The notes beneath the pieces are model-generated. The model had not been told where the DNA came from, did no database searches, and saw only the letters and a list, made by a program, of their open reading frames with translations. A program made the position numbers and the translations under genes. From a virus: DNA of 64,000 bases. The stretch lies in IMG/VR virus record IMGVR_UViG_3300046816_000434. One strand, written 5' to 3'. Of the stretch, positions 1 through 64,000 are shown in pieces (positions within the stretch are counted from its first letter, which is position 1; each line of letters starts with the position of its first letter).

Positions 1-422
1 CACTGCTTCTGCTGCCCGATGCCCAGCCCAGCCATAGGCACCTCCACCGCGAACCCCCGGCACTTGAGCGCCGGAACCAGAAACTCGCGGTAGTCGCCCC
101 CGGCCAGGACGACCAGCCGTGCGCTTTCGGGAGCACAGTCGCGCAGGCAGCTTGCGGTGATGCGGCTCCAGGTCTGCCGCCGCACCCGGTCGTCCGGGTC
201 GGTCGGGTCGTCCTTCCTCCAGGTGAAGTCGTACGGCTCCACGATGCGGTCGGGGCGCATGATGCCATGCAGTGCGCTCAGGATGAACCAAGGGCGTCCG
301 GTGGCCTCGACGTAGGCTCTGGCCTTACTGAACCAGTCGGAGACGTACAGCATCCTGGCTGGCTGCGCTGTGGTCGCCTTCCCGGCGACGCAGGACACGA
401 GGAATACGCGGTTGTCTGCCAT
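1..422 (-). CDS. DUF6884-family protein, 3' end truncated by window edge
   Basis: Manual translation from ATG at 422: MADNRVFLVSCVAGKATTAQPARMLYVSDWFSKARAYVEATGRPWFILSALHGIMRPDRIVEPYD...LAGGDYREFL...VEVPMAGLGIGQQKQ. It matches the LVSCxxxK...LYxSxWFxKAR...WFILSAxHG...EPYD pattern. Absent from the ORF track. Confidence 0.75.
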   Translation of the reverse strand, partial: MADNRVFLVSCVAGKATTAQPARMLYVSDWFSKARAYVEATGRPWFILSALHGIMRPDRIVEPYDFTWRKDDPTDPDDRVRRQTWSRITASCLRDCAPESARLVVLAGGDYREFLVPALKCRGFAVEVPMAGLGIGQQKQ

Positions 423-425
423 AGG

Positions 426-674
426 CTAGAAGTTGTGCAGTTTGTGCTCAGGCCAGGACTCAGCGGCAGCGGCGTGAAGTTCTTCCGCCGTGGGTACGGC
501 GATGTTCAGCGTCTTCATGCGCTGGCGTAGCTTCTCAGCGTTCATCCGGTTGAGCGCACTAACCAGATTCTCATCCCAGCCTTCGGCGCGGAGATAGTAA
601 TACTTTGCGCCCTGGATGTAGTCAGAGCGGATCGACGCTGCCGATTCGGTGCTCTTCGTTGTCTGTCGTTTCAT
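426..674 (-). CDS. Hypothetical protein, 82 aa
   Basis: ATG preceded by GAGGAG Shine-Dalgarno; 3-nt gap to the next gene. Confidence 0.7.
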   Translation of the reverse strand: MKRQTTKSTESAASIRSDYIQGAKYYYLRAEGWDENLVSALNRMNAEKLRQRMKTLNIAVPTAEELHAAAAESWPEHKLHNF

Positions 675-736
675 GGTCTCCTCAGTGCCAGATTGACTGG
701 CAGACGGCGGTGCCTCCCGGCGTGGCCGTTTCGACC
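675..736 (-). ncRNA. Type II hammerhead ribozyme HH1
   Basis: Minus strand: GGUC-GAAA-CGGC..GCC-GGGA-GGC..GCCG-UC^UGCCAG-UCAAU-CUGGCA-CUGAGGA-GACC-AUG. Complete core (CUGANGA, GAAA, GUC cleavage triplet) and all three stems pair. Predicted cut between 703 and 702. Confidence 0.9.
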
Positions 737-739
737 TTG

Positions 740-949
740 TCAGGCAGCAGGCAGGTTTGCCGCCCAGTCAATCAGGCACAGCACAACCTTCAGCGCAACG
801 GCGATGAATGCCAGCCCAAAGCAAACGCCAACCGCGCCACAGATCCATTGCAGGATCAGCACCGCCAGAGGGCTAAAGCAGCATGCGACCAGCAGGAGGT
901 GGAAGGCGATAATTCCGGCCCATTCCAGGCGGTTCAGCTTATCGGGCAT
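740..949 (-). CDS. Small membrane protein, two predicted TM segments
   Basis: MPDKLNRLEWAGIIAFHLLLVACC...; hydrophobic and overlapping the upstream stop. Confidence 0.6.
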   Translation of the reverse strand: MPDKLNRLEWAGIIAFHLLLVACCFSPLAVLILQWICGAVGVCFGLAFIAVALKVVLCLIDWAANLPAA

Positions 950-1388
950 GGAACGCCTCCCGGATTGTGTGATTGATGTAGCCGTAGTTCCTGCGCTGGT
1001 CGTCCTGGTCCTGATACCCCTTACCCTGACATTGATGACAGACCCCGCCAAACTGCGGAGGCGCACCGTTGATGCAAGGCCCCCAGCGATACTCGCCAGA
1101 GCACTGGCAGTGGTCGCAGGCGCGGTACTGCAGGTCTGCAACCTCCCGCTTGTCATCGTCGCGCCCTACCGTCCTGACGGGCCAGCCGTTGCCCTGGAGC
1201 CGTGTCGCCGCAAGCTGCCGCGCTACCGCCTGGGCCTCAGCCAGCGTGCAGTGCAGGTACAACCTCCCGTCCGTGGTGAAGCCGTCCAGCACGCGGCGGT
1301 CTACCGTGCGCCAGACCTTGTGGGCGTTCGGGACGTGGACCGTCCAGCGCTGCATGTAGTCGTTCGTCTGTTCGTTCGTGTCGTTCAT
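939..1388 (-). CDS. Phage protein with C-terminal DnaJ-like CxxCxxxG zinc finger
   Basis: CDHCQCSG...CHQCQGKG motifs; ATG at 1388 after a purine-rich GAGAGA. Confidence 0.7.
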   Translation of the reverse strand: MNDTNEQTNDYMQRWTVHVPNAHKVWRTVDRRVLDGFTTDGRLYLHCTLAEAQAVARQLAATRLQGNGWPVRTVGRDDDKREVADLQYRACDHCQCSGEYRWGPCINGAPPQFGGVCHQCQGKGYQDQDDQRRNYGYINHTIREAFHAR

Positions 1389-1402
1389 GTTCAATCTCTC
1401 TA

Positions 1403-1461
1403 TGGCCTAGCTCATCAGCGTCACGCGGCCAGTCGTGACAGACGCCTTACGGCGTTTCGCT
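1403..1461 (-). ncRNA. Type II hammerhead ribozyme HH2 with pseudoknot
   Basis: Minus strand: AGC-GAAA-CGCC-GUAA-GGCG-UC^UGUCACG-ACUGGCCG-CGUGACG-CUGAUGA-GCU-A-GGCCA. Canonical CUGAUGA core; loop I UGGCC pairs with the 3' GGCCA. Predicted cut between 1441 and 1440. Confidence 0.92.
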
Positions 1462-2418
1462 TATCTGCACCAGTTGAGCCTGGATGAAAGCGCCGAACGG
1501 CTGCACGCTGTCGCCACGCTGGTAGGCTTCCTGGTAGTCGACAATCTCCTGCGGGGTGTCCGCCGTGATGCGGTCGACCTCGGCCTGCGCCAGGAGTCCG
1601 CCGTCCAGGATGAACTGGGTCATGGAGCCGGGGCGCTTCTTGCTGTCGCGGCCCCACAGTCCCTTCATCGCGGCAGTTTTGAACCGTGGCCGCGCTCGGG
1701 CCTCCAGGCGGACGATGCCGCGCAGTTGATCCGGTGCCAGTGCGGCGACTTCCTCCGGTTGCATGGCCGCGCAGAAGTAACACGAGGACTTGGGCGGAAC
1801 AGGCAGGCCAGCCAAGGCGATCTCCAGCTTGCAGCGGTCCCGGTTCCAGCCCCAGTCCTGCAGGGGATACCAGTACTCGTAATGCTCTTCCTCCACCTCG
1901 GCATTGCAGGCGTAGGTGCGAACCCGCTTCTGATCGGCGGAACTGTCGTCGTACCCGATGACCTTCAGCACCTTCTCTCCAGTCGCCCACCATTCCTTGG
2001 CTGGTGCCCACGCCTGGATGAACCGATGCTGGGGAGCGGCCTTCCATTTCTGGGAGCAGGACTTGAACTGGAAGCTAAAGCTGATCGACGGCAGCGTGCC
2101 GTTGGTCAGGCAGTTCTGCTCCAGGCTGTAGTACGGAGGCCAGTTCTTGAAGTTCTGGGGCACGTAGCGAACGACAGTGACCTCGGGCATGCCGTGGGCT
2201 ACCAGGAAGGCATTGATCGTCTCCAGGTAGGCGTAGGTTTCAGGGCGCTCCCCGCCAACGTCCGCGAACAGGATCAGATCCGGGACGATGCGGCGACGGG
2301 CAAACTCCACCAGCACTGCGGTAGAGTCAACGCCCATCCCGTAGGCGACGACCAGCGGCTGTCGCCGGGTGTAGGAACCGAACAGGTCCTCAGTGGTGAC
2401 GGTCTTCAGGGTACGCAT
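1447..2418 (-). CDS. Phosphoadenosine phosphosulfate reductase-like (PP-loop, adenine nucleotide alpha hydrolase) protein
   Basis: PP-loop variant AYGMGVDST, FADVGGERPETY, KSC, YPLQDWGW and PKSSCYFC Fe-S-type cysteines. Confidence 0.85.
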   Translation of the reverse strand: MRTLKTVTTEDLFGSYTRRQPLVVAYGMGVDSTAVLVEFARRRIVPDLILFADVGGERPETYAYLETINAFLVAHGMPEVTVVRYVPQNFKNWPPYYSLEQNCLTNGTLPSISFSFQFKSCSQKWKAAPQHRFIQAWAPAKEWWATGEKVLKVIGYDDSSADQKRVRTYACNAEVEEEHYEYWYPLQDWGWNRDRCKLEIALAGLPVPPKSSCYFCAAMQPEEVAALAPDQLRGIVRLEARARPRFKTAAMKGLWGRDSKKRPGSMTQFILDGGLLAQAEVDRITADTPQEIVDYQEAYQRGDSVQPFGAFIQAQLVQISETP

Positions 2419-2585
2419 TAGCGTGTCCTCCCGGTGAACATAAAGCTCCAGGCCCCGGCGTCAGGCCAGCGGGCGATACAGCAGCAGTGGGTCATGACGC
2501 TCTTCACCAGCACGGTGAAGGGGCCAGCCGCCTGAACGCGCTCAGCGTAGACGATGGCCTCCTGGGCAGAGTAGAAGGGGCGCAT
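2418..2585 (-). CDS. Small hypothetical protein
   Basis: ATG at 2585 overlaps the upstream TAA; stop overlaps the next start. Confidence 0.45.
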   Translation of the reverse strand: MRPFYSAQEAIVYAERVQAAGPFTVLVKSVMTHCCCIARWPDAGAWSFMFTGRTR

Positions 2586-3010
2586 TAGCGGCCCCCTTTC
2601 GACTTGGTCAGGATGAACGGCCCGATATTGCAGCGTCCGTCGCCGCAGACGCAGCATCCAGTGCTCTTGTCCGTCTGCACGGCGCCCATCGGCAGGCTGG
2701 CCTGAGAGCCGTGCAGGAAGGCGACAGGCTCGGCAGACTCATCCACGGCCCCGAACAAGCCACCCACGCTCTGCACGTCCGTGTCCTGCTTGGCAACCTC
2801 CACGTTGCGGACGACCAGCTTACGGCCCCGGCTCCACTTGGCGACTGGCTCAGTGACCGCGTCCAGGATCGAAGGCGCGGCGGGAGTGAACGGATCGACC
2901 AGTTCGCGGGTTTCCTCGACCATGTCATCCAGAATCGAGCGCTCACGGTAGACCGTGACGGCGGGTGCGTCGTTCGTAAGCTGCTTTGTTTGCTGCGGTG
3001 TGGTGTGCAT
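2585..3010 (-). CDS. Hypothetical protein, first gene of the early operon
   Basis: 141-aa ORF starting 6 nt after a -10-like hexamer; C-terminal CCVCGDGRC. Confidence 0.65.
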   Translation of the reverse strand: MHTTPQQTKQLTNDAPAVTVYRERSILDDMVEETRELVDPFTPAAPSILDAVTEPVAKWSRGRKLVVRNVEVAKQDTDVQSVGGLFGAVDESAEPVAFLHGSQASLPMGAVQTDKSTGCCVCGDGRCNIGPFILTKSKGGR

Positions 3011-3016
3011 GTCTGA

Positions 3017-3046
3017 ATCTTAACCAGCTAGCTGCATAAGGCGCAA
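3017..3046 (-). promoter_or_regulatory. Sigma70-like promoter giving a predicted leaderless mRNA
   Basis: TTGCGC-18 nt-TAAGAT-6 nt-ATG; the spacer contains the palindrome CAGCTAGCTG. Confidence 0.5.
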
Positions 3047-3339
3047 TACCAGTACCCAAAATCAGTACTAAAGTTGGGGTGAAATCACCCACATATGCGG
3101 GTACTGCGGCCCTCCTGCGCTGGTCCCCCGGCGCCCTGGCGCCACTGCGTCCCGGCTGGGCGGCAGTGCGTCCAGGCGCAACCGGACCAGCCGTCCAGGG
3201 CCGGCAACCAACGACCGGCCCAACGTTGCCGGCCAGCCCAGCATGTGAGCGCCTCACCTCCAGCCGCCTCACGAGTAGTGAGCGCCCAGCGGTGAGCGAT
3301 CAGAGCGGGACAGCAAGCGGGACAAGCGCAGATCGGTGT

Positions 3340-3870
3340 ATGCTGAGCACAGTGCCCAGACGTTGTACGGTTTGCCTCCATCCGGAACGTATCGCTATCG
3401 ACCGCAGCATAGCGGCAGGAACGGCCACATTCCGGGATATATCGAAACAACACGGCGTGACGACCAGCGCTTTGTCCCGGCATGTCGCCCAGCATTGGGC
3501 AAGTCCAGCCGTTTCAACGCCTGCAACCGTCGCCAACGAGGTTGTCCAGGCCGTCAGGGACCAGCAGGCCAAGGAACGGCGACAGACGATCAGCGTCTGG
3601 GAGCAGCGACTTCATACGACTTACACCGACGTAGCATCAGCATACGATATGGCGATAGGCGACGCTGATGGCATCGACGCCGCTGCAAAGTTCGCTATGG
3701 TGCGTGCTCGGCTCTGTGACACAGGCCTCCGGGCGGACGGCGTCCTGGCAGGTGGCGGGGAGACACGGGTAACCGTGAACGTGGAACAACTGATCGTTCT
3801 ACCCACGCCGCAGGCTCCCTCCAGGCCCACGCAAACCCCTGTAACCATTGACGTTAAGCAAACCGAATAG
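3340..3870 (+). CDS. Terminase small subunit-like HTH protein
   Basis: CTVCLHPERIAID...FRDISKQHGVTTSALSRH HTH, helical middle region and a C-terminal VTVNVEQLIVLP...TIDV tail typical of TerS. Start taken at ATG 3340. Confidence 0.6.
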   Translation: MLSTVPRRCTVCLHPERIAIDRSIAAGTATFRDISKQHGVTTSALSRHVAQHWASPAVSTPATVANEVVQAVRDQQAKERRQTISVWEQRLHTTYTDVASAYDMAIGDADGIDAAAKFAMVRARLCDTGLRADGVLAGGGETRVTVNVEQLIVLPTPQAPSRPTQTPVTIDVKQTE

Positions 3871-4110
3871 CCATAAGTTGACATAAACGCTGTTATCGGA
3901 AGTAAGTTGATAACTAACGACTTACAACATAAGACCTGCACGTCCTGTCGTACACCTTGACTTAGTGTATAACTAAGCTGCCCGGCGTGGCGTGGCCGTA
4001 GGCTCAGGCGTGGCTGTAGGCGTGGCCCCGTGGCGTGGGCGCAGGGCAGGCCCCTGCGTGCGCGAGGCCCCCCGGCACCCCTTTGCGTCGTGGGTCCCAT
4101 CGACGGCCTT

Positions 4111-4290
4111 GCTGGCTACATTCCTCTTGCGCACTTGTAGAACGGCGCAATACCGCACTGCGTTGGTCGCCCGCATTCCTCTTGCACATTGGCGGATCGC
4201 CGCGATTTCGTTGGTCGCTGGCTACATGTTTCTTGCACATTGGCTGATCCCTGCGGTTTGCGGTGGTCGCATTCCTCTTGCACACTATTA
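4111..4290. repeat. Four degenerate tandem repeats, core CATTCCTCTTGC(A/G)CA, period 45-55 bp
   Basis: Cores at about 4119, 4174, 4225 (variant) and 4270, mostly preceded by GGTCGC or GCTGGCTA. Confidence 0.8.
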
Positions 4291-4319
4291 GATCATGCCG
4301 ATTCGTTTGTCTCTCTGCG

Positions 4320-4510
4320 TTCTGCGCTCTGCGTTAGTCGTTGGCAGTTAGTCGTTAGTCGCTCAGCGTTCTGCGCGTGTTAGTTAGTGTCCTGCATATC
4401 GCTATGTCGCACACTTTCGTGTGATGCATAGTGCTATGTTACTGCCTTGCGCTGGTTGGTTCTGCGTTCTGCGTTGGTCAAGTTAGTTGCTGCACATAGC
4501 GTTTAGTTGC
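4320..4510. repeat. Low-complexity tract of GTTAG(T/C)CG and TTCTGCG short repeats
   Basis: Multiple copies of gttagtcg, gttagt and ttctgcg in non-coding DNA. Confidence 0.6.
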
Positions 4511-4540
4511 CTGTCAAGATTACGGCTGGGCGGCGCATCC

Positions 4541-4570
4541 TTGCCAAGAATCATGCGTGCATACTAGAAT
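4541..4570 (+). promoter_or_regulatory. Sigma70-like promoter giving a predicted leaderless mRNA
   Basis: TTGCCA-18 nt-TAGAAT-6 nt-ATG(4577); no Shine-Dalgarno. Confidence 0.55.
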
Positions 4571-4576
4571 GAACGG

Positions 4577-4960
4577 ATGGTTACCCGTATTTTTTCGTAC
4601 CTGATCCTGCTGGTTGCCGCCGCACAGGCGACTGACGAGCCCGGCTGGACGTTCTTCCCCGTCAATTCGGTGGAGGTGGCTAACGGCAAGACCGTCAGCG
4701 CACGTAGCGGTCTGGCCTTTTCTTTTTCCCAGCCCCCTGCCGAACGCGCCTTAATCACCGCCGAGGTGCTGGACCGTGGCGGGAGGCACACGTTTGCCGG
4801 CGAGGTCGATACGGACTCCGCTCGCGGCGACGCGCTTTTGAGGTTCCCCATTCAAAGCCTGGATCACTTTGAGGTGAAAAGCCTGACCGTTCAGGTGGGT
4901 CGCGCCGGTATCAAGACAATCGACCCGCATGCCGGGCAACGGTATCGCTACCAGCGTTAA
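4577..4960 (+). CDS. Secreted/periplasmic hypothetical protein
   Basis: N-terminal signal peptide MVTRIFSYLILLVAAAQA followed by a beta-rich domain. Confidence 0.65.
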   Translation: MVTRIFSYLILLVAAAQATDEPGWTFFPVNSVEVANGKTVSARSGLAFSFSQPPAERALITAEVLDRGGRHTFAGEVDTDSARGDALLRFPIQSLDHFEVKSLTVQVGRAGIKTIDPHAGQRYRYQR

Positions 4961-5178
4961 CGCGGCACCGCCATAATGCTGACCGTCCCGTCCTGGTCCG
5001 CCGCAAGCCAGTATTCAATCGCCTCTACCAGCCGGTCTTTGAACACTGTGATGGTGTCGCCGTCCAGCACGGCGTAACGGCGCTTCATCGCAGTTTCCGG
5101 AACGCGCACCAGGCGCAGATTAATATGCATAGAAGGTAGCCGGCGTAGAGAATCATTCTTCACCTTCCCGGCGCGCAA
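4957..5178 (-). CDS. Hypothetical protein
   Basis: 73-aa ORF; start uncertain (alternative ATG at 5130). Confidence 0.45.
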   Translation of the reverse strand: MRAGKVKNDSLRRLPSMHINLRLVRVPETAMKRRYAVLDGDTITVFKDRLVEAIEYWLAADQDGTVSIMAVPR

Positions 5179-5180
5179 GG

Positions 5181-5462
5181 TTAGTCATTGCGGCCCTCCT
5201 GGTTACGTTTGATGGTCTCGATCACCTGGCGCATGGTGGGGGTGTTGGCGCGGCGTTCTTCCCGGTGAAGCAGCAAGGCCCAGACCACGGCATTCACAAC
5301 CCAGATAAGGACCAGAAACACTTCTAGGCCGGGGTGTGTTAAGGTCACCCTGCCAACGTACATGCCCAGTATAAAAACGCTGGCGACAAGCATGACTTGC
5401 ATCATTCTGCGTAGCATCGGGCCTCTATATGCAAACTGAGTGAACACCGCCAGGTAGCTCAC
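5181..5462 (-). CDS. Membrane protein, two TM segments
   Basis: Two hydrophobic stretches with a charged C-terminus. Confidence 0.55.
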   Translation of the reverse strand: MSYLAVFTQFAYRGPMLRRMMQVMLVASVFILGMYVGRVTLTHPGLEVFLVLIWVVNAVVWALLLHREERRANTPTMRQVIETIKRNQEGRND

Positions 5463-5559
5463 CCAGTGAGCCTGCCCTGAGAATTAACATTGGGTCCCAT
5501 CCGGCTGTAGGCGCAGGGGTTTACAGGAAAGCGCTGTCTCATTTCGGCTACACTCTGCG

Positions 5560-5778
5560 TCACAGCCATACCTCCACAATGCACGGGTCGTCATCGGCCC
5601 AGCGCGGAATCGGCGTAAGGTTCATCTCTGCCAGTAGCTCGCGCAACGATTCCAGATCCGGCGCCACCACGATGGAGTCGGTGGGCTTCTCGCCGTGCCA
5701 CAGCCGGGCGACATAGCTGTTTGGATAGTCACGCGGCTGTTTATAGACCGTCCAGATTGGCGGTATGTTATTGCTCAT
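5560..5778 (-). CDS. Conserved phage hypothetical protein
   Basis: WTVYKQPRDYPNSYVARLW...DDDPCIVEVWL pattern; AAGGAG/GGGGAG upstream. Confidence 0.75.
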   Translation of the reverse strand: MSNNIPPIWTVYKQPRDYPNSYVARLWHGEKPTDSIVVAPDLESLRELLAEMNLTPIPRWADDDPCIVEVWL

Positions 5779-6202
5779 GAATGATGCTCCCCGGCTCCTT
5801 TCCTGCCTGAATGACGGCCATATCAATCACCTCGTCATCGGTGCCCACGCCATGGCTTTTCATGGATACGCGCGGCCAACTTGCGACTTCGATGTCCTGC
5901 TCGATCCCGCTTCCAATCCCGTGCCTGCCCTCGCTGCCTTCGGCATCACGGATCTGGCTTCGTTTCCTCCTGATGCTATCGTACGGTACGGCGACCCGCC
6001 GGATCGCATTGATCTGACCAATATCATAGAGGCGGTTACCTTCGCTGAGTCCTGGCCTGACCGTGTGCCGGCTCTCTTCTATGGGGTCCCTACTCATGTC
6101 ATCGGCCTCGCTGCCCTGGTCACGAACAAGCTGCAGTCGCGCCGCCTCAAGGATCACCTCGATGGCTTGCGGCTTCTCCAGATTGCACGGCAAGGGAACT
6201 AA
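5777..6202 (+). CDS. Minimal nucleotidyltransferase (DUF6036/AbiEii-like MNT fold)
   Basis: LVIGAHAMAFHGYARPTCDFDVL (GG/GA..DxD catalytic motif), PPDRIDL, LVTNK..RRLKD; followed by a terminator. Confidence 0.7.
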   Translation: MNDAPRLLSCLNDGHINHLVIGAHAMAFHGYARPTCDFDVLLDPASNPVPALAAFGITDLASFPPDAIVRYGDPPDRIDLTNIIEAVTFAESWPDRVPALFYGVPTHVIGLAALVTNKLQSRRLKDHLDGLRLLQIARQGN

Positions 6203-6204
6203 GG

Positions 6205-6253
6205 ACGGCCCGCTCTGAATAGCATCGGCCAGATGCCAGCGGGCCGTGCTTTT
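6205..6253 (+). terminator. Intrinsic terminator-like hairpin
   Basis: ACGGCCCGCT...AGCGGGCCGT stem with inner GCATC/GATGC hairpin, then GCTTTT. Confidence 0.5.
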
Positions 6254-6295
6254 GCTCTGGCTAATCTGTTCCGTCCTCCTTTCATTGAAATCGCA

Positions 6296-6676
6296 TTATT
6301 TCTCTGGCATCACCGAAGCGTTCCAGGCTTTCAGCACCCACCACACGGCCAGCTTGGTGCGGTTGTCCTTGCCGGTCTTCGCCAGGATGGTCGAGACCAT
6401 TACTTTGATCGTGCCCTCTCCCAGGCGCAGCAGTTGCCCGATTTCTTTGTTCACATCCCCGGCCGCGACGCGGTCGAGCACCTGCTTCTCGCGTGTCGTA
6501 AGCTCCTTGCCCAATAACAGCGAGGATGAGTAGCGCGGCGATTGCGGCTTGGGTCTCCTGCATTGCGCGCAGATACGCTGCATGGCCCGGTCGCTGAAGT
6601 CGGTGAAGTCCCGGCCGCAGCGGTAGCAGGTCTTCGGGACGCCCGTAACGACCGGCGCTTGCGCATGCAGGATCAT
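6296..6676 (-). CDS. LuxR-type HTH regulator with N-terminal zinc ribbon
   Basis: CYRC...CAQC, then LTTREKQVLDRVAAGDVNKEIGQLLRLGEGTIKVMVSTILAKTG..NRTKLA. Confidence 0.85.
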   Translation of the reverse strand: MILHAQAPVVTGVPKTCYRCGRDFTDFSDRAMQRICAQCRRPKPQSPRYSSSLLLGKELTTREKQVLDRVAAGDVNKEIGQLLRLGEGTIKVMVSTILAKTGKDNRTKLAVWWVLKAWNASVMPEK

Positions 6677-6843
6677 ACCGCTCCAGGTGCTATCTCCCCT
6701 TGATCTTCAAACCAGGCCTCGATGGCTAATTGGATCGTGCTCGCTAGTGTGTTGACCAGCCTCTCGTCGTAGAACACCCCGTATTCGTCGTCCAGAAACC
6801 ACCGCGCCAGCTCCACGCACTTGGGATCGTATTCGACCTTCAT
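6673..6843 (-). CDS. Small acidic hypothetical protein, 56 aa
   Basis: Manual translation MKVEYDPKCVELARWFLDDEY...; ATGA overlaps with both neighbours. Confidence 0.6.
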   Translation of the reverse strand: MKVEYDPKCVELARWFLDDEYGVFYDERLVNTLASTIQLAIEAWFEDQGEIAPGAV

Positions 6844-7274
6844 GCCTTCTCTTTTTCTACCGACCGGCGCTCAAAATCGCCGGCTAATTCCTTCTGCATT
6901 TCCTCCATGCGGTAGCTGCGAAAGTCACCGACCATTTTGGCCGCAATTTGGGGAGGTGCGTCCAGTTGTTCGCCCATGAACCGGAACAGCCACGATTCCG
7001 TGCGCGCGCTCGTCGCCCCCTCTACAAGGGAAAGCGCCAGATGCTGCGCGTCAAGGGGATCGAGTTGCGCCTCGTAATCGCCCAGCCTCACAACAACCTT
7101 GCCGCCGCTCTCTGACAAAATTGTTTCCACTTCAAACACGTTGGCGGGCGGCTTCAGTATGGCGGTGAGCAGATCCTTGATGCTATCCATGAACCGCTCG
7201 TTCAGCTTTGGGTCGTTCGGGCGCCACTGCCGGATGAATTCCTGCAGCGCGGCGTTGTAGCGCGGTTGACTCAT
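6840..7274 (-). CDS. Hypothetical protein
   Basis: 144-aa ORF coupled to the downstream gene. Confidence 0.7.
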   Translation of the reverse strand: MSQPRYNAALQEFIRQWRPNDPKLNERFMDSIKDLLTAILKPPANVFEVETILSESGGKVVVRLGDYEAQLDPLDAQHLALSLVEGATSARTESWLFRFMGEQLDAPPQIAAKMVGDFRSYRMEEMQKELAGDFERRSVEKEKA

Positions 7275-7356
7275 GCGGTACCTCGGCGGGCGGCGCTTTG
7301 CCTTGGCGACCCGGTGGCCGGGAAGTTACTGCCGCCCTTTGGCATCTTGGTTAGTC

Positions 7357-7869
7357 TCAGGCGCCTTGGCTTTGCACCACGGTGAAGGTGCGCGTGTTGA
7401 CCGTGATCGTGGCGGTCCGTGCCGCGCCCGTGTTGGCGGTGGTCGCGTAAGTCACGTCGCCGTCCACGGTCTGTGGAGTGGTCGGTGAGACTACGCTGAG
7501 CCAGCTCGGGACGTTACTGACGGCGGTCCAACTGCCGGGATCGGTAATCGTGACGCTGAAGCTACTGGTTTCGGCCGTGGCTGCGACCGAATCGCTGGTC
7601 GGAGCGATGCTGACGGTCGCCAGGTCGCCCGGCACGACCGGCGGGGTGGGTGGGTTCAGATGGATCTCGCGCGCGTCCATCATCTTGTCCGCGCAGTTGA
7701 CGGCCTTCGCTACGATCTCGTCTGCAGTGAGCCTTACCTCGCTCGATGCGCCCGACAGGGCGGCGAGGACGGCGGAATCCCAGAAGGCCAGATCTTCCGG
7801 GCTGGCCTCTTTGGCGGCGACCTCCTTGGGGGCGGTGGTTTTCGGGGCGGTCTTGGTGGCGGTGGACAT
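7357..7869 (-). CDS. BACON (Ig-like) domain protein
   Basis: C-terminal SFSVTITDPGSWTAVSNVPSWLSVVSP...GDVTYATTANTGAARTATITVNTRTFTVVQ is the BACON signature; strong AAGGAG SD. Confidence 0.8.
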   Translation of the reverse strand: MSTATKTAPKTTAPKEVAAKEASPEDLAFWDSAVLAALSGASSEVRLTADEIVAKAVNCADKMMDAREIHLNPPTPPVVPGDLATVSIAPTSDSVAATAETSSFSVTITDPGSWTAVSNVPSWLSVVSPTTPQTVDGDVTYATTANTGAARTATITVNTRTFTVVQSQGA

Positions 7870-7899
7870 CTTGGTTTCTCCTTTCCCGCGAAAGCGGGC

Positions 7900-8178
7900 T
7901 CAATTCATTTTGGGCCTCATCCGGATCTTTTGGGTGACCTTGTCAAGAAATTCCATCAGTTGGGGGTCGGCGTGGATCTCGGCCTGTTCCTTTTCAGTCA
8001 TCGCGCGCGGCTTCAGGCCGTCGTCAAACTTCATGACCGCGCCGCACCGGAAGCAGATCAGGAGGTTGCCCGGACGCGGACGGTCGTCGTGGTTTACCCC
8101 GGTTGCGGCATCCAGCTTGTAGCCGCAGTTCAGGCAGTGGGACTCGGGCGTGCGGGTGGCTTGTGGCTGTGGATTCAT
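7900..8178 (-). CDS. Zinc-ribbon protein
   Basis: CLNC...ICFRCG. Confidence 0.7.
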   Translation of the reverse strand: MNPQPQATRTPESHCLNCGYKLDAATGVNHDDRPRPGNLLICFRCGAVMKFDDGLKPRAMTEKEQAEIHADPQLMEFLDKVTQKIRMRPKMN

Positions 8179-8426
8179 ACCTCCCCCAGGTATTCATAGA
8201 TCATGATACTCGTGCCGGTGTCGTCGGCAAGCGCTTCCTTGTCTGGCCCCGTACGCCTGGCGATGAAGCCCACGTCGCCCATCGTAAACCAGACGAAGTC
8301 GTCCGATACACGGATGACCCACATGGTAACGAAGGCATTGCGGCCGTCCTTGTGCGTGATCACCACGGTCTCGGGCACTAGCTCGCTGACCTTCAGTGGG
8401 CGCCCGATTTCATCTGCCTGGTTCAT
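8175..8426 (-). CDS. Hypothetical protein
   Basis: MNQADEIGRPLKVSEL...; ATGA/TATGA overlaps. Confidence 0.6.
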   Translation of the reverse strand: MNQADEIGRPLKVSELVPETVVITHKDGRNAFVTMWVIRVSDDFVWFTMGDVGFIARRTGPDKEALADDTGTSIMIYEYLGEV

Positions 8427-8596
8427 AAGGCCTCGCGTATCCAGCGGCAGACATGCGCGAGCGCCTGCTCTACCGACAGCTCGGTGAGAAGGTAGCTGCC
8501 CCGCACGCCGTCTTTGATGTCGCGCGCGTAGATCTCGCCGGCATGCTGCTCGATGCGGTCGAGAACCTCGGCCAGGGCTGTCTCCGGTTGGGCCAT
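8423..8596 (-). CDS. Small hypothetical protein, 57 aa
   Basis: Manual translation MAQPETALAEVLDRIEQHAGEIYARD...; abuts both neighbours. Confidence 0.55.
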   Translation of the reverse strand: MAQPETALAEVLDRIEQHAGEIYARDIKDGVRGSYLLTELSVEQALAHVCRWIREAL

Positions 8597-9019
8597 TCAG
8601 TTTGCCTGCCCCGTTTTCTGACGGTGCCACGGCATCCATTCCACGCCCATCCGGTGTAGTAATTTACCTACATGATCGGGATGGTATTGGATGCCAAGCT
8701 GCTCCTGAATTGCATCTGCCAACATGGCTGTTGTCCAGCGGCTGCTGTCATACCCTGCGGCTTGCGGACCTCTCTCGCATAGCTGCTTGAGCTTCATCCG
8801 CTGCTGTTCATTCAGCCTGGAAGGACGGCCCGGCGCCACGCTCTTTTTTAGGGCGCGAATGCCCTCCTCGCGGAGCAACTGCTTCCAGCGGCCGGCTGAG
8901 TTACGGGAGACGTCGAACAGTTCCCCTACCTGTATGGCACTGGCTCCCGCTTTAAATAGCTTCGCGGCGGCAAGGCGCCGCGTCTCCATATCGTCGCGCG
9001 TGAGATTCATGCGATTCAC
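8597..9019 (-). CDS. IS630-family transposase N-terminal double-HTH domain without catalytic domain
   Basis: RRLAAAKLF..G....VGELFDVSRNSAGRW...GRPSRL...GPQAAGY...RWT...LADAI...GIQYHPDHVGKLLHRMG; stops before any DDE domain. Confidence 0.8.
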   Translation of the reverse strand: MNRMNLTRDDMETRRLAAAKLFKAGASAIQVGELFDVSRNSAGRWKQLLREEGIRALKKSVAPGRPSRLNEQQRMKLKQLCERGPQAAGYDSSRWTTAMLADAIQEQLGIQYHPDHVGKLLHRMGVEWMPWHRQKTGQAN

Positions 9020-9288
9020 TGTTTACTGGCCTCGCTTTCTTTGGGCTTATCCCTCAACGCATTCATCACGATCTGCATTCCCAACTTCATCCCTAACTCA
9101 AAGCTGTCTTCTTGCACTTTGTTGAGTGCTCTCGCAAACCGCATCGCGGTCTCTTCATCGTGTATAGGCAGAGGGCCATACTGCCGTACGGCATTTTCCA
9201 CGATAGCCATCAGCTCGGGCTGCGCCTTCTCTGTCATCGCGGTCGCCATTTTGATGGCCCGCTCCTGCCAATCGTCCAGGCCGGTCAT
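9016..9288 (-). CDS. Hypothetical protein
   Basis: 90-aa ORF with ATGA/GTGA coupling. Confidence 0.65.
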   Translation of the reverse strand: MTGLDDWQERAIKMATAMTEKAQPELMAIVENAVRQYGPLPIHDEETAMRFARALNKVQEDSFELGMKLGMQIVMNALRDKPKESEASKQ

Positions 9289-9899
9289 AAGTTCTCCGTC
9301 TTAGGCGGTTCCCATTCCGCGCCAAAGATTCCGCGCAGAACGGGCAGCGCTTCATCCAGCGCGATCTGCTTGCCGTGCCGCCAAAACTCGTAGCCCAGGA
9401 ACGGCCGCGACGGGCGCACGTAGGGCTGCAACTCACCAAACCATAGCGGGCGTCTTTGCGCCTCCACCTTGCCAGCGGCCACGGCGACAAAGACCTCGGG
9501 CCGCTCCGTGAGGATGGTCTCATCGAGTAGGATCTTCGCCTCCGTGGGCAGCTTGGATGGATCGGCCACGTCGATCCGCCCCAGGTATCTGGGTGCCGCG
9601 AGATAGGGGCAGGTAGCCAGCGCAAACTGTATGCACTCGTGATGCCCCGGCAGGTCGAGATACCAGCCGTGCTCGTCAAAGGCGCTCTTGGGACCCCCTG
9701 TGAACCATTTCCAGTTGCCCAGCTTCCCGCCGCAGATCGGGCAGAGGCCTTCCCGCAGCGCCCGCCAGGCTTTCCTGTCGTCGTTGACGGTAAAGAATGG
9801 CGTGCCGTCTTTCGCGCGCAACACGTTCCACGGGATCGGATAGCCGCGTGCGTCCGTGTCCAGGCGGGCGATGCGTTCCGGCATGACAAGCGCGCTCAC
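9285..9899 (-). CDS. Conserved phage protein with Cys/His metal-binding motif
   Basis: DARGYPIPW...CPICG...FTGGP...PGHHEC..FAL..CPYL; GTG start overlapping the upstream TAG. Confidence 0.7.
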   Translation of the reverse strand: MSALVMPERIARLDTDARGYPIPWNVLRAKDGTPFFTVNDDRKAWRALREGLCPICGGKLGNWKWFTGGPKSAFDEHGWYLDLPGHHECIQFALATCPYLAAPRYLGRIDVADPSKLPTEAKILLDETILTERPEVFVAVAAGKVEAQRRPLWFGELQPYVRPSRPFLGYEFWRHGKQIALDEALPVLRGIFGAEWEPPKTENL

Positions 9900-10216
9900 T
9901 ATATCTTCACCTCGTCGCTCCGCCAGAAAAGCGAGGTGGCCTGGTCCGGGCGGTCGATCTTGCGCTGCGTGCGCATGCCCAGGCGGAAACACATGCGCGC
10001 GGTCTGGTAGACATAATGCGGCAGCTCCGTGCCTTGAGGCACGCCCATGGCTCTGGCGATGTCGGCAACGTAGCCGGGCAGCTCCTGGTCGATCTCGCCG
10101 TATTCCTTGCGCAGGCAATCCTTGGACAGCGCGTCGAAGGCGCGGTCTGTCCGCGCGCGCACTGCTTCCGCGTCGTACTCGTCCGATATGGCCCGGATGG
10201 CTTCGGTGATATTCAT
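9899..10216 (-). CDS. Hypothetical protein
   Basis: 105-aa coupled ORF. Confidence 0.65.
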   Translation of the reverse strand: MNITEAIRAISDEYDAEAVRARTDRAFDALSKDCLRKEYGEIDQELPGYVADIARAMGVPQGTELPHYVYQTARMCFRLGMRTQRKIDRPDQATSLFWRSDEVKI

Positions 10217-11139
10217 ACCTTGATCTCGATCTCCCTTGCCGGTGCGTCCTTGCCCCTGGTCCCGCGCACCGTCATCGGTGTCCAGACCAACTGCTTGTAC
10301 TTGCCGAACAGGCCCTTGCCCTCGCGGTAATCGCGGAAATGCCCTCTACAGATATGCATGGCTTTGGCTAGACCCACTTCACCGCTTCTGCCTTCATGGC
10401 GCAGGATCTGCTTGAGCGGCTCAATCACCAGCGTCTTATACGCCGTGGGCCACTGCCCGGTCCTGGCATGGTGCTTCCTGGCGAGCGGCTTGGGCACGCT
10501 CTCGTCGGTGACGGTGACATTCTTACAGTGCAGGAAACAGATCGCAAGCAGCGCGGGATGCAGCCATGTCATCAGGCTCTTCATCACCTCGTCCGATCCT
10601 GCAGGCGCATAGTTCTGCATCTGCGGCGCGCCCAGGATATGGCCTTCCGCGTCCACCGCGAACAGGATGGCGCCGTGCGGGCCGTGGGCGCGTTCGCCGT
10701 GCACGTGGTCGTACTGGATGAAAATATCCGCCCAGTAGAGCCAGCGCGCATTCTCCGGGATGTCTTTGCCCTGCGCGTCTTGCGGGTCGATTGCCATGAA
10801 CACCGCGCCCAGGCGGGCCTCCTTGCCCAGCACCGACGACATATCGGTATCGCCCTTAGTGTCAGAGTGGATGCGGCGGGTCAGGCGGTGCTCCGCCCAG
10901 AAGCACTCATAGGGCGGCGCGAGATTGGGGAAGTCTCGCTCCAGGCTCCAATACTCCTGGCCGGTGCCGACGTAGTAATAATCGGCCACGTTGTCGATCA
11001 GTAGCACCGGCAGCTTCGGTTCGGTGAGCACCTGCATCACGCTCTTGGCATACTTCAGCCATTGCGCTTCCCACTCGGGCGCGACAAACACCGGCATCTG
11101 CACGCCGCGCACGCGGATGTCATCAATCAGCCGGGGCAT
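10213..11139 (-). CDS. Conserved phage protein with C-terminal HxCRGHFR motif
   Basis: AMHICRGHFRDYREGKGLFGKY..LVW.P..RG; AAGGAGG SD before ATG 11139. Confidence 0.75.
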   Translation of the reverse strand: MPRLIDDIRVRGVQMPVFVAPEWEAQWLKYAKSVMQVLTEPKLPVLLIDNVADYYYVGTGQEYWSLERDFPNLAPPYECFWAEHRLTRRIHSDTKGDTDMSSVLGKEARLGAVFMAIDPQDAQGKDIPENARWLYWADIFIQYDHVHGERAHGPHGAILFAVDAEGHILGAPQMQNYAPAGSDEVMKSLMTWLHPALLAICFLHCKNVTVTDESVPKPLARKHHARTGQWPTAYKTLVIEPLKQILRHEGRSGEVGLAKAMHICRGHFRDYREGKGLFGKYKQLVWTPMTVRGTRGKDAPAREIEIKV

Positions 11140-11290
11140 CTGCCTCCTTCTTCTCCACTTCTTTCTTGGCCGTGGCGCACGCCTCCTGGATGATGCGCAG
11201 CACTTCGCAGCCGGGCTTGTGCCTGGGCGTGCCTCCCACAAGAGTGGTCGTATGGCAGAAATAGCAGTAGTAGTAGGCGGACAGTTGCAT
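11123..11290 (-). CDS. Small Cys/His protein, 55 aa
   Basis: Manual translation MQLSAYYYCYFCHTT...HKPGC...; fills the gap between neighbours. Confidence 0.45.
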   Translation of the reverse strand: MQLSAYYYCYFCHTTTLVGGTPRHKPGCEVLRIIQEACATAKKEVEKKEADAPAD

Positions 11291-11575
11291 CTAGTTACGG
11301 CTCCTGCGCAGGTTGGGCTGGGCGCGGCGCGCTTCGTCAAATACTTCGTCTATCGTTCCGGCGGGGAGGATTTCATCGTCGGGCTGAACGTGGCTTTCAA
11401 AGCAACGCTCGCAGACGATGGAGAGCGCGTCCATGGTCGCAAGCATGCGTTGCCCTGTGGGCGCGACCATCACCTGGCGTCCGCACACCGTGCAGTGATG
11501 ACTGAAGATCGACCCAGGCACAACCTGCGGCGCGTCCGCCAGAGCGCAGACTAAGATGGCTGGCTGTTCGTTCAC
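11291..11575 (-). CDS. Zinc-ribbon protein
   Basis: CTVCG...CERC. Confidence 0.7.
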   Translation of the reverse strand: MNEQPAILVCALADAPQVVPGSIFSHHCTVCGRQVMVAPTGQRMLATMDALSIVCERCFESHVQPDDEILPAGTIDEVFDEARRAQPNLRRSRN

Positions 11576-12129
11576 TGATTCCCTCCAAACGCGCGTTGCG
11601 GCGCCAGGGCCTCGTCGCTATCGAACACACGGCGCTCATTGTTGCCTACTTTGATCCGCCGGATGCCGGGAAAGGCCCAGAGCGTGTAGTAATTCGACGG
11701 GTCCAGCAGCCGGCTCTCGGCCGGGTATAGCTCAAAGGCTTCGCACTCTTCGCCCGCGATCTGATTCTTGATCCACTGAAACTCCCGCCAGTCATGCCGC
11801 GCCGTGCCGTCGTTAGTGTGAATGCCGATCTGGATCATGCCGCCGTCCGTGCCGAACACCGGGTCTTTCGACCAGCGGCGTACGACCACCTGGTAGACAT
11901 CGCTCTGCCAATACTCCGGGCTCTCGGCATCATCCATTTTGCCGGCGCTAACCAAATCGAGCGCATGATGCGTGGGGCTGGTTTCCCCGGCCGCGTCCGG
12001 GTGGGCCGCGCGCCACGCCGCCACCAGTTTGGCGCGCGCCGCGACGAAGTCCTTGGCATCGTAATCGCCCTGGCGTTTCTGGATCTCGCGCATCATGCGG
12101 TTGAGAATGGGGTGGTCGTTGTTGGGCAT
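11572..12129 (-). CDS. Conserved phage protein (HDWRxFQxIKN...ELYPAESRL family)
   Basis: RHDWREFQWIKNQIAGEECEAFELYPAESRLLDPSNYYTLW. Confidence 0.75.
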   Translation of the reverse strand: MPNNDHPILNRMMREIQKRQGDYDAKDFVAARAKLVAAWRAAHPDAAGETSPTHHALDLVSAGKMDDAESPEYWQSDVYQVVVRRWSKDPVFGTDGGMIQIGIHTNDGTARHDWREFQWIKNQIAGEECEAFELYPAESRLLDPSNYYTLWAFPGIRRIKVGNNERRVFDSDEALAPQRAFGGNQ

Positions 12130-12560
12130 TACGCTCTCTCGATTGCCTCTTTCAGCTCGCTCCACGCCCGGCCCCAGGTCTCCTGTGCCTGGCGCAGATA
12201 GTGCGCGAAAATCAAACGCGGCGAACTGACCTCGCGCACCATGCGCTCGTGCATCCGTTCCGCCTGTAGCCAGGTGCTGCAACGGTCCTGCTCCTCGCCG
12301 TGCCCTTCCCAGAAAACCATGGTCTCAAACAGCAAAGGCGGACCCCCGCGCCAGGAACAGAAATTGTGATCGAGCCCCAGGAACACCGTCGAGACGACTG
12401 CGATATCGAGCACGCGGGTCACGGCGACGTGGCGGTCGTTCTCCTCAAACCACCGCGCCCACGTCAGCGTGTCAGGCTCCGCGACCGGCGTCTGTCCTAT
12501 CAGGATGTATCCTCCCGGCAGACCGCCCATTTGGTCGCGCATACGTGGGATGGTTGGCAT
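12129..12560 (-). CDS. Conserved phage hypothetical protein
   Basis: VSTVFLGLDHNF...PLLFETMVF motif. Confidence 0.75.
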   Translation of the reverse strand: MPTIPRMRDQMGGLPGGYILIGQTPVAEPDTLTWARWFEENDRHVAVTRVLDIAVVSTVFLGLDHNFCSWRGGPPLLFETMVFWEGHGEEQDRCSTWLQAERMHERMVREVSSPRLIFAHYLRQAQETWGRAWSELKEAIERA

Positions 12561-12805
12561 TACACCTCTCTGATCTTCTCTAGAATCCGGCGCATCTTAT
12601 CCACCACGCGGACCAGGTCGGCATGCAGGCCGATGGTTTTTTGCACGCCGGCAACCAGCCATTCCGCGACCTGGCTTGCGCTTATTGTGTGCCCTTCCCG
12701 CAGTGATAACTGACGTGCACGGCGTTCCAGTGAGCGACGTGCCGCCCCATGAAACTGAAGCTTCTCACCTACAAATCGGATTTCGCCTTCCCGGATTGCC
12801 CGCAT
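12560..12805 (-). CDS. Small putative DNA-binding protein
   Basis: 81-aa basic, helical ORF at the head of the operon. Confidence 0.55.
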   Translation of the reverse strand: MRAIREGEIRFVGEKLQFHGAARRSLERRARQLSLREGHTISASQVAEWLVAGVQKTIGLHADLVRVVDKMRRILEKIREV

Positions 12806-12997
12806 GCATCCCCCAAAGAATCAGGTCGTGGATTATTGTACAGCACGCAGCGTATCGTACGGCACCATGTCGACTATACTTACTACTGAGTCCAGTGAAA
12901 ATTTAACTGATAAAAAGCGCGCGCCCGATGCACTGAAAAGAAATACCTACGTGTGGTTGTAATAGCCATCATGTTACTTTCTCTCAGAAGCTGACTT

Positions 12998-13027
12998 ACT
13001 ATAGCGCAACTCTTGCGCTCTGCTCAA
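12998..13027 (-). promoter_or_regulatory. Sigma70-like promoter with operator-like palindrome in the spacer
   Basis: TTGAGC-18 nt-TATAGT; the spacer contains GCGCAA-GAG-TTGCGC. Confidence 0.55.
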
Positions 13028-13048
13028 TAGCCTGCTAGGCGGTTAAAC

Positions 13049-13111
13049 AAAAAAACCGCCACCGCGTTGGGGTGCATTGGACGGAATCGTCCTTCCCGGT
13101 GCGATGGCGGT
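13049..13111 (-). terminator. Intrinsic terminator with competing alternative pairings
   Basis: ACCGCCAUCGC (13111-13101) pairs with GCGGUGGCGGU (13065-13055), followed by a U run; inner GGACG/CGUCC hairpin. Confidence 0.55.
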
Positions 13112-13224
13112 GCGATGGAAGTAGCATCACCCCAATAGCTTGGGTTGCCTCCAGTTTACGGCGCAGGCGGGCGGTCGCTCAAGGGCTGAGGCACGCCGCT
13201 GCCCTGTCCAGATCTGCCGGTAAT

Positions 13225-13803
13225 TCAGGCACCGCCTTTGGGTTCGGGAACGGGAGACGGCTTGCTGAAGTCGGGCGGATTGAAGATAAACCCCCACAGA
13301 GGTGGATGCGGTTTGCCTCCGGGGCAGACCGGCCCCCCTACGCCCCAGTCCGGGTCGGTGGGAATCCAGATTCCGCCGGGCAGATGGATCGGTCCGCCGT
13401 TGATGACTGGCGGCAGGACCGGGCCTCCACCGACATGGACTGGCGGTTGCGCGGGTCCGCCGCCGATGTGCACGGGCGGTCCAACCCCGAAACCGGGATC
13501 GACGGGGAAAAACGCCCAGAGAGGAGGCATGCCGTATCCAGGATCGACCGGCTCCCAGTGGCCGGGAACCCAGGGGTGTGGCGGTTCGGTTCCGCCTCCG
13601 GGAGGCAGGCCGTTATCGGGACGGGGCGGCAGAATCGGCCGGCCGGGGGGTTTGTTGCCGGGGCGGACGGGTGCCCACGGCAGGCTGTTGTCGGGGTGGC
13701 CTCCGCCGCCGTGTCCGTAATCTGGGTCGGTGGGCCGGCCGGGAAGAACGGGTCCCGTGCTCGGGTGTCCGGATGCGTCAATCGGAATAATGTATGCGAA
13801 CAT
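13225..13803 (-). CDS. Pro/Gly-rich low-complexity phage protein
   Basis: Repeated PDNSLP/PDNGLP, VDPG(Y/F)G, PVHIGGGP and PPLW motifs; AAAGGA upstream. Confidence 0.75.
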   Translation of the reverse strand: MFAYIIPIDASGHPSTGPVLPGRPTDPDYGHGGGGHPDNSLPWAPVRPGNKPPGRPILPPRPDNGLPPGGGTEPPHPWVPGHWEPVDPGYGMPPLWAFFPVDPGFGVGPPVHIGGGPAQPPVHVGGGPVLPPVINGGPIHLPGGIWIPTDPDWGVGGPVCPGGKPHPPLWGFIFNPPDFSKPSPVPEPKGGA

Positions 13804-13877
13804 CGCTTGTCCTTTGTCCTCTTCTCTGAAATTAAGCTCGTCGGGTCACAACAACGTGAATCGCGGGGAATTTTATA

Positions 13878-13939
13878 CGCTTAGCGTTAGAGCATAGTCG
13901 CTTAGCGTTAGACTACATAGCGTTAGACTACATAGCGTA
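13878..13939. repeat. Tandem TAGCGTTAGA(CTACA) repeats
   Basis: TAGCGTTAGA at 13882, 13903 and 13918, partial at 13933; exact 15-mer TAGCGTTAGACTACA twice. Confidence 0.85.
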
Positions 13940-14697
13940 TTAATAGGTTGGAGCCAGTCGTTGGCGTCAGGCGTTCCAGCGTTGTCCTGGGGTTTATCAG
14001 GGCTATTTCGACCTGCGCCAGCGCTATCCTGCCGCTTTCCCCGCCCTTTTGCGCCTGCCTCCGGTGGGGGGCATGGCTGCTGGGGCGGTAAGGAGAGTGG
14101 AAGGACGCCTGCATTTTTTTGGTGAATGCGCGTGAGCCGGGCGCAGGAGGACCTGCTTTCCAGTCCCCCTTCAAAACGTGATTCGGTGCCTTTTTTTGGA
14201 GCCACGCTGCGATTCACGGTTCGATCAGCCTTGGTTTCGATTATTGGCGGCTGACGGCCAGTTCCTCTTCCCTCAGATCTGGAGTTTCACCTGACGAAGT
14301 CTGAGGACGTTAACGCAGGGCGCTTTGGGTTCAGACTCTTGTTCCGGTCACCCGCAAGCTGGGGTTCAATCCAGTGATTCGCCTGCGTCCCGCAGCCACT
14401 GCCTCACGGCATGAGCCTCTTGCGCGACGGTAACGTCTGCTTCTCCGGAAGGCTCCGCGAGAACTGCACGGCGCCAACAACAGCAGCATAGCGCCGTTTC
14501 GCCTGGTTGCACCCTTTTTTTCGCCCCCTGTTCTCTTCGTTCTGTGGGTTTTATTACTTCTGATACATGTATGCGTTTCGGTCTTGAGGTGGCCGGCCAG
14601 GCGATATCCTACATACTTGCCTAAAAATGGTTTACGTGATAAGACATCTGTACGGCACGGATTGGATTGACGATGCAGGGAGAAGCATAAGAAAGGC

Positions 14698-15372
14698 ATG
14701 CCACAGCGAATGAAAACAAGACGGACATGGTCCGACCAGGACAAGGAAGCCTTGATCCGGCAAGCAGCCTCGTATCAAGGTTTGCATAAAGAGTTTTACG
14801 CCAAGATGGGCATCAGTGGTGCCTGGTTCCGCGATATGCGCGAGAAGTTCTTGAAGGCTCATCCGGAGATTGACCTCACTGTTCCGGTAGTAAAGATGGC
14901 TAGCGGTTGGCCCGCCGATCCTGAGGAGCGCAAGCGGGAGATGCTGCGGCGCCAGGCAAAGGCGAGATTGAACAAATCGTCAGGGCTTAAACCCAAGCCT
15001 AAACCCAAGGCTTCGCCTGGCTCTGCTGTTCTCGATCCCGCCGTAGCTTCTGCCCTGGCTGCGTACCGGGAACTTCCTAAGCTTGAAAAAGCTCCCTGGC
15101 GCAAGGCTCATCGTCTGACTGGTTCTCAAATCACCAAGATCAACCTTGGCATTGCCGGCCCTGGCGTTGTTGCCCGAGTCCTATCTTTCAACGGCAATCG
15201 CGACCAGCGCCTGGCGCGTATCCCGGACCCAATTTCCCTGATTCCCGACAGCGCTCCTCAGCCGGCCGGGGTTCCCGTCACTCTCGATGACGCTATTCTG
15301 GCCTTTGAGGTGAAGCAAGACCATATGAGGGAATTTATCGACCAGCTCAAACGCATGCGCAGCGGACGGTAA
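14698..15372 (+). CDS. DNA-binding protein with N-terminal HTH (HTH_Tnp_1-like)
   Basis: RRTWSDQDKEALIRQA...FYAKMGISGAWFRDMR; basic middle region; AAAGG SD. Confidence 0.65.
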   Translation: MPQRMKTRRTWSDQDKEALIRQAASYQGLHKEFYAKMGISGAWFRDMREKFLKAHPEIDLTVPVVKMASGWPADPEERKREMLRRQAKARLNKSSGLKPKPKPKASPGSAVLDPAVASALAAYRELPKLEKAPWRKAHRLTGSQITKINLGIAGPGVVARVLSFNGNRDQRLARIPDPISLIPDSAPQPAGVPVTLDDAILAFEVKQDHMREFIDQLKRMRSGR

Positions 15373-15411
15373 TGCTTCGTGCGACGAACGACTTAAAACA
15401 AGAAGGTATCC

Positions 15412-15744
15412 ATGCTTGAAACCAACGAAAAGAAGCCGCTTCAGAACCTCAGCCGCCTGCAATACGGCGACCTGAAATACATCCACCACAACCGCGTCAC
15501 GATGGGTCATCTGCGCCGCGCCAACCTCACCACCCTGACCTCGCTTGCCTATCGCGGCTACCTGCGCCGTGTCGGTGTGAGCGACAGCGCGGAGATCTTC
15601 CTTACCCCGGAAGGCGAGGAGGCTCTCAATGCTTACGAGAGCGCGACTTTGAACACCAAAGCCCGCGAGAGCGACCTGACGGAGCGTTGCCTGCGCCTCT
15701 TGCGCCACTCCCGCCGCGTGGTCGCCATGCAAAAAAGCGCCTGA
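15412..15744 (+). CDS. Hypothetical protein, possible winged helix
   Basis: TLTSLAYRGYL...IFLTPEGEEAL resembles a wHTH wing; GAAGG SD. Confidence 0.65.
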   Translation: MLETNEKKPLQNLSRLQYGDLKYIHHNRVTMGHLRRANLTTLTSLAYRGYLRRVGVSDSAEIFLTPEGEEALNAYESATLNTKARESDLTERCLRLLRHSRRVVAMQKSA

Positions 15745-15926
15745 CCGTGCAAAAAACTGCCTGAGTGAGAATCCCTTTATCTGCGTAGCATTTAGCCTGG
15801 GGCGATTTCGATTGTTAGCACGGAACGGTTGACCGCCCGCACGGTTAGTGACAGGATTGTGCTTTCTAGAAGTACTGCCCCGCCGGTACGCGGCCGGAAC
15901 TGCTCTTTTTGGTCTCGGCGGTGGTC

Positions 15927-16331
15927 ATGAGTACCGGCTGTGGGCCGCTCGATGAGCGCACCACCGCATCTCAGAGCGCGATTGCCCTCCGTGTGCCCCG
16001 CCTTAAATCCCGCTTAACCGCCATCCTCAACGCCTTACCGAACCAGGCCCGCTACACCTCCGCCAAGAATGCCGAACGCCTGGTGCGTCGCGGCCTCGCC
16101 ACGCTCACACACGCGGGCATCACCCTTCTTCCGGTCGAGCAGATCCGCCGCCTGGACGCGCTGCAAGCGCTGAGCCAGGCGGATGACCGGATGATCCAGG
16201 AGCGGGGCGGAGTGCTGTGGTGGAACGGTTGCGACCATCATCCGGCTGCGGCTCACCGTCCCGGTGAGAACGTAAATCTGCCCCGCACGGATCGCGCCAA
16301 AGCATATTTTGCCTGCCTGGAGGAGCGCTGA
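15927..16331 (+). CDS. Hypothetical protein
   Basis: ORF abutting the head-spike gene; start uncertain. Confidence 0.5.
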   Translation: MSTGCGPLDERTTASQSAIALRVPRLKSRLTAILNALPNQARYTSAKNAERLVRRGLATLTHAGITLLPVEQIRRLDALQALSQADDRMIQERGGVLWWNGCDHHPAAAHRPGENVNLPRTDRAKAYFACLEER

Positions 16332-18833
16332 GTGCCCACCACTCCTTATACCTCCGTCAGCGCAATTCTCACTCTGCAGTGCGCGACCTGCGGCTTCTAC
16401 CAGAAGACGACCAACCCGGCCATCGCGAGTCTGCTCGCGGCCAAGCACCAGGCGGGCTGGGGTTCTGCGCATGTGGTAACCACCACTGGCGCCTCCTTCC
16501 TTGATTTCACCACCGGCACCCTTCCCCCCGGAGTGACCTTCACCCGCGCCAGCACCGGCACCTACAACAACAGTTCCAACATCCTGGCAACCGCCGGGGT
16601 GAATGTGGCCCGCTTTAACTATGTAGCTGGGGTGGCGAATCTGCTGATTGAGCCCAGTGCGACGAATCTACTGCTGGGCTCCAATGACTTCTCCATTACC
16701 TATTGGGCTCCGAATACCTGCACGATTACAGCCGCGCAGTTCACAGGCCCCGATGGCATCAATAGTGGCTGGGTGCAGGCCAATACCGCCTTGAATGGGT
16801 ATATGAGCCAGACGTTTGTGTACTCCAATATTCCGTACACGGCATCAATCTGGGCAAAACGGATTAGCGGTACAGCTGATTTCCAGTTTTACTTAAGCAA
16901 CATATTTCTGGCGATTACGCTCACCGCAACCCTGACGAGAATATCCGCCACTCTCACTCCCTCGCCAGCAGGGAGCGGTCCTACTCTTCTTTTCGACTTA
17001 GGAGCTTCCGGGGCCAGCAACGGCATTTTCGGAGTCCAGTTAGAAACCGGCTCCAAGATGACCTCCTACATCCCCACCACCACAGCAGCCGTCACCCGTG
17101 CCATAGATCAAGCCACCTTCACCATCCCCGCTGGAGTAACTCAGCTTAAATACACCTTTGACGACAACTCCACCCAAACGGTAAGTGTCTCCCCAGGCTC
17201 TTACACAATCCCCGCCACCCTGAACCGCGCCAATATCAAGACCATCGATACCATTTCAGGTTCCGCCTCCATCAACTTCGACTTCACGGGCGGAGTCCTC
17301 CCAGGAGCCATCACCTTCACCCGCGCCTCTATAGGCACCTACAACTCCAGCGGGAATCTGCTGATTACGGCGACGAATGACGTGGCGCGGTTCAACTACG
17401 TCGCAGGCGTGGCGAATCTGCTGATTGAGGGCAGCGCGACGAACTTACTGGTGCAGTCGAACGCCTTTACAACTGCTCCTTGGATTAGGACTCAAGCTTC
17501 GATTGCCACAGCCGCGCAATTCGTTTCCCCGGACGGAACCAACAATGGCTGGTCTGTCTCTAGCTCCACTGCGGCAGGGAATCGCGGCGGATGTGCAGAC
17601 CGCGTTGACTTCTCCAATATCCCGTATACGATGTCAATCTGGGCGAAAAACATCACTGGCACCGCTCCAACGAAGTATCAGCTATACACCGTGGTGTCCA
17701 GTTCGCTCCCTACCAGCACCACACTGACGCGGTTATTTGCCACCATGACTCCACCAGCTATAGCTGGTCAGTATGCGAATTTTCTGGTTGACGACATAAG
17801 CGGCACAGGAAGCGCAATAGTAAACGGCTATTACGGAGCCCAACTGGAAACCGGCTCTGTAATGTCGTCCTACATCCCAACCGGAGCCACCACAGTCACC
17901 CGCGCTGCAGATAGCGCCACCTTCACCATCCCCACCGGCATCAACCAGCTTGTCTACACCTTTGATGACAACTCCACGCAGACCGTAGCCGTCTCTCCCG
18001 GCTCCTACACCATACCCACCACCTTGAACAGGCCGAATATCAAATCCGTGGTGGGCCGGTACGCCTTCGACTTTACGGGCGGGAGCCTGCCAGCGGGGAT
18101 GACGTTCACGCGGCCCTCGATTGGGACGTATGTGAATGCGGGCGGGACGCTGATCACGGCGGGGAATGACGTGGCGCGGTTTAACTATGTGGCTGGGGTG
18201 GCGAACCTGCTGATCGAGGGGAGCGCGACGAATCTTGCTTTGCAATCCAATAATTTCTCTACCGCCCCTTGGTCAGCCTATAACGGTTCTGTTCTCACCG
18301 CCTCGCAATTTACCAGCCCAGATGGGACCAATAATGGCTGGGCATTCACTTCTGGCGGCAATTTCGGGGGACTTCTCCAGCCAGCCAACTATTCCAATAC
18401 GGCGTATACGACATCAGTCTGGGCAAAGTTTATTGTTGGCACGTCGCCCATACTTGTTCAGATAGGCGGCACAAATTATACTATTGCTGCCACCACATCT
18501 ACACTAACAAGATTGTCAGTTACTGCAACCGCCGCAGCGGGGAATGCGAATGCTCTAGTTGGCGTGACCGGAACAACCGCTACCGATAAAGATGGTATCT
18601 ACGGATTCCAGCTTGAAACCGGCTCTGTAATGACGAGCTATATCCCCACCACCACCACAGCCGTCACTAGAGCCGCCGATAGTGCCACCTTTACCATCCC
18701 CGCAGGCATCGGCCACCTCACCTACACATTCGACGACAATTCCACCCAATTAGTGACCGTTAGCGCGGGCAGCTACACGGTCCCGACTACGCTGAACCGG
18801 CCCAACATCAAGAGCATTGTGGGTAGCGCATGA
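16332..18833 (+). CDS. Virion fibre/decoration protein with three tandem head-spike-fibre-like repeats
   Basis: Three ~270-aa units: DFTxGxLPxGxTFTRxSxGTY...ARFNYVAGVANLLIExSATNL...QLETGSxMxSYIPTxxxxVTRAxD.ATFTIPxG...TFDDNSTQ...TLNRxNIK. Confidence 0.85.
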   Translation: MPTTPYTSVSAILTLQCATCGFYQKTTNPAIASLLAAKHQAGWGSAHVVTTTGASFLDFTTGTLPPGVTFTRASTGTYNNSSNILATAGVNVARFNYVAGVANLLIEPSATNLLLGSNDFSITYWAPNTCTITAAQFTGPDGINSGWVQANTALNGYMSQTFVYSNIPYTASIWAKRISGTADFQFYLSNIFLAITLTATLTRISATLTPSPAGSGPTLLFDLGASGASNGIFGVQLETGSKMTSYIPTTTAAVTRAIDQATFTIPAGVTQLKYTFDDNSTQTVSVSPGSYTIPATLNRANIKTIDTISGSASINFDFTGGVLPGAITFTRASIGTYNSSGNLLITATNDVARFNYVAGVANLLIEGSATNLLVQSNAFTTAPWIRTQASIATAAQFVSPDGTNNGWSVSSSTAAGNRGGCADRVDFSNIPYTMSIWAKNITGTAPTKYQLYTVVSSSLPTSTTLTRLFATMTPPAIAGQYANFLVDDISGTGSAIVNGYYGAQLETGSVMSSYIPTGATTVTRAADSATFTIPTGINQLVYTFDDNSTQTVAVSPGSYTIPTTLNRPNIKSVVGRYAFDFTGGSLPAGMTFTRPSIGTYVNAGGTLITAGNDVARFNYVAGVANLLIEGSATNLALQSNNFSTAPWSAYNGSVLTASQFTSPDGTNNGWAFTSGGNFGGLLQPANYSNTAYTTSVWAKFIVGTSPILVQIGGTNYTIAATTSTLTRLSVTATAAAGNANALVGVTGTTATDKDGIYGFQLETGSVMTSYIPTTTTAVTRAADSATFTIPAGIGHLTYTFDDNSTQLVTVSAGSYTVPTTLNRPNIKSIVGSA

Positions 18834-18834
18834 T

Positions 18835-19017
18835 ATGCCGGCCGTTAGCCAGAAACAAAGACGTCTGATGGGTCTTGCCGAACACCACCCCGAAGAGTTG
18901 AACCCGGAGAACCGGGGCGTGCTCAAGATGACTCACCAGCAGCTCCATGACTTCGCCTCCACCAAAGAGAAGGGCTTGCCAGTGTCCAAAATGAAGTACC
19001 GCCGCAAGGGCGAATGA
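18835..19017 (+). CDS. Small basic protein, DUF3008-like
   Basis: MPAVSQKQRRLM...MTHQQLHDFASTKEKGLP. Confidence 0.7.
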   Translation: MPAVSQKQRRLMGLAEHHPEELNPENRGVLKMTHQQLHDFASTKEKGLPVSKMKYRRKGE

Positions 19018-19026
19018 GTCTTATAA

Positions 19027-20874
19027 GTGCCTCCCCGCAAATCTGAACCCGTGCGCGCCGCTTTCGCGCGCCAGGACGATCCTATCCCGCCCGGTGTCAA
19101 CGTTCTGTTCCGTCCGCATCCTGGGCCACAGACCGAAGCGCTGTTGTTGGAAGAGGATGAGATCTGCGCAGGCGGTGCCAAGGGCGGCGGCAAGACCCAG
19201 TTGGGCATCGCCTGGCTGATGAAAGGCAATCCGTATCATCCGCCAGAGCGTGAGTTGCCGTGGGATATCACTTACCTGAACCATCGTCATTACCGTGCTC
19301 TGGTTCTGCGTAAAAACGTCATCGACTTAGGCGACTGGATCGACAAGGCGCGGCGCATGTATGAGCCGTTCGGCGGCGTCTTCCGCGAGCGCCCTTCTCC
19401 GCTCTTTGAATTCCGGACCGGCGCCAAGATCGTGCTTGGGCACTTAGACGACGCGGACACTTATACCAAGTATCAGGGCCAGGAATACCAGCGCTTCTTA
19501 TTGGAAGAGGCAACCTTGGTCCCTGATCTCAAGAGTTATCTGATGGTGCGTTCCTGCATCCGCAGCACTGATGCCGACTTACATTGTCAGACCTTACTCA
19601 CATGCAACCCTGGAGGTTGCGGGCATCAGTGGGTACGCGACCGCTTCATCAAACCCAAAGACAAAGACGGCCGCATCATTCCGCCTAACACGCGGATTGT
19701 CGATCCTCTGACTGGTGAGACGCGGATTTTCCTTCCAATGAAACTCAAGGACAATCCTTCCTTGGCCTGTGATCCCAGCTACGTGAAGAAGTTGATGGGC
19801 TTGCCGGAAGCGGAGAGGCGTGCGTTCTTAGATGGTGATTGGGATAGTTTAAGTGGCATTTTTTTCAGCGAATTCAGACCTTTGGGTCCTTTAACCGGCG
19901 ATCCCGAAGAAGCCTGTCATGTGATCCCAGCCAAACCGCTCAAGCCGTGGCTGAACCGCCTGATCGGCATGGACTGGGGCTTTGCGCACGAGGGCGCCGC
20001 GTACTGGGGCTGCGACAACGACGACGGCCGCTTCCATGTCTATCGCGAGCTGGTGCGCTCACGCCTGGGCGCGGAGGCGTGGGGCGTGGAGATTGCGCTG
20101 GCTTCCATGGAGGACCTGAAGGGCCTGGAGCAAAACACCATGACCCTGTATCTGTCGCCCGACGCCTGGGAGAAGCGCTCCGATACGCGCACCATCGCGG
20201 ACCAGATCGCGGCCGGCATCCGCCGTGTCTTAGGTCCCAACAGTGTCTTGTTGACGGAAGAAGAGACCGGCGACCCTGACGAGGTGGAGCGCATGCGGCG
20301 GCAGCAGCGCTACGGCATCATGGTGCGCCGCGCGCCCAACCAGCGTGTCGCCGGGGCGCAGTACATCCGTTCGCAACTGCGCTGGTGGCCGCTCACCAAA
20401 GTGGCGAAGGAGTCTTTCAGCCACGAGCTGTTCCTGCGCCTGCTGCGCGCCGATCCCTCGCGCGCCATGGAATACAAGGACGCCTTTGAGAGCCGCCAGA
20501 ACCAGGAGGTTCTGCCTGGCCTTCTGATCCATGATTCCTGCCCGCGCATCATCGAGGTCCTGCAGAACGTGGTGCACTCTCTCACCAACCCGGAGGACGT
20601 GGAGAAGCGCGATGGCGACGACCCCTACGACGGTTTCCGCTACCTGGTCTTCGCCCACTCCAAGGAGAAGCGCCGCGAGCCGTTTGAGGAACACTTCGCC
20701 CGGCGGCTGGAGCAGGTTGCGGCCATGCATGGCGGCATGCTGGACGGCAACACGCGCGTCCAGGTCGCGCGCAAGGCGGAAGAGGACTACAACCAGGCGT
20801 CTGAGGCGATAAGCGCTCCGGTCCACTTCCCGCGCCTCGCCTCGCGCCGCGCCAAGGAAGGCTGGAGGAACTGA
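19027..20874 (+). CDS. terL: Terminase large subunit
   Basis: Walker A GGAKGGGKT, YQGQEY..LLEEAT Walker B, TCNPGG coupling motif, nuclease GMDWGFAH and DDPYDGFRY. Confidence 0.95.
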   Translation: MPPRKSEPVRAAFARQDDPIPPGVNVLFRPHPGPQTEALLLEEDEICAGGAKGGGKTQLGIAWLMKGNPYHPPERELPWDITYLNHRHYRALVLRKNVIDLGDWIDKARRMYEPFGGVFRERPSPLFEFRTGAKIVLGHLDDADTYTKYQGQEYQRFLLEEATLVPDLKSYLMVRSCIRSTDADLHCQTLLTCNPGGCGHQWVRDRFIKPKDKDGRIIPPNTRIVDPLTGETRIFLPMKLKDNPSLACDPSYVKKLMGLPEAERRAFLDGDWDSLSGIFFSEFRPLGPLTGDPEEACHVIPAKPLKPWLNRLIGMDWGFAHEGAAYWGCDNDDGRFHVYRELVRSRLGAEAWGVEIALASMEDLKGLEQNTMTLYLSPDAWEKRSDTRTIADQIAAGIRRVLGPNSVLLTEEETGDPDEVERMRRQQRYGIMVRRAPNQRVAGAQYIRSQLRWWPLTKVAKESFSHELFLRLLRADPSRAMEYKDAFESRQNQEVLPGLLIHDSCPRIIEVLQNVVHSLTNPEDVEKRDGDDPYDGFRYLVFAHSKEKRREPFEEHFARRLEQVAAMHGGMLDGNTRVQVARKAEEDYNQASEAISAPVHFPRLASRRAKEGWRN

Positions 20875-20875
20875 T

Positions 20876-21364
20876 ATGCCATTCAACATTGGAGTCGTGA
20901 GCGGCCCCGCGCCGCGCAAAAAGAGCGCCCTGCCGCCCAAAGTAGGCGGTGACAAGCCGCACATGGCGGTGATGATTGCCGCCATTCCCAAGGGCAAACC
21001 TTCTCCTGGTGGTCCCCCGCCATTAAAGCGCAAGCCTATCCGTCCGCCCGTGACCGAGCCGGATGAGCCGCCGGATATGGACCTGCCGGATACGGATGAC
21101 CTGCCGGGCGGTGGCGGGGAAGGCGAGGATCATCCGATCCTGCCTGAAGCGGTCAGTTACCGCAGCGAGGCGGAGACCTGCGCTCACTGCGTCCATATGC
21201 AGGACGACGGTGAGTGCGCGCGTCTGCATATCCCGGTCTCTCATGGCGACGGCTGCAACCTGTTCACCGACGCGAGCGGCCGCGACGCGGACGAGAGCGC
21301 CGAACAGTACGAGCCGGAAGAAGCCGGCGAAGAGGAAGAAGAGAATGTACCGGCTTATCGTTGA
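20876..21364 (+). CDS. Protein with HiPIP-like four-Cys domain between Pro-rich and acidic segments
   Basis: AVSYR...CAHC-x8-C-x12-CNLF. Confidence 0.65.
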   Translation: MPFNIGVVSGPAPRKKSALPPKVGGDKPHMAVMIAAIPKGKPSPGGPPPLKRKPIRPPVTEPDEPPDMDLPDTDDLPGGGGEGEDHPILPEAVSYRSEAETCAHCVHMQDDGECARLHIPVSHGDGCNLFTDASGRDADESAEQYEPEEAGEEEEENVPAYR

Positions 21365-21749
21365 GCTGCGCCGCCGCCTGGCGGTCTGGCTCTTCCCCCA
21401 ATTCGGCAACGACTGGCAGGACCTGCGCATGCGTCTTGCTCAAGAGACCGCGCTCAAGATTGAGGCGCAGGACAAGATGCGCGATCTGGAAGCGCAGCTC
21501 CGCAAGACCACCGACGAGCTGGCCGCGTCCCGCCAGGAGACCACCCACGCCGTCATGCATGTGAGCGACTGGTTCGCCCAGCAGATGTTCGGCCGCAAGA
21601 TCTTCGCGGGCGCACCCGATCTCCCTGAACCCAAGATGGCACCTGAAATGGTGGCGAAGCGGCAGCAGGGCCGCGCCGTGGTCGAGGAGATGGAGCGCCA
21701 GTTCTTTGAGAAGTACAACCAGTCCGGTAACGAGACTCCCGCCGCATGA
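21345..21749 (+). CDS. Coiled-coil hypothetical protein
   Basis: MYRLIVELRRRLAVWLFP followed by heptad-rich helix; GAGGAAG SD. Confidence 0.65.
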   Translation: MYRLIVELRRRLAVWLFPQFGNDWQDLRMRLAQETALKIEAQDKMRDLEAQLRKTTDELAASRQETTHAVMHVSDWFAQQMFGRKIFAGAPDLPEPKMAPEMVAKRQQGRAVVEEMERQFFEKYNQSGNETPAA

Positions 21750-22000
21750 TGACGGAACGCGAAGTAGATATTTCAGAAATCCGCACAAGCCTGATCGAAG
21801 TCCTGACGGGCGGCAACCATCTGGCTTCCGTTCTGATAAACAGATTGGGCGCCGGGCCAGAACTACTTCCTCCTTATCAGACTGACCTCGATTCCGCCAG
21901 GCTCATCGTGAAAGACCCTGAAACGCTTGATGTCTGGATTGCATGGAGAGCCATCATGCGAATGCGGGACCGGCTCATGGGAATTGGGGCATACGAATGA
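21746..22000 (+). CDS. Hypothetical protein
   Basis: 84-aa coupled ORF. Confidence 0.6.
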   Translation: MMTEREVDISEIRTSLIEVLTGGNHLASVLINRLGAGPELLPPYQTDLDSARLIVKDPETLDVWIAWRAIMRMRDRLMGIGAYE

Positions 22001-22016
22001 ACGAGGTTCCCGCCGC

Positions 22017-24413
22017 ATGATCGACTTAGGACCGGCCAAACCCGCGCCATCCAAACAGCAGCTTCTGGAGGCTCTCAAGCCGGATCTGACCAACATGGTC
22101 AAGCTTGATGTGCGCGGCGATGCCGATCCGGAGAAGACCTACCAGTACAATCAGGCGCGGCGTTTTGAGTATTACGACCGGGGCCATCAGTACCTGGCGC
22201 CGCAGATGGTGGACGGGCAGATTGCGGACTGGACGCCGATAGGCACGGTGCGCTACACGGATCGTGGCGCCACCACCGGGCGTTATGACTATGTGCTCAA
22301 CCTGATGCGCGGCGACAAGCGCAAGTTCGTTGCGGTGCTGGGGCAGCGCGCTCCCGTGGTCAAGTGCATGCCTGACCGGAGCGACGACGAGACCGCGACC
22401 AGGCTCGCGCGCCGCGCCGACCTGGAGGCGCGCAAGCTCTACTTTGCCTGGGACGTGGAGCGCAAGCAGCGCAACCTGGCAAACAGCATGTGGAAGGCCG
22501 GCACCACCTTCGGTTACACCGCCTTCGTCACCGACAAGAGCAAGTACGGTACGGTGGACGAGCCCATTCTCGGCCTGGAGGACCAGCAGGACGGGGAAGG
22601 GTATTACCGTTGCCTGCAGTGTGGCGCGGAGATCCCGGAAGAGCAGGCCCAAGAGGCCGGCAACATCTGCCCCAACTGCGCGGCACCGCTCGGTCCGGAA
22701 TCCTACATGGCCCCGCAGACCTCGCAGATCCCGCAGAAGCAGGGGACCAAGAGCTACGCCAAGGGCACGGTGGAATTCAATCTCTGCACCATCTTTGAGG
22801 TCACCACGCCCTTCTACGCGCGCGACATCAAGGACCTGCCGTGGCTGCTCTACGAATACGACGAGCACAAGGGGCGTCTGCTCGCGCTCTATGGCGACGA
22901 CAGAGACATCCGCGAGCGTCTGGTCGCCAACGACTCGCCGTATCCCGCCTTGGGCGCGGGCGGCGGATCGAGCAGCGCGGGCACGGTGGCGCGCGAAGCC
23001 GCCATGTCGCCCACCAGCGTGCAGATGACCTCGCGGCGCAACCGCATGCTCTTCACGCGCATTTGGCTGGAGCCATTGATGTACCAGCTTCTGGCCGACG
23101 ACGAGAAGCGCAAGCTGCTGACGGAGAATTTCCCCAAAGGCTGTAAGCTCACCCTGATTGCGGACGAGCTGGTGGATATTGAAGAGGAAAAGCTCGCGGA
23201 GCACTGGGCGCTATGCAAGCCCGATGTCTCCGACTATATCTTTGCCGACCCGATCTGCCAGGACTTCGTGGGCATTCAGGACCTGGTCAACGATATGCAC
23301 AATATCGCGGTCGAGACTTTTGAACGGGCCATCCCCTGGTTCCTCTTCGACCCCATGATCCTGGACCCGGCGCAGATGCGCCAGCACGCTTTACTGCCCG
23401 GCGAAGGCGTCCCGGCGCGTCCGGGCGTGGGGCAGCAGCTCGCCAACTCCATCTGGAAGGCACCGACCGCCAGTATGGACTCGCAGATTGCCCAGTGGGT
23501 GGCGGGGCTGCGCGAGACCGGCCGCGAGATCACGGGCGTGCTGCCGGCCATCTTTGGCGGCGAGGGACCCAGCCAGACGGCGAGAGAGGCGGAGTTACGG
23601 CGCAACCAGGCGCTGATGCAACTGGGTGTCACCTGGGCGGAGATGAGGGGCTTCTGGGCCAAGGTCTTTGAAAATGGCATCCGTCTGAAGGCGAAGTATG
23701 CAGCCGCCTCTGGCGGCGACGAGGAGGGAGCGGCCGAAGAGCAGCTCGCCTCGCTCGCTGAATTGGCGGACGGCAAATGGCATTGCGAGACGGAAGAAGC
23801 GATGCCCATGACCTGGGGCCAGCGGCGCGACTTCCTCATGTTCCTGATGGACAAGCCGCAGACCTGGCAGCTCTTTGGAATCCAGCACCCCAACAACCTG
23901 CCGCAGGTGCAGCAGGTCTTTGGCATGGATAACTGGACGGTCCCCAACCTGAACAACCGCGACAAAGTCTATGCGGTGATTGCGCAGCTCTTGAAGGGCC
24001 AGCCCATCAACAACCCGCAGACGCAGAAAGTGGAGCCGTCCGTCCCGGTGGATGTCTGGGAGGACGACCATACTTTCTGTGCGGCCACAACCAAGGAATG
24101 GTGCCAGAGCGAGACCGGCCGTACCGCGAAGGACACTAATCCGCAGGGTTATCAAAACGTCATTGCATGGGGCATGGCGCATCTGGATCTGACCATGCCG
24201 CCTCCGGGCATGCCTCCCGGTCCTCCTCCAGGTCCGGGCGGTCCCGGTCCCGGCCCAGGTCCAGCGGGGCCTGGTCCAGGCGGTCCGCCTCCCAAGGCTT
24301 CCGCAGGGAAGCCAGGTCCGCCGCCGCCTTCCGGTGCTGCGCCGGGCACCGTCCCGGCCGCGCCGCATCTTTCCGGAACCGCACCGCCCGAAGGCATGGG
24401 CGGTCCCGGATAA
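22017..24413 (+). CDS. Portal protein with zinc-ribbon insertion and Pro/Gly-rich tail
   Basis: About 800 aa, helical, between terL and scaffold/capsid genes; TGVLPAIFGG..QTAREA portal-like segment. Confidence 0.8.
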   Translation: MIDLGPAKPAPSKQQLLEALKPDLTNMVKLDVRGDADPEKTYQYNQARRFEYYDRGHQYLAPQMVDGQIADWTPIGTVRYTDRGATTGRYDYVLNLMRGDKRKFVAVLGQRAPVVKCMPDRSDDETATRLARRADLEARKLYFAWDVERKQRNLANSMWKAGTTFGYTAFVTDKSKYGTVDEPILGLEDQQDGEGYYRCLQCGAEIPEEQAQEAGNICPNCAAPLGPESYMAPQTSQIPQKQGTKSYAKGTVEFNLCTIFEVTTPFYARDIKDLPWLLYEYDEHKGRLLALYGDDRDIRERLVANDSPYPALGAGGGSSSAGTVAREAAMSPTSVQMTSRRNRMLFTRIWLEPLMYQLLADDEKRKLLTENFPKGCKLTLIADELVDIEEEKLAEHWALCKPDVSDYIFADPICQDFVGIQDLVNDMHNIAVETFERAIPWFLFDPMILDPAQMRQHALLPGEGVPARPGVGQQLANSIWKAPTASMDSQIAQWVAGLRETGREITGVLPAIFGGEGPSQTAREAELRRNQALMQLGVTWAEMRGFWAKVFENGIRLKAKYAAASGGDEEGAAEEQLASLAELADGKWHCETEEAMPMTWGQRRDFLMFLMDKPQTWQLFGIQHPNNLPQVQQVFGMDNWTVPNLNNRDKVYAVIAQLLKGQPINNPQTQKVEPSVPVDVWEDDHTFCAATTKEWCQSETGRTAKDTNPQGYQNVIAWGMAHLDLTMPPPGMPPGPPPGPGGPGPGPGPAGPGPGGPPPKASAGKPGPPPPSGAAPGTVPAAPHLSGTAPPEGMGGPG

Positions 24414-24451
24414 ATTAACCGCGCCCCAGCGGGGGCGATGAAAGGTTCACT

Positions 24452-25837
24452 ATGGCAACGTCTGTAACTACCCCTACATCTTCAGGTCCTGTGATTCCGC
24501 CCTCCGTGTCCACTTCCGGCACGAGCGCGGCGCCCTCCAGCCGTGACATGATCAACGCCGATCTGGGACTGACCAACGGCAGCGACTCCCAGTCGACAAC
24601 GTCCACGGTATCGGAGGAAGTCAATAACGAAGTCAACGCGATCCCTGATGACAGCGAACCTTCTTTTGAGGCGCAGGAGCAGCAAGCCCCTGCCGCCGAA
24701 GAGTCCGCGCAGGAGGAGGCCATCGAGGACGACGGGCAGAGGCCTGAAATCCCCAACCTCACGGAATCGCGCTGGAAGACGGTCCACGCAGGCTATAAGT
24801 ACACGCAGGAAATCGGGCGTGCGCTGGGCCTGGTGGGCGAAGACGGCCGCGTGGACATCAGCATGTTCCCGCCCGCGCAGGAAGTCCAGGCTATGCGCGA
24901 GGCGTACAGCGACCGCATTGCGATGGAGCACGATTTTGCATCCGGCGATCCGCAGAACGCGGAGCAGTGGCTGCAAAACTGGCACGGCTTCTCCGATAAA
25001 GGAATGGGCGCGGTGGCGGCGGCTATGCCGCGATTCCTCGCCGCCAATCAGCCGCAGGCCTATCAGGCCATGGCGACGCCCGTCCTGCACAGCTTCCTGG
25101 ACTACATGTATCGCATGGGCACGCAGCAGGAAGACCCGCAGGTGCGGGACTACATCCTGAACGGCGCCCGCGCCGCCGAATGGTGGCTCAAGGGAGGTCC
25201 CAACGGCGGGACCTACCGCACTGACCAGGACATTCTCAAGCCCCAGGCACCGCAGCCCTCGCCGCTTGAGCGCGAGCTGGCGTCTTCCCGCCAGCAGCTT
25301 GCCCAGATCCAGCAACGCAGTCAGCAGGCCCAGCAGGCGCACTTTGCCGATAGCGTGAACGGAGTCATCGGTACTCAGATGGACAGTTCCATCGACCAGG
25401 CGCTCTCGCCCCTCAAGGCCTTCTATCCCAACCCCGTCAGCTTTACCGCCGTGCGCAATGAATTCATCAACCGGCTGCAGCAGCAGCTCCAGGGCGATGC
25501 AATCGGCCGGCGGCAATTCGCTATCGCGATGGAGCGCGCCCAGGCGACGCGCAACCAGGAGGATCAGCAGGCATTGGTCAGTCACTACATGACGATGGCG
25601 CGGCGCGCAGTCAATGCCGTGCGCGGCAAGTTCATCTCCGAAGCCAGCAAAGGCATCGTACAGAACAGCAACGCCCGTCATGAGCAGTTAGCCGCAGCCG
25701 CGTCCAAGGTGGGTCCCACCTCCGCAGGCACGCCGCACCGCCAGAGCATCGTCACCAAGCTGGAACGCCGGCCCGACGAGACCACGGCGGACTTCCAGCG
25801 GCGTATGATTGCCCGCGATCTGGGAATCCCCGGCTGA
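24452..25837 (+). CDS. Capsid scaffolding protein, putative
   Basis: Acidic disordered N-terminus, Gln/Ala-rich helices, located between portal and capsid genes. Confidence 0.65.
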   Translation: MATSVTTPTSSGPVIPPSVSTSGTSAAPSSRDMINADLGLTNGSDSQSTTSTVSEEVNNEVNAIPDDSEPSFEAQEQQAPAAEESAQEEAIEDDGQRPEIPNLTESRWKTVHAGYKYTQEIGRALGLVGEDGRVDISMFPPAQEVQAMREAYSDRIAMEHDFASGDPQNAEQWLQNWHGFSDKGMGAVAAAMPRFLAANQPQAYQAMATPVLHSFLDYMYRMGTQQEDPQVRDYILNGARAAEWWLKGGPNGGTYRTDQDILKPQAPQPSPLERELASSRQQLAQIQQRSQQAQQAHFADSVNGVIGTQMDSSIDQALSPLKAFYPNPVSFTAVRNEFINRLQQQLQGDAIGRRQFAIAMERAQATRNQEDQQALVSHYMTMARRAVNAVRGKFISEASKGIVQNSNARHEQLAAAASKVGPTSAGTPHRQSIVTKLERRPDETTADFQRRMIARDLGIPG

Positions 25838-25880
25838 TGCGAAAACCGTAACCCTTCTATTCCTTCTCTAAGAGGTTCTT

Positions 25881-27248
25881 ATGCCCGCTCCTAACCCGGC
25901 GATGTCGTCGGATGTATTGCAGTCGCAGATCGAAAAGGTACGCAACAAGCTACAGGTGTACTTTGAGACCAGCGACCAGATCTCGGGCGTCATTGGACGT
26001 GCCGCAGAAGTGGAAACGATTTCCCGAAAGCTGTACCGCATTCCCATCATGTTGTATCGTGGCGGCGCCTACCAGAAGTTCAACGCCGACGCAGGAGACA
26101 TGGGGAGCGGGACCGGCATGAAAATCAACGCGCTTACGGCTGGTTATGTGTACAGCGACTACGTGGTAGAAATCTCGCTGGACGCAATTGAGACCACCAG
26201 TAAGCCTGGACAGGCAGTTGTCAACGTCTTCTCTAAGCAGCTTGCGGAAGCCATGACGGAGATGAAGTGCTATGACGACATCTGCCTGCACGGCGACGGC
26301 ACCGGCAAGTTGACCGGCGCCAGTTCCGCCGTGGGCGCGGGCGGTTGGGCAGGCGGCGACACCATGACTTTTGCGACTGCGGGCGATACCTTGGGAATCG
26401 GCCGCTTGCGTGAAGGTATGGCGGTCAACGTCTGGAACACGGCCGGCACCACCAAGCGGGTCTCTAACCCGACCCCGACGATCATCGATCACATCGATTA
26501 CTCGGGCAAGGTGGTCTACTTACAAGGCACCACCACCGGCCTGATTGCGGGCGACGTATTGGCGGTTGCCAACCTGACCAGCGATACCACGCTGACCAGT
26601 TTCAGCTCCGCTTGGCCCGGCACTCCCGGCACGCCTGGTCCGCTATCCGGCGACACCTGGCGGCACGGCATGTTCTACGCCAACGACGCGACCCCGACCA
26701 ATTACTACCTGGGGCAGCTCAAGAGCAACATCACCCAGCTTCTGCCCTCGCGCGTCAACGCTTCCGCCTCCGCTCTCACCTTCGCCATGGGCCTCCAGAT
26801 GCTCGATCAGATCGTGCAGCGCCGCGACGCGGACGTGACCAAAGGCATGATGGGGATTGCGCACATGTCTCAGCGCGCCGCCGTCCATGCGCTGGGTATC
26901 GCCATCAGCGAATGGCATCGTGGACCGCGTGACGCCATGATCGACATCATGCCCAGCAACATTGGGTATGACCAGACCTTCATCTTCTGTGGCGTCAAAT
27001 GCTACCTGTCCAAACGTGAGGACCGGGCGCGTTTCGACTTCATCGTTCCCAAGGTCTGGGGCAGAGCCCAGTTGCACGACACCAAGTTCCACGAGGTGGG
27101 GGGCAAGACCGTCTTTGAGAGCCGCACCGCAAGCGGCACACTCAAGGCGGCGCAGCACTTCATCATTACGCAGGCGTATGACTTCGTCTGCTACGACCCC
27201 GGCTGTCAGGGCTACATCGACGGCCTACTTTTGCCTGCGGGCTATTGA
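25881..27248 (+). CDS. Major capsid protein
   Basis: 455 aa, position after scaffold, GAGG SD, HK97-fold-like composition, followed by a terminator. Confidence 0.85.
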   Translation: MPAPNPAMSSDVLQSQIEKVRNKLQVYFETSDQISGVIGRAAEVETISRKLYRIPIMLYRGGAYQKFNADAGDMGSGTGMKINALTAGYVYSDYVVEISLDAIETTSKPGQAVVNVFSKQLAEAMTEMKCYDDICLHGDGTGKLTGASSAVGAGGWAGGDTMTFATAGDTLGIGRLREGMAVNVWNTAGTTKRVSNPTPTIIDHIDYSGKVVYLQGTTTGLIAGDVLAVANLTSDTTLTSFSSAWPGTPGTPGPLSGDTWRHGMFYANDATPTNYYLGQLKSNITQLLPSRVNASASALTFAMGLQMLDQIVQRRDADVTKGMMGIAHMSQRAAVHALGIAISEWHRGPRDAMIDIMPSNIGYDQTFIFCGVKCYLSKREDRARFDFIVPKVWGRAQLHDTKFHEVGGKTVFESRTASGTLKAAQHFIITQAYDFVCYDPGCQGYIDGLLLPAGY

Positions 27249-27270
27249 CGCAGTTCCTAACGGCCGGAAC

Positions 27271-27321
27271 GCAGGCACCGGGTTTTCTGCTTAACCGGGT
27301 GCCTGCTTCTTCCCTCTTTTC
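27271..27321 (+). terminator. Intrinsic terminator after the capsid gene
   Basis: GCAGGCACC..GG / CC..GGTGCCTGC stem followed by TTCTTCCCTCTTTT. Confidence 0.65.
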
Positions 27322-27322
27322 T

Positions 27323-27658
27323 ATGCCTGTTCAAAAGGGCGACCTCACTATTTATCAGGGCGATGATTATACGGCGCAGGTGTATGTCAGCCAGGAAGGC
27401 ATCCCGCCAGGTTCGGTTCTGACCGGCTACACGGCGAAGGCGCAGATCCGCGATGGCTATGCGGACGACAATCCTGTTGTCGTTGTGGAGATTGCGACCG
27501 CCGTGTTGTCGCCCTACATCAATCTGACCATCCCTAAAACCCTGACCCTGGACCTGGAAGGCGAATACCGCTGGGATTTGCAGGTGACAAGCGCTAGCGG
27601 CGGGGTTACCACCATTCTTTACGGCAGCGCGACCGTGCTCAAGGAGGTAACCCGCTAG
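27323..27658 (+). CDS. Small beta-sandwich virion protein (fibre adaptor-like)
   Basis: DLTIYQGDDY...LTGYTAKAQIR...YRWDLQVT...TILYGSATVLKEVTR pattern common before tail fibres. Confidence 0.7.
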   Translation: MPVQKGDLTIYQGDDYTAQVYVSQEGIPPGSVLTGYTAKAQIRDGYADDNPVVVVEIATAVLSPYINLTIPKTLTLDLEGEYRWDLQVTSASGGVTTILYGSATVLKEVTR

Positions 27659-29776
27659 GTGGCGAACAACCAGAGTTTTATCGTCAAGCTCACAGAGCCT
27701 CGCCTGAACGCGGTGCTCGACACGGTGGTTCCGGTGCTTGGCCCCGCCGGTCCGCCCGGCCCTCCCGGTCCCACCGGCCCGACCGGCCCTGTCGGTCCGC
27801 CTGGCCCCGTCACTCCGTGGACGCAGAACGAAGATGCGGCGGGCTGGAACCTGTCCAATGTCGGCCAGCTTACCGTGCAGGGCAGCGCTACTGCGGGCAA
27901 TATGGTCATCAACCAGCCCGCCGGCACGGGGTCTGTGCTTCATCTGGAGTCAGCGCTCTCCGACCGTTGGACCGTCGCGAAAGACGCCATCGCCGAAACC
28001 GGATCAAACGCGGGGTCTAATTTCTTTATCTCCCGGTACAGCGACAGCGGTGTGCTTCTTGGCACCCCACTGACTATCGCCCGTTCCACCGGGGTGGTGA
28101 ACTTTGCGCAGACACCGACCATCGCTGGTCTGCCGATCATCAGTGTTTCGCAGACGCCGTGGTTGAGCGATATCGACGGGGCTGGCTTTGCGCTTAAGAA
28201 TGCCGGCGCCGTGGCGGTTGGTAACAGCCTGGCTACTCTGCCTTCTCCCGTCGCGTCGGCGGATTATATTGTTGCCGGGGGGGTCGCCACCGGCAGTCAC
28301 ATAGGTATTCTGGCCGCATGTTGCAATGCTTCCACGGTGGGGGGCGGAGGGGTTGGCCTCCTGGCGTTTACCAATTATGCAATTGGTGGTGCGGAGAAGC
28401 GGATTGCACAGATCTATGCGGTCATGAACGGGGCGATCAACTCAGGCGACCTGGGCTTTTATACATCTAATTTGGGTACGTTTACGCAGAAGATGGCTAT
28501 TACCGCCACGGGCCGGGTGGGCATCAATACCGCTGCGCCGGGATACACGCTGGATGTGCAGGGCGGTGACTGTAATATTACTGGCACCTACCGGGTCAAC
28601 GGCGTGCCGATCTCGACGGGTGGCGCAGCGCAGACACCGTGGACGAGCGATATCGACGGCGCGGGGTTCCGGCTGATCAATACGGGCAACGTCGGCATCG
28701 GGACGGCGAGTCCGCAGGCGCTGTTGCATCTTGCTCCTGGAGTTAGCGGCGAAGCTTTACGGTTAGCTTGTACGGCGGGGGGCGTGGGAGACGGACCAGC
28801 TATCGGGTTTTATTTTGCCGCCAATAATTATGCGGCTCGCATCTCATCTTATGGAATTAACGTTAACGCAGGCGATTTGGTGTTCAGTACTGCTAACGGT
28901 AGTGCGCCTGTTGAGCGCATGCGCATTAATTACCTCGGTAACGTCGGCATCGGGACGACGGGTCCGGGTAACGTCCTTACCGTAGCGGGAGCGGCTTCGG
29001 CTACTCCTCAGCTACGGTTGGGCACCACTAGTAGTCCAACATATTATTGGGATATCGGTAGAGAGAACCTGACCACCGGAGATTTTGTCTTTAATAATGC
29101 GAATGGAGGAGGTGCAAGCGAGAGGATGCGGATTAGCGTGGGAGGCAACGTCGGCATCGGAAACTCCTCGCCTGCATACCCGCTTCACGTCCTTAACGCA
29201 ACGGCTTCTATTGGGGCTTCTGCTGGGTCAATAGTGGGACTCGCTCAATTCCAGTTCACTGACCCGAATGCGGACCAACTTAGATTCTATGGAAACCGAA
29301 CACTAGCAAATGGAGACTGGTCTGGATGTCAGTGGGTGATTCAGCGCATCGTAGACAGCACAGCAATGGCGTATATCACCCTTGGAAGCAACGTCGGTAT
29401 TGGCAAATCCTCTGCCGCATATACCCTCGATGTCGGTGGCGACGTGAATTCTTCGACCGTGTATCGGGTGCAGGGTTTGCCGTGCGCTCGTGTGATTGCT
29501 TATCTGGATCAAACTGGCGCTCGTGCTCTGAATACCGTTTACCAGAACACCCAGCTCTCCGCGCTATTCGTAGCAGTGACGTTGACCATCAACGCAGGGC
29601 AATTCGCGCAGTTATTGACCGATCTTGGCAACCCGCCGGTTAATGTGACTTGCGCGCAGACTAACGCAAGCGGGTCCACGGTTAACCAGACTTGCAACGG
29701 ATGGGTCATGCCTAACCAGTATTACAAGATCAATGCGCCAAGCGCGACGTTAATCAAATGGTTTGAATGGCAATAA
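27659..29776 (+). CDS. Tail fibre protein
   Basis: Collagen-like GPxGPx run, three TPWxxD(I/E)DxAGxxLxNxG repeats and several ERMRI..GNVGIG repeats. Confidence 0.85.
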   Translation: MANNQSFIVKLTEPRLNAVLDTVVPVLGPAGPPGPPGPTGPTGPVGPPGPVTPWTQNEDAAGWNLSNVGQLTVQGSATAGNMVINQPAGTGSVLHLESALSDRWTVAKDAIAETGSNAGSNFFISRYSDSGVLLGTPLTIARSTGVVNFAQTPTIAGLPIISVSQTPWLSDIDGAGFALKNAGAVAVGNSLATLPSPVASADYIVAGGVATGSHIGILAACCNASTVGGGGVGLLAFTNYAIGGAEKRIAQIYAVMNGAINSGDLGFYTSNLGTFTQKMAITATGRVGINTAAPGYTLDVQGGDCNITGTYRVNGVPISTGGAAQTPWTSDIDGAGFRLINTGNVGIGTASPQALLHLAPGVSGEALRLACTAGGVGDGPAIGFYFAANNYAARISSYGINVNAGDLVFSTANGSAPVERMRINYLGNVGIGTTGPGNVLTVAGAASATPQLRLGTTSSPTYYWDIGRENLTTGDFVFNNANGGGASERMRISVGGNVGIGNSSPAYPLHVLNATASIGASAGSIVGLAQFQFTDPNADQLRFYGNRTLANGDWSGCQWVIQRIVDSTAMAYITLGSNVGIGKSSAAYTLDVGGDVNSSTVYRVQGLPCARVIAYLDQTGARALNTVYQNTQLSALFVAVTLTINAGQFAQLLTDLGNPPVNVTCAQTNASGSTVNQTCNGWVMPNQYYKINAPSATLIKWFEWQ

Positions 29777-29788
29777 AAGGGAGATGAG

Positions 29789-30076
29789 ATGACATACGAG
29801 GAAACGGCAGTATTGATCAACGATATCGAGCTTCGCGGGCGGATCAAGGTGAGTGCTTTGAAATATGCGGATAGCATCATGATCGAGTCGAATACCGTGA
29901 CGGGACACAACACTCGTGTGCGCTGGGCGCAGAGCACGATGCTTAACCCGGAGCAGACGGCAACGCAGCTCCAGCCACCCGTATGCATGGACAGCGCCGT
30001 GCAGTCGGATGGCAAAGCCATCACCGACTTCGCCCTGCAAGGCGCGGTGGAATCGACTGTCAACAAAATGTTATGA
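29789..30076 (+). CDS. Tail fibre-associated hypothetical protein
   Basis: 95 aa directly after the fibre; AAAAGGGAG SD. Confidence 0.7.
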   Translation: MTYEETAVLINDIELRGRIKVSALKYADSIMIESNTVTGHNTRVRWAQSTMLNPEQTATQLQPPVCMDSAVQSDGKAITDFALQGAVESTVNKML

Positions 30077-30429
30077 CACTATTCTTAGATCACCAACAAC
30101 GGCTGAATCTGATTGTGCTGATGGGAGCACAGAAGGGGAGCCTGGCGGAAATTCGTCAGCTTTGGCGCATGCAGGACCGTCTGGAGCTGAACGACGAAGA
30201 GAGGCGCAGTATCAACCTGCGCTCTGTTTATCAGCCTAACGGCGGGGAGGCTACCGTTTGGGATGTCGATAAGACGCTGGTGCCCACTGGTTTTGACTTC
30301 ACGCAGGTGGAGCTGGACCGATTGCGCAAACTGATCGAGGAGTGGCCGCTCTTTAGCGGCGCGGACCGTATCTGGGTCGAGAGCCTTCTAGAGCAGTTCC
30401 ATTCCTTTTCCGTCATTCCCAGCAGTTAA
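30073..30429 (+). CDS. Hypothetical protein
   Basis: ATG 30073 overlapping the upstream TGA. Confidence 0.65.
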   Translation: MTLFLDHQQRLNLIVLMGAQKGSLAEIRQLWRMQDRLELNDEERRSINLRSVYQPNGGEATVWDVDKTLVPTGFDFTQVELDRLRKLIEEWPLFSGADRIWVESLLEQFHSFSVIPSS

Positions 30430-30456
30430 CCGTTTTCCCCATACAAAACTAAATTT

Positions 30457-31062
30457 ATGGATATACCCGCCTGGCTGCGGCGCGAAGTCGCACGCCTCAA
30501 CGACGAGTTAGGTCGTGTATTAGGGCGCACTGAGGATGGCCATCCGCTTTATGCCTGGATCGACAGCGAGGATACCCGGCTGCTTCACCCGATGTGGACC
30601 GGGCAGTTCGATTACAAGGCAGACCCGCAGTCCGGTATCCTGCGCGCGGAGCCCATTTATACCCTGCGTAAGATGTGCCTGACGGCGGAGAACCAGTGGG
30701 TCCTCTGTCACTACATCGCTTCGCCCTCTGAGGAGGAGTGGCGGGAACAGTTCGGCTGTTCATTAGAGTGGCCGCGCAAAGGGCAGTATTACCCGACCAG
30801 TGTGGCGCTCGATCCGGGCGCCTGGCCGGAAGCGAGCATCAACCAGGCCGCGATAGAGAGCATCAACCAGAACCGCAGCAAGAGCCCGCGCGAGGTCGCG
30901 GACGCAGCCGCCGCCGCCATGGACAAAGGCGAGCGCCAGGAGAAAGAGCGTCTCTACGAGACCATCCGCGAGGCGTGCACGACTTACGACCATGTCCCTG
31001 GAAGCCATGACCAGGTCAGCTATCCCAGCATCAAAAAGGATGAACCATGCCAGCCAGTATGA
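30457..31062 (+). CDS. Hypothetical protein, virion module
   Basis: 201-aa ORF with phage-typical codon usage. Confidence 0.7.
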   Translation: MDIPAWLRREVARLNDELGRVLGRTEDGHPLYAWIDSEDTRLLHPMWTGQFDYKADPQSGILRAEPIYTLRKMCLTAENQWVLCHYIASPSEEEWREQFGCSLEWPRKGQYYPTSVALDPGAWPEASINQAAIESINQNRSKSPREVADAAAAAMDKGERQEKERLYETIREACTTYDHVPGSHDQVSYPSIKKDEPCQPV

Positions 31063-31853
31063 CCGCATCGAGCGCCCTGCTCGTCAGCATCTTTCCGATT
31101 GAAGTGGAGTGTCCGCGCAACCACAACGGGTTTGTCAACTACATGCACCCGGCCGCGCGCAAGGACACCATTATCGAGCGCACCTTCAACACCGACATCC
31201 TGAGCACTATCGGACGTTCGCCGGATAACCCGCCCTTCTGGAAGGACGAGAAGCGCACCGTGGAACTGGGCGCCGGCTACGTGCTGATGCGTGTCTGGGA
31301 TACCTTCATCTGGACGCGCGATTTCACGCAGGAGCAGGAGCGCTACATCCCGCATCCGATAGGCTCGCTGGACGTGGCGAACGACCTGGTGCGCCACTGG
31401 ACGAGCGACGTGATCCGCCCGGCGGCGGCGTTTGGTCCAGGCATGAAAGTGATCAAGACCGAGGCGCCTACGTCCGACGACCTGGCGGAACTGCGTCAGG
31501 TGCAGGAAGGTTACTTCCGTTCGCTGATCACCGACGCCCACAACAAGCACGCACGCGGCGAGATGAAGGACATCAGCGACCTGCACCGCGCTGCCGCCAA
31601 GTGGATGGGGGCGAACAATCTGCCGTGGGTCCCCCGCATCGAGGAGGTGACGATGAAGACCTGCGTCGCCTGCAATAACCAGATCCGTTCGCTCGCCCTG
31701 CGCTGCGAGCATTGCAACGTCGACCTGCCTGACTTCTACCGCAAGTACGGCATCGAGCCCGACCCGCTTAACGACGCGGCCGTGCTCGCCGTGTTCCAGC
31801 GCATGGTAAACAGCAAGCCCGACACGAAGGGCGCGGCGGCAATGAGGCAGTGA
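31047..31853 (+). CDS. Hypothetical protein with C-terminal zinc ribbon
   Basis: CVACNNQ...CEHCN. Confidence 0.75.
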   Translation: MPASMTASSALLVSIFPIEVECPRNHNGFVNYMHPAARKDTIIERTFNTDILSTIGRSPDNPPFWKDEKRTVELGAGYVLMRVWDTFIWTRDFTQEQERYIPHPIGSLDVANDLVRHWTSDVIRPAAAFGPGMKVIKTEAPTSDDLAELRQVQEGYFRSLITDAHNKHARGEMKDISDLHRAAAKWMGANNLPWVPRIEEVTMKTCVACNNQIRSLALRCEHCNVDLPDFYRKYGIEPDPLNDAAVLAVFQRMVNSKPDTKGAAAMRQ

Positions 31854-31854
31854 C

Positions 31855-32784
31855 ATGATCCCCACTAAACTGCAGGTATTCCAGACCGCGCAGTTTCATC
31901 TGGGCGATGAGCAGGGCCAGATCTTCAACTACCAGCTTTTGGAGCAGCCTTTCCAGCTTGCCAACCGGGAGCTGGCGCGGGTGCTGGCGAATCTCGCCAT
32001 CCCGCGCGTGCAGACAGAGCGCTTCTACGACCTGCCGCCCAACACCAGCGTGCTCGACCCGGCGACCGCCGGCATCACCGATTTCAAAGAACCGGAACGC
32101 CTGGAAGAGCGCTCCGTGCAGGCCAGCGTGCCGGTCTCTAACGTGGTCACGGGACCTGGTTACGTCACCGTTACTACTTCCGCGCCGCATCCCTTTCAAA
32201 CCGGCGACCTGGCGGTGCTGTGGGGCATTGCCGGGATGAACGGGATCAACGGCAGCTTCGCGGTCACGGTGGTCGACAACCTCAACTTCAAGGCGAACGG
32301 TGTGACTGCAACCGGCCTCTATACGTCAGGCGGAAACGCGAGCAAGGGCAGCGAAGGCTTCCGGCCCCTGACTTCACGCGACCATATCGAGGATCTCAGC
32401 CTGACCAAGGCGAGCACGCTGGGCGAGTACTGCTGGCGCGAGGGGCGCTTCTGGTTTATTCCCAACGCGGGCGTGCGCGAGCTGCGCATCATGTATATCT
32501 CTAGCGCCGGCATCGTCACTAAGCTCAACGACACCACCGGCTACGATGATTCGCTCGACTACCTGGCGCTGCGCACGGCGGCATATGCGGCCGGTTCGCG
32601 CGGTGCCCCGACGCGCGCCCAGGCGCTCAACCTTTTGGCGCTGGGACCCAACCTGCAGGCGGACGGATCGGGCGGCGTGCTGCATGACCTGGTGGTCGCG
32701 GCCGTGCGCGCTCTGCAGGCGACTCCGACCCGCCGGCCTCCCTTCCGGCAGCGCATCAATAGCGACGTTACTTACTACAGCTAA
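31855..32784 (+). CDS. Head-tail adaptor-like protein with inserted FCCH-like beta domain
   Basis: VTVTTSAPHPFQTGDLAVLWGIAGMNGING.F.VTVVD...YTSGG insertion within a helical adaptor-like frame. Confidence 0.6.
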   Translation: MIPTKLQVFQTAQFHLGDEQGQIFNYQLLEQPFQLANRELARVLANLAIPRVQTERFYDLPPNTSVLDPATAGITDFKEPERLEERSVQASVPVSNVVTGPGYVTVTTSAPHPFQTGDLAVLWGIAGMNGINGSFAVTVVDNLNFKANGVTATGLYTSGGNASKGSEGFRPLTSRDHIEDLSLTKASTLGEYCWREGRFWFIPNAGVRELRIMYISSAGIVTKLNDTTGYDDSLDYLALRTAAYAAGSRGAPTRAQALNLLALGPNLQADGSGGVLHDLVVAAVRALQATPTRRPPFRQRINSDVTYYS

Positions 32785-34952
32785 TGTCTCTTCTGACCGA
32801 TTGGAAAAACCGGGAGCTGGGCAGCTTTGGCGGCGCCTGGCTGAACCGCGACCGCAGCATGATCACTCCGCAGGGGGCGATCCTGTCGCAGAACGTGGAG
32901 TACCAGACGGGCAGCGTGGGCACGCGCCACGGCTTCCAGGAGATCACCGACTTCACGACCAACTTCTTTCAGACGCTGGAGATGTATAGCTGGCTGGCCC
33001 CTTTCAGCGCGATCAATGCGGCTTATAGCGACAACGCGCTGGTGGTGATTTATGTGAATGGGGACACCATCCCGCATGTGACGGTGCAAAACCTCCACGT
33101 CACGCTCGCGAACGGCGTCATGGGCAGCTTTACCCTGGCGCGGCCAACGGGCTTCACCTTTCCTGTGCCGTGGGTGGGCGGCGGCTCTACCGCGCTCTCC
33201 GTGGGCATGAACCTGTTTATCACGGTCTTCGATCAGAATCAGGGCGGTGTCTGCCCTGCGACCGTAGTGCGTATGTTTGAGGACCCGGCGAATCCCGGCT
33301 CTCCCCTGATTGCCGGCGTAGGCGGCAGCAGCGCTCCTGGCGGCGATCCGGACCAGAATGCGGCTTTTCCCGGACCCAGCACTTATGCCCCGCCGGTCAG
33401 CCTGGTTGCGGGCAGTTTCACCACGCCCGGCGTGCACCGTTTCGGTTATCTGATCGAATATCAGACCGGCTTCACCACCCGCGTCTCTCCCGACTCCAAT
33501 ACGACCATCATCCCCACGGTGACGACCTTTGCGCCGATGGTAGCCACGGTTACAGCCGGCAACAAGGTTCGGTTTGCGTTCGCGGCGAACTGGGCGAGCC
33601 TGGAGCTGGGCGGCATCACCGCCATCTCCATGGTGGCGACGACGACCACCAACCTGAACCAGTATTACGTGGTTCCCGGCTCGCGCACGCTGAACGACGG
33701 CAAGCTGGCGGTGACTATCGATGTCGATATCTCGGACGGCGACCTGAGCAGCCGGGGCACGGATGCGTCCCCTTATCTGTATTGGCTGACGATGACGGCG
33801 GATAATGCCTCTTCCGCGACCTCTCAGCCTTTTGCGGTCCGTCATCTGGCGTTGTGGGCGGACCGCATGACTTACCTGGCGACCGTGCCTGACAACCGGG
33901 GCAACCTGATCGACGCGCTCTATGTCAGCGAGCGCAACAACTATCAGGCGATCACGGCGGACCAGCATGTGCTGCAGCTTCCCGGCCAGAAGATGATGGT
34001 CACCATGTTCCGCATGGGCAGCGTGAACTACATCGTGGGGCCGCATGAAATCTGGGGCATGAGCGACAACGGCGACGTCCCGGTGACCTGGGCGGCACCC
34101 GGCCTGGTGGACGGCCGGCACGGCACGCTGGCGATTCACGGCGCGGAGGTGGCGCCCAGTGGCGACCGCACCTGGATTGCGGATCAGGCGGGGCTCTTCC
34201 TGTTTACCGGCGGACCCATGCTGGATTTGCCTCTCAGCTACTACCAGACCCCCGACTGGGGCCGGATCAACTGGCGGGCGGGATATGCGGTGCGCATCAA
34301 GGACGATTCGGCCAGCCGGCGGGTCTGTATTACCGTCCCCCTGGACGGCGCGCTGCAGGCGACCCATGTCATGACCTGGGACTACACCGATGGCCTGACT
34401 CCCGATACGGTGCGCTACTCGCTCAATTTCATCGCTGTATCCGGCGGCACGTTGCCGCAGCAGCCGATTGGTGCCATCGAGCTGGTCCCTAACGATCTGG
34501 CGAATCAGGGCGGCAACACCGGGCGGGTGGAGTTGTGGCTGGGTCTATGGTTTGCGAACGCCGACCTGGGCACCGCGCACGTTCTGCGTCATATGTCGGA
34601 GCTGGACGCCACTCCTTTCCGCGACCTGAATTACGGCATCGACAGCAAGTGGAGCGGGCCTCCCCTTCCCGGCCGCGATATGGGGCAGAGCATCATTCAG
34701 CACCACCATGGTTTCCATGCGCGGCTGCGCGGGATCGGCACGGTGAATCCGGTCATCTGGGACATCGACCAGAAGAACAGTTTTCCCTGCCGCTCCGTCA
34801 CCCTGAACGAGGGTCCCGACCAGGATGAGCTGGTGCTGGCGGACCTGATCAACGAGCTGGCGTACGTCACGCTGGAAACCAAGCTGGTCGACAGCTACTT
34901 CCGGCTCGCCTTTTTGCGTTGGTATTACACTCCCTACATCATGCAGCGCTAG
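32784..34952 (+). CDS. Tail nozzle/stabilisation protein (T7 gp12/P22 gp10-like)
   Basis: 722 aa, beta-rich, N-terminal FGGAWLN...SQNVEYQTGSVGTRHG pattern, position after the adaptor. Confidence 0.65.
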   Translation: MSLLTDWKNRELGSFGGAWLNRDRSMITPQGAILSQNVEYQTGSVGTRHGFQEITDFTTNFFQTLEMYSWLAPFSAINAAYSDNALVVIYVNGDTIPHVTVQNLHVTLANGVMGSFTLARPTGFTFPVPWVGGGSTALSVGMNLFITVFDQNQGGVCPATVVRMFEDPANPGSPLIAGVGGSSAPGGDPDQNAAFPGPSTYAPPVSLVAGSFTTPGVHRFGYLIEYQTGFTTRVSPDSNTTIIPTVTTFAPMVATVTAGNKVRFAFAANWASLELGGITAISMVATTTTNLNQYYVVPGSRTLNDGKLAVTIDVDISDGDLSSRGTDASPYLYWLTMTADNASSATSQPFAVRHLALWADRMTYLATVPDNRGNLIDALYVSERNNYQAITADQHVLQLPGQKMMVTMFRMGSVNYIVGPHEIWGMSDNGDVPVTWAAPGLVDGRHGTLAIHGAEVAPSGDRTWIADQAGLFLFTGGPMLDLPLSYYQTPDWGRINWRAGYAVRIKDDSASRRVCITVPLDGALQATHVMTWDYTDGLTPDTVRYSLNFIAVSGGTLPQQPIGAIELVPNDLANQGGNTGRVELWLGLWFANADLGTAHVLRHMSELDATPFRDLNYGIDSKWSGPPLPGRDMGQSIIQHHHGFHARLRGIGTVNPVIWDIDQKNSFPCRSVTLNEGPDQDELVLADLINELAYVTLETKLVDSYFRLAFLRWYYTPYIMQR

Positions 34953-34959
34953 CGTCTTT

Positions 34960-35490
34960 ATGCCCCGGCAACAATCGGAGGTTCTCGGTTCGGTAGCCAG
35001 CCTGCGCGGCGCGGCGAGCATTCTGCGCTCCGCGATCAAGGAGAGGCAACCCGACGCGCTGGACAAGATTGCGAATGCGGCGGCGACCGCCTTTGAAGGC
35101 ACGCAGACCGCAATTGAGAATTTGGAGGCGCGTCTCAGGCGGCTGGGCGAGCCTAACGTGTTCGACCCGGTCCACCGCTCTCCGCTATTGGTTTCGGGCG
35201 ACCGGATTCGCGACGGCGTCAACATCCAGGGACCGTTGGGCACGGTGCGCGGGCAGAGCCTGGACCTGACCTTTCAGAACCAGATTGGCACGGTGGCGAG
35301 CTACGACCATGTGGCGGGCAAATACCTGCAGCTCATGTTGAGCGGTGCTGGCGTGGTCTTCGACACGCACACCACCGCGCCCGCAAACAGCGCCGCTCCG
35401 GGCATTGACGGCGAGATTCGCATGGACAGCGGCTACATCTACATACATTCCGGCGGTTCCTGGCGCAGGGCCGCGCTGACCACCTTCTGA
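34960..35490 (+). CDS. Tail-associated protein
   Basis: C-terminal TAPANSAAPGIDGEIRMDSGYIYI...WRRAALTTF motif seen in phage fibre proteins. Confidence 0.65.
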   Translation: MPRQQSEVLGSVASLRGAASILRSAIKERQPDALDKIANAAATAFEGTQTAIENLEARLRRLGEPNVFDPVHRSPLLVSGDRIRDGVNIQGPLGTVRGQSLDLTFQNQIGTVASYDHVAGKYLQLMLSGAGVVFDTHTTAPANSAAPGIDGEIRMDSGYIYIHSGGSWRRAALTTF

Positions 35491-35503
35491 CGGAGCGTGA
35501 ATC

Positions 35504-37546
35504 ATGACTTACCAACAAATGCTGGATGCGGGTTACACCTTTAACTCACTCGGGCAACCTATCCCTCCCGGCTCCTCATCCTATGCTGCCTCTCCGCAGA
35601 ACCCATACAACGTAGTCCCTCAAGCGCCGACCGGGCCATACGCAGTCACTCCCTCCTCTGGGAATCCGTTCCCGACGATTGGTTCCACGATTCCAACAGA
35701 CACCGCCTTCATCAATACCGGCACTCCTCCGCCCGCAACGAATACTCCGCCAGCCGGCACAACTCCACCTGGAACAACCGCTCCGCCTGGAACGACTACC
35801 CCACCTGGAACAACCACTCCGCCCGCAGCGAGGGCTCAGGCCCAAACAACCGTACCGGATGTAACGCCCGGTCCTAATACCGGCGGCGTCTATACCAGCA
35901 GCTATCCCGGTGTAGGCAATCCGACCGGCATGCCGTATGGCACTGGCGCCATAGGCGGTTTCCCAACCACGGCGCAGCTCGATGCGAATGGAAATCCCGT
36001 CAAGGACGCGAACGGGAATACGGTCATGGTTCCCTCGTGGAGCTATAACCCCTCCAACAATGTGGGCGACATGCTCGCAAACGCGCAGGGTTATGCGTAC
36101 ACGCAGGGTGGCGAGCTAATTACTAATTACGGCTCCCTGATGGCGCAGCAGCAACAGCGTGCAGGGCAGCTTGGCGCGACCGGCGACAGCATGTATGCGT
36201 TCCTGCAGGCGCATCCCGGTTACACACCGGAACAAGCCCAGGCCATCATGAACCAGGGCGGTCTCGATGCTCTGCAATGGAACCAGGGTATGGCGGACCA
36301 GAATTTCCTGACCGGCGGCGAGCAAACCGCCATGCAGGGGGACCCGTACGCGGCGTATCGGGGGTATGCGCAGACCGGCACCGTTCCGCAGTATGACGCG
36401 CAGGGCAATCCGATTCTAGACGCGCAGGGCAATCAGGTGATGCAGAGCCAGGCGGATTACCTGAACCAGCTCTCGCGCCAGTATCAGGGCACGGTGCAGG
36501 GGACTTACGATACCGGTGCCACCGCGATCAATAGCGGGTTGGGTGCGATGGGCGCCGGGCTCGATAAAGCTATCGATCCCACACAGCTTGGTCTCAGCGG
36601 TCAGTTCACGCAGAACTACAACTGGACGCCCGAAGATTCGCAGAACATTATCAACGCGGCCGGGCGCAACGTGGGCATGCAGACCGCCGCGATCCAGGAC
36701 CAGCTCCAGCGCCAGGCTAATGCGGCAGGCGCTAACGCGCCGCTCGCTCTCTCCGCTGCGCTCGCGCGGCAGCGTCAGACCGGCGACGTGGCGAGCGCCG
36801 ATGCCATGACGCAGGCTGCGATCCAGGCGAAGCAGATGGGGCTGAGCGTACAGCAGGTATTGGAGCAGATGCGGTTAGGCACCGCGCAAGATGTCTCTAA
36901 TCGCCGTATGCAGGCAGCGACCACGCTGGGGCAGAGCGATATCGCCGCGCAGGAATACCTGACCACCGGACGGGCGAACGCCAATCTGCAGACCGGCCTG
37001 GAACAGATCAACGAGCAAAATACCATCGCGGGAAAGGAAGCGGATCTCACTCAATCGGGCGAGATGGCGGCGCAGCAGCGCGCGCAGGCGATGGCGCAGA
37101 ACCGGCAGCAGATCTCGCAGGCGAACCAGGCCGCGCAGTTCTCAAGGGGCAGCTATGTTGATCAGGCCGAGAGTCAGCGCGCCACCCAGGAAGCGACCGC
37201 CACGCGCGCCGATCAGACCCAGGCACGGCAGGACGTGCGAAACGAAGAGCAGACTGCGTACAACGAATCTAACAGCGGCATGGCGGGCCAGCTCCAGGCG
37301 TTCAGCGGAGTGACCGGCGCGGGGCAGGCGAGCGACGCTAACGCGATTCGCGCCGCGCAGCTTCCAACCTCACTCGACAAGGTGATTGGGGGCGCGGCCA
37401 CGGCACTCAGCGCGAAGGGCGACATCTTCAATAAACCCACAAAAGCGCGGATTGGCGAGAGCGGCCCGGAGATCGTAATCAAACTCAAGCATATGGGAGG
37501 CAGTCCTATGTCGTATCGACGGAAACACGAGGCGGCGTATGCCTAA
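35504..37546 (+). CDS. Internal virion/DNA ejection protein, putative
   Basis: Q/A/G/T-rich, 680 aa; C-terminal KPTKARIGESGPEIVIKL motif. Confidence 0.7.
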   Translation: MTYQQMLDAGYTFNSLGQPIPPGSSSYAASPQNPYNVVPQAPTGPYAVTPSSGNPFPTIGSTIPTDTAFINTGTPPPATNTPPAGTTPPGTTAPPGTTTPPGTTTPPAARAQAQTTVPDVTPGPNTGGVYTSSYPGVGNPTGMPYGTGAIGGFPTTAQLDANGNPVKDANGNTVMVPSWSYNPSNNVGDMLANAQGYAYTQGGELITNYGSLMAQQQQRAGQLGATGDSMYAFLQAHPGYTPEQAQAIMNQGGLDALQWNQGMADQNFLTGGEQTAMQGDPYAAYRGYAQTGTVPQYDAQGNPILDAQGNQVMQSQADYLNQLSRQYQGTVQGTYDTGATAINSGLGAMGAGLDKAIDPTQLGLSGQFTQNYNWTPEDSQNIINAAGRNVGMQTAAIQDQLQRQANAAGANAPLALSAALARQRQTGDVASADAMTQAAIQAKQMGLSVQQVLEQMRLGTAQDVSNRRMQAATTLGQSDIAAQEYLTTGRANANLQTGLEQINEQNTIAGKEADLTQSGEMAAQQRAQAMAQNRQQISQANQAAQFSRGSYVDQAESQRATQEATATRADQTQARQDVRNEEQTAYNESNSGMAGQLQAFSGVTGAGQASDANAIRAAQLPTSLDKVIGGAATALSAKGDIFNKPTKARIGESGPEIVIKLKHMGGSPMSYRRKHEAAYA

Positions 37547-38681
37547 AAGACAAGCTGGCTTGCCGGATCTCAAGACCCGTTTCGGCTGGTTGCCCGGCGC
37601 GAACAAGGTCGACCCGCAGATTTACACGCAGCTTGACCCGACTGCCAAGAAGCCGCTTCCCGACTTTCCCGCGCAGGACGTACAGGCGCCGCAATCGGAT
37701 AGCCCCATCCTCTTCAAGCCACCTAAGCCCCAGCCTCCGCCAGGCGGAGGTGGCGGAGGTACTTTCCTTCCTCCCCCCGTCAAACTTCCACCGCCACCTC
37801 CGCCACCACCCCCTCCCCCCCCACCGCCTCCTCCTCCAGAACGAATCGGTGTAGGGCAGACCCACACTCTTCCGCCGCGCACGCCTCCGATTGGCGTGGG
37901 GCAGGAACACAAGCCTCCTCCGCCTACCGTGCCTCCTGGGTCAGGGACAGAATGGGTTCCTCCGGTGGTTACGCCTCCAATTGGTTCGGGACAGACCCGG
38001 AATCCTCCTCCGCGTACGCCAATCGGGGGCGTAGGACAGACCCGGAATCTTCCTCCGCGTACGCCTCCAATTGGTTCAGGCCAGACCTGGAATCCTGTGC
38101 CGCCTACCCCGCCCCTGCCTCCTTTCCCAACGGTGAATATGGGGCCTGAACCACCGCAACCTCCTCCTCCGCCGATTATTCCGGTTCCGCCAACTCCAAC
38201 TTCAATTGACCCGAACTTGAATACAACTACTGTCACTTATCCGCCTGAAGGAACTGGAGGTGGCGAAGGCGAAGGCGGAGGCGGCGGTGGTGAAGGTGAT
38301 CGTGGCGGCGGCGGGGTTGTGGATGGCGGTGGTGGTGGCTTTATCACGTCTCCTGGCAACGATGGCGATGGCGATGGCGATGGTGGCGGTGAGCCCCCAG
38401 GCCCCAGCGGCGGTCGCAGCGGCACTGGTGTCGACGAAACGATTGATTGGGGTGAAGACGGGGGCAAGGATTTCGTTGGCGGTGTTGATTTTGGCAGACC
38501 GTACGACTACGCTCGTGGCGGCATCATCATGAAGCCGCGTATCGGGCGCGTAGGCGAGCGCGGGCCGGAAGCCATCATGAAATTGGGGCCGCGCATGCCA
38601 GGCGGCTGGGAAGTCCCCATGCGTCCCGGCAAGCTGCCGTACCAGTCAATGCGCTACACGCGGAGATCAGAGGTTGTATAA
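37539..38681 (+). CDS. Pro/Gly-rich protein with GGxxxxPxxxxxGExGPE motif
   Basis: Poly-Pro run, five IG(V/S)GQ repeats, ARGGIIMKPRIGRVGERGPEAIMKL. Confidence 0.7.
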   Translation: MPKRQAGLPDLKTRFGWLPGANKVDPQIYTQLDPTAKKPLPDFPAQDVQAPQSDSPILFKPPKPQPPPGGGGGGTFLPPPVKLPPPPPPPPPPPPPPPPPERIGVGQTHTLPPRTPPIGVGQEHKPPPPTVPPGSGTEWVPPVVTPPIGSGQTRNPPPRTPIGGVGQTRNLPPRTPPIGSGQTWNPVPPTPPLPPFPTVNMGPEPPQPPPPPIIPVPPTPTSIDPNLNTTTVTYPPEGTGGGEGEGGGGGGEGDRGGGGVVDGGGGGFITSPGNDGDGDGDGGGEPPGPSGGRSGTGVDETIDWGEDGGKDFVGGVDFGRPYDYARGGIIMKPRIGRVGERGPEAIMKLGPRMPGGWEVPMRPGKLPYQSMRYTRRSEVV

Positions 38682-39117
38682 GCGGCGCTGGACCGCGCCT
38701 ACGATTGGCCGCAGCAGGCGGGGGCCTCCCTGGCCCATAGGCCGGCTCAAGCGGCCGGTGCCGAACGTGCGCGGCGGCGGTCCGGTTCCCAACGGCCTGA
38801 CCGATTCACCCGGCGGAGATCTGGGCGGTCAGCCGGTTCCGTTCACCGACCCGAACGCGAACTACGCGAACTACGGCATGCCCAATCCATCGCTGCCGCA
38901 GCAGTTGCGGCAATTGCCGCCAGAGGAGTTGCAGCAGTTAGAACGGTTGCCGCCACAGCAGCTACAGCAGTTTCTGCAACAGATGCCGCCGCAGCTACCA
39001 GAGCAGATGGCGTGCGGCGGCGTAGTGACCAAACCGACTGTAGCAGTGGTGGGCGAGCGTGAGCCGGAAGCGGTAGTCAAGCTGCGTCCGCGTATGAGTT
39101 ATCAGAGAAAGGAGTAA
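38674..39117 (+). CDS. Gln/Pro-rich protein with GGxxxxPTxxxxGExxPE motif
   Basis: ACGGVVTKPTVAVVGEREPEAVVKL; TTG start uncertain. Confidence 0.65.
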   Translation: MYKRRWTAPTIGRSRRGPPWPIGRLKRPVPNVRGGGPVPNGLTDSPGGDLGGQPVPFTDPNANYANYGMPNPSLPQQLRQLPPEELQQLERLPPQQLQQFLQQMPPQLPEQMACGGVVTKPTVAVVGEREPEAVVKLRPRMSYQRKE

Positions 39118-39121
39118 GTCT

Positions 39122-39901
39122 ATGCCGTTTGATTGGCTAAGTGCGTTGAAGGGTGTGGGGGCTGCAGGCCGTGGTTATGAGAATGCAAAGTATGGACGGC
39201 CGCAGCAGGGAGGTGGCGCACCTGGTGCGGCGCCTGGTGGAGGCGGAGGCGGAGGTGGGCTTTTGAGCGCGCTGGCGGCGCGGCGGAAACCTTTCGGCCA
39301 ACCCACCCGCCCGTTCACGCCGCCACCGGCTCAGGCACAGGGAGCGCCATCACCGATGGCTGAGCCACCAGTTCCGCAGCCAGGTGCTCCGCCAGCGGGT
39401 ATGCCGCTCGATCTGATGCGTCCGGTTCCGGGCGGTAGTCCGATGCAGGGTCCCCCGCCGCCTGCCATGCCTCCGCCTGGAATGGGCGGTCCTCCTCCCG
39501 GCGGTATGCCTCCTATGCCTCCGCCCAGCGGCAGCGGTCCGCCTCCTGGAGCGGGCGGTCCTTCTCCCATGCCCCCACCCGATGGCGGTCCTGGACCTGG
39601 AGGCCCTACGCCGCCGACCAATCCTTATCCGGGGCTGCAAGGCGACAATGACGACGACGACAATCCCGATCAGCGTATGGCGAACGGCGGCGTGGTCAAT
39701 AAGCCGACGACTGCATTGCTGGGCGAGGACGGGCCGGAAATGGTGGTCCCGCTCAACCGGCGACCCGGCAACAGGGTCAGCCTCGCGAACCTGCCAGGAC
39801 AGCGTCCGGGTCTTCCGCCTGCCATGCCCGGTGGCGGGGTTCCGCCGCCGCGTGCGCCGATGCTCAGCCCCGCCATGCGCTACCGTTCCCGCTTTCGTTA
39901 A
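39122..39901 (+). CDS. Pro/Gly-rich protein with GGxxxxPTxxxxGExGPE motif
   Basis: ANGGVVNKPTTALLGEDGPEMVVPL; AAGGAG SD. Confidence 0.7.
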   Translation: MPFDWLSALKGVGAAGRGYENAKYGRPQQGGGAPGAAPGGGGGGGGLLSALAARRKPFGQPTRPFTPPPAQAQGAPSPMAEPPVPQPGAPPAGMPLDLMRPVPGGSPMQGPPPPAMPPPGMGGPPPGGMPPMPPPSGSGPPPGAGGPSPMPPPDGGPGPGGPTPPTNPYPGLQGDNDDDDNPDQRMANGGVVNKPTTALLGEDGPEMVVPLNRRPGNRVSLANLPGQRPGLPPAMPGGGVPPPRAPMLSPAMRYRSRFR

Positions 39902-39919
39902 TCCTTCTAAGGAGGTCTT

Positions 39920-41818
39920 ATGGGCGGCTATTACGTGCCTAACATCCAGCGGCCTGGTTTCGGCTATCAGCGCCGCAGCGAGGATGACGAAGACGAATTC
40001 GATGGCTCTGGCTTTGGTGATCCCGGCGACTGGGGCGGCAGTGCAGGCACGCCTGCGTCTGACGGGCCGGATGCATCGGGCGCGACCGGCGGCTATTCTC
40101 CGTTGGCTGCAAATTCGCCCGCGCAAGGCATGCAGAGCATGTCCGCTCCTGCTCCCGCCGTCCAGAATCCGGATTGGCTGAGCGGGATGGATTGGACGGG
40201 CTCTTCGCAACAAGACAACCCGCCGATACCGTACGCATCTCCCTCGCGCGGCGGGGCGGACACGGCGCCTACCGAAACGGAGGCGAATCTGTCCCGGCCG
40301 GCTGGACCGGAAGGCCGTTATCTTCCCGAGCCTCCCGAGCCGCAGGACGCTGAGACAACTCCCACCAGCACTGGCATACCCGGTATAGGCCAGCCGCCCA
40401 TGGGGAGGCCTTCCAAGGTTCCTCCGCCGGTCTCTTCCCACGCCGAACAGGAAAAGCTCAAACAGATGATCAAGGCGGGACCGAAGCGCAGCGTCCTGGG
40501 CACGATTCTGGCGGGAGCGGCGGGATTTGGCGCGGGCTACGTGAATGCGGCAAGCCGCACGCGGAACCCGGTTCCGGTTCCGCAACAGGCGATGCGCAAC
40601 CTGACCTGGCGTGCGCCCGGCGGCGGAGCGTGGGACACCAAGCTTGCGCGGCAGAAGGAGCTGGCGGAGCAGGAGCAAGGCGAGGAGAAGCGCGCACTGA
40701 GCGCACAGCAGATCCAGGCGCAGGCGGAGGAACGTCAGGCGCAGGCGAAGGAGATTGCGCAGCGCGGCGACTATCTGAGTCAGATCGCGAAGACGGGAGC
40801 TAAGGCGGAGGAGGACCGGCAGAAACAGCAGCAGTTGCAGCGCATCACTCAGATGGGTGGAAGAACGCCGCAGATCCGCTACTACCCGGCGGACAATCCT
40901 CCCGCCGAGGTGGCAAATTCCAGTGACTGGTATGTGAAGCCCGATCCTTACGATCCGCATTCTATGATTGCGGTGCGTCCTGATCCAGGCCAGAAGATCG
41001 ATGACGAGACGGCCGACCTTCTGGGCATTGCGCGTGGTTCTACTGTCTCTCCGTCTACTCTTAATGCGGCAACGCGAGCGAAGATATCGGCGGTGAACGC
41101 GGCTCAAGCCTCTTCCGACAGGGAACTGGAGAGGTTGCGCAGGGAAGCGGCCGACAAGAACACGGTCAGGCATCAGACCGAAATGGAAGGCATAGCCGCC
41201 GGGGGTGCAGCGGATCGGACGGAGGCGAGGGAGCAGCGGCGTACGGATGCGCAGAACAAGGCGCTGCAGGGCGCGGAAGACTCAAAAAAGAACTTACTGA
41301 TTGGGGCAGAGAGATGGGGTGACAACGAGCGCAATAAGGTGCGAACGTCGTTGGGTTACATTTCTGACGCTGAAGAGGCGCGCATCAAGAAGGCAGTGCT
41401 CGCGCAAAAGCAGGCTGCATATAACAGCTACGCAGCAGCCAGCCGGCAATATGGCGGCGCAGCGTATGATGTGAAGCTCGATGAAAACGGCGATCCGATC
41501 CCGATCACGGAAGGGTATCTGAAGGGGCAGAAGCCGACTTACCTTCCTGGCGAAACCGCACCGACACCGACGGCACCAGCCGCTACTCCCGCTCGCGCGC
41601 CCACGGGCGGCGGCAGAGGCGGACGCGGAAACGTGCCGCCTCCAGTGAACACGAGCGCGCAGACGCAGGTTCCGCCTGCTGAAAAGGCCCCTCCCACAGC
41701 GCCGCAGGGCGAAGGGGTGACCGTCCCCATTCCCAACAATCCAAGCAAAAGTATGCACTTTGCCAGCAGGGAAGCGGCCGTGAAGTTCTTTAAAGACCGT
41801 GGCTACGATCTCAAATAA
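39920..41818 (+). CDS. Internal virion/DNA ejection protein, putative
   Basis: AAGGAGG SD; Gly-rich amphipathic segment LGTILAGAAGFGAGYV followed by long coiled coils. Confidence 0.7.
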   Translation: MGGYYVPNIQRPGFGYQRRSEDDEDEFDGSGFGDPGDWGGSAGTPASDGPDASGATGGYSPLAANSPAQGMQSMSAPAPAVQNPDWLSGMDWTGSSQQDNPPIPYASPSRGGADTAPTETEANLSRPAGPEGRYLPEPPEPQDAETTPTSTGIPGIGQPPMGRPSKVPPPVSSHAEQEKLKQMIKAGPKRSVLGTILAGAAGFGAGYVNAASRTRNPVPVPQQAMRNLTWRAPGGGAWDTKLARQKELAEQEQGEEKRALSAQQIQAQAEERQAQAKEIAQRGDYLSQIAKTGAKAEEDRQKQQQLQRITQMGGRTPQIRYYPADNPPAEVANSSDWYVKPDPYDPHSMIAVRPDPGQKIDDETADLLGIARGSTVSPSTLNAATRAKISAVNAAQASSDRELERLRREAADKNTVRHQTEMEGIAAGGAADRTEAREQRRTDAQNKALQGAEDSKKNLLIGAERWGDNERNKVRTSLGYISDAEEARIKKAVLAQKQAAYNSYAAASRQYGGAAYDVKLDENGDPIPITEGYLKGQKPTYLPGETAPTPTAPAATPARAPTGGGRGGRGNVPPPVNTSAQTQVPPAEKAPPTAPQGEGVTVPIPNNPSKSMHFASREAAVKFFKDRGYDLK

Positions 41819-44800
41819 TGCCCGACGTTCTTGAACCTGAAGTAGCCGATCCTACTACCGACCCCGATACAATCGACTGGGAGCAGGAAGCCAAACAGGC
41901 TGGTGCGGCTGTTATCCCGACACCCCAACCCCCTAAGCCGCCGGTTGATGATTGGGAGGCGGAAGCGAAGAGTGCCGGGATAAGCGTCACCCCGACGCCC
42001 AAGCGTCAGGCGCAGCCTGCGCAACCCGCGCGCGCTATCGACTGGGAAGCGGAAGCCAAACAGGCGGGAGCGACCATCCAGGATAATGTTTACGCCGGTC
42101 CCCAGATTGGCTTTGAGATCCCTCCGCACCAGTTAGATCTGGGCCGCAGGATACCGGCGGGCCTGGCTCCTCAGGCTCCTGCTACGCCTGCACCCGCTGT
42201 TCCGCCGCCGGTTGCCGTTCCACAACCGACCGTCTACGGCGGGCCGCAGCTTGGTCCGATCACGCCGCCGCCTGCGCCAGCACAAATCACGCCTGTTCCG
42301 CTTGAGCCTGGCCTTCAACGCCCGGCGCCTGCTCCTCAGTTGCCAACGGGTGCCGGCGGTATTGCGCAGGCGGTCAGCAATGTGATGGGCGAGTCGCCGC
42401 GCCTGGATGTGCAGGCAGCTCGCGCCTACGGCCTGCTAACTTCGCCAGGCCAATTCATTGAGCGGCCGGCGAATGACGTGCCAACGGCGGATCACATCGT
42501 GTATGCGATTCGCCAGATGGCGGCGAACCAGGCTTCGCCCGTAGAAGTCGGCAAGATGCTGGCGTTCGGCTTGGGCGGCAAAGGAATCGGTCTCCTGCAG
42601 AAGGGACTCGCTAATTCCGGAATGCTGGCTTCGCTACCTGGCTTGAGCAAGGCGCTTGACGTTGCTTCGCGCGCCGCGATCCCTGGCTATATCGTTGGCA
42701 GCGGTAGCAAGAATGTCTATGAGCAGGCGCAGGCAGCTCAAGCAGCGAAGGAGCGCGGAGATACCGGCGCCGAGGTGGAAGCGCGGACGCAGGAAGTGGT
42801 CAGTGCGTTGATGGCGTTGGCGGGTGCGTATGGCGTCCGCCAGGCCTGGCAGGTCAAGGGCGCGTATCCGCCTTCTCCGACCGCCGCCGAGAAGGCGACA
42901 GCCGAGAAGATAGGCGGCATTGCTACTCCCAAGGTCTCATCCGAAGCCGCAGGCGCGATTGCAGAGCGGCTGCGCCAGCAGGGTGCTCCATTGGCGGCGC
43001 AGGCATGGGAGCAGCTCGACCGTAGCCGTCCGGTTGAGCTGAATATTGGGGGCAGGAAGGCCTACCTCACGGATACCTGGACCGGAGGGCGTCCGGGCGT
43101 GGGGAACATGATCCAGTATGTCTTCGATGAAGACGGCGATGTACTGACGGGCGGTTCGCCGGATGCCGTGAAGGGCTGGCTCGATCAGCAGACCAGCACA
43201 CGGCGAGGCATGCGATCCGGTACTGCTGCTGCCGGTGTTCCGGGCGTTACTTATGAGCCCGCGTTAGAACAGGGCGAGGCACTCACTGGGACCAGGCCGG
43301 CTCCTCCTGGGACTGGCGCGTCCATCCCCCCACGGGTTGGTTCTCAGGTTCCAGGAGAAGGAGTGCCGCCTGGCGAAGGCGGCGGGGCACCTTCCGGTCC
43401 TGACGTTCCCGACGTTCCCGACGTTCCTGGCACATCCGTAGTCCCTCCGTCCGTTGGCGTTCCGTCCATGGACCCGCAGTTGCGTGACCAACTGCATGAG
43501 ATGAGCGCGGAAGACATTGCGCGGTACAACAGTCCAGACATCAACACGATGTTGCGCATGCTGGGCCTTCCCCTGACCGGCAATAAGCTGGACCGTGCCA
43601 CGGCCATCAAGGAAGCAATCGCCAGGCAGCAGGCTGGTGAAGTGGCACCAGCGTCCGTAGGGGCGGAGCCGGAAGGCCCTCCCGAGCCGAAAGCGGAAGT
43701 CACTTCCGGCGGGCCGCAGGCGCCTGAGGAGGATGTCAGTGGTGGCCGCAATGCGGTGACACTCGATCCCGCCAAGATGGACGAGGAGACGTTCGATCAA
43801 TACGTGCGTCTTCGCGAGCTGCTTAAGAACGCCGGCAACCTGGGCTTTGAGAGAATCGGAGATGCGGTCAAAGCCATTCTGACGCACCAGGACTGGGCAA
43901 CCCGCTGGGACGTGGGAGGGGGACCCGATGGCGCGGAGCTAATCCGGCTGGGCAACAAGTTTGGCGGCTGGCAAGAGCAATTGCCTGCGCCTGCCCAGAA
44001 CGCGCTGCCTCCGCCGGTTGGTACAATAGGCCCCTATGGGCGACCCGTCAGATCTGAGGAACCAGAAGGAAAGGTGGGAGAAGCAGCAGCGGCTCCGGAG
44101 GAATCTCGACCGCTGGGCGGGGTTGGTGGAGGGGAAAGCTGGCGACAAACCAGCATCATCATCCCCGGAGCCGACGAAGAGCTTGGAGCCCAATACAGAC
44201 TTGCCGAGTTAAAGGACGTATTCCCCTCCCACCATCCCTTCAGCCTTCAGGCGCAGCCCGAACACCCGTGGGGCAATGAGCGCAATTACAACACGCCGGA
44301 AGGCAGGGCGCGTCTCTATAAGCAGGCGACCAGATTCAAGCACCGCCTGATGGTCACCGACAACGCGGACAACGTCAACGGTCCGTCCGTGGTCGCGCGC
44401 AATCCCGCGAATCCCAACGATCCGAGGCTCTACGTGCTGGGCGGCAACAGCCGCATCATGACCATCCACCGCGTGGCGGCGGACCACCCGGAGGCGTACC
44501 GCGCCTACGTGCAGTACCTCGCGGACCGCGCGCCGTTGTACGGCTACACGCGCGAGCAGGTGCTGGGCATGGAGAACCCGGTTCTGGTGCGCGAGCTGGA
44601 TCAGACCGAGATTCCAAAGTACCGCCAGATCATCAGCGACCTGAACAAGACCGGGACCGCCGCGCTCGATCCGTTTGAGCAGGCGATCAGCGATTCGCAG
44701 CGCGTCAGCCAGGACACGCTCGACCACATCCACTACGCCATCGAGAAGCTGGGGTCGAAGGGCACGCTCGCCAAGGCCCTTGAGGGCGCCCTGGGTCCTG

Positions 44801-47800
44801 AGATCGTGCAGAACCTGGTTAAAGACGGATTGATCACCGAAAGCGGGCGTCCTGCTTATCTGGACCCACGGTCGCAGAAGGTGACCGCAGAGGGCAAGGC
44901 GCGCATCTTGCGTCTCATGCTGGGGCGCTTCTTTGACTCTGTGCCGCAGATGTTGAGCACCAACCCGATCTACCAGGCTCGCCTGGAACGCATGGCGGCG
45001 CCACTGGTGCGCCTGGAGGGCAGGCCCGACTGGGATGTCCTGAACGCGCCGATCCGCGAGGCGCTGGAAATCCTGTACCAGTCGGAGATCCGGGACATGC
45101 CGGTCCTGGAGGATCTGAACGCACAGGAAGACATGTATGAGGGGAGCAAGTACAGCCCGGAGGGCATTGCCTGGGCGTACGTTCTCCGGAGCAATGGTGC
45201 CGACCGGCTGGGCACCGCAGCCAGGCAGTATCTGGAGATGGAGGCCCCGTCGCGTCCCGGCCAGGACGTGGACATGTTCGCGCCGCCGCCGGTAGACCAG
45301 GCGGAGGCCTTCGCCAAGGCATTCGGTGACCTGAGAACAGGCAAGGGCAAGGGGACCGTAAGCAAGGAGTATCCAAAGCTGGGCGAGCCAGTGGCGCAGC
45401 CCGGAGAGCTGCAATCGCTCAGGCGGCGCGGTCACGGAACGGGAGAGCTGGGGTTTGATCAACCCGCCCGGACCGGGGGAGCAGATAGGCAGGAGTCGTT
45501 CTTTAGCTCAGAGGATGAAGCCGCGTCCCAGGCCCTTGAGGAATCGCGCCAAAAGAAGCTTCTGGGCGAGCGCCTCACTGCGCAGTTTCACTCCGGACAG
45601 GCGGTGCGGCCGGCCGGCCTGAAGCCCGCACAACAGCGTGGCATGTTTGAGGAGGAGGGGCCGGAACAGGGAGGGCTTGACCTTTCTGAAGCGGCGCCCA
45701 CGTCTTCGTATTCGGCCCAGTTCCCTCCATCGCCAGCGCAGAAGGCACCAGAGAAGCGCGGCGCTGCATCCCAGCGCAACATGCGTATCGCGGACCTGGA
45801 ACGCCAGGCGACTCAGATGCGCCTCACGCCTGAGGAGCAGGACGAGCTGACAAACCTGCGGCGGGAGCGGGCGACGCGCATGGCTGAGCGCCGCACCCAG
45901 TTTGAACGGGGACAGGCTCCGCTGTTTGCGGAACAGATCCCGGAGGCTAAGCCAGAGGACTTCATTCGTGCTGATGAAGAAAGGGAGCGGAGCAGGCGGG
46001 AGAGCGACCAGGGCAGCGAGCAAAAGGCGCGCAACTACCGGGAAGCCATTGCCGGGGCCGTGTCGCCGGAACGGCTGGATGAGCTGGACAGAGGGTGGGA
46101 AAGCTTCAAGGGGCCGCATAAACCTGCGTATCACGCGGACTACTGGCTGCAGCACTACCGTGATGTCTTTAAGCGCAACCCGATGGACGTGTACCGTGGA
46201 GGTGAGCCGTGGCCTCTACCTAAGACTGAAGGGGAGGAGCGGGCAAAGCAGGCTGGCCTGACCGAAGAGGAGTACCTGGAGCTGAAGGCTCCGCATGAGG
46301 GCGAGGGAGAGGTACAGGCGCTGCGCCGTGTGCCGCCCGACCAGCTTCCGCCTGTCAGGCGCGGCCTGAACGACGTGCAGGAGATCCTGCATGACCAGGT
46401 GCGGAAGAAGATCAAGGCGGATGCGCCCGATGCGCTTCAGCAACACCGCCTGGTTACGGAGTCGCGCAAGGAAGTCCAGGAGCAGCTCGCTAAGCCTGTG
46501 AGTGGCATTGGCTGGTATGACGCCGATACGCCGCTCGCCAATACCGATCTGACCAAAGCCTTTCCTGAGCTGAAGACGAATCCCGAAAAGCTGGTCCTGC
46601 TCAACGCCATGTCGGCGGTGACCTCTTCCAGCCATGAGGCGGAACGGGAGTCGGAGCAGGCCGCGTACATCTACGAGCAGTACCGCAAGACGGGGCGCAT
46701 CCCGCTTTCCCGTACAAAGGGCACCAAGTGGGTGGGGCAGGGCGCGGCCGTTGGGCTCGATAAGCTGAACCGTCTGTTGCGGCATTTCGGCGGTAAGACT
46801 CCCTTTGCCGGCGAGAAGAAGCTGGCGGATTTCCTCACCACCAAGCAGACTGCAGACAGCATCCGTGCGCTGGGCCGCAAGCTGGGCTATACGGACGGGA
46901 CCATCCGCTCCTGGCTGGAGAAGCGCGACGAGATGCTGGGGGCTGCGGTCCTGGGCGAGAAGATGTCCCGCTATTTCGCGGGCATCATGGGCCTGGACAT
47001 GGACGGGTCGACCGTCGATGTCTGGATGGCGCGCGCGGGTTACCGCCAGCTTGGGCGCCTAGTGAAGGAAGGCGAGCCCAAGGGTCCGGAGGCGCCGCGT
47101 TCGCCGCGCGACCGCCAGCTCTTCATGAAGACGGATGAAACCCTGGCGAAGGAGTTTAGGCTACCTACGCGCGACATCCAGGCGGTACGCTGGTTCTACG
47201 AGAAAGAGCTGTACCGCAGCCTGGGGTTTAACACCGCCGATGGCTGGCGGTCGCACGGTACGCTAAAATACCTGGAAGACAATGGCATTGCAACAGCGTA
47301 CACCCGCAATCGACGTCGCCGAATTGATCTCAGCGCTGCAGAGAATGCAGCTCAAAGCGAAGGCGGAGGGGCGCGACCCGACACTTCGGCAACTCCTGGA
47401 CGAGGCGCACGAGCAACTGCGCAAGGACCAGGCGAAGAGGAAGTAAGCGCCCGGCGTAGACCTACCGGACCGGGCGAGGGGCAGTTCTCGCTTCCCTTCG
47501 ACCAGCCTCACGAGACGGCCATCGAGGACCTGCAGGAAGCGGCTGGCCGTCCGCACATCATCAGCATCGATCCCAATGCTATCCGCCGCCTGACAGACCC
47601 GCCGCGACCGGCTGTTGCAAGTCAGCAGGCGAGCGAGCAGTTCTTTAAGGGGGCCGACTCCTACGTCACCAAGGTGGGCGATGTTCCGGCTGTGTTCATG
47701 AACCAGCCGATGATGGACATTCTGCTGCATGCCAAAGGTACTTGGGCGGTTGACAAGAATGGCTCTCATGTTGGCGGGCTGGCGGTTCCGCCCTCCCAGT

Positions 47801-50800
47801 GGAAAGCCGTTTTACGTACGGAGCTAGCGAGCTGGGCTCGCACCGAGAACGGGACGGCCAACATTTCCGATCCCGCCATCTTAAAGCTTGCCGGTCAGAT
47901 CCGTCAGGCGCTGGGGCTTCCCAGCCTGCAGGACCAGTTACAGAGCGTGGGTGCGCGCGCGATGACGGGGCATGCCGCTTTGCGGCAGATCCAGAGCGAG
48001 TGGGACTCGCCGCGTTTCAATCGTCAGATCATTGTGGCCCAGGTGGGCGACAGCCTTGCGCCGGCCGAAATCAAATCGTTGATCGAGGAAGAATACGACC
48101 ACATCCAGCACTTTGGTTTGCCTGGCGGCATGGCCGCGCTGCCGATTCACATCACCGAAAATTCGCCAGTGGCACGCAAGGCGGTCCAGCACCTGGCGCA
48201 ACTTGGGTATCCCGACCTGCTTGCGCCCGGTGATCCGGGGCGCATGGCGAGCAACGCCATCATGACCAGCGAGGTCATCGTGCGCCTGATGCGCCCTGAG
48301 CGGTGGCAGGAATTGGGCATCTCCCGGCGCGAGGCGCGGGAGCTGGCGCTGCACTACATCACGGGGCTGGCATCGCTGGGTCAGCACGCGGATGTTATCA
48401 TTGAGCAGTTAAACCATGCCCTCCCCAATCAAACCCAAGCACACCTCCCGGCAGGAAGCGAAACCGGCCTTCGACCGTTTGAAGGAGCTGGTGAAATTGG
48501 CGCAAGAGGACCCCCAGGCGCTAGAGAGGGAGATGGACAAGATGTTTCAGACCCCGAAATCCAAGCCCTAGCGCCGGTCCGCAGGGCAGCGGAACGCGCG
48601 GCGACAGCAGCGAAGACCACCAAAGCCGGCCGCGCGCTGGGTATCGGTCCTACCGTTGAGCGCCAGGTTATCCCCTTCATCGACAACCTGGAAAAGGCTA
48701 TCGATCAGATCCTCTACACGGTCAGTCCCAGCAGCCGTGGCCCTTATGCCGAGAAGGCCGCGCTGTCCATGCGCGCGGATGCGGCGCATATGGACCGTGT
48801 AATCAAGCAGGCGAGCACTGCGCTGGAGGAGCTGCGCAAGCCCTTGGGCAAGCTCTCTCAGGCGCAGCAGCGGCGATTCATCATTCGCTCCGAATCCAAC
48901 CGCCCGCAGGTGGATGCCACCCTGCCCAACGGCGAAGTGATTCCGGCGGCGGAGATGAACCGCATCGCGGCCGAATTCAAGAAGGTCAACGACTACATCC
49001 GCGCCGAGGTGGAAGACGCGGACGGCCCGGCGACCCAGCGTATCTGGCGCGAAGTGTATTTCCCGAATTTCTGGAAGGAGACGTCGAACGTCAGGCCAGG
49101 CACTACCGGCATGCCGTCTGGTTTGGGGAAGGCGCCGTTTGCCGGCCCGCGAGGCTTTGAGAAGCGGAAGGTCTTTGATACTTTTGTCGATGGTCTCCGC
49201 GCAGGCTACACGCCGCTCTTTGATAACCCCGTCGACTTCTGGCAGGCCAAGACGCGGGAGATGGCGAAGTTCGCCATGTTCACCCGGCTGAAGGCCGACA
49301 TCGAGCCGCTCGCCAAATTCAAAGGCTTCACTGAGAAGATGCCGGATGGCTACGACAAGGTCAACGACCCCTTCGCCCGAGTCCTGCAGTACAGCAAAAC
49401 CGAAAAGGGATTCATCGCGCGCGGCGACTGGGTGTATCCGCGAGAGGCCGCAAGAATTATCAACAACTACCTGTCGCCCGACCCGAGGCAGACCATGCCG
49501 GTCTGGAAGCTGATCACCGACATCGGCAATCTGTGGCTGCGCTGGAAACTGAGCGGCTTTTATCACTTCGGCGCGACCGCGCTCAACGGCATCTATTCCC
49601 ATGCGGCACTCGCTGCGCGCATGGCTGCGGCCGGCGATATGAAGGGCGCGGCCGAGCATTTAGTGAAAGCTTCGGTCTCTCCGGTTGCGGATGCGATTCG
49701 TGGAGGCCGTCTCAAGCGCGAATTCTTAGACATCAACGGCACGCAGACCGCTGCGTTCCAGGCGCTGGAGGAAGGCGGATTCCGCGCGGGGCAGGACCCG
49801 TTTTTCCAAAGCAACATGCGCCAGCGCGTGAAGGAAATGTGGAAAGCAGGCGAGAGGATCACGCCGATTTTGGCAAGCCCCTTCGCGGCCATTGAGTGGA
49901 TCACCGTGCCCCTGATGGAGCATTACGTCCCGGCGATGAAAATGGCGGCGGCGCACGACCTGGCGCGGTTTGAGCTGGAGCAATACCAGAAGCGCAACGC
50001 GGGGATGATGCCTAACCCGCCGCGCATGCGCAAGATCATGTCCGACGCGGTCGACAGCATCGACAATCGTTTTGGGCAGTTGACCTATTCCAATATCTTC
50101 TGGAACGCCGCGCTGAAAGCCGCCCTGATGAGTGTGATCATGAGCGTGGGCTGGAACCTGGGAACCGTGCGCGAGCTGGGCGGCGGCATCAAGGATATTG
50201 TGAGTGCGGTAGCCAAGGGCGGCGGCGGCATGACCAACCGCATCGCGTATCTTGCCGCGCTGATTGCCCTGCACACGATAGGCGCCGCGATCTACCAGAA
50301 GCTGGCAACCGGGAAGAACCCTTCTTCCGCGAAGGACGTGGTCTACCCTCAGGACGGCGGCGTCGATGAACGCGGCCATCCCACGCGCGTCTCCTTCCCC
50401 GACTACATGAAGGAGCTGTGGAACTGGACTAACGATCCGGTGGGGTCCGCTGTCAACAAGACACACCCCATGCTCAGCTTCCTGCTGAAGTACATCCAGA
50501 ACCGCGACTACTGGGGCAGCAAGATTCACAACCCGGAGGATGACTGGCGCGACCAGCTCAAACAGTTTGGGAGCTACGCCCTGCGTGAGGAGCTGGCGCC
50601 GCTCTCTGTCAGCAATCTGCTGAAGATGAAACAGCGCCAAGGCGAAGACTGGGGCAAGATGCTCACCGAGCAGCCCGGCAAGTCGGTTATGTCGCAGGTG
50701 GGCTTCTCTCCGACTCCCGCCTGGATCGGGCTCACCGATGCCGAGAAGCTGCTCGCGGGATACCAGCGCGAGCGTCAGCCAGTCGGTGGCCGTGACGTGG

Positions 50801-51213
50801 AAGAGGCGCAGCGGACAACAGCGCGTGCCGCGATTACACGCGCGATCCGCCTGGGGCAGGACTCGCAGCCGGCTGTCGAGAACGCGCTGCGTCAGGGACT
50901 GATCACCGGCAAGGACCTGGCGAGACTGCATAAGGCGGCGGCGGTCAGCCCTCTGCAGGCCGGGCTGAATCACGACATGCTGAACCCTGGCGAGGTTCTG
51001 CGCATCTGGGAAGCGGCGAACCCGGATGAGCGCAGGCAGATCCAGGGCCTGGTGAAGCTGCGCCTGGCGCGCATGGCACACAAGCCCAACGTGCACTGGG
51101 AAGACTGGTCGCGTGAGGCGGCGGAGAAGTATTTCGGCATCCAGGCACGGCCGCGTCTCGCGATCCCTCCTGGCTATGGTGTCCTGCCCCCGGCAGTCGG
51201 CGCCAGTCAGTAA
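41818..51213 (+). CDS. Large polyvalent virion protein, 3131 aa
   Basis: N-terminal DWExEAKxAG repeats, SAP-like motif, ddrB-like ParB domain, helical glycosylase-like region and LPD38-like C-terminus. Confidence 0.85.
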   Translation: MPDVLEPEVADPTTDPDTIDWEQEAKQAGAAVIPTPQPPKPPVDDWEAEAKSAGISVTPTPKRQAQPAQPARAIDWEAEAKQAGATIQDNVYAGPQIGFEIPPHQLDLGRRIPAGLAPQAPATPAPAVPPPVAVPQPTVYGGPQLGPITPPPAPAQITPVPLEPGLQRPAPAPQLPTGAGGIAQAVSNVMGESPRLDVQAARAYGLLTSPGQFIERPANDVPTADHIVYAIRQMAANQASPVEVGKMLAFGLGGKGIGLLQKGLANSGMLASLPGLSKALDVASRAAIPGYIVGSGSKNVYEQAQAAQAAKERGDTGAEVEARTQEVVSALMALAGAYGVRQAWQVKGAYPPSPTAAEKATAEKIGGIATPKVSSEAAGAIAERLRQQGAPLAAQAWEQLDRSRPVELNIGGRKAYLTDTWTGGRPGVGNMIQYVFDEDGDVLTGGSPDAVKGWLDQQTSTRRGMRSGTAAAGVPGVTYEPALEQGEALTGTRPAPPGTGASIPPRVGSQVPGEGVPPGEGGGAPSGPDVPDVPDVPGTSVVPPSVGVPSMDPQLRDQLHEMSAEDIARYNSPDINTMLRMLGLPLTGNKLDRATAIKEAIARQQAGEVAPASVGAEPEGPPEPKAEVTSGGPQAPEEDVSGGRNAVTLDPAKMDEETFDQYVRLRELLKNAGNLGFERIGDAVKAILTHQDWATRWDVGGGPDGAELIRLGNKFGGWQEQLPAPAQNALPPPVGTIGPYGRPVRSEEPEGKVGEAAAAPEESRPLGGVGGGESWRQTSIIIPGADEELGAQYRLAELKDVFPSHHPFSLQAQPEHPWGNERNYNTPEGRARLYKQATRFKHRLMVTDNADNVNGPSVVARNPANPNDPRLYVLGGNSRIMTIHRVAADHPEAYRAYVQYLADRAPLYGYTREQVLGMENPVLVRELDQTEIPKYRQIISDLNKTGTAALDPFEQAISDSQRVSQDTLDHIHYAIEKLGSKGTLAKALEGALGPEIVQNLVKDGLITESGRPAYLDPRSQKVTAEGKARILRLMLGRFFDSVPQMLSTNPIYQARLERMAAPLVRLEGRPDWDVLNAPIREALEILYQSEIRDMPVLEDLNAQEDMYEGSKYSPEGIAWAYVLRSNGADRLGTAARQYLEMEAPSRPGQDVDMFAPPPVDQAEAFAKAFGDLRTGKGKGTVSKEYPKLGEPVAQPGELQSLRRRGHGTGELGFDQPARTGGADRQESFFSSEDEAASQALEESRQKKLLGERLTAQFHSGQAVRPAGLKPAQQRGMFEEEGPEQGGLDLSEAAPTSSYSAQFPPSPAQKAPEKRGAASQRNMRIADLERQATQMRLTPEEQDELTNLRRERATRMAERRTQFERGQAPLFAEQIPEAKPEDFIRADEERERSRRESDQGSEQKARNYREAIAGAVSPERLDELDRGWESFKGPHKPAYHADYWLQHYRDVFKRNPMDVYRGGEPWPLPKTEGEERAKQAGLTEEEYLELKAPHEGEGEVQALRRVPPDQLPPVRRGLNDVQEILHDQVRKKIKADAPDALQQHRLVTESRKEVQEQLAKPVSGIGWYDADTPLANTDLTKAFPELKTNPEKLVLLNAMSAVTSSSHEAERESEQAAYIYEQYRKTGRIPLSRTKGTKWVGQGAAVGLDKLNRLLRHFGGKTPFAGEKKLADFLTTKQTADSIRALGRKLGYTDGTIRSWLEKRDEMLGAAVLGEKMSRYFAGIMGLDMDGSTVDVWMARAGYRQLGRLVKEGEPKGPEAPRSPRDRQLFMKTDETLAKEFRLPTRDIQAVRWFYEKELYRSLGFNTADGWRSHGTLKYLEDNGIATAYTRNRRRRIDLSAAENAAQSEGGGARPDTSATPGRGARATAQGPGEEEVSARRRPTGPGEGQFSLPFDQPHETAIEDLQEAAGRPHIISIDPNAIRRLTDPPRPAVASQQASEQFFKGADSYVTKVGDVPAVFMNQPMMDILLHAKGTWAVDKNGSHVGGLAVPPSQWKAVLRTELASWARTENGTANISDPAILKLAGQIRQALGLPSLQDQLQSVGARAMTGHAALRQIQSEWDSPRFNRQIIVAQVGDSLAPAEIKSLIEEEYDHIQHFGLPGGMAALPIHITENSPVARKAVQHLAQLGYPDLLAPGDPGRMASNAIMTSEVIVRLMRPERWQELGISRREARELALHYITGLASLGQHADVIIEQLNHALPNQTQAHLPAGSETGLRPFEGAGEIGARGPPGAREGDGQDVSDPEIQALAPVRRAAERAATAAKTTKAGRALGIGPTVERQVIPFIDNLEKAIDQILYTVSPSSRGPYAEKAALSMRADAAHMDRVIKQASTALEELRKPLGKLSQAQQRRFIIRSESNRPQVDATLPNGEVIPAAEMNRIAAEFKKVNDYIRAEVEDADGPATQRIWREVYFPNFWKETSNVRPGTTGMPSGLGKAPFAGPRGFEKRKVFDTFVDGLRAGYTPLFDNPVDFWQAKTREMAKFAMFTRLKADIEPLAKFKGFTEKMPDGYDKVNDPFARVLQYSKTEKGFIARGDWVYPREAARIINNYLSPDPRQTMPVWKLITDIGNLWLRWKLSGFYHFGATALNGIYSHAALAARMAAAGDMKGAAEHLVKASVSPVADAIRGGRLKREFLDINGTQTAAFQALEEGGFRAGQDPFFQSNMRQRVKEMWKAGERITPILASPFAAIEWITVPLMEHYVPAMKMAAAHDLARFELEQYQKRNAGMMPNPPRMRKIMSDAVDSIDNRFGQLTYSNIFWNAALKAALMSVIMSVGWNLGTVRELGGGIKDIVSAVAKGGGGMTNRIAYLAALIALHTIGAAIYQKLATGKNPSSAKDVVYPQDGGVDERGHPTRVSFPDYMKELWNWTNDPVGSAVNKTHPMLSFLLKYIQNRDYWGSKIHNPEDDWRDQLKQFGSYALREELAPLSVSNLLKMKQRQGEDWGKMLTEQPGKSVMSQVGFSPTPAWIGLTDAEKLLAGYQRERQPVGGRDVEEAQRTTARAAITRAIRLGQDSQPAVENALRQGLITGKDLARLHKAAAVSPLQAGLNHDMLNPGEVLRIWEAANPDERRQIQGLVKLRLARMAHKPNVHWEDWSREAAEKYFGIQARPRLAIPPGYGVLPPAVGASQ

Positions 51214-51269
51214 GCTCGCCCTGCGCGAAAGCGATGGGCTAGCAGTACCCGGCTCCGAAAGGGGCCGGT

Positions 51270-51470
51270 ATGAATTCACCTCTTCCGCCTTTATCCCGCA
51301 GCCCTGCGGTGTTACTATCTCACTCTATGATTGGTGTCGTCCTGTTCGTGATTCTGGCTCCGGTGGCGCATGTGCTGACTTCCGCCATCTTCTCTCCGGT
51401 GTACGCGCCCTACGCGGTCGGACTGACGTTCCTGGTTTTTGCGGTGGGCTGCAGCGACTGGGACTATTGA
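51270..51470 (+). CDS. Small two-TM membrane protein, holin candidate
   Basis: 66 aa, two hydrophobic segments, at the end of the late operon. Confidence 0.4.
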   Translation: MNSPLPPLSRSPAVLLSHSMIGVVLFVILAPVAHVLTSAIFSPVYAPYAVGLTFLVFAVGCSDWDY

Positions 51471-51503
51471 GTTGTATTTAATACTGAGTTATATTTAATA
51501 CTG
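51468..51503. repeat. 17-bp AT-rich tandem repeat TGAGTT(G/A)TATTTAATAC
   Basis: Copies at 51468-51484 and 51485-51501 with one mismatch. Confidence 0.9.
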
Positions 51504-51549
51504 GATCTGCCCCGCCGGTTGCGCGACCGGCACTGGGCTTGCAAGCAAG

Positions 51550-51587
51550 GCGGTGTCGCTCTGAAGGCGGCACCGCTTTTGTGTTTT
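51550..51587 (+). terminator. Intrinsic terminator ending the late operon
   Basis: GCGGTGTCGC-TCTGAAG-GCGGCACCGC then TTTTGTGTTTT, between convergent genes. Confidence 0.8.
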
Positions 51588-51590
51588 AGG

Positions 51591-51818
51591 CTATCGCTTC
51601 AGCAGCGAGGTTCTCTCTTCCAGGCGCGTGATGCGTTCGGAGTGGTCGCCCAGCTTGTTCTCGATCCGGGTCAGGCGCTGGATGATGTCGGTCAACTGAG
51701 CCTGGATGGATTGCTGGCTCATCAACAGTGGCCGCGTGACCACCGCGTAGATGCCAGCGAACAGAGCGGCGAAGGCCGCTACCACACCGCCGATTGTCTG
51801 CCATGTCTGGATATTCAT
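51591..51818 (-). CDS. Single-TM coiled-coil protein
   Basis: MNIQTWQTIGGVVAAFAALFAGIYAVV...RITRLEER. Confidence 0.7.
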   Translation of the reverse strand: MNIQTWQTIGGVVAAFAALFAGIYAVVTRPLLMSQQSIQAQLTDIIQRLTRIENKLGDHSERITRLEERTSLLKR

Positions 51819-51828
51819 ATCGCTGCCC

Positions 51829-52038
51829 TCACTCGCCGTGTTCCTTCTTCTCTCTCTCGCGTTCTCTCTCGGCCAGCCACTGCTGAACGACCTCCAACTT
51901 GTCCAGGCGCGATTCATGCGCGACCGCTGTCTCGCGCAGTTTCTCGGTGGCGACGACCAGGTTCTGAGTGGCGTCGTACAAGCGGCCTAGCGACTTCCAG
52001 AATTCTTCTTTATCAAAGCTGTTCAGTTCGCCGTTCAT
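51829..52038 (-). CDS. Small coiled-coil protein
   Basis: 69 aa, ATVAHESRLDKLE-type heptads. Confidence 0.7.
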   Translation of the reverse strand: MNGELNSFDKEEFWKSLGRLYDATQNLVVATEKLRETAVAHESRLDKLEVVQQWLAEREREREKKEHGE

Positions 52039-52265
52039 GCTGCTTTATTGTACTCTTTTGTGCCGTACGGAACAGGAGCCACGCGGTGGAAGCTTGGCGT
52101 TGTGATATGCTCCTTGTCGGAGACGGTTCTCCGCGTGCCAGCGTCCACCAGCTCACAGGCGAGCAGCGAGTAGCGAGTGTCGAGCCTCCCGCGCGGGAGC
52201 AGTGACCAGGGCTCAGGGCTCAGTGCCTTAAATTGGTGGCCGGAACCGTCTCCCGCGTTCACCAC
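52035..52265 (-). CDS. Hypothetical protein
   Basis: 76-aa ORF filling the gap between neighbours. Confidence 0.35.
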   Translation of the reverse strand: MVNAGDGSGHQFKALSPEPWSLLPRGRLDTRYSLLACELVDAGTRRTVSDKEHITTPSFHRVAPVPYGTKEYNKAA

Positions 52266-52567
52266 TTCTGTGCTCCGCCAAACTTCTCCAGGTCCGTTTT
52301 GGACAAGAGACGGTTCGTCAATTTCTCCATGTCTTCTGGTAAGGGAACCGAGGGACTCAGGCGCATACCTTTTACTTCGCCGCCTGGGTTGATGCCCAGC
52401 CGGTTGGCTTCCTCCACGGCGCTCATGATGCCCCGCGCCTGGACCACCACGGCGCCCTTAAACTTGCGATCCGCGAACGAGAGATACCACCAGGCGAGAG
52501 GCAGCTTCATCTCTGCCTCTTGGATGGCGGCGAGGCATGCGTGCCAGGCGGGGCTACCGGGTTTCAT
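52259..52567 (-). CDS. Conserved phage hypothetical protein
   Basis: WWYLSFAD..FKGAVVVQA...ANRLGINPGGEV; GAGGA SD. Confidence 0.7.
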   Translation of the reverse strand: MKPGSPAWHACLAAIQEAEMKLPLAWWYLSFADRKFKGAVVVQARGIMSAVEEANRLGINPGGEVKGMRLSPSVPLPEDMEKLTNRLLSKTDLEKFGGAQKW

Positions 52568-52573
52568 TTCCTC

Positions 52574-52751
52574 TGTACCATTCCTGTACCACCATCTAGC
52601 GCATGTTGCCCATCTTGCCCTTTTTGCCCTATCGCAACAAACACAAACCATTTGTTTTCAGTTGCTTAGGAGTACTCGTGAACGCGCATATATTTGATTG
52701 TTTTCAACAACTTAGACGTAGTACTTTAGTTTGTGTACCATTTTTGTACCA
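52574..52751. other. attP-like phage attachment site
   Basis: Arm-type pairs TGTACCA-N4-TGTACCA at 52574/52585 and 52734/52745; IHF-like sites TTTCAGTTGCTTA (52656) and TTTCAACAACTTA (52702) flanking a 28-bp core; AT-rich and immediately upstream of int. Confidence 0.75.
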
Positions 52752-52774
52752 CTTTGTGCTAGACTCATCCCACT

Positions 52775-54133
52775 ATGTTATCCATTTTTGTGCGCCACAC
52801 CAGCAAATGTTTGCAGGGTGACGGCACCGCCAAAAACCCCGGCCTCGCCAGCAAGAAACTGTCGCCCGCTGAATTGCGCACCTACCGGCGCTGCCAGTGC
52901 CCGAAGTACTTCACTGGCACCTACGATGGCCGGTGGTATCCACGCACCTCTTGTGACGCCTGCACCTGGGAAGCCGCCGAAAGAGCCGTGGCACGCGTAC
53001 GCAGCTTGCAGGATCTCAATATCACGCCCGCCCAGGCCGCGCCGCCCGCTCCCGGCCCCCCAAGGATTGAGACTCCGCGCGCCACCTTGCTGGTCGATGC
53101 CGTGCGCAGTTGGGTTACGGAGTGCCGCACCGATGGGTTGCGTGGCATGCGGATGTGGGAGCACCTCGGTGAAATTCTCCTCCTGCGCGCCAAGCAGAAG
53201 CATGTCGCCACAGTAGAAGGGATTACCCCGCTCTTTATTAATGAGTGGCGCGCTGCCTGGGCGAACGAACAGTCGCCGCGCAAGAAAACACCTGGCCTCA
53301 TGCCTAACACGCGCAAGTCGCGCCTGCGCCGTTTGAGTCACTTCCTGAACCATTGTGTCCGCATGCAATACATCAAGGAAACCCCCATGCGTCTGATTAA
53401 ACCTGCGGGGCGCCGCAAGCAGAAACGGGTTGCCGGCAGCGCACAGCGTCAGGATGAAGGTATTGCCACTCTGCCGATTGATGAGCGTGGCGATGCCAAC
53501 TACCGTCGCATCATCGCCTACCTTCCCGAATTCTTTGCGCCCAAACGGATTGACGGCCAGGTGATAAGCCGCCGCGCCGCGCTCGGTTCGCGACCTGATA
53601 ATTTCGGTGCCCTGCTGCAGTTGATGTATACCACCGGGCTGCGCGTCAGCGATGCCATCCTCTTTGAGGTTGACGCCGTGTACGACACGGGACACGGCTG
53701 GGGCTCCTACACCACCACACAATATAAAACTGGCGGCAATGTCACCGTGGTCATCGAACCCTGGTTGCTGACCAAACTGCGTTGCCTGCCGTACATTGCC
53801 GCACGTTACCTTTTTTGGGACGGACACCGGGCAATCGACAGATATGAATGCACCCAGGTGGGCGCGTATCTGCGTGAGATCGGCACCAAGCTCGGTATCG
53901 AGAAACTGCACGCGCACCGCTTTCGGGATTCGTTCGCCGTCAACAAGCTGAACGAAGGCTGGAAGATCCAGGATGTCAGTAAGGCGCTTGGGCACAAGAG
54001 TGTCGCCATTACCGAAATGTATTACTCGCCATGGGTACGCTCCCGCGAGGAAGCCCTGATCCATACCTGGATTACCACGCCCATTAAGTTGCCTGCGAAT
54101 GTAATGGAGCCGTCTCAGACCCGGCCCAACTAG
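52775..54133 (+). CDS. int: Tyrosine recombinase/integrase
   Basis: TGLRVSDA (R), HAHRFRDSFA (HxxR), LGHKSVAITEMYY (H/Y), plus N-terminal arm-binding and core-binding domains. Confidence 0.95.
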   Translation: MLSIFVRHTSKCLQGDGTAKNPGLASKKLSPAELRTYRRCQCPKYFTGTYDGRWYPRTSCDACTWEAAERAVARVRSLQDLNITPAQAAPPAPGPPRIETPRATLLVDAVRSWVTECRTDGLRGMRMWEHLGEILLLRAKQKHVATVEGITPLFINEWRAAWANEQSPRKKTPGLMPNTRKSRLRRLSHFLNHCVRMQYIKETPMRLIKPAGRRKQKRVAGSAQRQDEGIATLPIDERGDANYRRIIAYLPEFFAPKRIDGQVISRRAALGSRPDNFGALLQLMYTTGLRVSDAILFEVDAVYDTGHGWGSYTTTQYKTGGNVTVVIEPWLLTKLRCLPYIAARYLFWDGHRAIDRYECTQVGAYLREIGTKLGIEKLHAHRFRDSFAVNKLNEGWKIQDVSKALGHKSVAITEMYYSPWVRSREEALIHTWITTPIKLPANVMEPSQTRPN

Positions 54134-54348
54134 CGCTGCTGCCATTCGGCGCGCACCTGCGCCAGGACGCTATCGGGCACCAGCATCATGGTGTAGCGGC
54201 GCCGCCGGCTACTGCCCCGGTGCCCGATCAGCTCCACTCCCGGCCGGTCCTCAAAGATCCGCCGCACGGAGCGGCGGCTCAATCCCAATAACGCCACCAG
54301 CTCCCCGGTGCGCCAGGATTTTTCTTGTGTGTCCATCACCCGCATCAT
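54130..54348 (-). CDS. xis: Excisionase-like wHTH protein
   Basis: WRTGELVALLGLSRRSVRRIFEDRPGV...RRY..MLVPDSV; convergent with int. Confidence 0.65.
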   Translation of the reverse strand: MMRVMDTQEKSWRTGELVALLGLSRRSVRRIFEDRPGVELIGHRGSSRRRRYTMMLVPDSVLAQVRAEWQQR

Positions 54349-54512
54349 CTCTTTTTGCCCTCCTTCAGCAGCCTGCGTAGCTCCGCCACAAAGCGCTGGT
54401 AGCGGAGCCGCTCCTCCTTCTGGGGTTCCGGCCCCCACCAGATAACCAGAACCGTGACCATGTCGTTGTCGTGCAGGCTCACGTCACGCATTGTGAGGTT
54501 CGGGTCGCTCAC
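54345..54512 (-). CDS. Small hypothetical protein
   Basis: GTG start coupled to the upstream stop. Confidence 0.45.
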   Translation of the reverse strand: MSDPNLTMRDVSLHDNDMVTVLVIWWGPEPQKEERLRYQRFVAELRRLLKEGKKR

Positions 54513-54856
54513 GTCTTCTCCTTCTCCAGCTCCTTTACCGCCGTCACCACTTCCGGCCGCGCCGCGTACAGGCCGCAACGGCACCCGCTCCTGGTCTTGC
54601 CGTCCCCAATTCTGTAGATCAATCCATCGGCTTTCAGCTCCGTCATTCTGGCGCCGCACGTCTGGTGCTTCATCCCGGTGATGGCTTCCACGCCGTCGCT
54701 GGAGATGCCTGGAGCCGGGCTGTGGCGGACGACCAGGCGCAGCACCAGGAAGCGCTGGTTGCTCTTGAATGGCGTGACGTCCTGGTTGGCCTCCACACTG
54801 TACGGCTCGCCGCCGTGATAGTTAGATGTGATGTCGTCCGCTTCATTGCGCTCCAC
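54509..54856 (-). CDS. Winged-helix DNA-binding protein
   Basis: DITSNYHGG...S.DGVEAITGMKHQTCGARMTELKADGLI...KTRSG. Confidence 0.7.
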   Translation of the reverse strand: MERNEADDITSNYHGGEPYSVEANQDVTPFKSNQRFLVLRLVVRHSPAPGISSDGVEAITGMKHQTCGARMTELKADGLIYRIGDGKTRSGCRCGLYAARPEVVTAVKELEKEKT

Positions 54857-55184
54857 TTGGCTCCTCCGGTTCAGGCCCGTAGTCCTCCACGTTCCACCTG
54901 ATATACTTTGCCGTCGCGTAGTCGTTGCCCTTGTGCTGCTGGATTTGCCATTCAAAGATGTGGCCGCACTCGCCTTCAAAGACGATCACCAGGCAGGCAC
55001 GTCGTTCGTGGAGAGTTGCGCCTCTTGCAATCGTGCCTTGATAAGGCCTCCCTCCTTCGACGGGATCGATTCCCAGCCTGGTGAAGACCTCCCGGATGTG
55101 CGAATAATTGTGGCCGCATTTCGGACAGATGACCGAATGCTCCACCGGGTCGATCAGTAGATCCAGGCGTACTTTATATTCCAT
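54843..55184 (-). CDS. Zinc-ribbon hypothetical protein
   Basis: ICPKCG...YSH...FEGECGH...HKG. Confidence 0.7.
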   Translation of the reverse strand: MEYKVRLDLLIDPVEHSVICPKCGHNYSHIREVFTRLGIDPVEGGRPYQGTIARGATLHERRACLVIVFEGECGHIFEWQIQQHKGNDYATAKYIRWNVEDYGPEPEEPSGAQ

Positions 55185-55386
55185 CAGGGTCCTCCAATTT
55201 ATAGGGCGCGTCCGGTTCCCAGTCGCCCCGGTTGCCGGGATACTTCCAGGTAGGAGACTCCTCCCTGGCGGCGGCGACGGTGATGATGAGCGGCTCCTGC
55301 AGCCTGCGCTGGTCGCGCACCAGGACGCGGGCGGGTCCGTGGCAGTACGCCTTCAGCCATCGCTCATCCCAGCTTGTCCACTCCAC
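55174..55386 (-). CDS. Hypothetical protein
   Basis: 70-aa ORF within the coupled operon. Confidence 0.5.
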   Translation of the reverse strand: MEWTSWDERWLKAYCHGPARVLVRDQRRLQEPLIITVAAAREESPTWKYPGNRGDWEPDAPYKLEDPDGI

Positions 55387-55389
55387 GGC

Positions 55390-55575
55390 TCATTCCCCGG
55401 TGCGTTTCCACTCCGCCAGCGTCTGGTGGTGTTCCGCCAGATCCACCACAGGCTCACGGTGAGCGCACCAAGTCCTGGCCTGACAGATGAAGCATGGCCG
55501 CGCCTGATACAGCGCGGTGAGAAAGGCGCGCTGCCGCCACCTGGAATCGGCCGTCATCAATTGGGGCTCAGTCAT
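55390..55575 (-). CDS. Small Cys-containing protein
   Basis: CFIC...WCAHRE; AAGGAG-like SD. Confidence 0.6.
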   Translation of the reverse strand: MTEPQLMTADSRWRQRAFLTALYQARPCFICQARTWCAHREPVVDLAEHHQTLAEWKRTGE

Positions 55576-55918
55576 CTTTCTTCTCCTCTCCGCTGGCCGG
55601 CTCCATCTCGTGTATGAAGGCGTGCAAGTCGCTCAGCCGGTCGACATCGCAGTCCCCGAAGACCGGCTGGTTGCGGTACAGGAAGTGCTGCCGCACCCAC
55701 CTCAGCTCCTCCATCTCGACCGCCTGCCAGGCGATGCGCACCAGCTCGCTCCTGGTCAGGGTGTTGCTTACATACCAGCGCTGGCCGCGCTGCTCTTCGC
55801 CGTCGCGCCGCCAGCTCCATTGCAGCCAGAAGGCGCCGTTGGTGTAAGTCCCCAGTAACGGTTCCCAGTGGTGGTAGCGGACCTCGGAGAGAATCTTGCG
55901 CACTTCAATCGTGTTCAC
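55568..55918 (-). CDS. Conserved phage hypothetical protein
   Basis: GQRWYVS..LTRSELVRIAW...E.R..RQHFLYR..PVFG; AAGGGAGG SD. Confidence 0.7.
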   Translation of the reverse strand: MNTIEVRKILSEVRYHHWEPLLGTYTNGAFWLQWSWRRDGEEQRGQRWYVSNTLTRSELVRIAWQAVEMEELRWVRQHFLYRNQPVFGDCDVDRLSDLHAFIHEMEPASGEEKKDD

Positions 55919-56051
55919 CGGCCCTCCCTTTTTCCAAATTGGATCTTGAAGCCCAAACAGGGCACGGGCAAGAGGTAAAGGCTGCGGGAGCTGCGGTCCC
56001 AGTAAGCCCCTACCCACAGGTCGTACCAAGCCACCACAAGAGTGATCCGCA

Positions 56052-56855
56052 TTAGAAGTCTGGCTCCTGTTTCTCCCTGCGCCGCACTTCCGCCTCTACT
56101 TCCGCGAGGCGTTCCGGCGTCCAGCCATCCCGTTTGGCGCGCGCCACTGTCAGCGCCTGGTTGATTTGCTCCTGCGTGATGGGCGCGGCGAAGGCACGCG
56201 GGCGCGCGCCGCCAGGAGGACGGTAAAAGAGGAGGACTTCCTCCGACAGTTGTGCCACCGCTTCCGCCGCCTCATCCGGGCTCATGTTCTCGCGGTCCTC
56301 CAGGCCCTCCACCAGCGAGGCGTAATCATAGACCGCAAAGCACGCCTTGCGGTTGGACGCCATCACGGCGACGCCGATCATGGCATCGTCATGCTTGCTC
56401 TCTAGAGCCAGCAGATCGAGGTGCTCCACGTCAATCCACGCGCGCATCTCCTGGCGCCGCTTCTCGGCGGGGCTGAACTTGTTGCGCGCCGCCCACGCCT
56501 TGCCGATAGCTTCCAGCTCTTCCTTGGGCCAGCCCTCAAACTTCCCGGCCGGCAGGGCGAGGCGCGGCAACGCGGGATCGGGCGGCACGCCATCGGTATA
56601 GATGGCACTGGTGGTCTCGATCCCGTCGCCCGGATAGTAGCGCGAGCAGTAGATGGCACGCAGCTCCCTGATCCCCTCCCACTTGTTCCACAGATTGACG
56701 GCACGGCGGATCAGCCAGTCCAGGGCCTCTTCGTCCTTCACCATCTCTGACAGGGTGCGCAGGATCATCAGGCGCGCGTCCTGGTCGTAGGGGAAGCGCG
56801 GCAATACGGACAGCTCCGCCACCTTCTGGGCCAGGTACTCGGCGCGGATACTCAT
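56052..56855 (-). CDS. Replication-region protein, two-domain fusion
   Basis: N-half helical (helicase-loader-region-like); C-half DDAMIG...AVYDY..LVE resembles 61421..61738. Confidence 0.7.
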   Translation of the reverse strand: MSIRAEYLAQKVAELSVLPRFPYDQDARLMILRTLSEMVKDEEALDWLIRRAVNLWNKWEGIRELRAIYCSRYYPGDGIETTSAIYTDGVPPDPALPRLALPAGKFEGWPKEELEAIGKAWAARNKFSPAEKRRQEMRAWIDVEHLDLLALESKHDDAMIGVAVMASNRKACFAVYDYASLVEGLEDRENMSPDEAAEAVAQLSEEVLLFYRPPGGARPRAFAAPITQEQINQALTVARAKRDGWTPERLAEVEAEVRRREKQEPDF

Positions 56856-57262
56856 ACCTTGCCCTCCTTGAGATAGCGGTCCAGCGCCGCCGTGTACAGG
56901 CGTTCGGCCTGGGTGGGCTGGTGCGGCGAGATATGGCCGACGTCATCGAGCCAGCGGCGGTGACGCAGCCAGGTCCCCGGATGCGGGACGAACGGTCCGT
57001 TCTGCGCCAGCACCGGGATCTGGGCGCGCAGGCCTTTCAGAATCTCGTCAGGCTTGACTTTGGGGTCCTTCATCAGCTTGTCCCAGGCCTGCCGCGCCTG
57101 GTACTTGTCCACCTTGCGCGGGTAGGCGTTCCAGAACTGCTCCCAGTCCTTGTCCTCAGCCGGTATCTTGCGCGCCGGGGTCTCCACCAGGTCCATGCCT
57201 TCCAGCGCCATCTGCCCCGGCGGTTTGGTTTTGAAGCGAACCTTCTTGGACGTTCCGGACAT
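56852..57262 (-). CDS. Replisome organiser C-terminal-type domain protein
   Basis: WEQFWNAYPRKVDKYQARQAWDKL...FVPHPGTWLRHRRWLD. Confidence 0.75.
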   Translation of the reverse strand: MSGTSKKVRFKTKPPGQMALEGMDLVETPARKIPAEDKDWEQFWNAYPRKVDKYQARQAWDKLMKDPKVKPDEILKGLRAQIPVLAQNGPFVPHPGTWLRHRRWLDDVGHISPHQPTQAERLYTAALDRYLKEGKV

Positions 57263-57712
57263 TTACATCCTCACCTTCTGCCACTCGCCGTTCTTCAGCC
57301 GCCATACAAAATACACCGGTAGCGGGAAGTGGGCGCTGACGCTGCGCGCCTTGACGATGGCATCGTCCTCGGCGCGATACTTGTCGCCCTTGGTCCCCTT
57401 GCAGTCATGCAGCTCCAGGTGCCCGTCGCGGTATTGCACCAGGTAATCGGGTGTGTACCAGCAGCGCACACCAATCCGGATTTTGATGGCCTCAAAGGCA
57501 AACCAGGCCACGCATTCTTTCTTCGGCAATCCGCCCAGATTGCGCGCCCGGTCTTCTGCGGGTATCCATGCGAGCTGTTTCAGATAGACGCCGTACGCGG
57601 ACTCAGTCTTATTCGGTCCGCGTACAATGGTCCCGGCCGGATCGACCGGGGAACGCGGCTTGCGATCCGGCTGTCCTACCCGTGCGAGATCTTGTTCGGT
57701 CCAATTGCCCAC
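57263..57712 (-). CDS. PD-(D/E)xK nuclease, DUF1064-like/putative Holliday junction resolvase
   Basis: NKTESAY...FEAIKIRI...WYTPDY...LELHDCKG. Confidence 0.75.
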   Translation of the reverse strand: MGNWTEQDLARVGQPDRKPRSPVDPAGTIVRGPNKTESAYGVYLKQLAWIPAEDRARNLGGLPKKECVAWFAFEAIKIRIGVRCWYTPDYLVQYRDGHLELHDCKGTKGDKYRAEDDAIVKARSVSAHFPLPVYFVWRLKNGEWQKVRM

Positions 57713-57825
57713 GGCACCCTCCACTTAGTCAGGCAGCGGCGGCAGGTGTAAGTCGGCCCGCCGCTCCACCGGACACTTCGCGCGTCGTGATGCATCAGGC
57801 GGCACCACCAGCGCCGTAACTTCAT
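57676..57825 (-). CDS. Small zinc-binding protein
   Basis: WCRLMHH...YTCRRC..W.VPW; overlaps the nuclease gene start. Confidence 0.5.
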   Translation of the reverse strand: MKLRRWWCRLMHHDARSVRWSGGPTYTCRRCLTKWRVPWAIGPNKISHG

Positions 57826-58013
57826 TCCGTTCCTGTCAGGGGCATTGCCTGGGCAGGGCGCGGCGCGCGTCTGCGCATCACTGCCTTCTTGATCTGGTCG
57901 CGGTCCCACTCACAGCCCTTCATCATCAGTTCTAAAGAGCGTCTCTGTTCCGCGTTCAGGTTCAGCCACAACTGGAAGACCTTTTCTTCCGGGGGGGTAT
58001 CCTTTCTCGGCAT
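57822..58013 (-). CDS. Small basic hypothetical protein
   Basis: AAGGAG SD; coupled to the downstream gene. Confidence 0.55.
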   Translation of the reverse strand: MPRKDTPPEEKVFQLWLNLNAEQRRSLELMMKGCEWDRDQIKKAVMRRRAPRPAQAMPLTGTE

Positions 58014-58308
58014 ATTTTTTTTGTCTCCTTCCTTTACCTTTTCCTCTTGGTCCGTCGTCGTAACTTCCCTTGTTATCGAGCAGGTGCAGGAGCCCGTTGC
58101 GCCTGAGCCAGCTCAGGAACAGCACGCGCTCCCCTTTGGTGAGCGTGGCCTCTATCGCCATGCCGGCCGCAAAGCGCGCCCTGCCTTCCTTCGCATAGCG
58201 CGGGAACAGGTAGATTGCCGCCGACTGCAGGTCGAAGATGCTCCCGCCAGTCTCCGCCAGGTCGATGCGCAGGCGGTAAAACTCGCGCAACTGGAGTTGT
58301 TCGCTCAC
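57910..58308 (-). CDS. Hypothetical protein
   Basis: 132 aa; its 3' end overlaps the next gene by about 100 nt. Confidence 0.55.
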   Translation of the reverse strand: MSEQLQLREFYRLRIDLAETGGSIFDLQSAAIYLFPRYAKEGRARFAAGMAIEATLTKGERVLFLSWLRRNGLLHLLDNKGSYDDGPRGKGKGRRQKKYAEKGYPPGRKGLPVVAEPERGTETLFRTDDEGL

Positions 58309-58311
58309 TCA

Positions 58312-58590
58312 TCACTCATGCGCCAGTCTTGCGCCCAGCCAGGCCAGCTTGTCGCGGTCCAGCCGGGTGCGTTGGCTCAGCCGGTTCAAGCGGTTGTGTA
58401 TGTCCCGTTCGCCCAGCCGCAGGCGCCGGGAGATCTCCAGCACCGTCAACCCCCCGCCCATCAGGACCAGGATCTGGTACTGGCGTTCGGTCAGGCGGAT
58501 CTCCGCCCCTACCTCCAGCGCCAGGACATGGTGGATCGGGTTGGCGCGCTTGGTGTAGGGCGACCTTGGTTTCTTGGTGGTTGCCATCAT
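58312..58590 (-). CDS. LuxR-type HTH protein
   Basis: LTERQYQILVLMGGGLTVLEISRRLRLGERDIHNRL. Confidence 0.75.
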   Translation of the reverse strand: MMATTKKPRSPYTKRANPIHHVLALEVGAEIRLTERQYQILVLMGGGLTVLEISRRLRLGERDIHNRLNRLSQRTRLDRDKLAWLGARLAHE

Positions 58591-59312
58591 CGCCGCTCCA
58601 CCCGGTCGTCCTTGACCCACTCCGCGCCTGCAACCGCCATCCCGCTTTTGAGTTGCGGCGCTAGCGCGGAGAGCATCACGTCGTCGGTGATCGTGTACTG
58701 GCCGCGCAGGCGCGGCAGGAAGTCCTCAGGCACGGCGTTCAACAGGTCGAACCAGAGCTGCATCGTCATCTTGATCGTGGCCCTCCGCCATATGGGCGGG
58801 ACCGCCTCCTGGTTGGTCACGTGGACGCGGCCGGGATTAGAGACCAGCACCAGGCTGCTGTTGCTCCCCTCCAGCTCGCGTGGCCCATGCAGCGGCTTGG
58901 GCAGTAAGTGCAGCGCGTAGTGCGCCGCGCCCAGCATGCGCTGGATGATCGTATCCGCCGCGCGTTTCCGGGCCGTGAGGCGGCTGACTTCCCGCACCAG
59001 CGCGTCACGCTGCCCCTCCAGGTAGGCGAGCATTCCGGTATAGCGGTCGACCTTGCGGCTGATTGCCAGCTCTTCGGCGTACTTGCGCAGTCCCAGCTCG
59101 GCCGCGTTCATCTCCGTGACGATGTCCGCTATTTCGTTGTCGTCTTGCATGACGGGACGCGGCGGGATTTGCGCGAGACGCATCTCCAGCCCCGCCAGGT
59201 TGCGCACCAGGGCGATCAGGCTGGGGTCGCGCTCCTGGACCTCGACGCTCAGCGCCGGGACCAGCTCCTCGGGCGCGGGATCAGGCACGGGTTCAGAATG
59301 GGATGTCTTCAT
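58587..59312 (-). CDS. Siphovirus Gp157-family protein
   Basis: KVDRYTGMLAYLEGQRDALVREVSRLTARKRA...; C-terminal L..G..VAGAE. Confidence 0.75.
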   Translation of the reverse strand: MKTSHSEPVPDPAPEELVPALSVEVQERDPSLIALVRNLAGLEMRLAQIPPRPVMQDDNEIADIVTEMNAAELGLRKYAEELAISRKVDRYTGMLAYLEGQRDALVREVSRLTARKRAADTIIQRMLGAAHYALHLLPKPLHGPRELEGSNSSLVLVSNPGRVHVTNQEAVPPIWRRATIKMTMQLWFDLLNAVPEDFLPRLRGQYTITDDVMLSALAPQLKSGMAVAGAEWVKDDRVERR

Positions 59313-59931
59313 CGGTCACCTCATCCTTGTACGGAGGCTGAGCAGCAGGCTGCACCCAAGTCTCCGGTGATTTCGGCGGCAGCGGCGGCTTGGGCAATAG
59401 ACCGGCCTGTTGCTGCCGCCTGCCGAATGGTGGCTGCTGCTGTGGGGCGCGCGGCTGCGACACCATCCCGCCGCCTTCCTGCGGGCGGTGGATTACCCGC
59501 ACGTAGCCATCGGGCTGGGGTGCCTCGTAGCCGTTGGGCATACGCATGACGGCGATGATGTTGGCGTAGATCTGCCCATCGTTGCCAGCTTGCTGCACAA
59601 CAGAGAGCAGGCAACCCACGCCCAGCACGTTCTCTAGATCAAACCCGTTTAGTTCCTCTGGTTTGAAGTCCTGTCCCCGCCAGCTTGACAAATCCTTACG
59701 AAGGCTGCTTTTCTCATGCAGCGACGCGGTATACATGCGCTGGACGAGGTACGGCCTGCCATCCGGCATGCGCTCGCTGACCTGCCACACCAGCCGGATC
59801 TTGTGCACCATCTCCTCCTTCCAGGGTGACTTCATGGCTCCCAGGTCGACCACATCCACGCAGACCGCAGGCCAGGTGCCGGCGGGGCATGGCTGAAAAT
59901 CGCCTTCTGTTCGTCTCACCACAATTGCCAT
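59293..59931 (-). CDS. Phage SSB-like protein (NGO0469 family) with acidic DIPF tail
   Basis: PAGTWPAVCVDVVDLG...YTASLHEKSSLRKDLSSWRG...FDLENVLG..C.L; ends DEDIPF. Confidence 0.8.
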   Translation of the reverse strand: MAIVVRRTEGDFQPCPAGTWPAVCVDVVDLGAMKSPWKEEMVHKIRLVWQVSERMPDGRPYLVQRMYTASLHEKSSLRKDLSSWRGQDFKPEELNGFDLENVLGVGCLLSVVQQAGNDGQIYANIIAVMRMPNGYEAPQPDGYVRVIHRPQEGGGMVSQPRAPQQQPPFGRRQQQAGLLPKPPLPPKSPETWVQPAAQPPYKDEVTDEDIPF

Positions 59932-60001
59932 CGTTTGCTCCTTTCAGACACACCAGACACACTCCGCGCGAGCGGAGTACCGGGGGAGGTAAAACCGTGC
60001 G

Positions 60002-60331
60002 TCAGTAGGCGGCGAATCCGTTGCGGCTGAACCCGCCGCCCTGCCGCCTGAGGAAGCGCATCACCGCCGTAATCACCGGGCGGTTGCGTTCAAACCCGCT
60101 CAAGGTGCGGCTCACCGCCGAATGGGCAACGCCGATCCCGCCGTCCCGCCGCCTGACGCGCGCGGCAATCTTGACGACGCTCCCACGGGTCGACCGTACG
60201 GCACGGGCAATCTGTGCCAGCTCAGCCGCCGTGGGGAAGTTGTTCTTCCTCTGTTTCCGCTTTTCGTTTTTGATATTTGGACTATACACCAGGATGAATA
60301 CTGGTACGCGTACGTGTTCCACTAGTCCCAT
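60002..60331 (-). CDS. Cro-like HTH regulator, putative
   Basis: GSVVKIAARV...GVAHSAVSRTLSG; divergent from the RHH gene; start uncertain. Confidence 0.45.
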   Translation of the reverse strand: MGLVEHVRVPVFILVYSPNIKNEKRKQRKNNFPTAAELAQIARAVRSTRGSVVKIAARVRRRDGGIGVAHSAVSRTLSGFERNRPVITAVMRFLRRQGGGFSRNGFAAY

Positions 60332-60492
60332 AGAAACAAACCGAATATAATTTTTTCCGTCAGATCGGATGTGCGCTGTTAAGAACTGTACTATTGTGGT
60401 ATAACCCACTAGTAGGTTATGGAGAACGTAAGGGAATACCGTCTGAGCGTTCTTCTAGGAGCAACGAGGAGACATTAACGAGGAGAACCACA

Positions 60493-60894
60493 ATGTCAGC
60501 ACAACGCGCATCGCCAAGCACGTCGTCAAGCAAGAAGCTAAATCCAAGAGAGAATTCAACAGACAAGGGTGTGGACGAGGACAAGGACAGGGACAAGAGT
60601 TTCATCGCAGTACGCTGGCCCAGCACTCTGAGAAAGCCGCTCAAGGTCGCAGCAGCGGGGAGTGATCCGCCCTTGACCATGACGGAATACCTGACTAATT
60701 GTTTCAACGCGATTGAGGACGAAGGTGGCTTAAGTAAAAGGAAAAAGTCCTCAGGGACAGAAGCGGCAAGCATTCGCCGCAGTGACAAAGAACAACGCAA
60801 GCGTTACCAGGAAGCTAGCGAGAAGCTCTTCCGAACCAACGACCGGCGCCTTATCGACCTCATGATCTCGCTGCTCGGGTACGCGACCCGCTGA
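60493..60894 (+). CDS. Ribbon-helix-helix-like regulator, putative repressor
   Basis: AGGAG SD; FIAVRWPSTLRKPLKVAAA...TMTEYLTNCF fits strand-helix-helix. Confidence 0.6.
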   Translation: MSAQRASPSTSSSKKLNPRENSTDKGVDEDKDRDKSFIAVRWPSTLRKPLKVAAAGSDPPLTMTEYLTNCFNAIEDEGGLSKRKKSSGTEAASIRRSDKEQRKRYQEASEKLFRTNDRRLIDLMISLLGYATR

Positions 60895-60931
60895 GCAGCT
60901 TTCTTAAACGCCCGCTTAGAGGCGTGCTCTT

Positions 60932-61174
60932 TTATTTCGTCGCCTGAGATGCGGCTGCTTTCTTGGAGATCCTCTCCCTCAGAGCAGCCGCATACACCCA
61001 CAGGCTGAGAACCTCGTTCATCAGATGGTCGGCCAGAGCTTCGTCGGTCAAGCTCCAGAGATTGCCGTCGCCTGCCTCCTCGCGCTCGTCGCAGCCCGCC
61101 TCATACATCTGGTACGCAGCGGCACCAAACTCCTGGATCAGCCGGCGGATATGTTCGTGCTGTAGTTGCGTCAT
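60932..61174 (-). CDS. Hypothetical protein
   Basis: 80-aa ORF. Confidence 0.55.
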   Translation of the reverse strand: MTQLQHEHIRRLIQEFGAAAYQMYEAGCDEREEAGDGNLWSLTDEALADHLMNEVLSLWVYAAALRERISKKAAASQATK

Positions 61175-61221
61175 ACAGTAAACTACTACACGTAACAGTT
61201 TGGCGATACAGGGAGGACTCG

Positions 61222-61404
61222 ATGGACATCATCCAGGTACTGGTGGTTCTCGTGATCGTGGGGGTGCTGCTGTGGCTCGTGCAAACTTACATTCCTATGG
61301 CCCAGCCGGTTCGGACCATTCTCACCATCGTGGTGGTGCTGTTTTTATGCATCTGGTTGTTGGGCGTGTTCGGCATAGGGCACTACTACATCGGCCCGCG
61401 TTGA
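61222..61404 (+). CDS. Thivi_2564-family small membrane protein
   Basis: LVVLVIVGVLLWLVQTYIPM..PVRTIL.IVVV...IWLLGVFGI; GGAGG SD. Confidence 0.8.
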   Translation: MDIIQVLVVLVIVGVLLWLVQTYIPMAQPVRTILTIVVVLFLCIWLLGVFGIGHYYIGPR

Positions 61405-61420
61405 GGAAGGAGAAGCGCGC

Positions 61421-61738
61421 GTGACCCCGGCTGAAATCAAAGAATCCCTGAGCGAGTACGACGAGGAGATCCTCACGGCGGACGGGTTTGACGACGCCCT
61501 GATCGGGCTGGCGGAGATTGCCTGCAAGCCGCCTGTCGCAGCCTACGACTACAACCGCTGCGTGGAGATTCTGGTAGCGCAGGGCATGGACGAAACCGAT
61601 GCCATAGAGCACATGAGCTTCAATGTAACCGGCGCGAACGTTGGGAAATACACGCCTGTCTTCATCCATGACTGGCGGAAGGAAGAGGGAGAGGACGAGC
61701 TGGAAGAGGTAGAGGAAAGCAAACGCGGCCAGGAGTGA
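61421..61738 (+). CDS. Conserved phage hypothetical protein
   Basis: ILTADGFDDALIG...AAYDY.RCVEILV.QGM...AIEHMSFNV.GA.VG..TPVF. Confidence 0.8.
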   Translation: MTPAEIKESLSEYDEEILTADGFDDALIGLAEIACKPPVAAYDYNRCVEILVAQGMDETDAIEHMSFNVTGANVGKYTPVFIHDWRKEEGEDELEEVEESKRGQE

Positions 61739-61803
61739 GCTATTCTCCCGGCCGCGCGCGCATGAACCAACAACGAACCTGCCCAGTATAGCTCAGCAAC
61801 GAG

Positions 61804-62046
61804 CTAAGCTGCCTGATCAGGCAGATTTGTCTTACGGCGCTTGCGGGCGGCGGCACAGCGCCCGCAGCGGCAACCCTTGAGCGCAGTGGGGACGTGCTTC
61901 GCCCAGCGACTGCCGCCCGATCTGGTCTTGCGCAGTCCGGAGATGCGGCGCTTGTATTCGCTCTGAATCTCTTCGTAGCTGGCTTCAGCTAAAGCCCGGA
62001 GAATGATTTCCTTCTGCATAGGTTCTTGATCCGTCTCTTGATCCAT
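61804..62046 (-). CDS. Small basic protein with GCRCxxC motif
   Basis: KGCRCGRCAAARKRR; directly downstream of the DUF4160-like gene. Confidence 0.6.
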   Translation of the reverse strand: MDQETDQEPMQKEIILRALAEASYEEIQSEYKRRISGLRKTRSGGSRWAKHVPTALKGCRCGRCAAARKRRKTNLPDQAA

Positions 62047-62388
62047 TTACAGTCTCACCAGAGTGTTCAAGGCGTCCTGCGTGTCGACCTCGCCTTCCCA
62101 GTATGCGACCAGGGTCGCGCGGTTTAACTCAATCCAAGTCTTGAGCAGGCCAAACGCGCGCGCGTCGATCTCGCCAGAGATCACTTCCACCTCAGGGCGT
62201 ATGCCCACGGTTGCCATCTCATCCGGCATGGCTTTGGCATTAGCGGAGACTTTGACGCGCACGTCATGGCGCGCCCCGCCGCGCACGGAGATCCAAACCA
62301 CAAACGGCAGTCCGGTGTGTTTCGGGAACAGGTTCGCCATCTCGTAAGGGGCCTCTAGGTCCACGTTCTCTTCCAGGTCGGTCTTCAT
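62047..62388 (-). CDS. DUF4160-like protein
   Basis: MANLFPKHTGLPFVVWIS..GGARHDVRVKV...LLKTWIELNR.TL..YW. Confidence 0.65.
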   Translation of the reverse strand: MKTDLEENVDLEAPYEMANLFPKHTGLPFVVWISVRGGARHDVRVKVSANAKAMPDEMATVGIRPEVEVISGEIDARAFGLLKTWIELNRATLVAYWEGEVDTQDALNTLVRL

Positions 62389-62470
62389 GCTTCAATACTC
62401 CGTTGGAATATCCGGTTGTGCGATAAGCAACAACCTGCTTATAGATTAACAGCTTAAACGGCTCCAGTGT

Positions 62471-62884
62471 TTACCGGGGGGTCTTGCGCTTCAGATCCTC
62501 AAGCCTCTTGCTGAAGCTCTCATGCGACGCGCGCGTGATCGCGCGGGTGACGATCTTCACGCGCACCGGACGCCCTGCGCACCGCCAGGTATGGGGGTCC
62601 ATGCTGCCGGCATGCCGCCTGAGGTAGGTCAATCGCCCCGGCGCTTCCGCCACAATCAGCAGCATCTCGTCGGTGCCCACCACGATGCCAGTGAACGCGC
62701 GCGTGCCGCCCGTGACCTCGATGCGGTCGCCTGCCTCTGGGTCGCGATCCGCCGCCGCCAGGGCTGGCTCCTCCCGGCAGGTGGTTTCCTGGTTCTCGTC
62801 CTCGGCCTGGACGGGAGCGGGGAAATCCCGCCCCTCGTCCCAGTCGATGTAGTCGCACGGCTCCAGCTCGTAGTTGTCGTTCAT
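62471..62884 (-). CDS. Hypothetical protein
   Basis: ATGA-coupled; acidic N-terminus and SH3-like core. Confidence 0.6.
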   Translation of the reverse strand: MNDNYELEPCDYIDWDEGRDFPAPVQAEDENQETTCREEPALAAADRDPEAGDRIEVTGGTRAFTGIVVGTDEMLLIVAEAPGRLTYLRRHAGSMDPHTWRCAGRPVRVKIVTRAITRASHESFSKRLEDLKRKTPR

Positions 62885-63063
62885 TTCGTCGTCCCTTTCG
62901 CCTTCTCCAGCGCAGCATAGCTCTCGGGCGTGCCTTGCTCGTAGTAATCCACCAGTGCGTTGCACCGCCTACAGATCGCCAGCGTACCCAGGCGCGGGTG
63001 TTCGCGCCTGAGTGTACCAGCCCGTGTGCATTTCAGAAACCACTGGCACTTCGGGTTCTTCAT
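62881..63063 (-). CDS. Small zinc-finger phage protein
   Basis: CQWFLKC...HP.LG...ICRRC. Confidence 0.7.
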   Translation of the reverse strand: MKNPKCQWFLKCTRAGTLRREHPRLGTLAICRRCNALVDYYEQGTPESYAALEKAKGTTK

Positions 63064-63069
63064 ATCGGC

Positions 63070-63528
63070 TTAGTCCTCCTCCGGAAGCATTACGGTGATG
63101 ACGGGTTCGCCCTTGTCGCCGGGGCCACAGACCGCCTTGAGCGTGACCAGCCGGGACTCTGCGCCCATGATGTAGATGCAGCGAAAGCGCATCGTGTTCT
63201 CGCCCACAGGCGCGGCCTTGATCGCGCGGCGCAGGCATTGCAGCGTGTCCCACAGCCTGCCGTCAATCGACTGCCCATGACCCATGTCGCCGGGGTCGAT
63301 GAAGCCATCCCAGACCGTGCGGGTGAAGGCAACCGGGAAGGTGAAGCCTGCCTCCCGCCCCAGCTTGCCAGCGTCCACCAGGACGCCATCCGCTAGCGCC
63401 TGGGCGCGGGTATACCGGAACACCTCCGCGCCGTCCCAGAAGCTCTGGCTGGGCGTGCGCGGCTGTGCTGGCCGTTCCTTCTCAAACAGTGGGCCGTAGC
63501 CCTTGGTTGGTTGTTCGTTGTTGCTCAT
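63070..63528 (-). CDS. DUF6573-family protein
   Basis: YTRAQALADGVLVD...AGF.FPVA.T..VW...GRLWD...LKAVCGPGD.GEPVITVMLPEED. Confidence 0.85.
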   Translation of the reverse strand: MSNNEQPTKGYGPLFEKERPAQPRTPSQSFWDGAEVFRYTRAQALADGVLVDAGKLGREAGFTFPVAFTRTVWDGFIDPGDMGHGQSIDGRLWDTLQCLRRAIKAAPVGENTMRFRCIYIMGAESRLVTLKAVCGPGDKGEPVITVMLPEED

Positions 63529-63536
63529 AAGCTCCT

Positions 63537-63755
63537 TTACTTGGTTTCGGTGATGGTGAAGGTGTGCGGGTCGGTGTCGCCATCGGCCTGCTCCCAGACG
63601 TGAAGCTGGATGCTCTCGGTTGCTCTGTTGTATTCAAACACCCCGGCCTGCTGTCCATTCAGGAGCAGCAGAAAGCCGGGATAGTCCGGGTCGTAATGCT
63701 GCATCACGGTCAGTTTGCCGATGGGCGTAGTCACGTTCAGTTCGCTGTTGCTCAT
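63537..63755 (-). CDS. Hypothetical protein
   Basis: ATG preceded by GAGGAG inside hammerhead HH3. Confidence 0.7.
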   Translation of the reverse strand: MSNSELNVTTPIGKLTVMQHYDPDYPGFLLLLNGQQAGVFEYNRATESIQLHVWEQADGDTDPHTFTITETK

Positions 63756-63807
63756 GGTCTCCTCAGTGCCGGAATTCACCGGACAGACGCCTCGCGGCGT
63801 TTCGACC
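63756..63807 (-). ncRNA. Type II hammerhead ribozyme HH3
   Basis: Minus strand: GGUC-GAAA-CGCC-GCGA-GGCG-UC^UG(U)CCGG-UGAAUU-CCGGCA-CUGAGGA-GACC-AUG. Predicted cut between 63786 and 63785. Confidence 0.88.
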
Positions 63808-63810
63808 TAC

Positions 63811-64000
63811 CTAAACGAGATCCACTCCGATAGTTGCCAGCACCTCCGCTGCCTGCTCGTAGATCCCGTAGGATTCGCCGTCGTTGCAGCCGTCCTCGCA
63901 GATGCCGTCGAAGTCCTCCATGCGTCCGTGCGGGTCGTTGGTGATCACGTTGCGACCATCACAGAAAGGGCAGCGCGCCCCGCACAGAATGGCGCTGGCT
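63811..64000 (-). CDS. Cys-rich protein, 5' end outside window
   Basis: Manual translation ...LCGARCPFCDGRNVITNDPHGRMEDFDGICEDGCNDGESYGIYEQAAEVLATIGVDLV*. Confidence 0.6.
   Translation of the reverse strand, partial: ASAILCGARCPFCDGRNVITNDPHGRMEDFDGICEDGCNDGESYGIYEQAAEVLATIGVDLV

Follow-up and report, generated by a model that had tools for sequence, protein, structure and literature searches.

HH3, a short element on the minus strand of the viral DNA stretch IMGVR_UViG_3300046816_000434 (64,000 nt analysed; hereafter the window), is probably a compact type II hammerhead ribozyme of the same kind as HH1, an element found near the other end of the window. It lies in a cluster with a third hammerhead, HH2; its catalytic core appears to build the Shine-Dalgarno (SD) sequence of the following gene; and the identity of its flanks with those of HH1 is best attributed to functional constraint. 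The layout that the initial annotation pointed out, in which a stop codon, a ribozyme, a ribosome-binding site (RBS) and a start codon fill the whole intergenic gap, is real and has been reused, with about 30 unique examples.

Hammerhead Motifs and Flanking Genes

The elements and the genes around them are as follows, with coordinates in the window except where a contig is named.

63753..63810, minus strand: HH3, predicted type II hammerhead with an embedded SD
63808-63800, minus strand: 5′ side of HH3, with the conserved A (63808), the stem II 5′ strand GGUC (63807-63804) and GAAA (63803-63800)
63800-63787, minus strand: HH3 stem III, a hairpin with a GCGA loop
63786, minus strand: C17 of HH3; predicted cut between 63786 and 63785
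63785-63767, minus strand: HH3 stem I, with one C.C mismatch or a bulged U
63766-63753, minus strand: 3′ side of HH3, with the core CUGAGGA (63766-63760), the stem II 3′ strand GACC (63759-63756) and AUG (63755-63753)
63811..64000, minus strand: 3′ part of g90 (90 aa), the gene upstream of HH3; its start lies in the 949-nt gap described below, its stop TAG at 63813-63811
63537..63755, minus strand: P0001 (72 aa), the gene downstream of HH3; its AUG directly abuts HH3 stem II
672..739, minus strand: HH1, same subclass as HH3; upstream stop TGA at 742-740
736-672, minus strand: parts of HH1, with GGUC (736-733), core (685-679), GACC (678-675) and AUG (674-672)
703, minus strand: C17 of HH1; predicted cut between 703 and 702
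HH1 stem I, minus strand: perfect 6 bp with loop UCAAU
426..674, minus strand: P0003 (82 aa), the gene downstream of HH1
740..949, minus strand: gene for a small membrane protein (69 aa), upstream of HH1
1398..1464, minus strand: HH2, predicted type II hammerhead of the classical pseudoknot type; core CUGAUGA, stem II of 2-3 bp, C17 at 1441
1447-2418: gene for a PAPS-reductase-like PP-loop protein (PHROG 424), in the hammerhead-punctuated block
L062 11997-12485: gene for a DUF6884 protein, in the hammerhead-punctuated block

By direct reading, the core is complete in HH1, HH2 and HH3 (C3-U4-G5-A6-N7-G8-A9, G12-A13-A14, the A15.1-U16.1 pair and H17), and the cleavage triplet is GUC in each of them. 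The topology of HH1 and HH3 is permuted, stems I and III being capped by loops and stem II being open. HH2 carries a pseudoknot of 5 bp between loop I and the 3′ tail and a separate leader ahead of an AUG at 1388, and the stop codon of the PAPS-reductase-like gene (1449-1447) falls within its stem III loop.

The initial annotation had described HH1 and HH3 as sharing their ends while differing in their stems, and this description was borne out. The common 18-nt block at the 3′ side has exactly two copies in the window, both minus-strand (672-689 and 63753-63770), and an 18-mer with up to three mismatches is matched 0.12 times in shuffled sequence; the common 11-nt block at the 5′ side occurs exactly at 727-737 and 63798-63808 on the minus strand. 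Alignment confirmed that the two elements have different sequences in stems I and III, and each element begins 3 nt after an in-frame stop codon, the TGA and the TAG listed above. A search of IMG/VR for the exact 18-mer gave no match, and blastn against GenBank phages returned trivial matches only. As to the genes on either side of HH3, g90 has one homolog, in the contig L126 (73% identity), which is not followed by a hammerhead, and the database search with P0001 matched only its own protein.

Circular Genome and Clustering of the Hammerheads

The genome is a circle of 64,949 bp, or else a permuted genome, as judged from the contig L064, which bridges the window ends. This JGI contig of 2,251 nt matches window 344-1 and window 64000-63043 at 100%, and between its two window-matching ends it holds 949 nt that are missing from the window; joining the ends through these 949 nt therefore gives a genome of 64,949 bp. 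A 65,042-nt contig on record with the same proteins fits a circle of this size, and a further contig found by exact-protein look-up, L062, corresponds to window 12418-1 and continues for 819 nt beyond.

HH3 had been placed 63 kb from HH1 in the initial annotation; this apparent separation is an artefact, because the window cuts the circular genome. The L064 bridge gives a real distance of 1.8 kb: on the circle, 1,812 nt separate the end of HH1 from the start of HH3, which lies downstream of it on the same strand. HH2, HH1 and HH3 thus lie within about 2.6 kb, all on the minus strand and each at a gene junction; this is the coding strand of a single block of small phage genes, which runs on without a break across the window ends. 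The minus-strand order is g141, g55, the PAPS-reductase-like gene, HH2, P0005, the 69-aa membrane protein, HH1 and P0003, followed by DUF6884, g156, g93, g90, HH3, P0001 and DUF6573.

Searches for a further hammerhead in the 949-nt gap and for terminator-like sites on the coding strand between HH2, HH1 and HH3 found none. A weak promoter-like site is present in the 949-nt gap before g156 (L064 395-423), that is, between HH1 and HH3, and could put these two hammerheads on separate transcripts. The longer element at L064 395-460 consists of this promoter-like TTGCAA-17-TATACT, then a GC-rich hairpin and an AAAGGA-type ribosome site, and it is conserved, with intergenic counterparts in two related contigs (L124 5255-5325 and L125 2345-2405).

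Evidence for Type II Hammerheads

In E-value mode the Rfam model Hammerhead_II (RF02276) scores HH1 at 20.6 bits and HH3 at 16.1 bits, both under the gathering cut-off of 37, and an Rfam scan of the whole window at the gathering level listed nothing. Relatives of HH2 reach 28.6 and 44.4 bits with the same model, the latter being the HH2-type ribozyme of the contig L124.

The assignment of HH1 and HH3 was therefore examined by comparison with sequences found independently of this model. Searching IMG/VR with a pattern of the core only yielded 61 loci, and 15 sequences were aligned with HH1 and HH3 (n = 17). In this alignment 99.6% of cells pair and compensatory changes occur in 10 of the 15 pairs, three of the four stem II pairs being fixed by the search pattern and so uninformative on covariation; shifted-register controls of the same alignment pair at 23-47% only. 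A search with the model R2, which was built from unrelated viral contigs with the window sequences left out, was run over the whole window and detected HH1 with 59.1 bits (E 1e-15), HH3 with 49.5 bits (E 1e-12) and HH2 with 18.8 bits (E 0.002). The minimum-free-energy fold is the three-way hammerhead junction for HH1 and likewise for HH3. Judged from sequence comparison, HH3 is a type II hammerhead and a genuine second copy of the compact subclass of HH1, and it is predicted to cleave. Pairing between loop I and the 3′ tail was sought in HH1 and HH3, and at most 3 bp are possible, with no covariation; the two elements have no complementary tail because the start codon directly follows stem II.

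Several other candidates were rejected. At 2545-2607 (minus strand), a fourth hammerhead was suggested by what looks like a hammerhead 5′ half, GUCGAAA plus a hairpin, at 10.7-11.4 bits (E 0.4-0.6), and the CUGANGA half is missing there. This site is at the g141/g55 junction, and the loop of its stem-III-like hairpin holds a TAATG stop/start overlap; in the related genome G006, the gene homologous to that at this junction is directly followed by an HH2-type ribozyme. A pattern match at 43688-43730 (plus strand) had no model match and was taken as chance; it is inside a single ORF of 3131 aa, which occupies window 41818-51213 (plus strand) in the structural-gene block. Also taken as chance was a Twister-P5 match at 63667-63721 (16.2 bits, E 0.58), which is within the P0001 coding region.

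Probable Ribosome-Binding Site within the Hammerhead Core

The R2 model recognises 115 hammerheads in the 61 IMG/VR loci, about 25 of them in three loci of one 64.8-kb contig, and these split into two designs. Design A has an open stem II of 4 bp (GGUC/GACC) with a conserved A on each side, a 5-nt loop I of the form U-N-A-N-K and no pseudoknot; the start codon comes 4-11 nt after core A9 and 0-7 nt past stem II, and in most cases the upstream stop codon is at -1 to +4 nt before stem II. Design B, to which HH2 belongs, is the published type II form: the tail behind stem II base-pairs with loop I, and a separate site of the GGAG type and a start codon come 19-30 nt further on. Design A is at its most compact in HH1 and HH3, where the spacing is 0 nt and the A of AUG replaces the conserved 3′ A; this zero-spacer GACC-AUG form is a minority of the subclass (4 of 35).

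In HH1 and HH3, N7 is G, and the core and stem II together read GAGGAG. The first search pattern fixed N7 as G, and a second scan used the same scaffold with A, C or U at N7; matches with real stems were counted in both. Among the matches listed in these two pattern scans, one of which listed at least 120 loci, a start codon occurs within 8 nt of GACC in 19 of 25 hammerheads with N7 = G and in 6 of 128 with U, C or A at this position (Fisher p = 3e-14), and the hammerheads of the latter group have a separate GGAG or AGGA site further on. Because a G at N7 goes with a close start codon, the hammerhead core very likely doubles as the SD site of the next gene. AGGAG and AUG are 3 nt apart in HH1 and HH3, a short spacing for an SD. 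In the predicted 3′ cleavage products the SD region is unpaired for HH1 and weakly paired for HH3; before cleavage, GACC is base-paired in the fold and the core holds G8-A9.

The blocks common to HH1 and HH3 correspond to functionally fixed positions: the core, the scaffold stem II and the SD formed from N7-G8-A9-G10.1. Identical flanks combined with different stems are thus accounted for, because function fixes the flanks while the stems may vary as long as they pair; and as the flanks are the subclass consensus, no recent copying is needed to explain them.

Examples with the embedded SD were found in about 27 other viral contigs and in six Acidobacteriota genome assemblies. Within species-representative prokaryote genomes, genuine design A hammerheads are confined to Acidobacteriota (Terriglobales, Acidobacteriaceae; L097, L107, L109, L111, L119 and L122), which suggests that these phages infect members of this phylum; the same may hold for the window phage, whose GC content is about 61%. 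The other pattern matches in prokaryote genomes, 20 of 26 (e.g., in Brevibacterium), lack proper stems and were set aside as coincidences in coding sequence. The aforementioned 64.8-kb contig, IMGVR_UViG_3300033551_000003, has about 25 model matches in three, possibly overlapping, loci (L034, L041 and L060); it contains many near-identical pseudoknot-type hammerheads with the same leader, at a density far above that of published triple clusters.

Relatives of the Phage and the Question of Recombination

Four related genomes or contigs are informative on the three junctions:

G006: TerL 88% identical (aa), syntenic; HH2 homolog with one A inserted behind A6; HH1 and HH3 absent
L124: 75-97% aa identity; same junction occupied by an HH1 ortholog whose stem II has one wobble change; no HH3
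L125: 53-82% aa identity; design B hammerhead at the HH1 junction, with stem I and inner stem III as in HH1
L126: g90 homolog only; ordinary 22-nt spacer after this gene, and a design B hammerhead one gene on

G006 lacks the PAPS-reductase module through an indel that stops at the 5′ boundary of HH2, and where the window phage has the genes surrounding HH1 and HH3, it has either nothing or other genes. Its HH2 homolog, at L096 11893-11967, has the extra A after core A6 (CUGAAUGA); insertions after A6 are reported to give low activity (PMC3088659). In L124 an HH2-type ribozyme stands between two different genes. The hammerhead of L125 at the HH1 junction has a pseudoknot tail, a separate SD and 19 extra nt before the same start codon, so that the orthologous junction bears the embedded-SD form in L124 and the pseudoknot form in L125. 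HH3, g90 and P0001 are unique to the window phage apart from the g90 homolog of L126, and each relative has something different in their slot. With the exception of G006, TerL relatives gave no matches, and a metagenome scan with P0005 found one weak fragment only. Relatives of the PAPS-reductase-like protein (19 loci at 41-51% identity, with one hammerhead match; five whole records, with none) are too distant to inform on the hammerheads.

Besides functional constraint, short-patch gene conversion could have given HH3 its present form, HH3 having kept HH2-type stems and taken embedded-SD ends from HH1, or the reverse; such an exchange would account for flanks that are identical around stems that are not, but we regard it as unlikely. 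HH3 and the window's HH2 share one and the same stem III helix and differ only in its loop; the irregular stem I of HH3 agrees with that of the HH2-type ribozymes in L124 and G006, and the ends of HH3 agree with those of HH1; the hammerhead of L125 at the HH1 site is the converse mix, with HH1-like stems and an HH2-like 3′ end; and the zero-spacer GACC-AUG common to HH1 and HH3 is, as noted above, a minority form. However, the two strands of stem II are at opposite ends of the ribozyme, and a single patch cannot convert both; the unrelated L001, L038 and L055 also have a short, GC-rich stem III capped by a GNRA loop, so that this feature may be convergent; and the same data would be explained if the leader was deleted and a few bases were substituted in place. 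The mixture of stems and ends in HH3 fits conversion and change in place equally well.

The initial annotation had taken the near-identical flanks as a sign that a reusable stop-ribozyme-RBS unit was spread by recombination between early-gene junctions, and that it might help to shuffle early genes; in such a scheme the conserved ends of the unit would serve as short homology. We consider such a cassette quite improbable, since the flanks turned out to be the subclass consensus and HH3 is nearer to unrelated contigs than to HH1. Several observations would favour it: the region is strongly mosaic, in that the gene 5′ of the HH2-type ribozyme differs in all three carriers (the window, G006 and L124) and the gene 3′ of it differs in L124; the indel edge in G006 coincides with HH2 as described above; the contigs L042 and L044 have 96% identity starting 2 nt ahead of a hammerhead and are unrelated on its upstream side; HH3 with its two neighbouring genes occupies a slot that varies among relatives; and one IMG/VR phage has the many near-identical copies of hammerhead plus leader mentioned above. 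Against these observations, HH1 and HH3 are 74% identical, HH3 ranking 8th for HH1 and HH1 ranking 23rd for HH3 among 117 sequences, and unrelated contigs reach 80-82% identity to HH3, above HH1. Because the two are not nearest neighbours, the sequences give no sign of recent copying between HH1 and HH3 within the genome. The identical runs are just 11 and 18 nt long and coincide with functionally fixed positions, and copies within one genome in other phages have different stems, which leaves less homology for recombination.

The positions of homology breaks give no clear sign of a cassette either. Internal end points of homology among related hammerhead-bearing IMG/VR loci fall within 20 nt of a hammerhead in 5 of 228 cases, compared with 1.4% under a null of random positions rather than gene junctions (p = 0.21). 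In comparison with the nearest long relative, HH1 and HH3 are inside variable segments and not at their edges, and all junctions of the region vary, whether or not they carry a hammerhead. The initial annotation had proposed that the genes flanking the cassette would vary between relatives, and they do, differing in G006, L124, L125 and L126; its idea would have failed if the cassette were absent from relatives or the flanking gene order invariant, and here the outcome is mixed, as none of the relatives found has the HH3 cassette and the gene order is not invariant. On balance the data point only weakly to recombination.

That the motifs are merely structured intergenic elements, such as mRNA-stabilising or RBS-masking hairpins that look like hammerheads by retention, is highly improbable: the missing pseudoknot and sub-cut-off Rfam scores of HH1 and HH3, the stem I defect of HH3 and the low-activity insertion type of the HH2 homolog in G006 (PMC3088659) would agree with it, but all catalytic core residues are intact in HH1, HH3 and dozens of members of the subclass from unrelated phages, and the conserved single-stranded GAAA and CUGA would have no role in a simple hairpin.

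Proposed Mechanism

Returning to HH3 as a constrained member of the embedded-SD subclass, we can outline how it would act, using established hammerhead chemistry and bacterial mRNA decay as guides. The ribozyme would fold in a polycistronic RNA and cut after C17, so that the upstream mRNA would end in the stem III hairpin with a 2′,3′-cyclic phosphate and the downstream mRNA would start with a 5′-OH on the stem I hairpin. The two products would be joined by the 4-bp stem II only and would part for this reason, giving the ribosome access to the SD and the start codon. As GACC is paired and G8-A9 are held in the core while the RNA is uncut, downstream translation may depend on cleavage. The sequences themselves show the identity of the motif, its covariation, its position at gene junctions, the adjacency on the circle and the link between N7 and the start codon; we infer cleavage in vivo, use of the SD, and a change in translation or mRNA stability that depends on cleavage.

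A broader reading can be offered tentatively, and with some doubt: the embedded-SD hammerheads, namely HH1, HH3 and about 30 relatives, may be natural cleavage-gated starters of translation, in which the SD is locked until self-cleavage and strand release, and this form may have interconverted with the pseudoknot form at the same junction in this lineage.

Relation to Known Systems and Significance

The core, the GUC site, the permuted topology and the intergenic location in phages or prophages are all as in published type II hammerheads (RF02276; PMC3088659), and HH2 matches the published consensus down to its loop I-to-tail pseudoknot. Such a pseudoknot is present in most, though not all, published examples and is needed for fast cleavage in some (PMC3088659). 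HH1 and HH3 depart from this form: they have no pseudoknot, a fixed stem II of 4 bp between conserved A residues, a loop I of 5 nt and an invariant G at N7, their start codon directly follows stem II, and their Rfam scores stay under the cut-off. In the 2011 type II paper neither Shine-Dalgarno nor ribosome binding occurs as a term (PMC3088659).

Clusters of hammerheads flanking variable prophage genes, and their interpretation as processing sites of long phage transcripts, have already been known since 2011 (PMC3088659), with triple arrangements in Agrobacterium, Azorhizobium and Clostridium scindens (Perreault et al., 2011, Fig. 3; PMC3088659). The present cluster is like these in its three same-strand hammerheads at gene junctions within about 2.6 kb and in the inconstancy of the flanked genes, and unlike them in that two of the three hammerheads belong to the embedded-SD subclass. 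The embedded-SD scaffold is therefore a variant within the known clustered type II hammerheads.

Synthetic hammerhead devices offer a functional parallel, as the logic proposed here would likewise have cleavage release or standardise the ribosome-binding region of the downstream cistron. RiboJ, for example, is a ribozyme insulator placed ahead of the RBS. In synthetic bacterial aptazymes and thermozymes, cleavage liberates a masked SD (reviewed in PMC5367253). These devices are engineered ribozymes of type I/III in which an extended stem I hides the SD; HH1 and HH3, in contrast, are natural type II hammerheads, whose SD would come from core N7-A9 and the first bases of stem II and whose function we infer. 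Our literature search found no paper describing a cleavage-released ribosome site in natural hammerheads.

HH1 and HH3 are thus neighbours in a known type of cluster, their flank identity probably reflecting function and giving no evidence of a mobile cassette. The biological role of bacterial and phage hammerheads has been described as unresolved (PMC6765202), and a subclass whose core would serve as the ribosome site gives a direct handle on it, as one mutation series could separate cleavage from translation. The association between N7 and the start codon predicts which natural hammerheads use the embedded-SD layout. If the cleavage-gated reading is true, the expression of each downstream phage gene would be tied to RNA processing.
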